IMG/VR virus record: IMGVR_UViG_2667527898_000028
Reading direction: 5' to 3' (one strand)
DNA from: a virus
Lineage: Duplodnaviria > Heunggongvirae > Uroviricota > Caudoviricetes
Length of the DNA stretch: 9,030 bases
In this document: piece after piece, positions 1 to 9,030 of the stretch
Layout: each line of letters opens with the position of its first letter
Numbering within the stretch: position 1 is the first letter of the stretch
The notes under the pieces: generated by a model
Told to the model about the DNA's origin: nothing
The model's database searches: none
Seen by the model: the letters and a program-made list of their open reading frames with translations, nothing else
Position numbers and translations under genes: made by a program

Positions 1-141
1 TTACTGCTTACACTGTAAGAACGCCGCAAACTCCGCTCCCCAGAAGCTCATCCGTATTTCACACAGCGAACCGTGTAGCATCCAGATGATGAGGATTACC
101 GTCACGCAGAACGTGATGGCCGTAAGCGATTTTTGCGACAT
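1..141 (-). CDS. Hok/Gef-family-like type I toxin, small membrane peptide (46 aa)
   Basis: Minus-strand ATG at 141..139 and TAA at 3..1 give MSQKSLTAITFCVTVILIIWMLHGSLCEIRMSFWGAEFAAFLQCKQ. This is a hydrophobic helix followed by SLCEIR and E-x-AAF, the layout I recognise from Hok/Gef/PndA toxins. GGAG sits about 8 nt upstream of the ATG. It is below the ORF-track size cutoff, and the window starts exactly on its stop codon. Family call is from motif memory, not a search. Confidence 0.5.
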   Translation of the reverse strand: MSQKSLTAITFCVTVILIIWMLHGSLCEIRMSFWGAEFAAFLQCKQ

Positions 142-202
142 AGCGCTTGCTCCTTTGTTGGAGAGGCGCTAACCTATCACTTGCTTAAGGTAGATATGTT
201 AG

Positions 203-238
203 GGCCTCGGTTAAACAGAAATGTTTTCCGGGGCCTTT
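203..238. other. Imperfect ~13-bp hairpin with GAAA loop, followed by TTT on the plus strand; candidate regulatory or terminator structure between ogr and the hok-like ORF
   Basis: GGCCTCGG-tt-AAACA-GAAA-TGTTT-t-CCGGGGCC: outer arms 203..210 / 228..235 (one G-U pair), inner arms 213..217 / 222..226. Followed by TTTCC on the plus strand. It lies in the 5' leader of the hok-like ORF, antisense to it. Confidence 0.3.
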
Positions 239-332
239 CCACATCTGGCCTTCGGGTATTCCCTCCGACCATCAGCCGAAAGGCACCCGCGCGTAATCTA
301 TCGCTTTTTTGTTACTCCGGCAATTCTGCCTG

Positions 333-593
333 TTAATTCTGAGGTAAAGGCAAACTCATCTGATTGTTTCCCCTGTGTGAAGCTGGCAGCTCATGCCACG
401 GGATACCTTCTGAAGAGTGAACGCCGGAGGTGTGTTTTGATGTGAATTTATGGAAAGCTTCCAGTGTTGAGAAGCATACGCCGCATTCCAGGTTGTTACA
501 CTGGTAATACTTTTGCCGCACGGTGTTTGAATCATTTTCAGGACGACTGGTGCGGATACGGGCAGATGCGCCACAAAGCGGACAACGGAACAT
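333..593 (-). CDS. ogr: Ogr/Delta-family zinc-finger late-gene transcription activator
   Basis: 86-aa ORF beginning MFRCPLCGASARIRTSR, with a C-x2-C ... C-x4-C cysteine arrangement (C4, C7, C32, C37) typical of P2 Ogr / 186 B / P4 Delta. AGGGAGG sits about 5 nt upstream of the ATG at 593. It lies immediately downstream of D on the same strand, as in P2. Confidence 0.8.
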   Translation of the reverse strand: MFRCPLCGASARIRTSRPENDSNTVRQKYYQCNNLECGVCFSTLEAFHKFTSKHTSGVHSSEGIPWHELPASHRGNNQMSLPLPQN

Positions 594-635
594 AGCGACC
601 TCCCTTAACGTGGTGCTGCTGCTATTCTAAGTTGC

Positions 636-1745
636 TCACTCTGTTTCTGCTATCCATTCCGAGATTTTTGCCTCAAGCTCAAGCTGCGTGGTAAAGCCGC
701 TGTTATCGATGGTGTGCTCGGCTTTTGCAATAATCCAGTCCTGATTATCAATCTCGCTTTTAAATCCTGTTACCGTGCCATGCATTTCGGGGTAGAGTTC
801 TGCACGACCACATGCCAGCGTGATGGAGAATGATGCGGCTCCGCGTTGTAGCTGCTGCCACTTTGCCGCCGCTGCGCGTCTTGCTGCCTGCTCGTTCTGA
901 TAAGTCTTGCGTAACACAAACACATTGCCTTCCGCGCCTTCCATATAATCACCTTCACGGCTGCTGCTTTTCTCCTTTTTGGGTTTTGGCGGTTTGCGGT
1001 GTTTCACGCTGACTTTTTTCTTTTTCCCGTAATTAAGATCAAGCCAGTAAGCGCGTACCCCCGTATACGCTTCGCGGTCAGCAATGCGGAACTGATGGCG
1101 ATCGCCACTGCTGCGCGTGATGGCGAACGATGGCAACGGCTGGCCCTGTGCGTTCACGCCACCGCCTGGCATAATGAATAACAGATTACCGCTTTTTACC
1201 GTGGTGATTGCGCCCAGCATTTCCGCCATGCGCGTAAGGAAGGACATGTCGCTTTCTTCGGTCTGGTCGGCGTGGTCGATTTCGATATCCATCAGCATTT
1301 CGCTGATTTGCGGTTTCAGACCATACCGATGAGCGATGGCGGATACCACACGCTCAACGGTCACATCATGCCAGGACACCTCACGTTTAACGTTAAATTC
1401 ATCCCGAAAATCTGCGCTTCTGGCTGAAACAGTCAGCCTGTCCGGCGGTCCTTCGTGAGCGATTTCATCAACAATGTAAGTGCCTTTTTCTGTCAGCGGT
1501 TCTCCTTTCCAGCCAATGAGAACCGTCAGGCGCGCGCCCCGTGGCGGTAGCTGCAACTGACCATCCGCATCATCCAGCGTGATGGTGAGCTGGTCCGCGT
1601 CAAATCCCCGGTTGTCGGTCAGTGACAGGCTCATCAGGCGCTCTGCCACGCCTGACAGCGTTTTACCCTCCGCGAGAATATCAAAATCCGGCATTTTCAC
1701 GGGGTCTGTGCCCTGACTGAGCAATTGCATGGTGGTATCGGTCAT
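636..1745 (-). CDS. D: P2 gpD-like tail protein (late control gene D family)
   Basis: ORF-track frame 636..1877. The likely true start is the internal Met (MTDTTMQLLSQG...) at about 1745, preceded by GGGAGG; the next Met at 1730 is an alternative. About 369 aa, close to P2 gpD size. Family recognised from overall sequence character and from its position beside ogr. A lysine-rich segment lies at about 960..1030. Confidence 0.85.
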   Translation of the reverse strand: MTDTTMQLLSQGTDPVKMPDFDILAEGKTLSGVAERLMSLSLTDNRGFDADQLTITLDDADGQLQLPPRGARLTVLIGWKGEPLTEKGTYIVDEIAHEGPPDRLTVSARSADFRDEFNVKREVSWHDVTVERVVSAIAHRYGLKPQISEMLMDIEIDHADQTEESDMSFLTRMAEMLGAITTVKSGNLLFIMPGGGVNAQGQPLPSFAITRSSGDRHQFRIADREAYTGVRAYWLDLNYGKKKKVSVKHRKPPKPKKEKSSSREGDYMEGAEGNVFVLRKTYQNEQAARRAAAAKWQQLQRGAASFSITLACGRAELYPEMHGTVTGFKSEIDNQDWIIAKAEHTIDNSGFTTQLELEAKISEWIAETE

Positions 1746-1902
1746 CTGTTCCCTCCCTGTGCGGCATGGTCGCATGTGCGTGCGGAGGGGGTTACTGCTT
1801 TTTGTTGTCGCCGGGTCGGGAGAACGGCGCAGGGGTGAGATTACGCGCGTGGTGGGTGATGATTGTTGCCGAATCATTTAACGGATACAAGGGGCTAAAG
1901 CT
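1746..1902. promoter_or_regulatory. Divergent intergenic region between D (minus) and FI (plus); presumed site of the late promoter for the FI operon
   Basis: 157-nt gap between divergent start codons. I could not find a convincing TGT-N12-ACA Ogr-box or a clear -10 by eye, so this is positional inference only. Confidence 0.3.
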
Positions 1903-3087
1903 ATGAGTGAAACTCGTTTTCATGGTGCCCGTGTTACGGAAAGTACCGACCTGGTAACAGCGATTAACGATGTTGATTCCAGCGTTATCGGTATCGTGGC
2001 AACGGCGGATGATGCGGACGCGAAGCTGTTCCCGCTGAACAAGCCCACACTGCTGACCCGCGTCAATGACGTGCTGGGAAAATGCGGGACAACGGGGACG
2101 CTTTATCGTGCGCTTAAGGCCATCGCAGACCAGGTGAGCACAAAGGTGATCGTCGTTCGCGTGGCTGAACACAAAGAAGAAAACGGAAAGACGCAGGATC
2201 AACTGGTTATCGGTGGTTCTGAATCTGACGGCAGCTATACGGGGATGTATGCGCTGCTTGTTGCAGAGCAGGATGAAAGCATCGGATACCGTCCGCGTAT
2301 TCTGGCCGCGCCGGAGCTGGACACGGAGGCGGTGACAAAATCCCTGTGCGTGATTGCGGGTAAACTGCGCGCGTTTGTGTATGCCACATGTCATGGTTGT
2401 AACACGATGGCTGAGGCGATTACCTACCGCCAGAAATTCAACGAACGTGAGGTGATGCTCTTATGGCCGGACTTCATCGCCTACAACCCGAAAAGTGGCA
2501 AAAACGAAACGTTCCCCGCGCCTGCTTATGCGTGCGGCCTTCGTGCGTACATTGACCATGAGCAGGGCTGGCACAAATCGCTGTCCAACGTTCCGGTTAA
2601 AAATGTGCTGGGGATGTCGAGGCATGTGTTCTGGTCGTTACAGGCCGAAGACAGTGATGCCAACAGCCTCAACAACAAAGAAATCACGACCATTATTCGT
2701 CGTAACGGGTTCCGCTTCTGGGGCAACCGCACACCGGAAACGAACGCCTACATCTTTGAGGTGTATACCCGAACCGCACAGGTGCTGGCTGATTCAATTG
2801 CGGAAGCGCAGTTTGAAACCATCGACAGTCCACTGACACCTGCGAACGTGAAGGATGTTATCAGCGCCATCAGAGCAAAACTGGATTCGCTGGTTACTGT
2901 CGGGAAACTGATTGGTGCGGAGTGCTGGTATGACGTGGTGGATAACAGCACCACGGGTTTACGTCAGGGGCGTGTGCGTATTCGCTACAAATATACGCCC
3001 GTTCCTCCGCTGGAAGACATGGAGCTTTACCAGTCGTTTACTGATGAATTCTTTGGTCCCGCATTTGCGGTGCTGGGAGGTGCCTGA
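1903..3087 (+). CDS. FI: Contractile tail sheath protein (P2 gpFI-like)
   Basis: 394 aa. Motifs remembered from P2 FI: GSYTGMYAL, KLRAFVYA, YRQKFNEREVMLLWPDF, DHEQGWHKSLSNV, RRNGFRFWGNRT, YTRTAQVLAD, YTPVPPLE. AAGGGG sits 8 nt upstream of the ATG. Confidence 0.92.
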   Translation: MSETRFHGARVTESTDLVTAINDVDSSVIGIVATADDADAKLFPLNKPTLLTRVNDVLGKCGTTGTLYRALKAIADQVSTKVIVVRVAEHKEENGKTQDQLVIGGSESDGSYTGMYALLVAEQDESIGYRPRILAAPELDTEAVTKSLCVIAGKLRAFVYATCHGCNTMAEAITYRQKFNEREVMLLWPDFIAYNPKSGKNETFPAPAYACGLRAYIDHEQGWHKSLSNVPVKNVLGMSRHVFWSLQAEDSDANSLNNKEITTIIRRNGFRFWGNRTPETNAYIFEVYTRTAQVLADSIAEAQFETIDSPLTPANVKDVISAIRAKLDSLVTVGKLIGAECWYDVVDNSTTGLRQGRVRIRYKYTPVPPLEDMELYQSFTDEFFGPAFAVLGGA

Positions 3088-3599
3088 TGGCTGTACCAAA
3101 ACATCTTCGCTTTTTTACGTTGTTTGTGGATGGTGAAAACGAAGTGGGTAAAGTGACATCCGTCACGCCACCCAAACTGACGCGCAAAACCGACAGCTAT
3201 CGTGGTGGTGGCATGATGGGGGCGGTAAGTATTGATCTCGGTCTGGACGACTCCGCGCTTGATGCGAGTTTTGTCATGGGGGGAGCTGTTCGTGCGCTGT
3301 TCCTTAAATATGGCGGCACGATTGACGGCACGCTGCTGCGTTTTGCGGGTGAATACTACACCGATGCAGAAAGCGATCTGTATGAAATCGAGATGCGCGG
3401 GCGTCTGACGGAAATTGATATGGGGGAAGCCAAACAGGGCGAAGCCACATCACACACTTACGCTGTCAAAAACACCTACTACAAGCTGATCGTTAACGAT
3501 CGCCCGCTGTGGGAAATCGACCTGTTGAACCACATCTACCGGAAGGACGGCAAGGACATTGTGCCTGACCGTATCCGTTCCGCGCTTGGGCTTGGCTGA
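3087..3599 (+). CDS. FII: Tail tube protein (P2 gpFII-like)
   Basis: 170 aa, beginning MAVPKHLRFF ... PKLTRK ... YRGGGMMGA ... DLGLDD ... RFAG. The start overlaps the FI stop (TGATG) and has a GGGAGG SD, indicating translational coupling. Confidence 0.92.
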   Translation: MAVPKHLRFFTLFVDGENEVGKVTSVTPPKLTRKTDSYRGGGMMGAVSIDLGLDDSALDASFVMGGAVRALFLKYGGTIDGTLLRFAGEYYTDAESDLYEIEMRGRLTEIDMGEAKQGEATSHTYAVKNTYYKLIVNDRPLWEIDLLNHIYRKDGKDIVPDRIRSALGLG

Positions 3600-3612
3600 T
3601 AAGTAATATGCA

Positions 3613-3634
3613 GGCGGCGCAGTGCGTCGCCTTT
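3613..3634 (+). terminator. GC-rich hairpin plus short T-run between FII and E; candidate partial terminator or attenuator
   Basis: GGCGGCGC-AGT-GCGTCGCC (8-bp stem with one G-U pair, 3-nt loop) followed by TTT, then AAGGAG and the E start codon. Confidence 0.3.
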
Positions 3635-3654
3635 GACTGAAAAGGAGACAACTG

Positions 3655-4029
3655 ATGAAAGACATCGATACTGAAACCCGGAATAACACCGTGGCGGATG
3701 ATGTGACGGCAGGTGAGGATATGGCTGTCGAACGTGGCGTAAAACTGACCCGACCAATTGAGCGTGGTGGCGAAAAAATCACGTATGTGGAGATCACCGG
3801 GGCTATTGAGCAGGCTGGATCCCTGCGTGGTCTGTCGCTGTCTGATGTGCTGAATCTGAAAGCGGATACCATGTTTACGCTGTTGCCTCGCGTGACCTCG
3901 CCACGACTGGATGAAGTGATGATTAAAAAAATGTCGTCACGCGATTTTATTCAGTTGTGCGCAGTGGCTGTAAATTTTATGAGCGAGCCAGACTCTGGCG
4001 CGAAGAGCGTGCAGGAGACGGCAGCGTAA
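3655..4029 (+). CDS. E: Tail assembly chaperone (P2 gpE-like)
   Basis: 124-aa ORF directly after FII, with GGAG 7 nt upstream. Position, size and the overlapping -1 frame ORF match the P2 E/E' arrangement. Confidence 0.8.
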   Translation: MKDIDTETRNNTVADDVTAGEDMAVERGVKLTRPIERGGEKITYVEITGAIEQAGSLRGLSLSDVLNLKADTMFTLLPRVTSPRLDEVMIKKMSSRDFIQLCAVAVNFMSEPDSGAKSVQETAA

Positions 4030-4193
4030 TCACCCTGGTGTGCTTTGAGCACATCGAAGATCTGGTGGCGGATATTGCCGCCATTTTTAACTGGTCGCCC
4101 GCCGAAATCTTCATGATGACGCCCGGCGAAGTGGTTAGCTGGCGCGAGCGGGCGGCACTTCGCAGCGGGAATGCAGATAATGAAGACTCTTGA
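3655..4193 (+). CDS. E': E+E' fusion product made by programmed -1 ribosomal frameshifting (predicted)
   Basis: The -1 frame is open from 3927 to the stop at 4191..4193 and overlaps the 3' end of E. The slippery heptamer A_AAT_TTT (3972..3978) is in the correct phase. Predicted fusion is about 179 aa, ending ...NWSPAEIFMMTPGEVVSWRERAALRSGNADNEDS. Confidence 0.55.
3972..3978 (+). other. Candidate -1 frameshift slippery heptamer AAATTTT, with a downstream hairpin
   Basis: Zero-frame codons are GTA AAT TTT ATG, so the heptamer is X_XXY_YYZ in phase. A hairpin GCCAG-ACT-CTGGC (3987..3999), extendable with flanking GCG, starts 5-9 nt downstream. Confidence 0.5.
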
Positions 4194-6987
4194 TATCCGG
4201 GTCGCTTTCAGCGCCGTTGACAGGCTGACCCGGCCTGCCGAAAACGCCCGCCGCCTGATGGGGCAGTTTGGTGACTCCATCCAGCGAACGCAGGGGGCGA
4301 TCAAAAATCTCGAGCGTCAGGCGCGTTCATTTGAGCGCGCCCGTGACGCTGTCAGTAAAGCGGATGCTGGCATCGTGAAAGCACGACGCCAGCTTAACGC
4401 CCTTAATCAGTTACAACGCACGGGTACAGTGCTCAGCGAAAAACAACAAAAGCTGATGCAGCAGTTAAGCACCCGGCTTGAACGCCTGAATGAATCGCGC
4501 ACACGGGAAATTCAGAAAATGCGGGAGCTTGGCGGAGAGCTGAAACGCCACGGCATTTCCCTGACAGGCAGCGATAACACCATCCAGCAGGCCATCAGAC
4601 GCACCGAACAGTACAACAACCAGCTTGAACGCGAACGGCAGGCGCTTGCGCGTGTAACGCGGGCGCGTGAGCGGTATTCGCGCGCGCAGGAAACCGCGGG
4701 AAAACTGAAAACAGGTGGTGCGCTGGCAATTGGTGCTGCAGCGGCTGGCGGCTATGCTGCCGGGCGTTTTTTGCAGCCTGCGATCGGGTTCGGCAAAGAG
4801 ATGTCCCGCGTTCAGGCACTGACGCGAATCGACAAAAACAGCCCGCAGTTTAAGGCGCTGCGTGAGCAGGCGTTAAAACTTGGTTCTGAAACACAGTTTA
4901 CTGCGAGTGATGCCGCCAGTGGGCAGAGCTTTCTGGCAATGGCTGGTTTTACTCCGCAGGCCATTCAGGCCGCATTGCCCGGTGTTCTTAATATGGCGCT
5001 GGCAGGTGGCGTCGAACTCGGCGAGACGGCTGATATAGGCTCCAATATCCTCACACAGTTCAACCTGACAGCCGATCAAATGGACCGGGTTGGCGATACG
5101 CTGACAGCAGCATTCACCCGGACCAATACTGATTTACGCGCGCTGGGCGAAACCATGAAGTATACCGGTCCGGTTGCCGCAAAACTTGGTATCAGTCTTG
5201 AAGAAGCGGCGGCCATGGCCGGGATGCTTGCCAATAATGGTCTTCGCGGAAGCGATGCTGGTACGGCCATGCGCGCAAGTCTGTCCCGCCTTGCATCACC
5301 GCCAAAAGCTGCGGCTGATGCACTGAAAGAGCTGGGGGTGTCAGTTGCTGACGCCAGAGGCAAAATGCGCCCGATGGAGGATGTGCTGCTTGATCTCTAT
5401 AAGGCGACACAAAAATACGGACAGGTGGACCAGGTCTCCTTCTTCAAGGACATCGCCGGAGAAGAGGCGTTCGTTGGTTTGCAGACGCTTGTTGCGGCGG
5501 CTGGTTCAGGAGAACTGCAAAAACTGACCAGAGAATTGCAGGGGGCAAGGGGAGAGGCCGATCGCGTTGCAAAAGTAATGGCCGATAATCTTGATGGAGA
5601 CCTGAAAAATCTCGACAGCGCATGGGAAGGTCTTCGTATTCGCATCAGTGATCTGGTTGACGGTCCGCTGCGTTCTGTCACGCAGTGGCTCACGCGGGTG
5701 CTTGAAAAAATCACCTCGCTGGCGCAGGCCCATCCGGTACTGACGCGCCAGCTACTGATAGCAGGCGGTGCGTTGCTGGCAATGACTGCAACGATTGGCT
5801 CGTTGTCGCTGGTTATTGGGGTGCTTTACGGGAAGCTGGCCACCTTGCGTCTTGGTTTCGACATTCTTACCCGGTCAATGAATGTCATCAGGGTGTTGCC
5901 TGCGCTGTGGGGAATGGTGACGGGTTCTGTTTCTTTGCTGGGTGGTGCTATCGGGGCGCTGTTCAGTCCGGTTGGTCTTATCGTGGCTGCGCTTGCCGGA
6001 GCTGCCGTTCTTATCTGGAAATACTGGGATCCCATCAGGGCATTTTTTGCCGGGGTGTTCAGCGGGATTATGGAAAGGCTGACCCCGTTGCGTGAAACCT
6101 TTGAACGGTTTGGCCCTGTTTTTGACGCAATCGGAAGCGGGATCAGCCTGGTGTTTAACTGGTTTAAATCGCTGTTGTCACCGATGGAGTCCAGCAAGGA
6201 AACGCTGGATAAATGCACCAGTGCTGGCGAGATATTCGGTAACGTTCTTGGCGGTGCGTTACAACTTGTTCTGACGCCTGCAAAAATGCTACTGGATACG
6301 CTGGCGTGGATACTTGAAAAACTTGGCGTCCTTCCGGATGAAGCGGAAAGGGCGCGCAAGAAAATCGAAGACGCACAGCGTGCGGCCATTCTTCAGGACA
6401 AGGTTGCCTTGCTTCAGGGGGACCTGGCGAAAATCAATCCGCCGAAGCCTGTGGAAAATGGCAATGGCACCGGAGGTGATAAACCCAAAGACAACAAACC
6501 GCTCACAGACAGCAATACCGGTACGCTACGCAGACTCAGCAAAATTGCTGATAACACAGGTAAGCTGGTTGATGAGACGAAAAAACGCATTGGCCCCGGC
6601 GATATTGTCTTTAAGAATCTGCCCCGCGCACTTGCTGTTCGTGGGGAGTGGCAGGAGCGGAAGATTGCGCAGGTCAGTAAGCCTGCTTCCGCAATCAACA
6701 TCACACCCGTGGTCCCGACTCCTCTGCCTCTGGCGCTGGTCCCTGTTGTTGCGGCCAGCTCCCGCCCGGTGGCGGAGGCCATACGATCGCCAGTGGCATC
6801 AGTTCCTGCAACTTCCCGTAACCGGGAGCCTGTTGTCTCCGGATTTGGCGGTGAAATTCATGTTCATCTGCATAACGTTGTTACGCAGAATCCCCGCGAA
6901 CTGGCGAAACTGGTCGGTGAAATGGTCAGGGCAGAATTGGAACGACGCGACCGTGCCGGACGTGGCAGTTTTTACGATAAAGATTGA
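4171..6987 (+). CDS. T: Tail tape measure protein (P2 gpT-like)
   Basis: 938 aa. N-terminal charged and predicted coiled-coil region, central tape-measure core (AMAGFTPQAIQAALPGVLNMALAGG ... MKYTGPVAAKLGISLEEAAAMAGMLANNGLRGSDAGTAMRASLSRL), hydrophobic helices at about aa 520-620, and a Pro/Lys-rich C-terminus. An alternative start is ATG 4180. The start overlaps the end of the E' frame. Confidence 0.9.
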   Translation: MQIMKTLDIRVAFSAVDRLTRPAENARRLMGQFGDSIQRTQGAIKNLERQARSFERARDAVSKADAGIVKARRQLNALNQLQRTGTVLSEKQQKLMQQLSTRLERLNESRTREIQKMRELGGELKRHGISLTGSDNTIQQAIRRTEQYNNQLERERQALARVTRARERYSRAQETAGKLKTGGALAIGAAAAGGYAAGRFLQPAIGFGKEMSRVQALTRIDKNSPQFKALREQALKLGSETQFTASDAASGQSFLAMAGFTPQAIQAALPGVLNMALAGGVELGETADIGSNILTQFNLTADQMDRVGDTLTAAFTRTNTDLRALGETMKYTGPVAAKLGISLEEAAAMAGMLANNGLRGSDAGTAMRASLSRLASPPKAAADALKELGVSVADARGKMRPMEDVLLDLYKATQKYGQVDQVSFFKDIAGEEAFVGLQTLVAAAGSGELQKLTRELQGARGEADRVAKVMADNLDGDLKNLDSAWEGLRIRISDLVDGPLRSVTQWLTRVLEKITSLAQAHPVLTRQLLIAGGALLAMTATIGSLSLVIGVLYGKLATLRLGFDILTRSMNVIRVLPALWGMVTGSVSLLGGAIGALFSPVGLIVAALAGAAVLIWKYWDPIRAFFAGVFSGIMERLTPLRETFERFGPVFDAIGSGISLVFNWFKSLLSPMESSKETLDKCTSAGEIFGNVLGGALQLVLTPAKMLLDTLAWILEKLGVLPDEAERARKKIEDAQRAAILQDKVALLQGDLAKINPPKPVENGNGTGGDKPKDNKPLTDSNTGTLRRLSKIADNTGKLVDETKKRIGPGDIVFKNLPRALAVRGEWQERKIAQVSKPASAINITPVVPTPLPLALVPVVAASSRPVAEAIRSPVASVPATSRNREPVVSGFGGEIHVHLHNVVTQNPRELAKLVGEMVRAELERRDRAGRGSFYDKD

Positions 6988-6999
6988 GGAGTCATGGCC

Positions 7000-7488
7000 A
7001 TGATGATGATCTACGGCATGTTTGTTTTTGAGCTGCGCACATTGCCGCATCAGCAGTTACAGCAAAACAAAAGCTGGCGGTATGTGAAAAATGAACGCGT
7101 TAACCGTTCAGCAAGCTGGCAGTATATCGGCGCAGGTGATGATCGCATCGTGCTTTCCGGCGTGCTTTATCCTGAAATTACAGGTGGCGAAGTGTCGCTT
7201 TCATTGCTGACCACGCAGGCATATACAGGACGGCCCTGGCCTCTGATTGATGGTGTCGGGCAGATTTACGGCATGTATGTACTGACTGAAACGAATACGA
7301 CCCGTTCCGAGTTTGATCGCTACGGTAAGGCGAAAAAGATAGAATTTTCACTGACTCTTGAACGCTGTGATGAGGATTTGCGGGAGCGCCTGCAATCCTC
7401 ATCGTTCAGCGATATGTTGTCCGGCTTCAAAGATAAGGTGACATCATCCCTTAATAGCGCGGCCAGCTCAGTTAAGGGGCTGCTCTGA
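7000..7488 (+). CDS. U: Tail protein gpU-like
   Basis: ORF-track frame 6994..7488. GGAG at 6988..6991 is too close to ATG 6994 but about 8 nt from ATG 7000 (MMMIYGMFVFEL...). Size and position after T match P2 gpU. Confidence 0.85.
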   Translation: MMMIYGMFVFELRTLPHQQLQQNKSWRYVKNERVNRSASWQYIGAGDDRIVLSGVLYPEITGGEVSLSLLTTQAYTGRPWPLIDGVGQIYGMYVLTETNTTRSEFDRYGKAKKIEFSLTLERCDEDLRERLQSSSFSDMLSGFKDKVTSSLNSAASSVKGLL

Positions 7489-7564
7489 TTTAACGTATGT
7501 CGCCAATTTCCTGATGAAGGTGACTGGCGACTTGCTGTTGTATGTCCTTCTCAGAAAATTGTTT

Positions 7565-7593
7565 TTGAATAATAAACAACAGGATTTTATAAT
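7565..7593 (+). promoter_or_regulatory. Near-consensus sigma70 promoter for the acetyltransferase cargo gene
   Basis: TTGAAT (7565..7570), 17-nt spacer, TATAAT (7588..7593), in an AT-rich context about 50 nt upstream of the RBS. Confidence 0.45.
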
Positions 7594-7644
7594 CTCTTAA
7601 CCTTATAACATGTGTGGTCTGAAATAATAATTAAGGAGATTATC

Positions 7645-8217
7645 GTGCTGTCTTACCTAATGGCAATTCACTTTGTTTTATTTGGGAACTCTACTAATTT
7701 AAAAAACTTCTGGAAACATGAAGTAATTCGGCGGAAACGTATGGATATCTGGAGGCTTTTAAGAGAGAAAAAGCAGCGTAACAGGAATTTCCTTTTCTGG
7801 TGGCGGTTGGCTAACGAAATGTATATTAATGGTAATAAATTACATAAGAAAGCTGCTAAAAAGTTAAACAATAAAATAATTAACAATTTTGGTTGCGAGA
7901 TTGGACTGGGCGCAAAAATTGGAAAAGGGCTAACAATTCCCCATCACGCTGGAATTGTTGTTCATTTTGCTGTTGATGCTGGTGAAAATCTGGTGTTACG
8001 ACAGAATACTACTATTGGACAGATAGATGGTGACATACCTGGTTCAAGAGTAAAAATTGGTAGTAACGTTGATATCGGAGCTAATTGTTGCATCATTGGA
8101 TTATCTCGTAAAATTGGGGATAATGTAAAAATAGGCGCAATGTCTTTTATAAATAAAGATATACCATCGAACTGCACATATATAACTAAAAAGAACGGTG
8201 TTGTTTTGTATAAATAG
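7645..8217 (+). CDS. Hexapeptide-repeat (left-handed beta-helix) O-acetyltransferase, WcaB / serine-acetyltransferase-like
   Basis: The ORF-track frame starts at GTG 7612. GTG 7645 is preferred because AAGGAG sits 6 nt upstream; ATG 7660 is an alternative. The C-terminal half carries imperfect hexapeptide repeats (GAKIGKGLTIPHHAGIVV, TTIGQIDGDIPGSRVKIGSNVDIGANCCIIG, IGDNVKIGAMSFI) after a basic helical N-terminal part, as in WcaB/CysE-type acetyltransferases. Codon usage is strongly AT-rich compared with the tail genes. Confidence 0.85.
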   Translation: MLSYLMAIHFVLFGNSTNLKNFWKHEVIRRKRMDIWRLLREKKQRNRNFLFWWRLANEMYINGNKLHKKAAKKLNNKIINNFGCEIGLGAKIGKGLTIPHHAGIVVHFAVDAGENLVLRQNTTIGQIDGDIPGSRVKIGSNVDIGANCCIIGLSRKIGDNVKIGAMSFINKDIPSNCTYITKKNGVVLYK

Positions 8218-8227
8218 AGCACATAAA

Positions 8228-8262
8228 GCCATCGATATTTCTATCGATGGCTTTTTCTTTTT
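8228..8262. terminator. Rho-independent terminator between convergent genes, probably bidirectional
   Basis: Perfect 10-bp stem GCCATCGATA / TATCGATGGC with TTTC loop, followed by TTTTTCTTTTT on the plus strand. It sits between the acetyltransferase stop (8217) and the tfa stop (8261..8263). Confidence 0.75.
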
Positions 8263-8754
8263 ATTGTGGGGCGACTGGCCACTCAATATCTGCTGCTACT
8301 GTTGTATCAACACGATGCAACAATACTCGATATGTCTTCCATGCAGCCAGTAACGATGTCTCTTCCTCCGTCGCAATATCTAAATCTATAGCATCCTGAA
8401 GTGGTGCAATATGCTCACTGGCTACCTGCATCAGGCTGTTTTTTGTTTCTTCCGCCTCCCTTATCCGAAATAGTTTTTCTGCTTCTGCATCTTTCACCCA
8501 GGATGTGCCGTTCCACTTCTGATACTCTCCATACGGCGACAACCAGGTAACATTTTCCGGTAACGGACCGAGTTCAGAAATAAATAACGAGTCCCCTGAT
8601 GCCACGTCATAAACCGTTTTACCCCGATGGTCTTCAACGAGATGCCACGATGCCTCATCACTGTTGAAAACAACCACGAAGCCAGCCGGAATATCTGGGC
8701 AATATCAGTACTGTTTGCAGGCAAACCTGTATGAAGTGGAATGGCACAAGAGAC
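8261..8754 (-). pseudogene. Tail fibre assembly protein (Tfa/gpG family), frameshifted and 5'-truncated
   Basis: The C-terminal part (ORF 8261..8677) ends ...[26 protein letters not shown], the conserved Tfa C-terminus. Upstream, the homology continues in another frame (ORF 8494..8724, ...[12 protein letters not shown]) and switches frame at about 8696..8700, in a C-run, to ...[18 protein letters not shown]. The open frame ends at a stop at 8755..8757, so the usual N-terminal 30-40 aa are absent. Confidence 0.7.
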
Positions 8755-9030
8755 TTACAAAAGAATCAGGCAAAACGCCTGATTGATGAGAGCCCCGAAC
8801 TACTGAAATCTGTCGTCAAATTTGCGCTGGTAACTGTTCTGAGAAAGTCGAACATCATAAATCTGGAGTGGCAACAGATTGACATGCAGCGACAAGTTGC
8901 CAGGGTGAATCCAGAAGATAGCAAATCAAACCGCGCCATTGGTGTGGCGCTGAACGATACCGCCTCTAAAGTGTTGCGTGATCAAACAGGCAAGCATCAC
9001 AAATGTGGGTGTACATACCAGGGCGGCTAA
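8731..9030 (+). pseudogene. Tyrosine-integrase fragment (start of the catalytic domain only)
   Basis: 99-aa ORF containing [47 protein letters not shown], the Arg-box / L-x-W-x-x-I-D region at the start of phage integrase catalytic domains. It lacks the N-terminal DNA-binding part and the downstream H-x-x-R ... Y catalytic residues, and ends ...[12 protein letters not shown] at a stop at the window edge. Confidence 0.6.

Follow-up and report, generated by a model that had tools for sequence, protein, structure and literature searches.

A probable hok/sok-type toxin-antitoxin locus without a mok frame next to ogr in P88-like Escherichia coli prophages

What gene lies beyond ogr at one end of P88-like prophages, and how would its expression be controlled? 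The question is raised by a 9,030-nucleotide stretch of caudoviral DNA (IMG/VR record IMGVR_UViG_2667527898_000028), here called the window, with coordinates counted from its first base. A preliminary description, made from the letters alone, had proposed that positions 1 to 332 contain a toxin gene of the Hok/Gef type, preceded by a leader-like gap where a hok/sok locus would have its regulatory parts. The analysis reported here makes it probable that 1..332 (minus strand) belongs to a type I toxin-antitoxin locus of the hok/sok kind, of which it holds the promoter, the leader and the coding region. In P88-like (P2-related) E. coli prophages (Xuanwuvirus, Peduoviridae), this locus immediately follows ogr, far from the integrase at the other prophage end.

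The hok coding sequence, delimited by the open reading frame list and supported by Pfam and PHROG matches and by dN/dS, occupies 1..141 (minus strand) and consists of 46 codons and a stop codon (3..1). Its translation, MSQKSLTAITFCVTVILIIWMLHGSLCEIRMSFWGAEFAAFLQCKQ, contains in order a single hydrophobic stretch, SLCEIR and AEFAAF, as read from the sequence. The peptide has the layout of about 50 residues with one N-terminal transmembrane helix, and its residues C27, E28, R30, A39 and A40 are unchanged across 10 diverse Hok/Gef family members. A Shine-Dalgarno (SD) sequence, AAGGAG (150..155, minus strand), stands 8 nt 5' of the ATG, and its AGGAG is present in all 18 aligned relatives. The upstream neighbour is ogr (333..593, minus strand, 86 codons; Pfam Ogr_Delta, 52.4 bits), the end of which is separated from hok by 191 nt on the same strand. 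The preliminary description had given the gene as a 46-residue minus-strand frame with a helix, SLCEIR and an AAF end, preceded by an SD and following ogr on the same strand after a gap of about 190 nt, and the frame list, the sequence reading and the measured distance all agree with it.

A search with the Hok/Gef profile, the first check proposed for this gene, was passed, with a match to Pfam HOK_GEF (PF01848) at 30.1 bits (E = 3.7e-7, gathering score 22) that aligns peptide residues 7-44 with profile positions 5-42 of 42. PHROG 251 matches the peptide at 82.8 bits. Scores below the cutoffs were obtained with the NCBIfam Hok family toxin model NF007279 (23.6 bits, cutoff 73) and the HokA equivalog NF007290 (35.8 bits, cutoff 89), which explains the generic name ‘Hok/Gef family protein’ in RefSeq. 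Judged by its sequence, the product is a true but divergent Hok.

The gene itself is already known. At least 1000 public contigs encode the identical peptide, annotated there as Hok/Gef family protein or HokA, and it is also gp52 of Escherichia phage P88, the record of which names it ‘MokW-like host killing; hok/gef family protein’. Escalera-Maurer et al., in their Hok catalogue of 2025-26 (bioRxiv 10.1101/2025.08.07.668861), list this peptide in cluster 72 as unique sequence #1628. Since RefSeq, the P88 phage record, PHROGs and this catalogue hold the exact peptide, the reading frame adds nothing as a gene call. The PHROG label ‘MokW-like’ is a misnomer, the protein being a Hok and not a Mok. 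The preprint's table of cloned constructs includes the V15A variant 72_1621, the Stx-phage variant 72_1589 and the island variant 82_1289, all for an arabinose toxicity assay in which the cluster-72 constructs carried their own SD. In its text, 42 of the 45 constructs are given as toxic, the exceptions being 19_179, 60_1482 and 69_1540, and from this list of non-toxic constructs we infer that those of cluster 72, including the one-residue variant 72_1621, were toxic. The catalogue deals with coding sequences only, and Mok, Sok and the mRNA ends lie outside its authors' analysis.

The hok frame is under purifying selection. It is kept in homologous loci, a point on which the proposed toxin assignment had been made to depend, with a length of exactly 46 codons in 36 of 36 distinct coding sequences, a median dN/dS of 0.19 and values below 1 in 589 of 589 pairs. 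The first base of the window is the end of the hok stop codon, and the 3' untranslated region is absent from it. The same end base is found in 22 of 80 IMG/VR loci, which suggests a cut at the gene boundary by the prophage caller. Prophage callers appear to halve the locus at the hok stop codon.

The probable hok mRNA leader extends over 142..288 (minus strand), with a predicted 5' end at 288 (GGGUGCCUUUC). Rfam RF01794 matches 288..131 (minus strand) from end to end at 47.9 bits (E = 1.7e-8), below its gathering score of 59, in line with the earlier view of the gap as leader-like. This Rfam model carries the name ‘sok’; it represents the hok leader in sense orientation, because the consensus opens in the manner of an R1-type hok mRNA and finishes with the AUG. 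The leader is nearly invariant in relatives with unrelated upstream flanks, and in aligned copies it is more conserved than the coding region. A hok promoter is predicted at 295..323 (minus strand), consisting of TTGCCG (323..318), a 17-nt spacer and TAGATT (300..295), followed after 6 nt by the G at 288. In the relatives, a TTGC-type -35 and a TA[ACG]A[TG]T -10 stand in register 5' of a conserved GGGUGCC, and the DNA further upstream is unrelated.

A second predicted promoter, that of the antisense RNA Sok, lies at 147..175 (plus strand), with TTGCTC (147..152) over the hok SD on the other strand, a 17-nt spacer and TAACCT (170..175). The mRNA-strand sequence AGGTTAGCGCC is almost invariant, and its opposite strand reads TAACCT at 17-18 nt after TTGCTC or TTGACT, overlapping the hok SD; the TTGACT form of the -35 is found in relatives with GGAGTCAAG. 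The complement of the -10, AGGTTA, is present in 46 of 47 distinct leaders, the remaining one having AGATTA (TAATCT), and an R1-type plasmid locus reads TTGCGC-17-TATCCT at the same positions. TAACCT matches the -10 consensus at 3 of 6 positions, and the predicted hok promoter scores 8/12; a consensus promoter scan with a threshold of 9/12 listed neither of the two, both being below it, and both proposals rest on the conservation of hexamers in register.

From this second promoter, a Sok-like antisense RNA of about 59 nt (182..240, plus strand) is predicted, with a single-stranded 5' tail, a hairpin (201..236) and a final UUUCC, the ends being placed by the promoter position and the hairpin. 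The fold of 180..250 (plus strand) has -29.7 kcal/mol (z = -4.6). The antisense sok that had been expected in the gap is present as a prediction, based on the conserved promoter-like site TTGCTC-17-TAACCT and this hairpin.

The stretch 182..197 (mRNA +92..+107), which would provide both the 5' tail of Sok and its target, is hypervariable. Variability was calculated over 85 units sharing the first 14 residues of the window peptide, nearly all of which encode that peptide or its V15A variant, and which reduce to 43 distinct sequences. The mean pairwise difference peaks at 0.33 over mRNA +96..+105 and is 0.15 in the preceding 10 nt; elsewhere it is at most 0.05 over most of the unit, with 0.14-0.20 in two hairpin loops and 0.11-0.16 in the flank upstream of the promoter. 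Two natural variants of the 16-nt block are ATATCTACCTTAA and CGCATTACCTTGA. Counted from the antisense -10, the predicted Sok RNA would have this block as its initial 15-20 nt, and the mRNA would have it as the target. In R1, the corresponding first stretch of Sok is the recognition tail. We read the block as a diversification of antisense specificity, and recombination between variants could give the same pattern.

The sequence 3' of hok was read from strain B1-56 (locus L001), which is identical to the window over the shared part. The hok stop codon is followed there by a G+C-rich hairpin, the box GAAGUGGCACCC and a terminator-like hairpin with a U run, in that order. The box, a candidate fbi element, is complementary to the predicted 5' end (window 288..278). 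In identical loci, the fbi element and the terminator lie 54-115 nt past the window edge, and the earlier expectation that fbi would be found outside the window was correct. A terminator scan of L001 5400-6700 found no terminator-like site between ogr and hok on the hok strand.

The first 2 kb of the window is 99.8% identical to many E. coli chromosomes, in which RefSeq annotates a ‘Hok/Gef family protein’ after ogr and gene D, and at least 80% of this stretch is present in 902 of 5,426 complete E. coli genomes. The same arrangement is present at 97-98% identity in free Xuanwuvirus phages (Peduoviridae), for example Escherichia phage P88. Strain B1-56 contains a complete prophage of about 35 kb between 124-bp att repeats (the tRNA-Leu 3' end and the integrase-side copy), with a full set of structural and lysis genes, ParM/ParR-like genes, and hok at the end opposite the integrase. 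The preliminary description had considered a degraded P2-like remnant as the carrier, but P88 and this complete prophage are arranged in the same way, and none of the window's tail genes is broken. The right end of the window is an odd junction (about 8640-8743), which may be a mis-assembly or a real recombination at the tail-fibre assembly gene, so the window's own element may still be a remnant.

A 461-nt unit containing the locus is matched in 1,756 of the 5,426 complete E. coli genomes, with up to 9 copies per genome and identities of 73-100%. It is found in P88-like prophages, in lambdoid phages including Stx phages, downstream of lom or J, in the O157:H7 urease island, in an ICE-like region, on IncI1 and IncF plasmids, and in tandem arrays beside serS. 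The unit also has a 99% identical copy in a 34-kb ‘plasmid’ record. A search of species-representative genomes gave 6 loci, three of them on contigs of unrelated assemblies that are probably contaminating E. coli sequence and the others in Escherichia and Salmonella, so that the range of the lineage seems limited to Escherichia, Salmonella and Citrobacter.

With regard to biological role, the most likely reading is selfish retention of the prophage through post-segregational killing after its loss, perhaps with some help to lysis on induction. Late read-through from ogr into hok, against the Sok promoter, is conceivable because of the lack of a terminator-like site between the two genes.

A stronger form of this idea takes lysis and phage release on induction as the main role, with late D-ogr transcription running into hok, a fall in Sok, and membrane damage by Hok before the holin acts. 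The hokW-sokW locus of the Stx2 prophage Sp5 behaves in this manner: mitomycin C treatment makes sokW disappear, HokW precedes the endolysin by about 1 h, and phage yield is halved without hokW-sokW (PMC8621323). In the present locus, ogr and hok have no terminator-like site between them, and the two transcription units would converge on the Sok promoter. However, the HokW studied is another paralogue of 51 residues, and copies of the present type are also carried by plasmids and islands without a lysis programme, so that lysis as the main role appears unlikely, if worth keeping in mind.

Less probable still is an abortive-infection or phage-exclusion module protecting the lysogen from other phages. 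R1 hok/sok reportedly excludes T4. In the catalogue preprint, hok genes are about four-fold enriched in prophages, which favours such a role, but they are not enriched near defence systems (bioRxiv 10.1101/2025.08.07.668861), and a search of PADLOC-DB 2.0 with the hok peptide returned no family at E up to 1.

RNA folding gives candidate states for a silent and an activated mRNA. In the 405-nt L001 transcript (from 288 to the terminator), nt 1-15 pair with the 3' end in the MFE structure (-178.1 kcal/mol, z = -8.1), the tac-like 5' element (274..288, minus strand) pairing with fbi outside the window. Alignment columns 1-6 and 362-367 (tac/fbi) are 100% paired in 18 relatives, and invariant. The ucb-like box GUGGAAAGGCCCC (230..242, minus strand) pairs in the RNAalifold consensus either with tac or with GAGGCC at 204..209. 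The pairing of ucb with tac, which the preliminary description had suggested looking for in the leader fold, is predicted, and it is 99.5% kept across the 18 relatives in invariant sequence. The predicted Sok-target hairpin is formed from the 5' arm GAGGCCCUAAC (198..208, minus strand), which includes the GAGG used in R1 as the mok SD, and the 3' arm GGUUAGCGCCUC (163..174, minus strand), which overlaps the anti-SD and, on the opposite strand, the Sok -10 hexamer. RNAalifold pairs the two arms, which are 96.7% paired in relatives, and pairwise diversity is 0.000 over mRNA +116..+125 in the 3' arm.

The hok SD itself is predicted to pair with an upstream anti-SD, GCGCCUCUCC, in a hairpin (142..172, minus strand) of -14.0 kcal/mol when folded alone. 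This SD hairpin is 96.5% paired (as alignment cells) across the 18 relatives, with one-sided changes only, and is retained in the MFE structure of both the full-length and the truncated window-type RNA. MFE folding was rejected as proof of an open SD, as the MFE structure keeps the hairpin and only a near-isoenergetic conformer opens the SD. In that predicted conformer, the target hairpin borrows the anti-SD arm and the large SD hairpin is replaced by a 3-bp helix; it lies 0.9 kcal/mol above the MFE of the 3'-truncated window RNA and is itself the MFE in 11 of the 18 relatives. When nt 50-109 are blocked in folding, mimicking bound Sok, the SD hairpin re-forms. Any direct relay between the target hairpin and the SD would depend on small energy differences, because part of the hok SD is paired in every predicted conformer.

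The closed-state structure, comprising tac-fbi, the hairpin mirroring Sok, the SD hairpin, the coding-region helices and the 3' hairpin, was scored on 18 full units. Standard pairs make up 94.1% of its cells, compared with 38-45% when the partners are slid. Its covariation score is 0.171 against 0.121 in shuffles, and 0 of 500 shuffles reach that value, a result that is supportive and not proof because relatedness alone can exceed a shuffle control. Two-sided changes are found in the 3' hairpin (304/328, 305/327 and 311/321) and in the coding-region helices (169/259, 176/196 and 177/195). For tac/fbi, tac/ucb and the target hairpin, covariation is uninformative because the arms are almost invariant (97-100% paired). 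The conserved 3' stem-loop, with its three compensatory pairs, could by this model stop an exonuclease.

Missing from this set of elements is mok. In R1, translation of mok up to the hok SD is mandatory (PMC9841398), and the preliminary description had expected a mok frame in the gap. Every frame of the window is stopped between mRNA +100 and the hok SD, by TAA, TGA and TAG, and even with near-cognate starts permitted no reading frame of the window-type leader runs through to that SD. Among 47 distinct leaders, 30 lack a canonical-start frame reaching the hok SD and 17 have one; none is conserved. No variant has an ATG, GTG or TTG at a usable distance after the conserved GAGG (204..207). A 31-residue frame at 177..272 (minus strand) was considered as a mok analogue and rejected: it has no SD, is not conserved as a reading frame and stops 36 nt short of the hok ATG, and its start codon, the sole ATG upstream (272), falls within tac at a distance of 16 nt from the mRNA 5' end, several relatives having ACG instead. 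Nor is the frame constant among R1-type plasmids, since one IncFII plasmid encoding the R1 Hok has a leader ATG in frame with hok, which is not in the mok frame. As mok is mandatory in R1 and absent here, the lineage of the 46-residue Hok departs from the paradigm.

How such a locus might work can be outlined by analogy with R1. The hok mRNA would start at 288, and its full-length form would fold 5' to 3' and be inert, with tac paired to fbi, ucb paired to GAGGCC, and the hok SD inside the -14 kcal/mol hairpin. Slow trimming of the 3' end would release the tac box to pair with ucb, and this pairing would free the 5' arm of the target hairpin to join its 3' arm. A Sok-like RNA of about 60 nt would then pair through its 5' tail with the hypervariable block, and the resulting duplex would lead to mRNA decay, as in R1. 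Without mok, control would act directly on the SD hairpin, an RNA relay replacing the coupling through mok translation: the 3' arm of the target hairpin being the anti-SD, formation of this hairpin would loosen the SD, and Sok binding would return the anti-SD to it. Alternatively, the single-stranded block may serve as a ribosome-standby site.

On this basis, we tentatively propose a naturally mok-independent hok/sok design, in which a 3'-processing switch acts straight on the SD hairpin. In the same proposal, the 16-nt block of Sok tail and target is under diversifying selection that keeps the copies sharing a cell (up to 9 per genome, on prophages, islands and plasmids) orthogonal, like the incompatibility determinants of antisense-controlled plasmids. 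This proposal is a possible reading, held with less than even confidence and well below that placed in the identity of the locus.

A different consequence of the missing mok would be a silenced relic, with an intact Hok peptide and an SD hairpin that is never opened, the locus being inert cargo heading to decay. The R1 requirement for mok translation cited above points in this direction, as do the strength of the SD hairpin and its persistence in the MFE structure of full-length and truncated RNA, and decayed copies do exist (L001 5199-5298, a second copy in L008 with an ATA start, and L015 with an early stop). Without mok, the native transcript might give no Hok whatsoever. Against decay stand the purifying selection and uniform 46-codon length described above. 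The promoter-like sites of both strands are also retained, as are the leader and the 3' hairpin, in which compensatory changes are found. Moreover, the same mok-less design recurs across P88-like and Stx/lambdoid phages, islands and plasmids, and the concentration of variation in the Sok/target block implies selection on the antisense interaction. The relic reading is accordingly given a small probability. The weakest alternative, a canonical R1-like hok/mok/sok locus in which a mok frame in 142..332 is translated and opens the hok SD, could appeal to the conserved GAGG and to the 17 leaders with a frame reading into hok, but is very improbable given the closed frames of the window, the lack in every variant of a start codon suitably spaced after GAGG, and a sole upstream ATG that has no SD, is ACG in several relatives and opens a frame stopping 36 nt short.

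Apart from mok, the locus as predicted here has much in common with R1 hok/mok/sok (parB): a small Hok/Gef toxin, a 5' tac complementary to a 3' fbi, a ucb box, a target hairpin containing GAGG, a putatively protective 3' stem-loop, a sequestered hok SD, and a candidate antisense promoter whose -35 lies opposite the hok SD, the -10 being part of a conserved AGG(A/T)TAGC motif. It differs in having no mok frame, a leader to the ATG of 147 nt compared with 168 nt in R1 (about 21 nt shorter), a toxin of 46 instead of 52 residues, and a prophage instead of a plasmid as carrier. Pairwise MAFFT alignment of R1-type and window-type units was set aside for mapping the elements base by base, the identity being too low.

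R1 is the textbook type I toxin-antitoxin system with a mandatory mok, while the present lineage, found in about one third of the complete genomes of E. coli, has lost mok but retains the predicted Sok promoter, target hairpin and tac, ucb and fbi boxes. If active, the lineage would be a natural test case for a Hok switched on by RNA refolding alone, and its hypervariable recognition block a ready-made set of orthogonal antisense pairs. The mok-less regulation and the hypervariable block are the only points that go beyond the known gene.

The databases' name ‘MokW-like’ for the present family, a misleading label, recalls hokW-sokW of Sakai prophage 5. Identity with that locus was rejected: HokW has 51 residues and its cloning primer encodes MKQQKAM (PMC8621323). 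The HokW leader begins GCGGGTGCTTGAGGC, and in Stx phages the 46-residue type sits elsewhere, after lom.

A resemblance in working only is seen with the E. coli tisB/istR-1 system, the toxin and RNAs of which are unrelated to those of the present locus; both would have an SD locked in structure, no leader reading frame and an upstream antisense target. In tisB/istR-1, the toxin SD is structured, and the target of the antisense RNA is not this SD but an unstructured region 5' of it. In the present locus, the predicted antisense target precedes the SD by about 30-45 nt (+92..+107 compared with +134).

Because the contig ends exactly 3 nt past the hok ORF in 22 of 80 IMG/VR viral contigs (L028, L033, L036 and 19 others), a shared end that is also the window's own boundary, the hok 3' UTR, including the fbi element and terminator, is routinely lost through prophage boundary calling.

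In the matching locus of E. coli strain B1-56 (L001), the same prophage contains a second, decayed hok unit (5199..5298) between hok and attL, approximately 700-800 nt past the left end of the window. Its leader is 72% identical, and is fused to the SLCEIR codons through an internal deletion. Tandem arrays of two to three diverged hok units, spaced approximately 470 nt apart, are present in three other loci (L014 561..1933, L016 779..1871 and L008 527..2945). These arrays adjoin serS, another P2-like attachment region, suggesting that hok units accumulate at prophage ends or att sites. The P88-like prophage (L017) contains genes for ParM and a partition protein (18911..20186), and a 34.5 kb record filed as a plasmid (NZ_CP148288.1, hit H96) shows 99.1% identity over the hok unit, hinting at an episomal stage for which a killer module would be a logical fit.

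Three assemblies, labelled Planococcaceae MAG, Vagococcus sp. and Xanthomonas pisi (L018, L019 and L022), also contain hok units, which share 74-100% identity with the E. coli type and most likely lie on contaminating enterobacterial contigs. The IncFII plasmid NZ_CP128973.1 contains an R1-type hok/sok locus encoding the R1 Hok protein (L104 233..560), in which the Sok-target region differs in length by 1 nt, and this shift places the leader ATG in the hok frame, not the mok frame. The RefSeq call for this locus is a Hok of only 33 codons.

At the right end of the window (8640..9030), the P88-type tail region abuts a tail-fibre-assembly fragment and an integrase fragment (Phage_integrase match in ORF 8731..9030), which elsewhere adjoin tRNA-Arg and ompT, as a DLP12-type remnant. 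For window 7400..9030, coverage past approximately 8743 was not found in any complete E. coli genome, and the junction reflects either mis-assembly or recombination inside the repeated tail-fibre assembly gene. The tail-fibre assembly protein is encoded by ORF 8261..8677 on the minus strand (Pfam Caudo_TAP, 140.6 bits). A strong match to the Rfam IS009 'sRNA' (177 bits, 8298..8496, minus strand) lies entirely within this ORF, and what the IS009 family models seems to be prophage tfa sequence, either coding or pseudogene. A hexapeptide-repeat acetyltransferase gene (7612..8217, plus strand), annotated in relatives as serine acetyltransferase, is an insertion separating gpU from the tail-fibre assembly gene and has the look of a moron. 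The weak Qrr match spanning 8140..8260 probably represents no more than the terminator of this acetyltransferase gene. Gene D (minus strand) was called mechanically as an ORF of 413 codons (636..1877), but is annotated in relatives at approximately 366-369 codons, corresponding to window positions of approximately 636..1745, and the upstream part of the longer ORF overlaps the divergent tail-sheath promoter region.

Follow-up and report, generated by a model that had tools for sequence, protein, structure and literature searches.

The window analysed here is a stretch of 9,030 nucleotides that is an exact piece of the 17,989-bp contig CCCF01000075.1 of GCA_000941435.1, and it holds parts of two elements. 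We consider it fairly probable that an ordinary P88-like temperate prophage (Xuanwuvirus, Peduoviridae, P2 family) supplied the region spanning 1–8671 as its leuZ-proximal (attR) arm, with a mis-join to the DLP12 remnant as the likeliest origin of what follows it. The region 8672–9030 comes from the other element, which is far older: it holds tfa′ and int′ of the DLP12 remnant next to argU. Intact genes adjoin “decayed” genes in the window because one draft contig joins two unrelated elements through 81 identical bases, and the tail genes owe their intact state to the youth of a functional-type prophage and not to selection on a head-less module, which holds whether the joint is a mis-join or a rearrangement. 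Both the P88-like tail arm and the DLP12 fragments are already known biology. The biological weight of the window is correspondingly small: it pairs the tail arm of a common E. coli prophage, a textbook case for the P2 family, with a well-known remnant.

The gene at 333–593 (minus strand) is ogr, encoding an 86-aa zinc-finger activator of P2-type late genes (PF04606, E = 5e-14) that is identical at 86/86 aa to its counterpart in E. coli 55989. It is followed on the same strand by D (636–1745), encoding an intact 369-aa tail/baseplate hub protein (PF05954; phrog_52, E = 1e-164) with 98.9% identity to P88 gp51. The plus strand carries FI (1903–3087), encoding a contractile tail sheath protein of 394 aa (PF04984, PF22671 and PF17482; 97.5% identity to P88); FII (3087–3599), encoding a tail tube protein of 170 aa (PF04985, E = 4e-45); E (3655–4029), encoding a tail assembly chaperone of 124 aa (phrog_103, E = 1e-36; weak match to PF10109; 100% identity to 55989); E′ (3978–4193), lying in the −1 frame relative to E and open from 3927 (PF06528, Phage_P2_GpE, E = 2e-12); T (4180–6987), encoding a tape-measure protein of 935 aa (PF10145, E = 1.6e-56); and U (7000–7488, alternative start at 6994), encoding a tail protein of 162 aa (PF06995, E = 3e-39). 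The tail genes also match PHROG tail families, and the arm thus contains the P2-family contractile-tail features, that is FI/FII, E and E+E′ upstream of the tape-measure gene, T, U, D and Ogr. The protein lengths equal those of P88 and of the complete prophage of 55989, FI and FII being full length in comparison with P88, and amino acid identity is 94–100% except for E versus P88 (73%). The divergent intergenic region between D and FI (1746–1902) is presumed from its position to hold late promoters; a strict P2-type late-promoter dyad (TGT-N12-ACA) was not found around the D/FI, E and U/moron intergenic regions. The 413-aa open reading frame at D is the same frame extended upstream to an earlier ATG. 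The divergent placement of D and ogr relative to FI is the normal P88-type order and no rearrangement. An eCIS, PVC or T6SS reading of D was dropped, as it was based on weak VgrG-related matches far under the cut-off.

The initial annotation had treated 333–7488 as a tail module with full-length frames and preserved translation signals, and most of this description was borne out. The frames of D, FI, FII, E, E′, T and U are uninterrupted, as is that of ogr; Shine-Dalgarno-like sequences lie upstream of D, FI, FII, E and U; and the FI stop overlaps the FII start by 1 nt, while T starts 14 nt within E′. The frameshift signal is likewise kept, an A AAT TTT heptamer of the X XXY YYZ type at 3972–3978 (plus strand) that is in phase with E and conserved in P88. 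As a tail module, the span holds for D and for FI to U, and not for 333–593, which is the late activator ogr and no tail gene. A predicted −1 frameshift at 3972–3978 would yield a 179-aa E+E′ fusion. As is known for the P2 family, Ogr would switch on the late operons of the prophage, E and E+E′ would chaperone the tape measure T, and the FII tube and FI sheath would polymerise on a baseplate including D, the remaining baseplate genes V, W, J, I, H, R and S being encoded elsewhere in the prophage.

The tail operon of P2 reads FI-FII-E-E+E′-T-U-D with ogr, knowledge that is reportedly covered in part by work of Christie and colleagues in 2002. The window has the same gene set and Pfam families, including a chaperone pair predicted to arise by −1 frameshifting immediately ahead of the tape-measure gene. 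The position of D and ogr differs: in P2 they come after U on the same strand, whereas the window, like P88, has them on the opposite strand, upstream of FI. The P2-type heptamer T TTT TTG is present in P88, whereas the window reads T TTT ATG there, leaving only A AAT TTT. The closest likeness is to the P88-type phages. The region 1–7494 showed 93–95.5% nucleotide identity to phages P88, P884B11, 500465-2 and Shae_phiSM in the same gene order, and the region 1–8743 was 98.7–98.9% identical to the complete prophage of 55989, which continues past tfa with H, I, J, W, V, tail-completion, lysis, capsid, terminase and portal genes. P88/Xuanwuvirus and the leuZ prophage of 55989 share with the window the arrangement hok, ogr and D (minus), FI, FII, E, E′, T and U (plus) and tfa (minus). 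After U, where the window and 55989 have an acetyltransferase moron, P88 differs by carrying a DNA invertase along with an invertible fibre segment. The apparent decay of D in 55989 (266 aa in RefSeq) was set aside, as its 369-codon frame is open and the short length reflects the start chosen in annotation.

Both ends of the arm carry accessory genes. At the attR (leuZ) end, a hok/gef-family toxin gene (1–141, minus strand; PF01848; phrog_251, MokW-like host killing, E = 2.5e-23) encodes a product identical at 46/46 aa to P88 gp52 and to 55989, and 131–288 (minus strand) is a putative sok/mok regulatory region of the hok locus (Rfam RF01794 sok, E = 1.4e-9), with a score of 47.9 bits that is below the gathering score of 59. 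The moron (7565–8254, plus strand) stands out in the GC profile by its low GC content (~35%) and contains a hexapeptide-repeat (Hexapep) acetyltransferase gene (CDS 7645–8217), whose product is EpsC/CysE/WcaB-like with every match below the family cut-offs. It has its own promoter-like site (TTGAAT-17-TATAAT, 7565–7593) and its own terminator, a 13-bp hairpin with a T run (8225–8254).

The tfa and integrase genes next to the arm are indeed broken, as had been annotated. The tfa remnant (8261–8741, minus strand; PF02413) is cut at ~8741, its open frame of 138 codons (8261–8677) compares with 192 aa at full length, and no ribosome-binding site was found for this stub. The integrase fragment (8731–9030, plus strand; PF00589) is a C-terminal piece of 99 aa from the catalytic domain, and argU lies just outside the window. 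Alignments showed the 3′ part of tfa to be P88-type and its 5′ part DLP12-type, and the two types are identical over 81 bp (8591–8671), which marks the crossover or mis-join interval. Beyond tfa codon ~55, the source contig carries DLP12/argU sequence instead of phage sequence. From 8591 to 9030 of the window and over a further 6 kb of the contig, the sequence matches the tfa′-int′-tRNA-Arg-folD context of DLP12 at argU, with 100% identity to other assemblies of the lineage and 96–99% to many other genomes; a tRNA-Arg(UCU) is present on the contig, the same context recurs in other genomes, and the tfa′/int′/argU/folD context of the DLP12 remnant was found in 1,119 complete E. coli genomes. The normal left neighbours of this remnant are a methyltransferase gene and ompT, whereas on the source contig its place is taken by the P88-like arm. 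The integrase and the degraded 5′ part of tfa come from DLP12 and are not leftovers of the P88-like prophage. The uneven decay that had been read as the mark of a domesticated or tailocin-like module is therefore decay of another element. An intact-beside-broken pattern on a single draft contig can stem from one joint between unrelated prophages sharing a short tfa identity.

The nature of this joint was judged from the source contig and from GCA_000936105.1, an assembly apparently of the same clone, which carries both halves separately with zero differences. The source contig runs from glyW-cysT-leuZ through hok to tfa′, int′, argU and folD, and on to purK. The leuZ-cysT-glyW genes adjoining hok are the P88-like leuZ integration site, and int′, argU and folD stand where a complete Xuanwuvirus genome would continue from the arm. 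In GCA_000936105.1, locus L009 equals the source contig over 10,062 bp with 0 differences up to window position 8671, and locus L020 equals it over 6,440 bp with 0 differences from window position 8591 on. In L009, the identical arm continues into tfa, H, I, J, W, V, S, R and lysis genes, and at 9/9 places among the matches listed an identical T protein lies in a complete prophage with the whole fibre and baseplate set. The hybrid 138-aa tfa was seen on one contig among ~15 billion proteins, and the hybrid joint in 0/5,426 complete E. coli genomes. The loci lie in direct orientation in 55989, at ~592 kb and ~2,168 kb, so that the joint would equal a deletion of ~1.58 Mb there, and of ~1.5 Mb on a standard chromosome. 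We infer that such a deletion would be lethal, and a mis-join would therefore be the simplest reading; the truth of the contig to the chromosome is doubtful because the joint equals a ~1.5 Mb deletion. Thus, the joint is probably an assembly mis-join and otherwise a very recent rearrangement. In the former case, a short-read assembler or a gap-closing step would have taken the wrong path through the 81-bp tfa repeat, and the isolate, like its apparent clone-mate, would have the entire prophage at leuZ and, at argU, an ordinary DLP12 remnant. No relevant literature was found under the assembly or WGS accession.

Against a mis-join stands the observation that GCA_000936105.1 resolved the same 81-bp repeat in both contexts, so that the repeat is not intrinsically unresolvable. 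This correct threading, in an assembly with both halves, lends some weight to a real joint, which we regard as possible though doubtful. On this reading, the P88-like tfa would have recombined very recently, in a RecA-type exchange, with the DLP12 tfa remnant within a multi-step chromosomal rearrangement, for example an IS-mediated inversion that puts the copies in inverted orientation and then a second inversion. An identity of 81 bp suffices for RecA-dependent recombination, recombination between prophages is a well-known source of rearrangements in E. coli (compare PMC2669165), and the clean 81-bp identity with perfect matches on either side fits a crossover. The source contig also stops 80 nt upstream of glyW, a point past which contigs from related isolates extend, and this end could reflect a real rearrangement in several steps together with a private IS insertion, such an insertion being needed by the two-step path. 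The prophage would then be split, its FI–U/D/ogr/hok arm being at argU while its fibre, baseplate, head and early genes lie elsewhere, as a neutral accident with no retained module. However, the standard gene order makes the exchange a ~1.5 Mb deletion, so that at least two large private events are needed; the joint was seen on one draft contig only; and no reciprocal joint was found. The sequence of the predicted reciprocal recombinant tfa (114 aa) occurred only on two short metagenome scaffolds, and it was rejected as the reciprocal product because it adjoins a DLP12-type methyltransferase gene and is an ordinary DLP12-type tfa pseudogene, hence uninformative. A single-step real deletion and a tandem duplication are both excluded by the orientation of the loci. 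The suggestion in the initial annotation that the deletion might be very recent still stands, but only if the contig is the true chromosome, which the ~1.5 Mb deletion renders doubtful. Conserved tfa segments are spots for the cross-wiring of short-read contigs and also of real chromosomes.

True remnants of such prophages do occur. In O157:H7 strain Z1768, a same-family prophage at leuZ, which we take to be Sp13/CP-933T, keeps FI-FII-E-E′-T-U-acetyltransferase-tfa and is without fibre, baseplate, lysis and head genes; the loss is bordered by an IS3-family element, the early/replication region is still present, IS30 interrupts D, and T carries a frameshift. Sp13 has been described as lacking most morphogenetic genes (PMC2669165). 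In contrast to this visible decay, the arm in the window is free of lesions and abuts argU DNA. Other remnants, of a MarR-deletion-tfa′ type, carry a 414-bp deletion in which the starts of D and FI and their promoter region are lost, and this type was found in 0/5,426 complete E. coli genomes.

The possibility that the host retained the sheath, tube, tape-measure, U and D genes as part of a tailocin-like or contractile-injection system after the rest of the phage was lost is extremely unlikely. It draws on the seven intact frames with their translation signals and on other lineages, where arms of this prophage persist while lacking head and baseplate genes. The absence of baseplate, fibre and head genes from the window was confirmed and extends to the whole source contig, so the search beyond the window recommended earlier turned up no baseplate or fibre genes there, while in GCA_000936105.1 fibre, baseplate and lysis genes are contiguous with the identical arm. 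The arm shows no divergence from this apparent clone-mate with the whole prophage, and there was therefore no time for selection to act; gene intactness says nothing on selection while a clone-mate retains the whole phage. The baseplate, spike, fibre, tail-completion and lysis genes are all missing from the source contig, and the true remnants decay in exactly the tail genes that the arm carries. It is established for P2, T4 and R-pyocin assembly that tube and sheath depend on a baseplate and spike for nucleation, and the sheath, tube, tape measure, U and D alone cannot build a tail without them. The proposed dN/dS check returned low values versus P88 (0.04–0.2) and values of 0.04–0.6 versus 55989, the latter from very few changes, but these were uninformative and dN/dS was dropped as a test of selection, since the comparators are complete phages, which leaves the values silent on a remnant state, and the arm has 0 differences from the apparent clone-mate. 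R-type tailocins such as R2 pyocin and the P2-like ones known in Dickeya (PMC10719855) share P2-type homologues of the sheath, tube, chaperone, tape measure, U and D with the window. Unlike the contig, they also encode baseplate, spike, fibres, tail-completion proteins, a lysis cassette and regulators, and their head-less cluster is conserved across a lineage, whereas the joint in the window is on one contig. Baseplate, spike, fibre or tail-completion genes beside sheath and tube were found neither in the window nor on the 17,989-bp contig, and in place of a lineage-wide head-less cluster under purifying selection there are remnants with lesions in D, FI and T.

The arm might instead be kept preferentially for selfish or useful cargo, namely the hok/sok addiction module and the acetyltransferase moron, with selection acting against deletions of the arm and the tail genes hitch-hiking. 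Consistent with this very unlikely explanation are hok with the below-threshold sok-like match at 1–288, the moron with its own promoter-like site and terminator, and at least two independent deletion derivatives that keep the same arm. It leaves the ageless joint of the window unexplained, however; hok/sok guards only itself, and internal deletions and IS insertions in the tail genes do occur; and att-adjacent arms may commonly be the last to go for purely positional reasons. It is also quite unlikely that the hok-ogr-D-FI...U-acetyltransferase arm of leuZ P88-like prophages is a preferentially retained unit, the joint in the window then being a real ectopic exchange between sites 1.5 Mb apart. 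If such a unit were real, hok/sok addiction, a benefit from the moron or the supply of tail proteins in trans to other P2/P4-type elements would be possible reasons. Independent deletion derivatives that keep the arm are O157:H7 Sp13 and the MarR-deletion-tfa′ type, to which the present isolate would be added if the contig is real.

The ORF map of the window, in which Pfam and PHROG assignments agreed, contains on the minus strand a hok-family toxin gene (1–141), ogr for a zinc-finger late activator (333–593) and D of 369 aa (636–1745), and on the plus strand FI sheath (1903–3087), FII tube (3087–3599), E (3655–4029) with E′ in the −1 frame (to 4193), T tape measure (4180–6987) and U (7000–7488). 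These are followed by a hexapeptide acetyltransferase gene of 35% GC (7645–8217, +), a tail-fibre-assembly (tfa) stub of 138 codons (8261–8677, −) and a tyrosine-integrase fragment of 99 codons (8731–9030, +). Each tail protein had the length of its homologues in phage P88 and the E. coli 55989 prophage and showed 94–100% identity to them, except E, which was 73% identical to that of P88 and 100% identical to that of 55989. Shine-Dalgarno-like sequences were found upstream of D, FI, FII, E and U, whereas neither the tfa stub nor the integrase fragment has one. The in-phase heptamer A AAT TTT (3972–3978) is kept in P88, where GTA AAT TTT TTG (4697–4708 of the P88 locus L002) holds it overlapping with the P2-type T TTT TTG, whereas in the window GTA AAT TTT ATG (3970–3981) leaves A AAT TTT alone. 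Given these protein lengths, translation signals and the conserved heptamer, the initial annotation was correct in describing intact tail genes beside broken tfa and integrase genes. A match to Rfam IS009 (RF02111; 8298–8496, −; 177 bits against a gathering score of 117) was wholly within the tfa CDS, and this "RNA family" may be no more than a conserved segment of tfa in prophages.

The region 1–7494 showed 93–95.5% identity to phages P88, P884B11 (Xuanwuvirus), 500465-2 and Shae_phiSM. P88 has the same gene order, with hok and D on one strand and FI to U on the other, and thus D and ogr divergent from FI are normal in the P88-type group. The identity of 1–8743 to prophages in E. coli chromosomes was 98.7–98.9%, and at least 80% of the window was found in one place in 1,332 of the 5,426 complete genomes. 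In E. coli 55989, the P88-like prophage adjoining tRNA-Leu (leuZ) is complete, with H, I, J, W and V after its tfa (192 aa) and then tail-completion, lysis, capsid, terminase and portal genes; its 24-kb hok-to-portal stretch is present at 80% or more in one piece in 406 complete genomes. In all the sequence-level tests, the cluster qualified as a P2-family tail cluster and as an arm of a P88-like leuZ prophage. RefSeq splits D of 55989 (L001, 20636–21745, −) into a "VgrG/Pvc8 family" protein of 266 aa and a small pseudogene, but the full 369-codon frame is open. The same short call occurs in some draft genomes; this artefact of annotation might be taken for decay.

The 35%-GC moron (7565–8254, +) encodes a hexapeptide-repeat acetyltransferase resembling EpsC/CysE/WcaB, far under the family cut-offs, and carries a sigma-70-like promoter site of its own as well as a strong terminator hairpin. 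In P88 this slot is taken by a DNA invertase together with an invertible fibre segment. The acetyltransferase gene itself was also found beside tfa in the unrelated phages JL22 and Ro157c2YLVW, and also on plasmids. The predicted enzyme may modify a surface polysaccharide.

The right end (8476–9030) was matched in 1,119 complete genomes by a tfa pseudogene joined to part of an integrase gene, flanked by a methyltransferase gene and ompT on one side and tRNA-Arg (argU) and folD on the other. By this observed gene context and the K-12 map, the tfa′-int′ pair at argU is the remnant of the cryptic prophage DLP12, and by sequence the right end of the window belongs to it. Being part of the DLP12 remnant, the broken genes are not what is left of the P88-like phage. 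In the source lineage, folD lies directly beside argU (L003, 12890–14103; source contig L004, 6020–7233), whereas in 55989 a sfm/fim-like fimbrial operon and fimZ stand between them (L005, 4670–12611).

The hybrid tfa protein was unique among ~15 billion sequences and found on exactly one contig in the collection, CCCF01000075.1 of GCA_000941435.1 (17,989 bp), of which the window is an exact piece. The order on this contig is glyW-cysT-leuZ, hok to tfa′, int′, argU, folD, ybcJ, ybcI, cysS, ppiB, lpxH, purE and purK. In a three-way alignment, P88-type sequence gave way to DLP12-type within 8591–8671, an 81-base stretch that the two elements share exactly. An identical 935-aa T protein occurred in nine listed places, and in all nine pgsA, the tRNAs and the tail arm were followed by full-length tfa, H, I, J, W, V, S and R, most extending further into lysis genes. 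One of these nine, contig L009 of the apparent clone-mate GCA_000936105.1, showed no difference over 10,062 bp, counted from the left end of the source contig up to window position 8671, and the argU contig of that assembly (L020) was identical for 6,440 bp from 8591. The window therefore equals the L009 left part and the L020 right part spliced in the 81-bp repeat, and no time has elapsed for differential decay or selection. The pattern noticed initially comes down to a single joint of two known elements, and nothing in the window is new.

This joint is probably artefactual. Relative to the contig, the argU locus at ~592 kb and the leuZ prophage at ~2,168 kb of 55989 are oriented alike, so that a single exchange at the joint would delete ~1.58 Mb of core chromosome, which is presumably lethal. 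Because the joint is moreover unique and was found in none of the 5,426 complete E. coli genomes searched, we lean towards an assembly or gap-closing mis-join. A real joint, to which we give a smaller chance, would take two or more large private events, such as a tfa-tfa inversion preceded by an IS-mediated one; the correct threading of the 81-bp repeat in GCA_000936105.1 speaks for it, as does the fact that the source contig stops 80 nt upstream of glyW, a point at which related contigs continue. The rest of the prophage would then still be in the genome, merely moved. A search for the reciprocal joint gave nothing informative. The left end of the source contig (L004, 17909–17989) lies between pgsA and glyW, a point that contigs from nine related assemblies cross. 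This stop may reflect a private IS insertion or no more than a gap in coverage, and it matters for judging whether the isolate is truly rearranged.

True arm-only remnants of the P88-like leuZ prophage exist and show decay. In the O157:H7 leuZ prophage of the same family (Z1768; L033, 9107–18603), which we take to be Sp13, D is interrupted by IS30, T is frameshifted and an IS3-family element stands where the fibre-to-head region was. Sp13 is described as defective and was reported to excise and replicate upon mitomycin C treatment (PMC2669165). In a second type (25 contigs, L025–L032 among them), a natural deletion derivative, the integrase and early genes are fused directly to tfa codon ~55, followed by the moron and the whole tail arm (for example L025, 9346–9962, and L028, 7729–7731). 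This junction was found in 0 of 5,426 complete E. coli genomes, and several members have lost 414 bp (window-equivalent 1614–2027), with the D and FI starts and the intervening region gone.

Sheath, tube, chaperone, tape measure, U and D proteins cannot start tail assembly without a baseplate and spike. No baseplate, spike, fibre, tail-completion or lysis genes were found on the 17,989-bp source contig. Tailocin loci further encode fibres, tail-completion proteins and lysis genes (cf. PMC10719855, PMC9205054), and the window cluster does not pass the tailocin tests. The dN/dS check did return low values (0.04–0.2 vs P88), which reflect the history of these genes in whole phages. With no baseplate or spike on the contig, 0 differences from the apparent clone-mate and decay in the true remnants, the proposed domestication of the tail module was not borne out and is extremely improbable.

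Between leuZ and hok, an ORF of 93 aa (L004, 16786–17067; L001, 19531–19812), with several cysteines and an N-terminus resembling a signal peptide, is present in the window/55989 prophage type and absent from P88, and is probably another moron. The hok toxin gene (window 1–330, −, with a sok-like match of 47.9 bits, under the threshold of 59) is at the extreme prophage end beside leuZ, and could bias which prophage arm survives deletions.

Follow-up and report, generated by a model that had tools for sequence, protein, structure and literature searches.

A divergent D/FI gene order is the established layout of P88-like P2-family prophages and may leave D and FI under one shared late-activator site

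In phage P2 the genes FI, FII, E, E', T, U, D and ogr lie on one strand and in that order. In the viral DNA analysed here, a stretch of 9,030 nucleotides that we call the window, the ORF listing and Pfam place D, ogr and a hok-like reading frame on the minus strand and FI-FII-E/E'-T-U on the plus strand, with the start codons of D and FI pointing away from each other across 157 bp. Turning round the segment from about 1.8 to 7.5 kb restores the P2 order. A first-pass annotation had described this divergence correctly and had noted that inverting the FI-U block alone would do so, leaving the question of whether such an arrangement is an inversion inside a prophage remnant or the mark of a lineage with a different organisation. 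The second of these is the case: the flipped FI-U block is the standard, long-fixed order of a clade of working P2-related phages rather than a local accident, and it is ordinary because it is the normal gene order of the whole P88-like clade. The window carries the tail module of a P2-family prophage of the P88-like type (Xuanwuvirus), together with its right end, at the E. coli leuZ tRNA site. In this lineage D-ogr(-hok) retain the P2 orientation beside the attachment site, and FI-FII-E/E'-T-U are fixed opposite to it. As the finding is one of gene order and not of a statistical signal, chance is not at issue. The account that we prefer, and in which we have high confidence, joins this lineage-fixed layout to a proposed ancient inversion and a predicted shared activator site.

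All eight tail genes are intact within the window according to the ORF listing and Pfam. The minus-strand group begins with a 46-aa ORF of the hok/gef toxin family (1..141, HOK_GEF E=3.7e-7), the final gene before the leuZ-side end of the prophage, which is followed in the source contig by tRNA-Leu/Cys/Gly; the annotations of P88 and E. coli 55989 include the same gene. The sole Rfam match is IS009, inside tfa, with no hok/sok-type RNA reaching the gathering threshold. Next comes ogr (333..593, minus, 86 aa, Ogr_Delta E=5e-14), a zinc-finger late-gene activator whose gene, in every related locus, lies downstream of D and on its strand. The tail/baseplate hub gene D (636..1745, minus, 369 aa, Phage_GPD E=1.6e-17) sits in a long ORF that extends to 1877, and a start at ATG 1745, preceded by the ribosome-binding site GGGAGGG, fits the 369-aa gene calls in relatives; its product shares 96-98.6% identity with D of Xuanwuvirus and 48% with that of P2. 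On the plus strand FI (1903..3087, 394 aa, Pfam sheath domains) encodes a tail sheath 94-98% identical to that of Xuanwuvirus and 45% to that of P2, and FII (3087..3599, 170 aa, Phage_tube E=4e-45) the tail tube. The tail assembly chaperone gene E (3655..4029) has a weak match to Phage_TAC_7 (E=4.7e-4, at 20.6 bits below the Pfam cut-off of 25); E', a plus-strand chaperone frame read from the sequence, overlaps it in the -1 frame and ends at 4193, and in relatives the GpE domain is called on a 51-aa downstream ORF. A_AAT_TTT at 3972-3978 is a candidate slippery site for an E/E' -1 frameshift. The tape-measure gene T (4180..6987, plus, alternative ATG at 4171, 935 aa, PhageMin_Tail E=1.6e-56) has its exact protein in 161 blocks of the collection, and the places listed were leuZ prophages in six cases of six. 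The tail protein gene U (6994..7488, plus, Phage_P2_GpU E=3e-39) closes the block that runs the other way in P2, and the similarity to Xuanwuvirus phages stops at 7494. The sign of the GC skew flips at about 1800, as expected at a strand switch.

How widely the divergent layout is shared was judged from phages and from prophages. Positions 1-7494 are collinear in one piece, at 91-95.5% identity, with P88, P884B11, 500465-2, phiSM, PhiR44_2 and Chuche, so that the synteny comparison proposed in the first-pass annotation came out on the side of a lineage. Among phage records with D at least 62% identical that were also present among the best 60 FI matches (CP052639.1, with D at 72.8%, falls outside that list), D and FI are adjacent on opposite strands in 47 of 47 that were cross-checked. 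These divergent phages include Xuanwuvirus, Reginaelenavirus, Senquatrovirus and others, and for SEN5 and Kp4871-3 the arrangement was confirmed gene by gene. A genome scan with peptides from the D protein of the window added prophage loci from more than 20 Enterobacterales genera; all 43 in which FI is present are divergent, with spacers of 127-259 bp, and since the search used peptides from D these loci cover relatives of this D only. At least 80% of the window is carried as a single collinear piece by 1332 complete E. coli genomes, and about a quarter of the complete genomes of that species hold its variant; P88-like prophages are thus very common in E. coli. Where D is at most 52% identical the order is canonical, as in P2, Kapieceevirus, Wadgaonvirus and ENT90, and FI and D share a strand in vB_YenM_42.18, ENT90, ST13-OXA48phi12.1, ST512-KPC3phi13.2, 500465-1 and P2. 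The layout therefore follows the protein phylogeny, inverted at D identities of 62% and above and canonical at 52% and below.

Practice at the ICTV sets a genus at about 70% or more nucleotide identity over the genome. Membership of Xuanwuvirus is supported by the 91-95.5% identity across the shared phage DNA, judged on the 7.5-kb tail module with the full prophage seen in close relatives, and by P2-type structural genes whose FI-U block is opposite to D-ogr, as in that genus. Members of the wider group are functional: P88 could be induced and lyses new hosts (PMC5285337), Citrobacter phage phiSM is released spontaneously and lysogenises K-12 (PMC6456863), and both form plaques; the related Serratia prophage PP4 produces particles (PMC9826266). 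Together with the relatives SEN4/SEN5 and KSP20/PP4, these intact phages, inducible or spontaneously released, carry the divergent D/FI pair. That is the outcome which the first-pass annotation had named as refuting an inversion within a remnant, and the idea is not supported.

To the right of U lies a cargo 'moron' (7565..8254, plus, about 35% GC) with its own sigma-70-like promoter (7565-7593) and hairpin terminator (8225-8254), the only part of the window for which the sigma-70 and terminator scan was useful. It encodes a hexapeptide acetyltransferase (7612/7645-8217, plus, Pfam) to which PADLOC gave no match, and it occupies the G/FI (tfa/FI) cargo slot that the first-pass annotation had assigned to it; in P2 the same slot holds fun(Z), and in P88 an invertase and alternative fibre genes. 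Beyond it tfa, the equivalent of P2 G (8261..8743, approximate end, minus, Caudo_TAP E=4e-41), lacks its 5' part, and a three-way alignment of the window, E. coli 55989 and SCU-124 places the change from the prophage copy to a DLP12-remnant copy between 8591 and 8670. The integrase fragment at 8731..9030 (plus) belongs to the DLP12 remnant beside argU, being 99.7% identical to the 'int/tfa junction by tRNA-Arg in SCU-124, and is not part of the P88-like prophage. Past the window the source contig runs into argU, folD, cysS and purEK. As the truncation of tfa coincides with a junction that would imply a deletion of about 1.4 Mb of chromosome, the contig is probably chimeric, and the jump from tfa to argU/DLP12 is most likely an assembly chimera. 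Misassembly, which had been raised for the inversion itself, does not apply at the D/FI and U/cargo junctions but does bear on tfa/'int at about 8.6-8.74 kb, outside the region first annotated. Such a contig calls for caution when prophage decay or chromosome structure is read from this draft assembly.

If D has long been separated from the FI operon, how is it expressed? The spacer between D and FI is conserved across 44 unique sequences and contains a dyad, TGTTGT-N12-AGAAC (1803..1825), with a core TGT-N12-AGA at 1806-1823 and its centre at 1814.5. Every aligned locus keeps it as GTTGTC-N10-GACAAC or in a variant form, and on sequence conservation, spacing and analogy with P2 it is predicted to be an Ogr-type activator site common to two divergent promoters. 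On the minus strand an extended -10, TGcGACCAT (1766..1774), is the predicted leftward promoter for D(-ogr), and on the plus strand GATGAT (1858..1863) is the predicted -10 of the FI operon late promoter, the equivalent of PF; both hexamers lie at +44..+49 from the dyad centre in 30 of 30 unique spacers. Over the same 30 loci the D-side footprint keeps TG in 27-28, the A at hexamer position 2 in all and the T at position 6 in 28, at invariant spacing, and the FI side reads, at its fixed spacing, G in 25, A in 28, A or T, T in 21, A in 28 and T in 28. A TG-extended -10 such as that at D could also function without an activator. The predicted FI start is about 55.5 nt from the dyad centre, and in P2 late promoters this distance is 55-57 nt. 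Ogr/delta-dependent late promoters have a poor -35 and a dyad centred about 55 nt upstream of the start, and at sequence level both predicted -10 elements of the spacer put the dyad centre at -55.5. In canonical relatives a terminator hairpin, not a leftward -10, lies upstream of the PF dyad.

The site had escaped pattern searches. A late-promoter consensus TGT-N12-ACA has been cited (PMC3931495), and a strict scan of the window for it gave a sole match, inside FI at 2625, no better than chance. The scan missed the dyad because the right half-site in the window is AGA, whereas relatives have ACA; the annotated P2 sites are imperfect too and fail the strict pattern, and comparative footprinting alone revealed the dyad, whose left half agrees with the P2 sites annotated in NC_001895. 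A generic sigma-70/terminator scan found nothing in the D-FI spacer, as expected if its promoters depend on an activator. In the 48.7-kb locus of E. coli 55989 the exact motif TGTTGT-N12-AGAAC occurs only twice, at D/FI and at P/O, and with at most one mismatch allowed there are 3 matches, where 0.8 would be expected. In this phage the P/O spacer likewise has -10-like hexamers at +44..+50 on both sides, and in the P2 annotation the PO start lies 55 nt, and the PP start 56 nt, from one activator site.

These features suggest how the layout may have arisen. A single ancient inversion, with one breakpoint a short way upstream of the PF activator site and the other between U and D, would have carried the symmetric site of the FI promoter along with the block, so that it came to adjoin D, and a new extended -10 would then have arisen on the D side at the mirror-image distance. 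One Ogr-type site about 55.5 nt from both predicted starts would now drive FI-U rightward and D(-ogr) leftward, much as the single PP/PO site of P2 serves two divergent operons, and D would be separated from the FI-U transcript yet answer to the same late activator. A single origin of the inversion is suggested by the gap in identity between 62% and 52% rather than by a tree. The first-pass annotation had D uncoupled from the FI operon promoter, which holds for co-transcription but probably not for regulation, as D seems to use the FI activator site and so would still be under late control. On balance we favour, with some reserve, the view that the spacer between D and FI acts as a second Ogr-dependent late promoter firing in both directions, made by an ancient inversion that brought the PF site beside D, and that it marks a large and unremarked clade of the Peduoviridae. 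The clade in question takes in Xuanwuvirus, Reginaelenavirus, Senquatrovirus and many Enterobacterales prophages.

Other explanations of the arrangement were weighed. A recent local inversion of FI-U inside a decaying remnant has in its favour that the phage genes of the window break off in a shortened tfa, with an integrase fragment after it. That decayed look, however, stems from the junction with a different chromosomal locus. In the nearest relatives, at 99.84-99.89% identity, the rest of the prophage continues after tfa, the eight tail genes of the window are undamaged, and complete functional phages share the orientation with more than 1300 complete genomes of E. coli, so that this reading is very improbable. 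An assembly error at the D/FI or U/cargo junction has a still smaller, practically negligible, probability; the source is a short-read draft contig that seems chimeric elsewhere, yet independent complete genomes, and phage genomes sequenced from virions, reproduce both junctions to the base, and the spacer between D and FI is conserved in dozens of distinct sequences. We give hardly any credence either to the idea that FI-U is a reversible switch driven by a Gin/Cin/Pin-like invertase and caught in one state. A DNA invertase gene does adjoin the U end of the block in P88, but there it neighbours duplicated fibre/tfa genes, its usual substrate; no invertase stands at that position in the window or in SEN5, no inverted repeat pairs the spacer at 1746-1902 with the region at 7489-7650, and a single orientation is seen in all of the roughly 90 phage and prophage loci checked. 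An inversion mediated by an IS was ruled out, as neither the window nor P88 has an IS at either junction; those carried by some relatives disrupt genes elsewhere.

A further alternative accepts the lineage layout and differs over regulation alone, holding that the D-ogr promoter works from its TG-extended -10 without the activator and that D is uncoupled from late control. Extended -10 promoters can operate without a -35 element or an activator, ogr of P2 has its own promoter, and early transcription of D-ogr would supply Ogr. An independent promoter would have no need, however, of a -10-to-dyad distance that is invariant and equal to that of the FI side in every one of the 30 spacers; the hexamers (GACCAT, AACTAT, GATCCT) are weak, and the same geometry recurs at P/O. 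We regard this alternative as unlikely, though worth keeping in view, and retain the shared activator site as the preferred reading.

A literature search on P88-like and SEN4/5 phages and on FETUD gene order turned up no mention of the inversion or of a D-FI promoter. For annotation, divergent D/FI in a P88-like prophage is no reason to mark the element as rearranged, decayed or misassembled. The mirror-symmetric, conserved spacer also offers a testable example of how a symmetric activator site could let an inversion split an operon while co-regulation is retained.

Among named systems the closest is Xuanwuvirus (P88, P884B11, 500465-2 and phiSM; Peduoviridae), with order and strands identical from hok to U; the full P88 map is the P2 map except for the flipped FI-U block, and the cargo after U differs, being a DNA invertase with an invertible fibre/tfa cassette in P88 and the low-GC acetyltransferase in the window and the 1332 E. 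coli genomes. SEN4/SEN5 (Senquatrovirus), Klebsiella 3LV2017 and Kp48xx (Reginaelenavirus), Enterobacter phiT5282H and Serratia KSP20 have the same divergent D/FI, with the same conserved dyad in the roughly 130-190 bp between the two genes, and are more distant, with D 62-76% and FI 55-75% identical and with other hosts and cargo. Invertible segments of the Gin/Cin/Pin type have flanking inverted crossover sites and occur in both orientations; the window has no flanking inverted repeat, and all loci checked show a single orientation. In Stenotrophomonas Smp131 the P2-like late operons are rearranged with promoters of the TGT-N12-ACA type kept, including a shared PP'/PO' site (PMC3931495); its rearrangement differs in that members are swapped between the V and F operons, and it is distant (D 35% identical). 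With P2 the window shares the same eight genes, D-ogr by the attachment site, the cargo slot between G/tfa and the tail genes and the activator dyad upstream of FI. Canonical FETUD has FI to D co-directional in one PF unit, and here FI-U is inverted and D lies outside the FI transcription unit, opposite to and divergent from FI, at a protein identity of only 33-48%; the U stop and D start overlap in P2, whereas D in the window has a ribosome-binding site of its own and, as predicted, a promoter. The nearest parallel to the spacer is PP/PO of P2, where the two starts, at 3016 and 3127, lie about 55 nt away on either side of a single site at 3057-3087, a geometry matched by the D/FI spacer of the window, with predicted starts, and by the phage's own P/O spacer. 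P2 confines this shared-site design to P and O; the lineage of the window would have a second copy of it, at D and FI.

From six-frame ORFs and Pfam matches, a hok/gef ORF (1-141), the late activator gene ogr (333-593) and D (636-1745; 369 aa) were placed on the minus strand of the window. They are followed on the plus strand by the sheath gene FI (1903-3087), the tube gene FII (3087-3599), the tail assembly chaperone gene E (3655-4029) with the overlapping E' ORF in the -1 frame (end 4193), the tape measure gene T (4171/4180-6987), the tail protein gene U (6994-7488) and a hexapeptide acetyltransferase gene (7612/7645-8217). The right end holds tfa (8261-~8743) on the minus strand and an integrase fragment (8731-9030) on the plus strand. 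The ORF for D, at 413 codons, is too long at its start. A GGGAGGG ribosome-binding site precedes the ATG at 1745, and translation from there yields the 369 aa annotated by gene callers in relatives; measured from this ATG, the divergent D and FI start codons are 157 bp apart. D is intact in the window, but this widespread prophage also has copies defective in it: in E. coli 55989 (20636-21489 of L002, a 48.7-kb locus of prophage and flanks) and in some draft genomes (locus L006), D is cut to 266 aa plus a pseudogene fragment. Within E, 50 nt upstream of the stop codon, the heptamer A_AAT_TTT (3972-3978) is a candidate -1 slippery site; slippage there would connect E with the GpE-domain E' frame. 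The heptamer differs from the P2 E/E' slippery site, T_TTT_TTG.

In the P2 record FI, FII, E/E', T, U, D and ogr all lie on one strand, followed by attP. The first-pass annotation noted that D-ogr on the minus strand against FI-U on the plus strand departs from this order, and that flipping the FI-U block would give it back; the window ORFs and the P2 record confirm both points, the stretch to be flipped being ~1.8-7.5 kb. Its suggestion of a local inversion within a prophage remnant is wrong, because functional phages share the layout, the very outcome it had set as grounds against such an inversion, and its other proposal, a lineage with a different organisation, is right: complete phages, prophages and E. 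coli genomes have the divergent D/FI arrangement. By megablast against phage genomes, window 1-7494 aligns as a single collinear piece, at 91-95.5% identity, with the complete Xuanwuvirus members 500465-2, Citrobacter phiSM, P884B11, P88, PhiR44_2 and Chuche. P88 is inducible, and other strains were lysed by the induced phage (PMC5285337); phiSM is released spontaneously, forms plaques and lysogenises K-12 (PMC6456863); and particles are produced by a related Serratia prophage (PMC9826266). The P88 map (L001) reads Q and P, then O, N, M, L, X, lysis, R, S, V, W, J, I, H and G, an invertase cassette, the flipped U, T, E', E, FII and FI, and D, ogr and hok, which is the P2 order except for the reversed FI-U block. 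The cassette (8251-10955), a DNA invertase with duplicated, oppositely oriented fibre-tip/tfa segments, is a Gin/Cin-like host-range switch. In PMC6456863 a long non-contractile tail, as in siphoviruses, is ascribed to phiSM, and phiNP is called a myovirus; since the phiSM genome, 94.9% identical to the window, carries sheath and tube genes of the P2 type, these micrograph assignments may have been swapped.

The arrangement is widespread. At least 80% of the window is present, in one collinear place, in 1332 complete E. coli genomes. In E. coli 55989 the same module, acetyltransferase included, belongs to a long prophage that adjoins leuZ and continues with H, I, J, W, V, S, R, lysis, head and replication genes. 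A scan for prophages with the window D protein, using one genome per bacterial species, yielded 47 loci from over 20 Enterobacterales genera, among them Salmonella, Serratia, Symbiopectobacterium, Erwinia, Pantoea, Klebsiella, Kosakonia, Brenneria, Edwardsiella and Rouxiella. FI is present in 43 of these, and in each of the 43 the genes FI-FII-E-T-U are on the other strand from D-ogr, with the FI start 127-259 bp from D. Deposited phages were searched by tblastn with D and with FI and compared record by record: in 47/47 records listed for both queries whose D is at least 62% identical, D and FI are neighbours on opposite strands. These cover Xuanwuvirus, Enterobacter phiT5282H, Serratia KSP20, ST16-OXA48phi5.4, Klebsiella 3LV2017/Kp48xx (Reginaelenavirus) and Salmonella SEN4/SEN5 (Senquatrovirus); for SEN5 and Kp4871-3 a gene-by-gene inspection gave the same result. 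Where D identity is 52% or lower, the relatives examined carry D and FI on the same strand in P2 order (P2, Kapieceevirus ST512-KPC3phi13.2, Wadgaonvirus 500465-1, Yersinia vB_YenM_42.18, ENT90 and ST13-OXA48phi12.1). On these protein comparisons layout tracks relatedness, with a gap in D identity between 62% and 52%, and this fits a single old inversion inherited by one clade, whose monophyly the gap would indicate.

An invertase-driven flip is rejected, since no inverted repeat was found pairing the D-FI spacer with the region past U, the orientation is identical in every locus examined, and neither the window nor SEN5 has an invertase at the U end. Misassembly at the block junctions is likewise excluded, because both recur in independent complete genomes. 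The right end of the window is a different matter, and it is this end that gives the impression of a remnant. One draft contig, CCCF01000075.1 (GCA_000941435.1; 17,989 bp), contains the whole window at 100% identity; it runs purK-purE-lpxH-ppiB-cysS-ybcI-ybcJ-folD-argU-'int-tfa and then acetyltransferase-U...FI-D-ogr-hok-leuZ-cysT-glyW. A three-way alignment with 55989 and SCU-124 revealed two sources of tfa: up to ~8590 it is the 55989-like prophage copy and from ~8671 the SCU-124-like fragment of the argU-side DLP12 remnant, separated by an 80-nt identical stretch (8591-8670). With gene strands read from the contig and the argU and leuZ flanks placed on the K-12 map, both flanks point the same way along the K-12 backbone, so a genuine join would delete ~1.4 Mb including the terminus and not be viable. 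In the nearest relatives, which match 1-8743 at 99.84-99.89% identity, tfa is followed by a complete set of baseplate and fibre genes. The contig is thus very probably a short-read chimera through the tfa repeat shared by the argU/DLP12 locus and the leuZ prophage; otherwise the join would mark a large rearrangement. The tfa junction (within 8476-9030) lies outside 636-7488 and leaves the D/FI observation unaffected. Wholly within the tfa coding sequence, at 8298-8496 (-), there is a match to Rfam IS009 (RF02111; 177 bits), an RNA family that here may simply be a conserved gene fragment.

Between U and tfa, the acetyltransferase forms a moron (7565-8254) of the hexapeptide (LbetaH) family, with ~35% GC against ~54% in the tail genes, its own predicted sigma-70-like promoter (7565-7593) and a strong predicted hairpin terminator with a 13-bp stem (8225-8254). 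The protein falls under every NCBIfam cut-off (best matches EpsC-, CysE- and WcaB-like) and has no PADLOC match. More than 1300 E. coli genomes retain the gene, which also adjoins tfa in the unrelated phages JL22 and Ro157c2YLVW. Its assignment by the first-pass annotation to the tfa/FI cargo slot is borne out, as the same position holds fun(Z) in P2 and the invertase cassette in P88.

The divergent layout is already known, since it is a feature of an established phage genus and can be read from annotated genomes in public records. The literature searched makes no mention of the FI-U inversion or of a shared-activator spacer, and the latter offers P2 specialists a small, testable point. Alignment of 44 unique D-FI spacers gave three conserved elements at invariant spacing: a dyad predicted to be an Ogr-type activator site (1803-1825; TGTTGT-N12-AGAAC, core TGT-N12-AGA centred at 1814.5; GTTGTC-N10-GACAAC in many loci), a predicted -10 towards FI (1858-1863; GATGAT, consensus GA(T/A)TAT) and a predicted TG-extended -10 towards D (1774-1766, minus strand; TGCGACCAT, consensus TGnAAnnAT). 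Both hexamers stand at +44..+49 from the dyad centre in 30/30 unique single-anchor sequences, which puts that centre ~55.5 nt from each predicted start point. Just upstream of the D-side element lies a conserved CGCGCGCG-type tract (1775-1786) that occupies offsets of ~+33..+40 relative to the dyad, and the P/O spacer carries a comparable tract on its P side (L002 41203-41212).

We propose that the inversion brought the symmetric activator site of the late promoter PF beside D, and that a new D-side -10 turned the spacer into a second bidirectional late promoter; D would have been separated from co-transcription with FI-U, yet would have retained the same activator. Conservation and analogy suggest that D is probably under the late activator that serves FI-U. 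An extended -10 might instead drive D independently of any activator, which we consider rather unlikely. In canonical relatives the PF dyad is preceded by a terminator hairpin, with no leftward -10 in that place. In the 55989 locus the exact TGTTGT-N12-AGAAC motif has just two occurrences, one in the D/FI spacer and one in the P/O spacer, and the latter too has -10-like hexamers on both sides, at +44..+50. The published consensus of the four Ogr-dependent P2 late promoters is TGT-N12-ACA (PMC3931495). The TGTTGT half-site is found in all three annotated P2 sites, and in the P2 record a single activator site lies 55 and 56 nt from the start points of the divergent late promoters PO and PP.

Follow-up and report, generated by a model that had tools for sequence, protein, structure and literature searches.

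The 9,030-nt stretch of DNA analysed here (the window) carries, between the tail gene gpU and a truncated tail-fibre assembly gene (tfa), a gene for a hexapeptide-repeat acetyltransferase that is a passenger of tail-fibre/tfa cassettes traded among P2-, P1- and lambda-like phages. This passenger status is the main feature of the gene, and it was missing from the picture of cargo DNA given in the initial annotation. We put at about even the chances that the gene is a lysogenic-conversion moron whose product adds O-acetyl groups to a glycan of the cell envelope, with the LPS core as the likeliest candidate.

Gene anatomy and prophage setting

The acetyltransferase gene occupies a block of deviant base composition (Table 1). 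The GC content was 33.6% over positions 7540-8262 compared with 53.8% in positions 1-7494 and 47% on the right flank (34% for 7495-8260 versus 54% leftward), and GC3 was 0.31 for the acetyltransferase ORF versus 0.56-0.60 for gpU, T, and FI. The initial annotation had proposed such an AT-rich cargo block, and the promoter, the AAGGAG sequence 6 nt ahead of GTG 7645, and the ORF of ~190 aa that it described were all found where it had placed them; its 10-bp hairpin with a T-run is real and is part of a 13-bp perfect stem. The start at GTG 7645 agrees with that assigned by PGAP in E. coli 55989, and a 201-aa form beginning at GTG 7612 is a longer, purely mechanical reading of the same ORF.

Table 1. 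Features of the acetyltransferase gene and its flanks (positions in the 9,030-nt window)
Feature	Position	Strand	Details
gpU tail gene, left neighbour	6994..7488	+	Pfam Phage_P2_GpU, 3.2e-39
Hairpin 3' of the gpU stop	7499..7531	+	GTCGCCA...TGGCGAC, ~-21 kcal/mol (RNAfold)
Candidate sigma-70-type promoter, TTGAAT-N17-TATAAT	7565..7593	+	TTGAAT 7565-7570, TATAAT 7588-7593; 10/12 match
Shine-Dalgarno sequence, AAGGAG	7633..7638	+	6-nt spacer to GTG 7645
WcaB/CysE-like LbH acetyltransferase ORF	7645..8217	+	190 aa, intact; phrog_2154; database name 'serine acetyltransferase'
13-bp perfect hairpin, loop TTTC, then T-run TTCTTTTTAT	8225..8254		~-19.5 kcal/mol on either strand
tfa, tail-fibre assembly gene	8261..8677	-	Truncated to 138/192 aa; Caudo_TAP, 4e-41
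Right breakpoint	8743..9030	+	P2-like prophage homology stops; DLP12/argU-type integrase remnant starts

The promoter match is not significant by itself, because shuffled sequences yielded 3.1 ± 2.0 promoter-like sites compared with the five counted in positions 7300-8500. Among copies of the gene, that of E. coli 55989 has the same promoter sequence, whereas the promoter has decayed in the lambdoid copy and has been replaced in the P1-like copies. The second hairpin sits between the stop codons of the convergent acetyltransferase and tfa genes and, because it is downstream of both, is probably a bidirectional terminator; the hairpin that follows gpU may dampen transcription running on from the FI-U late operon, with which the acetyltransferase gene is co-oriented. 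The sole match in an Rfam scan was IS009, located inside the neighbouring tfa, with none within the cargo region.

Comparison with related prophages showed the slot to be variable. In related P2-like prophages that lack the cargo, homology to the window ends at position 7494, 6 nt past gpU, and the slot in one gene-free relative holds a tfa' remnant. At least 80% of the window was present in 1332 E. coli genomes, and the gene itself in only ~510 (~10% of 5426 complete E. coli genomes), as expected of the autonomous cargo that had been proposed. We class the gene as a prophage moron: it has a candidate promoter and terminator of its own and deviant GC content, and it comes and goes between neighbours that are conserved.

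The position of the gene between gpU and a tfa remnant was confirmed by the family matches of both neighbours (Table 1). This copy lacks baseplate, head, and fibre genes, as evidenced by the loss of P2-like homology at the right breakpoint. Positions 7495-7562 are particular to the P2-like context, and lambdoid homology begins at 7563. Two points of the initial annotation required correction, both of which concern the G-FI junction of P2-like phages, which it had cited as a known cargo hotspot with tin as an example. The FI-U block of this prophage lineage is inverted relative to P2, so that the slot is the convergent U/tfa junction and not G-FI, and tin is found together with old at the cos-proximal gpA-gpQ hotspot (PMC9122126).

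Enzyme class and candidate acceptors

The protein has a CysE-type fold, in which residues 2-82 form five helices and hexapeptide repeats then build a left-handed beta-helix (LbH); this places it in the LbH acyltransferase superfamily. NCBIfam models matched were EpsC (5.7e-21), cysE (5.9e-17), and WcaB (1.9e-14), and blastp against K-12 proteins returned WcaB (35% over 109 aa, E = 3e-14) and CysE (34%, E = 2.5e-10), in agreement with the hexapeptide acyltransferase class initially assigned; in a family HMM comparison, WcaB scored 96 bits and CysE 73 bits. Judged by these sequence scores, the nearest E. coli relative is WcaB, with CysE second. Of the four proteins originally suggested for comparison, WcaB and CysE proved to be homologous, but WbbJ and NeuO, as well as WcaF, showed generic hexapeptide similarity only. 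The general-base histidine and its acidic partner are retained (H100 and E85, corresponding to CysE H158 and D143), and H100 is at least 90% conserved among 53 family members. The sole match in PHROGs was phrog_2154, labelled 'unknown function', and a BFVD structure search returned nothing significant (best E = 0.3). We classify the product within the CysE/WcaB branch of the LbH superfamily, as a soluble O-acetyltransferase that depends on acetyl-CoA and probably forms trimers.

The genes adjoining homologues point to the LPS core as the acceptor, in contexts that belong to homologues 41-62% identical to the window copy and not to that copy itself. The homologue in Leminorella is the final gene of a waaP-B-O-Y-Z operon, facing waaL, and those in Mixta and the MAG UBA2655 adjoin waaQGPO; these waa contexts surfaced through a targeted tblastn search with K-12 waa proteins. 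The Zophobihabitans homologue occurs with two GT9 genes, a GT25 gene, and a pyruvyltransferase gene, the Gilliamella homologue with a GT9 gene, and prophage homologues located beside tail fibre genes pair with GT25 (Xenorhabdus), a GT9-like gene (Morganella), or HtrL_YibB. Counting against this reading, only ~6 of the 80 distant-homologue loci examined in 80 species genomes were in waa-type clusters, and the 300 neighbours in the census were spread over 144 and 162 Pfam families, mostly non-glycan. Small ORFs upstream of some homologues were mutually non-homologous, so that we no longer considered a conserved partner gene. O-acetylated core types have, to our knowledge, not been reported in E. 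coli, which likewise counts against the LPS core.

These contexts strengthen the case for surface-glycan conversion made in the initial annotation, although they favour the LPS core over the O-antigen, capsule, or colanic acid that it had named. We infer the following course of events, in which the identity of the acceptor, the activity of the gene in the lysogen, and the advantage conferred are all putative. The gene would be transcribed in the lysogen from its own sigma-70 promoter, with read-through from the FI-U late operon as a possible addition; AT-rich DNA is often silenced by H-NS, which counts against lysogen expression from a promoter recognized by its consensus only. The enzyme would modify a glycan intermediate on the cytoplasmic side of the inner membrane, much as WcaB does with Und-PP-linked colanic-acid units, and the most likely acceptor would be the core oligosaccharide of lipid A-core prior to flipping by MsbA. 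Acetylation of the surface would alter recognition by LPS-core-dependent tail fibres, and the altered recognition would shield the lysogen from superinfection and keep released progeny off debris.

The same enzyme and the same logic could apply to a different envelope acceptor, namely colanic acid, an O-antigen repeat unit, ECA, or capsule. In its favour, a colanic-acid intermediate is the substrate of WcaB, to which the protein is closer than to any other characterised enzyme, NeuO provides a prophage precedent for capsule acetylation, and some distant homologues neighbour NeuB, UDP-glucose dehydrogenase, GT1, GT2, or Wzy_C. We nevertheless regard it as rather unlikely, since the partners that recur belong to LPS-core families (GT9, GT25, HtrL, and the waa operon) and no homologue was seen within a wca cluster; furthermore, the E. 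coli allele is distributed across many serotypes (O157:H7, O55:H7, O111, 55989, and others), which argues against an O-unit-specific acceptor.

The marked heterogeneity of the neighbours, together with the fact that prophages, phage-plasmids, and plasmids carry the gene as a lone orphan under its own promoter, would also suit an enzyme that detoxifies or modifies a small molecule (an antibiotic, bacteriocin, or metabolite) or an undescribed intracellular anti-phage or counter-defence enzyme, and one homologue is located near a Wadjet JetD gene. Such a role appears improbable to us. Searches of the PADLOC-DB 2.0 defence models with the 190-aa and 201-aa forms returned no family at E<=1, so that a known defence system label was dropped and the protein stays outside the described anti-phage defence families, where the initial annotation had left it. 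NCBIfam likewise gave no match to CatB/Vat-type xenobiotic acetyltransferase families, and the waa-operon members and glycosyltransferase partners would be left unexplained.

The database name and the conserved catalytic His/acid pair would be accounted for if the gene encoded a genuine serine O-acetyltransferase, that is, an auxiliary metabolic gene raising O-acetylserine for cysteine supply or induction of the CysB regulon, but this is very unlikely. Scores were well below the curated cut-offs of the cysE model TIGR01172 (62.2 versus 210.65 bits), NF041874 (75 versus 150), and NF008349 (40.1 versus 397), and WcaB outscores CysE. The serine-binding D157 of CysE is replaced by P99, R192/H193 align with S134/R135 in a loop that is variable within the family, and the D92-P93 segment is missing. 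Most of the CysE N-terminal domain is absent (the domain here is just ~80 residues, with no match to Pfam SATase_N), and the C-terminus ends ~10 residues past the LbH, without the CysK-binding tail. In addition, no cysteine-pathway genes were present among the 25 commonest Pfam families in each of two 150-neighbour sets. We therefore rejected this reading on residues and cut-offs: because the CysE serine-binding residues and C-terminal tail are lacking, the protein is probably not a serine acetyltransferase. The residue analysis suggests that the name 'serine acetyltransferase' is wrong database-wide, an annotation issue that concerns a common gene, found in ~10% of complete E. coli genomes.

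Linkage to tail-fibre cassettes

A convergent tfa was located within ~100 bp of the acetyltransferase gene in 64 of 72 IMG/VR loci, and four more loci had a co-directional tfa. The convergent pairing is kept with acetyltransferases that are 44-67% identical and whose tfa are 37-54% identical. The module occurs in P2-like prophage, P1-like phage, and lambdoid J-lom-stf-tfa backgrounds, and in the P1-like phage JL22 it lies inside the cin-invertible segment; the adjoining fibre tip shares 63% identity with the C-terminus of T4 gp37. Carriers include major STEC lineages, P1-like phage-plasmids, and lambdoid prophages. Counting against the LPS-core reading, further homologues were observed beside integrases, behind the bfp operon of the EPEC EAF plasmid, and, as mentioned, near the Wadjet JetD gene. 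In the literature consulted, the only mentions of the gene are as cargo of unknown role in JL22 and in the C. rodentium prophage PhiNP (PMC9603915, PMC6456863), and the gene is not in the P2 hotspot study.

The persistent adjacency to tfa and fibre genes raises the question of a role in the virion, in which a glycan on the fibre or another phage component would be modified during lytic growth or fibre function would depend on the enzyme. Late read-through is possible for a gene co-oriented with the FI-U operon, and the pairing with glycosyltransferases in some prophages would be in keeping with such a role. We consider it most unlikely, however, because the gene is convergent to the fibre operon and outside it, has a putative promoter and terminator of its own as well as foreign composition, and has chromosomal homologues in host waa operons. 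Moreover, the acetyltransferase is absent from the majority of tfa and fibre genes in this family, which work without it (K-12 tfaQ/tfaR are examples), and on this ground a requirement for fibre assembly was rejected. Just as implausible is a neutral or decaying passenger kept by hitch-hiking on mobile fibre cassettes, despite the badly truncated prophage in which the window copy resides and the degraded promoter of the lambdoid copy, since the ORF is intact, the exact allele was found in 195 collection blocks, the family persists to ~40% identity with invariant catalytic motifs, and the acetyltransferase is under purifying selection (across three phage backgrounds, dN/dS was 0.10-0.18 overall and ~0.04-0.10 within residues 45-190).

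Under lysogenic conversion of the LPS core, the acetyltransferase gene and the tfa chaperone gene, often with a T4 gp37-like tip, would be inherited as a single unit, and recombination of fibre cassettes among P2-, P1-, and lambda-like phages would carry the acetyltransferase along. We tentatively suggest, as a possibility short of an even chance, that the acetyltransferase, Tfa, and the gp37-like tip constitute a portable 'bind-and-mask' cassette, the enzyme editing the LPS-core receptor of that very fibre in any chassis. Against lysogenic conversion of the LPS core, the adjacency to tfa could simply result from a permissive site at the late-operon end and hitch-hiking on very mobile fibre cassettes, most tfa genes of this family are without an acetyltransferase, and the gp37-like tip may bind OmpC instead of LPS.

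Implications and comparison with known systems

If the LPS-core reading is true, the gene would represent an uncharacterised family of soluble, CysE-fold LPS-core O-acetyltransferases and a second example after NeuO, by a distinct mechanism, of a receptor-editing enzyme encoded beside a receptor-binding gene. If bind-and-mask is true, adsorption-level exclusion would be at work in ~10% of E. coli, including O157:H7, O111, and 55989-type strains. There would be consequences for phage host-range prediction, phage-therapy resistance, LPS antigenicity, and serum or antimicrobial-peptide interactions.

Among characterised enzymes, WcaB (E. coli K-12 b2058) offers the closest likeness: both proteins are short, combine a helical N-terminus with an LbH, contain the motifs FGxEI...TIxHH...IGxNV, and lack the CysE-type C-terminal tail. 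The substrate of WcaB is a lipid-linked glycan on the cytoplasmic side. The prophage acetyltransferase differs from it in being phage-borne and outside the wca operon, in scoring 52-54 bits against the WcaB models TIGR04016 and NF007564 (cut-offs of ~195), and in having a longer N-terminal domain and family motifs of its own (FLFWWRLANEMY and RQNTTIG). From CysE it is set apart by the residue and terminal differences given above.

NeuO of prophage CUS-3 is likewise a soluble LbH O-acetyltransferase encoded on a prophage beside the gene of a receptor-binding protein; the endosialidase tailspike gene of CUS-3 is immediately followed by neuO, an arrangement that is a precedent for the gene layout. 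NeuO is a polysialic-acid O-acetyltransferase and modifies the glycan that its phage recognises. The prophage acetyltransferase falls outside the NeuO subfamily and lacks the poly-psi heptanucleotide tract, and because no tandem repeats were detected in the search of the region, NeuO-like phase variation is not expected. A similar genetic logic, in which a self-exclusion function is linked to the adsorption module, is seen in T5, where llp lies beside pb5, and in cor of phi80, N15, and HK022. FhuA is blocked directly by the products of llp and cor, which are lipoproteins or outer-membrane proteins, whereas the prophage gene encodes an enzyme with a putative glycan target.

Acetylation of LPS is a known mode of conversion by the membrane O-antigen acetyltransferases of seroconverting phages (PMC12373910, PMC3630932). 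The likeness of the prophage acetyltransferase to Oac of Sf6 and the D3 O-acetylase would lie in phage-encoded LPS acetylation as lysogenic conversion. Those two enzymes are integral-membrane AT3 proteins that act post-flip, whereas the prophage acetyltransferase, which gave no match to Pfam AT3 (acyltransferase-3), is a soluble LbH protein.

Anatomy of the cargo block and identity of its protein

The window comes from a P2-like prophage and covers its tail region. The cargo block between the stops of gpU and tfa has a GC content of 34%, compared with 54% in the 7.5 kb to its left; the acetyltransferase ORF has a GC3 of 0.31 versus 0.56-0.60 for the tail genes. The AT-rich composition described in the initial annotation was thus borne out, and the promoter, Shine-Dalgarno sequence, 190-aa ORF and hairpin with T-run that it listed were all present. 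PGAP assigns the identical GTG start in E. coli 55989. Promoter-like sites numbered 5 in the 1.2 kb scanned versus 3.1 in shuffles.

Features of the cargo block and its surroundings (window coordinates)
Feature	Position	Strand	Remark
hok/gef, ogr, gpD	left part of window	-	P2-like prophage genes
Hok/Gef-family toxin ORF	1-141	-	complete, 46 aa; extreme window edge, beside ogr
Region holding the FI-FII-E-E'-T-U block	333-7488		block on strand opposite D-ogr
gpD ORF	636-1877	-	413 aa
FI, FII, E/E', T, U		+	P2-like tail genes
gpU stop	7488	+	left border of cargo block
End of homology in gene-less relatives	7494		six bases past gpU
Start of DNA shared with the lambdoid copy	7563		exactly at -35 element
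Promoter TTGAAT-N17-TATAAT	7565-7593	+	consensus match only
AAGGAG-N6-GTG	GTG at 7645	+	Shine-Dalgarno and start
Acetyltransferase ORF	7645-8217	+	190 aa
Hairpin, perfect 13 bp, then T-run	8225-8254	both fold equally well	downstream of both convergent genes
tfa, truncated	8261-8677	-	convergent with acetyltransferase; right border of cargo block
Rfam IS009 (RF02111) candidate sRNA match	8298-8496	-	177 bits; gathering score 117
Integrase fragment abutting truncated tfa	8743-9030		P2-like prophage homology stops at 8743

Pfam recognized hexapeptide repeats in the protein, and the best NCBIfam matches were EpsC, CysE and WcaB, each far under its curated cut-off. When the protein was compared directly with K-12 proteins and NeuO of CUS-3, WcaB was closest (35% over 109 aa, E 3e-14) and CysE second (34%, E 2.5e-10), while no more than one or two generic hexapeptide turns were common to the protein and WcaF, WbbJ and NeuO (E about 0.005). 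The ranking was unchanged with a profile built from 53 family members (WcaB 96, CysE 73, then WcaF, WbbJ and NeuO at 25, 24 and 20 bits), in agreement with the WcaB/CysE-like type first proposed. The fold is of the CysE type, but the substrate-binding residues are not CysE-like: the catalytic His158/Asp143 pair is retained as H100/E85, the serine-binding Asp157 is replaced by Pro99, the loop corresponding to Arg192/His193 varies across the family, and the Asp92-Pro93 segment and CysK-binding tail are missing. An 'E...HH' pattern is common to the phage protein and WcaB. The database name 'serine acetyltransferase' is therefore probably a misnomer, and we regard the gene with high confidence as a left-handed beta-helix acetyltransferase moron rather than a true serine acetyltransferase. 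PHROGs places the protein in phrog_2154, a family of unknown function, and PADLOC returned no match for it, consistent with the earlier remark that it resembled no described anti-phage defence family.

Variable presence and selection

At least 80% of the window was found in about 1332 complete E. coli genomes, the gene in only 510. In the gene-less relatives its slot is taken up by a tfa' remnant and, after it, a different tfa and fibre. The site is variable among related prophages, a point that the initial annotation had proposed to check. Across P2-like, lambdoid and P1-like copies dN/dS was 0.10-0.18, with about 0.04-0.10 for residues 45-190 and much faster divergence in the first 44 codons. 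Judged from these sequence comparisons, the gene is variable cargo under selection; the rival reading is that of a neutral passenger.

The allele of the window recurs unchanged in 195 collection blocks, within intact prophages that occupy the uvrC-pgsA-tRNA locus. The window copy is part of a truncated element, its tfa being joined to a DLP12/argU-type integrase remnant. This junction is 99.7% identical to that of E. coli strains in which the DLP12/argU locus has shrunk to a tfa remnant, an integrase remnant and tRNA-Arg, which suggests recombination between two tfa copies. The IS009 match falls wholly inside the tfa remnant ORF, in its 3' half and with the same orientation, and that Rfam family seems to have been built on prophage tfa coding sequence.

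Elsewhere in the prophage, the Hok/Gef ORF (MSQKSLTAITFCVTVILIIWMLHGSLCEIRMSFWGAEFAAFLQCKQ) has the same arrangement with ogr in E. coli 55989, and no Sok-type RNA passed the Rfam threshold. gpD is 369 aa in exact-allele relatives, and in 55989 and others the annotation gives a truncated 'VgrG/Pvc8 family' protein of 266 aa, which points to variable decay of D among copies.

Linkage to tail-fibre cassettes

The main new finding is that the gene moves with tail-fibre cassettes. Copies with 88-97% protein identity lie convergent to the tfa 3' end in three kinds of phage that are unrelated to one another: P2-like prophages, P1-like phages (between U' and tfa in the cin-invertible segment of JL22) and lambdoid prophages (after J-lom-stf-tfa). 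P2-like and P1-like copies share the CDS, tfa and about 1.07 kb of fibre-gene 3' end at 88% identity, and the fibre tip and the T4 gp37 C-terminus share 63% identity. Among the 72 IMG/VR loci with sufficient downstream sequence, 64 had a tfa in convergent orientation about 20-100 bp away, four had a co-directional tfa just upstream, and in two an HtrL gene stood between acetyltransferase and tfa. The arrangement was kept with acetyltransferases at 44-67% identity whose tfa were at 37-54%. The association is one-way, since most tfa of the same family (K-12 tfaQ, tfaR) lack the acetyltransferase; fibre function thus does not require the gene, which is an accessory to it. Action on behalf of the virion is a rival explanation. 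Alternatively, insertion into a permissive site where the late operon ends, combined with hitch-hiking on highly recombinogenic fibre cassettes, could account for the adjacency.

In JL22 (L002 2840-10207) the gene sits in the middle of the invertible segment, flanked by two convergent tfa genes, and a P2-like relative without it (L005 5968-6054) has a tfa' remnant at the equivalent position; together these suggest an invertible fibre segment as the origin of the slot. In this lineage (window, L001, L005) the FI-FII-E-E'-T-U block is inverted relative to canonical P2 order, opposite in strand to D-ogr and the H-G baseplate/fibre genes, which makes gpU convergent with tfa and gives rise to the cargo slot.

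Proposed acceptor and relation to known systems

Chromosomal LPS-core loci harbour homologues with 41-52% identity: in Mixta beside a Kdo/WaaP-family kinase and waaQ-G-P-O, in MAG UBA2655 beside waaQ-G-P-O, in Zophobihabitans after two GT9 genes and a pyruvyltransferase and before a GT25 gene, and in Gilliamella before a GT9 gene. Prophage homologues in the slot from tail fibre to prophage end are likewise paired with LPS-type genes, namely a GT25 'LPS biosynthesis' glycosyltransferase (Xenorhabdus), a GT9-like gene of the heptosyltransferase family (Morganella) and HtrL_YibB (two viral contigs), the K-12 homologue of HtrL adjoining rfaD-waaFCL. For distant homologues, most of the remaining neighbours have no connection with glycans, and some members of the family are found beside integrases, on the EPEC EAF plasmid or close to a Wadjet gene. 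The 50%-identical homologue P0039 (L014-L018 5001-5594, EPEC EAF-type plasmids) is just downstream of the bundle-forming-pilus (bfp) operon, amid IS66 elements and EspF/IpaB-like fragments.

This context, drawn from homologues rather than the window copy, is suggestive rather than decisive for an LPS-core acceptor. We propose that a soluble acetyl-CoA-dependent O-acetyltransferase would be made in the lysogen from its own promoter and would acetylate a sugar of a cell-envelope glycan, most likely LPS core on lipid A, at the cytoplasmic face, altering the surface met by LPS-core-dependent fibres; linked to tfa and a fibre-tip module, it would let adsorption specificity and self-exclusion move as one. 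Action on an envelope glycan is reasonably likely, LPS core as that glycan is a tentative choice, and receptor masking as the benefit is more doubtful still. The surface-polysaccharide conversion first proposed is supported in part, and the homologue contexts shift it towards LPS core. Colanic acid, O-unit, ECA or capsule are rival acceptors; small-molecule modification or a defence function of a new sort is a further rival, as is a genuine serine acetyltransferase. No cysteine-pathway neighbours occurred among the 25 commonest families of either neighbour set.

Intact relatives also carry, between gpR and the lysis genes, a 626-aa gene (L193 16620-18500 and L001 15907-17787, both minus strand) with DUF1737, SASA (carbohydrate acetylesterase) and DUF6645 domains, which resembles the NanS-p sialate O-acetylesterases encoded by EHEC prophages; an acetyltransferase and an acetylesterase are thus found together in the same prophage.

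The gene is mentioned as cargo of unknown role in PMC9603915 and PMC6456863 and does not appear in the P2 hotspot study (PMC9122126), which puts tin and old at a hotspot other than the one implied by the initial annotation, correcting its placement of tin. The gene is common, its database name is probably wrong, and it lends itself readily to testing; its tail-fibre linkage and waa-cluster relatives are new, testable observations. Precedents for the layout are neuO directly downstream of the CUS-3 tailspike gene, llp beside pb5 in T5, and cor, which adjoins tail genes in phi80-type phages. We do not regard the gene as a new kind of system and class it with the glycan O-acetyltransferases that phages carry for lysogenic conversion: it resembles WcaB in chemistry and NeuO in phage logic, but belongs to neither family, nor to that of CysE.

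Follow-up and report, generated by a model that had tools for sequence, protein, structure and literature searches.

Gene content of the window and of its contig

The window, that is, the whole stretch of 9,030 nucleotides analysed here, was identified by exact-protein look-up as the reverse complement of positions 7569–16598 of contig CCCF01000075.1 (assembly GCA_000941435.1), designated L003. On the basis of the ORF listing and of homology, it contains a P2-like tail gene block, followed by an acetyltransferase gene, a minus-strand tfa gene and a plus-strand integrase fragment.

The tail gene block comprises ogr (333–593, minus strand), gpD (to approximately 1745, minus strand), sheath (1903–3087), tube (3087–3599), gpE (3655–4029), tape measure (4180–6987), and gpU (6994–7488), all of them assigned from the ORF listing and homology. 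An ORF of 46 amino acids encoding a Hok/Gef-type toxin (1–141, minus strand) marks the end of the prophage and adjoins ogr; in E. coli 90-3040 an IS600 element is located between hok and ogr. The canonical P2 order places FI to U and D in one co-directional unit. In this prophage family, the sheath–tube–E–T–U block (window 636–7488; L001, L004, and L005) runs in the opposite direction to gpD/ogr and to tfa–H–I–J–W–V, and at least 1344 complete genomes show this arrangement across both boundaries of the block.

The hexapeptide-repeat acetyltransferase gene (7645–8217, plus strand) is likely a moron (prophage accessory gene), with a weak Hexapep match and a low G+C content, 0.34–0.37 against 0.49–0.50 for the adjacent genes. 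It is annotated as a serine acetyltransferase in 90-3040 and is the direct neighbour of tfa in the P2-like prophage. A promoter-like site (7565–7593) precedes it, and a strong terminator-like hairpin of the P2-like arm (8225–8254, plus strand), with a stem of 13 pairs followed by a T-run, lies between it and the tfa stop codon; the gene looks like a self-contained moron between gpU and tfa (window 7565–8254).

The gene order of the complete contig is purK...folD–argU–'int–'tfa/tfa–acetyltransferase–U–T–E–FII–FI–D–ogr–hok–leuZ–cysT–glyW. The colinear block from ogr through D, FI, FII, E, T, U, and the acetyltransferase gene to tfa is therefore present and flanked by hok and leuZ, and beyond ogr and hok the contig continues through leuZ–cysT–glyW into chromosomal DNA of the pgsA side. 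On the folD side, the 3' end of the integrase gene adjoins tRNA-Arg(UCU) argU.

The tfa and integrase remnants at argU

The tfa pseudogene (8261–8743, minus strand) is truncated at its 5' end, frameshifted, and a hybrid of two tfa copies, as determined from its homology to intact tfa and from its match to PF02413. Homology to the intact 192-aa gene of E. coli 90-3040 (L001 6762–7340) extends from the stop codon (8261–8263) to position 8743 and no further, so that the first 92 nt (30 2/3 codons) of that copy are missing. An in-frame stop codon was found upstream of the homology at 8755–8757, in agreement with the preliminary description of this locus, which had placed the loss of the N-terminus at a stop near 8755. 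That description had also reported a frameshift of the one-nucleotide type near 8698 in a C-run; its position and its effect on the frame were confirmed, but its size was not, as the change is a 4-bp deletion between 8697 and 8698 that converts the intact sense sequence GCCCCGCCAG into GCCCAG. The deletion sits in the run GCCCCGCC, and its effect on the frame is that of a 1-nt deletion.

The longest ORF left in the pseudogene (8261–8677) encodes 138 amino acids and matches PF02413 (Caudo_TAP) over positions 1–131 of 131 (E = 4e-41). The domain is complete because the 3' part of this tfa is of the P2-like type, the native scar having a 117-bp deletion there. The N-terminal domain Caudo_TAP_N (PF28596), which is present in the intact 192-aa Tfa homologues, and the native start codon are missing from the window copy, with 92 nt gone and the 4-bp frameshift. 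The cognate tail fibre gene is not directly upstream, where the integrase remnant is found instead. BLAST E-values of the matches in the region range from 0 to 1e-159, far beyond chance.

A match to the Rfam family IS009 (RF02111; 177 bits, above the gathering score) was obtained at 8298–8496 on the minus strand, wholly inside the tfa coding sequence; this "RNA family" match probably reflects merely the conserved tfa DNA.

Additionally, four independent events end within approximately 50 bp of the tfa 5' region (window 8693–8743; in the sense direction GATATT-GCCCCGCCA-GATATT and nearby). They are the aaaD/tfaD joint of K-12 (approximately 8693), the 4-bp deletion (8697/8698), the joint of a deleted P2-like prophage (approximately 8705; L020–L025), and the argU scar joint (8743). 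This clustering could come from a hot spot for deletions, or from selection that preserves the downstream content.

The integrase remnant (8744–9030, plus strand) corresponds to the first half of the catalytic domain, with 92% nucleotide identity to K-12 intD and a match to PF00589. Its DNA begins at 8744, equivalent to residue 182/183 of the 387-aa IntD of K-12, a tyrosine recombinase. The ORF of 99 amino acids that contains it (8731–9030, plus strand) is fortuitous: its ATG and four further codons are read from antisense tfa and run in frame into the integrase fragment. An integrase ORF starting at 8731 and overlapping tfa had been described previously, and it does match PF00589 (positions 3–86 of 172, E = 2.7e-15, 57 bits against a cut-off of 27.1). 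Its stop codon (9028–9030) was created by a 2-bp deletion at approximately 9010/9011.

The same ORF had been regarded as an internal fragment lacking both ends. The N-terminal part is indeed deleted, but the catalytic C-terminal half is not: the homology to K-12 intD (92%) runs for approximately 318 bp past the window end, up to argU, and its stop codon is 17 bp before tRNA-Arg(tct) argU (on L003 the tRNA gene occupies 7157–7233 and the integrase homology ends at 7251). The arm-binding and core-binding domains of the N-terminus are absent, and the PF00589 domain begins at IntD residue 184. Beyond the 2-bp deletion, there is an 11-bp deletion near the integrase 3' end, and the Arg of the HxxR motif is replaced by Trp on the source contig (HDLRH to HDLWH). 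The catalytic set (Arg I, Lys, His-x-x-Arg, His/Trp, and Tyr) is not in one frame, and the ORF holds only the Arg I box (LRKSN). Judged from its sequence, the whole catalytic domain is present as DNA but dead, the deleted part being the N-terminal 181–182 residues. The earlier expectation that the truncated integrase would be inactive is therefore upheld, since the N-terminal residues are gone, the frame is lost after Arg-box I and the HxxR Arg has become Trp. The exact 99-aa protein has been called on at least 24 contigs under the name "tyrosine-type recombinase/integrase". A full-length integrase allele closer than approximately 85% (phages) or 92% (K-12) was not found.

The deletion joint between tfa and int lies at 8743/8744 (aatg/gcac). 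The search for full-length relatives and breakpoints that had been proposed for the locus thus gave the intact 192-aa tfa of 90-3040, K-12 intD and this position, and the comparison with related strains proposed with it showed the same joint in SCU-124, in the ST131 strain 18044, and in D8. With a 131-bp probe centred on the joint, an identical sequence was detected in 1121 of the 5426 complete E. coli genomes searched, once per genome and including ST131, so that the scar is not peculiar to one strain. Its context in the three complete genomes opened (SCU-124, ST131, and D8) is ompT–methyltransferase–'tfa–'int–argU–folD. Window positions 8720–9030 are 99.7% identical to SCU-124, where the methyltransferase is of the SAM type and ybcY-like. 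This distal end (tfa–ybcY-like methyltransferase–ompT) is present in every sister contig reaching past the tfa remnant; it is absent from L003, where the P2-like arm takes its place. The scar genomes L002, L003, and L007 do not have the sfmACDHF–fimZ fimbrial cluster, which in K-12 is located between folD and argU.

The preliminary description was right in recognizing a deletion scar at this point, with the tail fibre gene and almost all other content lost. Its further suggestion that the tfa/int joint brings together remnants of two different elements is neither supported nor needed: a single lambdoid prophage of the DLP12 family, shortened by an internal deletion, is enough to explain the joint. 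The ends of the K-12 DLP12 prophage are intD (at argU) and tfaD–ybcY–ompT, in the same relative orientation, and lambdoid phages carry both gene families (Kati, Turner, PhiR26_1, PhiR30_1, and PhiR68_2). On this reading, a DLP12-family prophage at the tRNA-Arg gene argU lost its whole interior in one deletion, from integrase codon approximately 182 to tfa codon 31, which left the 3' half of int and the 3' part of tfa back to back, followed by the accessory genes for the ybcY-like methyltransferase and ompT. Both remnants decayed further afterwards: besides the joint, all the carriers examined have in common the loss of 117 bp from tfa and of 2 bp and 11 bp from the integrase gene, and additional tfa deletions of 1 bp and 4 bp mark the sub-lineage of scar carriers nearest to the source strain.

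The scar resembles the DLP12 prophage of E. coli K-12 (argU–intD...tfaD–ybcY–tfaX–appY–ompT) in its attachment site, where argU is next to the 3' end of int, in its integrase family (92% nucleotide identity), in its tfa–methyltransferase–ompT end (96.8% nucleotide identity across ybcY and the 3' end of tfa), and in the orientation of int relative to tfa. K-12, in contrast, has a full intD and has kept an interior of approximately 16 kb, and its tfaD is truncated elsewhere, at the aaaD/tfaD joint equivalent to window position 8693 approximately. The scar lost the region from int codon approximately 182 to tfa codon 31 but keeps 50 nt of tfa that are gone in K-12; given these 50 nt and the different truncation point, it is a deletion derivative independent of K-12 DLP12. 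The presence of DLP12 at argU and its prevalence have been described (PMC6379469, citing Lindsey et al. 1989).

The scar of ST131 and other E. coli has the identical tfa/int joint and the same 2-bp and 11-bp integrase deletions, and PGAP annotates it as a pair of pseudogenes, one a "tail fiber assembly protein" and the other a "site-specific integrase". It differs from the window in its 117-bp tfa deletion and in the methyltransferase and ompT genes on its left, whereas the window has an undeleted tfa 3' part of the P2-like type and P2-like tail genes. The argU scar is real, old and ordinary, and without function.

Hybrid structure of the tfa pseudogene

A second junction was found inside tfa. 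The 3' two-thirds of the gene (8261–8590, minus strand) are of the P2-like prophage type, without the 117-bp and 1-bp deletions of the argU scar in the nearest relatives. The 5' remnant (8672–8743, minus strand) is, according to its diagnostic bases, of the argU (DLP12-family) scar type and carries the 4-bp deletion. Between them, 81 bp (8591–8671) are identical in both tfa copies, and the crossover or mis-join lies somewhere inside this zone. The preliminary description missed this junction, which does join two elements and is probably an artefact of assembly.

The two halves were compared with sister assemblies of the same ENA series as the source assembly. Window positions 1–8671 show no mismatches to L029 (GCA_000936105.1), a normal P2-like prophage at leuZ with an intact tfa and, after it, the genes for the tail fibre and the baseplate. 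Positions 8591–9030 show no mismatches to L012, L013, and L015, normal scars with ompT and the methyltransferase gene; within 8476–8590, by contrast, the scar loci differ from the window by 19 mismatches. Bases 8672, 8673, 8707, 8724, and 8735 and the 4-bp gap match L012, L013, and L015 and not the P2-like copy. The switch therefore falls exactly in the longest identical stretch common to both tfa copies. The comparison of whole contigs showed approximately 8 kb on the argU side and approximately 10 kb on the leuZ side identical to sister contigs. These differing flanks of 8 kb and 10 kb exclude the gene conversion of a short patch. In complete genomes, the P2-like prophage at leuZ/yecA (for example, in 90-3040 and 55989) matches window positions 1–8671 at 97.6–98.9%, against 100% in L029, and the match takes in the acetyltransferase gene as well as the 3' part of tfa; it differs in having an intact tfa (192 aa), with the baseplate genes and the tail fibre gene H ahead of it.

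On its left the window tfa adjoins P2-like tail genes and on its right the integrase, as would be expected if a single deletion in situ had fused the tfa of a P2-like tail cluster directly to the integrase fragment of another element. Such an event is extremely improbable: the joint, the adjacent 72 bp of tfa and the 4-bp deletion all recur unchanged in the widespread argU scar, which has no P2-like neighbours, and sequence of the P2-like type reaches no further than 8671, so that the diagnostic positions 8672–8735 contradict such a fusion. The insertion of a circular P2-like phage genome into the argU tfa remnant by homologous recombination of the Campbell type would produce the same local hybrid, but it has hardly any probability either, because past ogr and hok the contig enters chromosomal leuZ–cysT–glyW and pgsA-side DNA and not the attP–int region of a phage.

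The hybrid ORF of 138 amino acids was found on one contig only among 153 billion indexed gene positions. A megablast search with window positions 7500–9030 gave no acetyltransferase–tfa arm joined to int in 5426 complete E. coli genomes, where the matches of approximately 98% all stop at 8743, and a hybrid-specific 96-mer was not found in the metagenome and GTDB-representative collections. Elsewhere, the exact 99-aa integrase ORF was located in the normal ompT–methyltransferase context or on contigs starting after it (9 of the 10 places listed; 24 contigs read). The exact tape-measure protein was accompanied by an intact 192-aa tfa and then the tail fibre gene in all nine contexts shown (24 contigs read).

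Other Tfa proteins of 138 amino acids ("MAVF...", in the same 90% cluster) were considered as further hybrids and discarded, as they derive from an internally deleted P2-like prophage and have no junction to int. This deleted form is widespread at yecA/leuZ (L020–L025; for example, L020 5780–6120). Its early region (int...MarR-like gene) is fused to tfa codon 45 approximately, followed by the acetyltransferase gene, U, T, E, tube, and sheath, and it yields the "MAVF..." call on at least 25 contigs.

The predicted reciprocal hybrid was built and then searched for, and it was found exactly on two ENA metagenome scaffolds only (2083 and 668 bp). These two scaffolds (ERZ28615459 and ERZ28635891) are L035 (1–2083) and L036 (1–668). 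In them, a 5' part of the P2-like type, with the 3' end of the tail fibre gene, is joined inside the same 81 bp to a 3' part of the scar type and the methyltransferase gene. A 114-aa protein (P0031) had been taken as the undeleted ancestor of the scar, and this was rejected when base-by-base comparison identified it as the reciprocal hybrid. The reciprocal joint is absent from the 5426 complete genomes. Where this could be checked, only one of the two hybrid joints was seen per assembly, the reciprocal 114-aa ORF coming from the metagenome scaffolds only and the window-type ORF from the source contig only. A true inversion would put both joints in the same genome.

Misassembly or chromosomal rearrangement

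K-12 has argU at 0.565 Mb and leuZ at 1.992 Mb, a distance of 1.43 Mb, and their order and orientation agree with those on the contig. This makes the two tfa copies direct repeats and the contig joint one of the deletion type, which on a standard backbone implies that approximately 1.43 Mb were lost, the terminus and many essential genes among them. A loss of the terminus region and of many essential genes is lethal. We infer that the link between the argU scar and the P2-like tail genes is most likely a mis-join made by a short-read assembler at the 81-bp repeat, with no chromosomal event behind it. Within 8591–8671, the assembler would have switched from the tfa of the argU scar to the intact tfa of the P2-like prophage at leuZ/yecA. 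In a related run, the Logan contig ERR738833_181 (k = 31) starts at 8642, that is, 8672 minus 30, as expected where a second tfa copy makes the graph branch.

Several considerations count against this mis-join. An exact repeat of 81 bp is shorter than typical reads of 100–150 nt, and assemblers often get such a repeat right; tfa genes of different prophages do undergo homologous recombination, and commonly so; and a strain with a prior inversion could be viable with the joint. Moreover, three independent assemblies with hybrids at the same repeat could point to a truly recombinogenic site.

The hybrid would be real if homologous recombination within the 81-bp identity, between the tfa of the argU scar and that of the P2-like prophage, had rearranged the chromosome. 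For this, the leuZ-side segment would have to have been transposed by a double crossover, or else an inversion would have to have occurred in a strain that already had one of the two loci inverted with respect to the other. The position of the switch, exactly in the longest shared identical stretch, is in line with this, as are the existence of the reciprocal joint in two other assemblies and the recombination of phage DNA with cryptic lambdoid prophages (Lichens-Park et al. 1990, as cited in PMC6379469). It is nevertheless unlikely, considering that a simple crossover between direct repeats 1.43 Mb apart on the standard backbone gives a lethal deletion, that the sister assemblies shown, with identical flanks, have the normal arrangement at both loci, that the only records of the reciprocal 114-aa ORF come from two ENA metagenome scaffolds and none from the source isolate, and that neither joint occurs in the 5426 complete genomes.

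Large inversions between homologous prophage regions have been reported in E. coli O157:H7. The substrate would be alike, namely homologous late-gene segments of two prophages, but those inversions involve inverted repeats and were seen in closed genomes, whereas the repeats considered here are direct and the joint is known from fragmented short-read assemblies only.

In its boldest form, the hypothesis of a real hybrid states that the dead argU scar and the resident P2-like prophage on the opposite replichore recombined over the 81 bp, rearranging the chromosome of the isolate, and in this form it is quite improbable. If it were true, the two reciprocal metagenome scaffolds would mean recurrence, and conserved tfa segments, long-dead scars included, would be active substrates for megabase-scale rearrangement.

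With the mis-join as the preferred explanation, the source contig probably mis-links argU to leuZ, and synteny or rearrangement calls from it, or from similar short-read assemblies with both tfa copies, are untrustworthy without a read check. The scar joint is already annotated as two pseudogenes in more than 1000 public genomes, and the 99-aa "integrase" and 138-aa "tail fibre assembly protein" calls are annotation noise. The region carries little biological weight and constitutes a textbook case of prophage decay.
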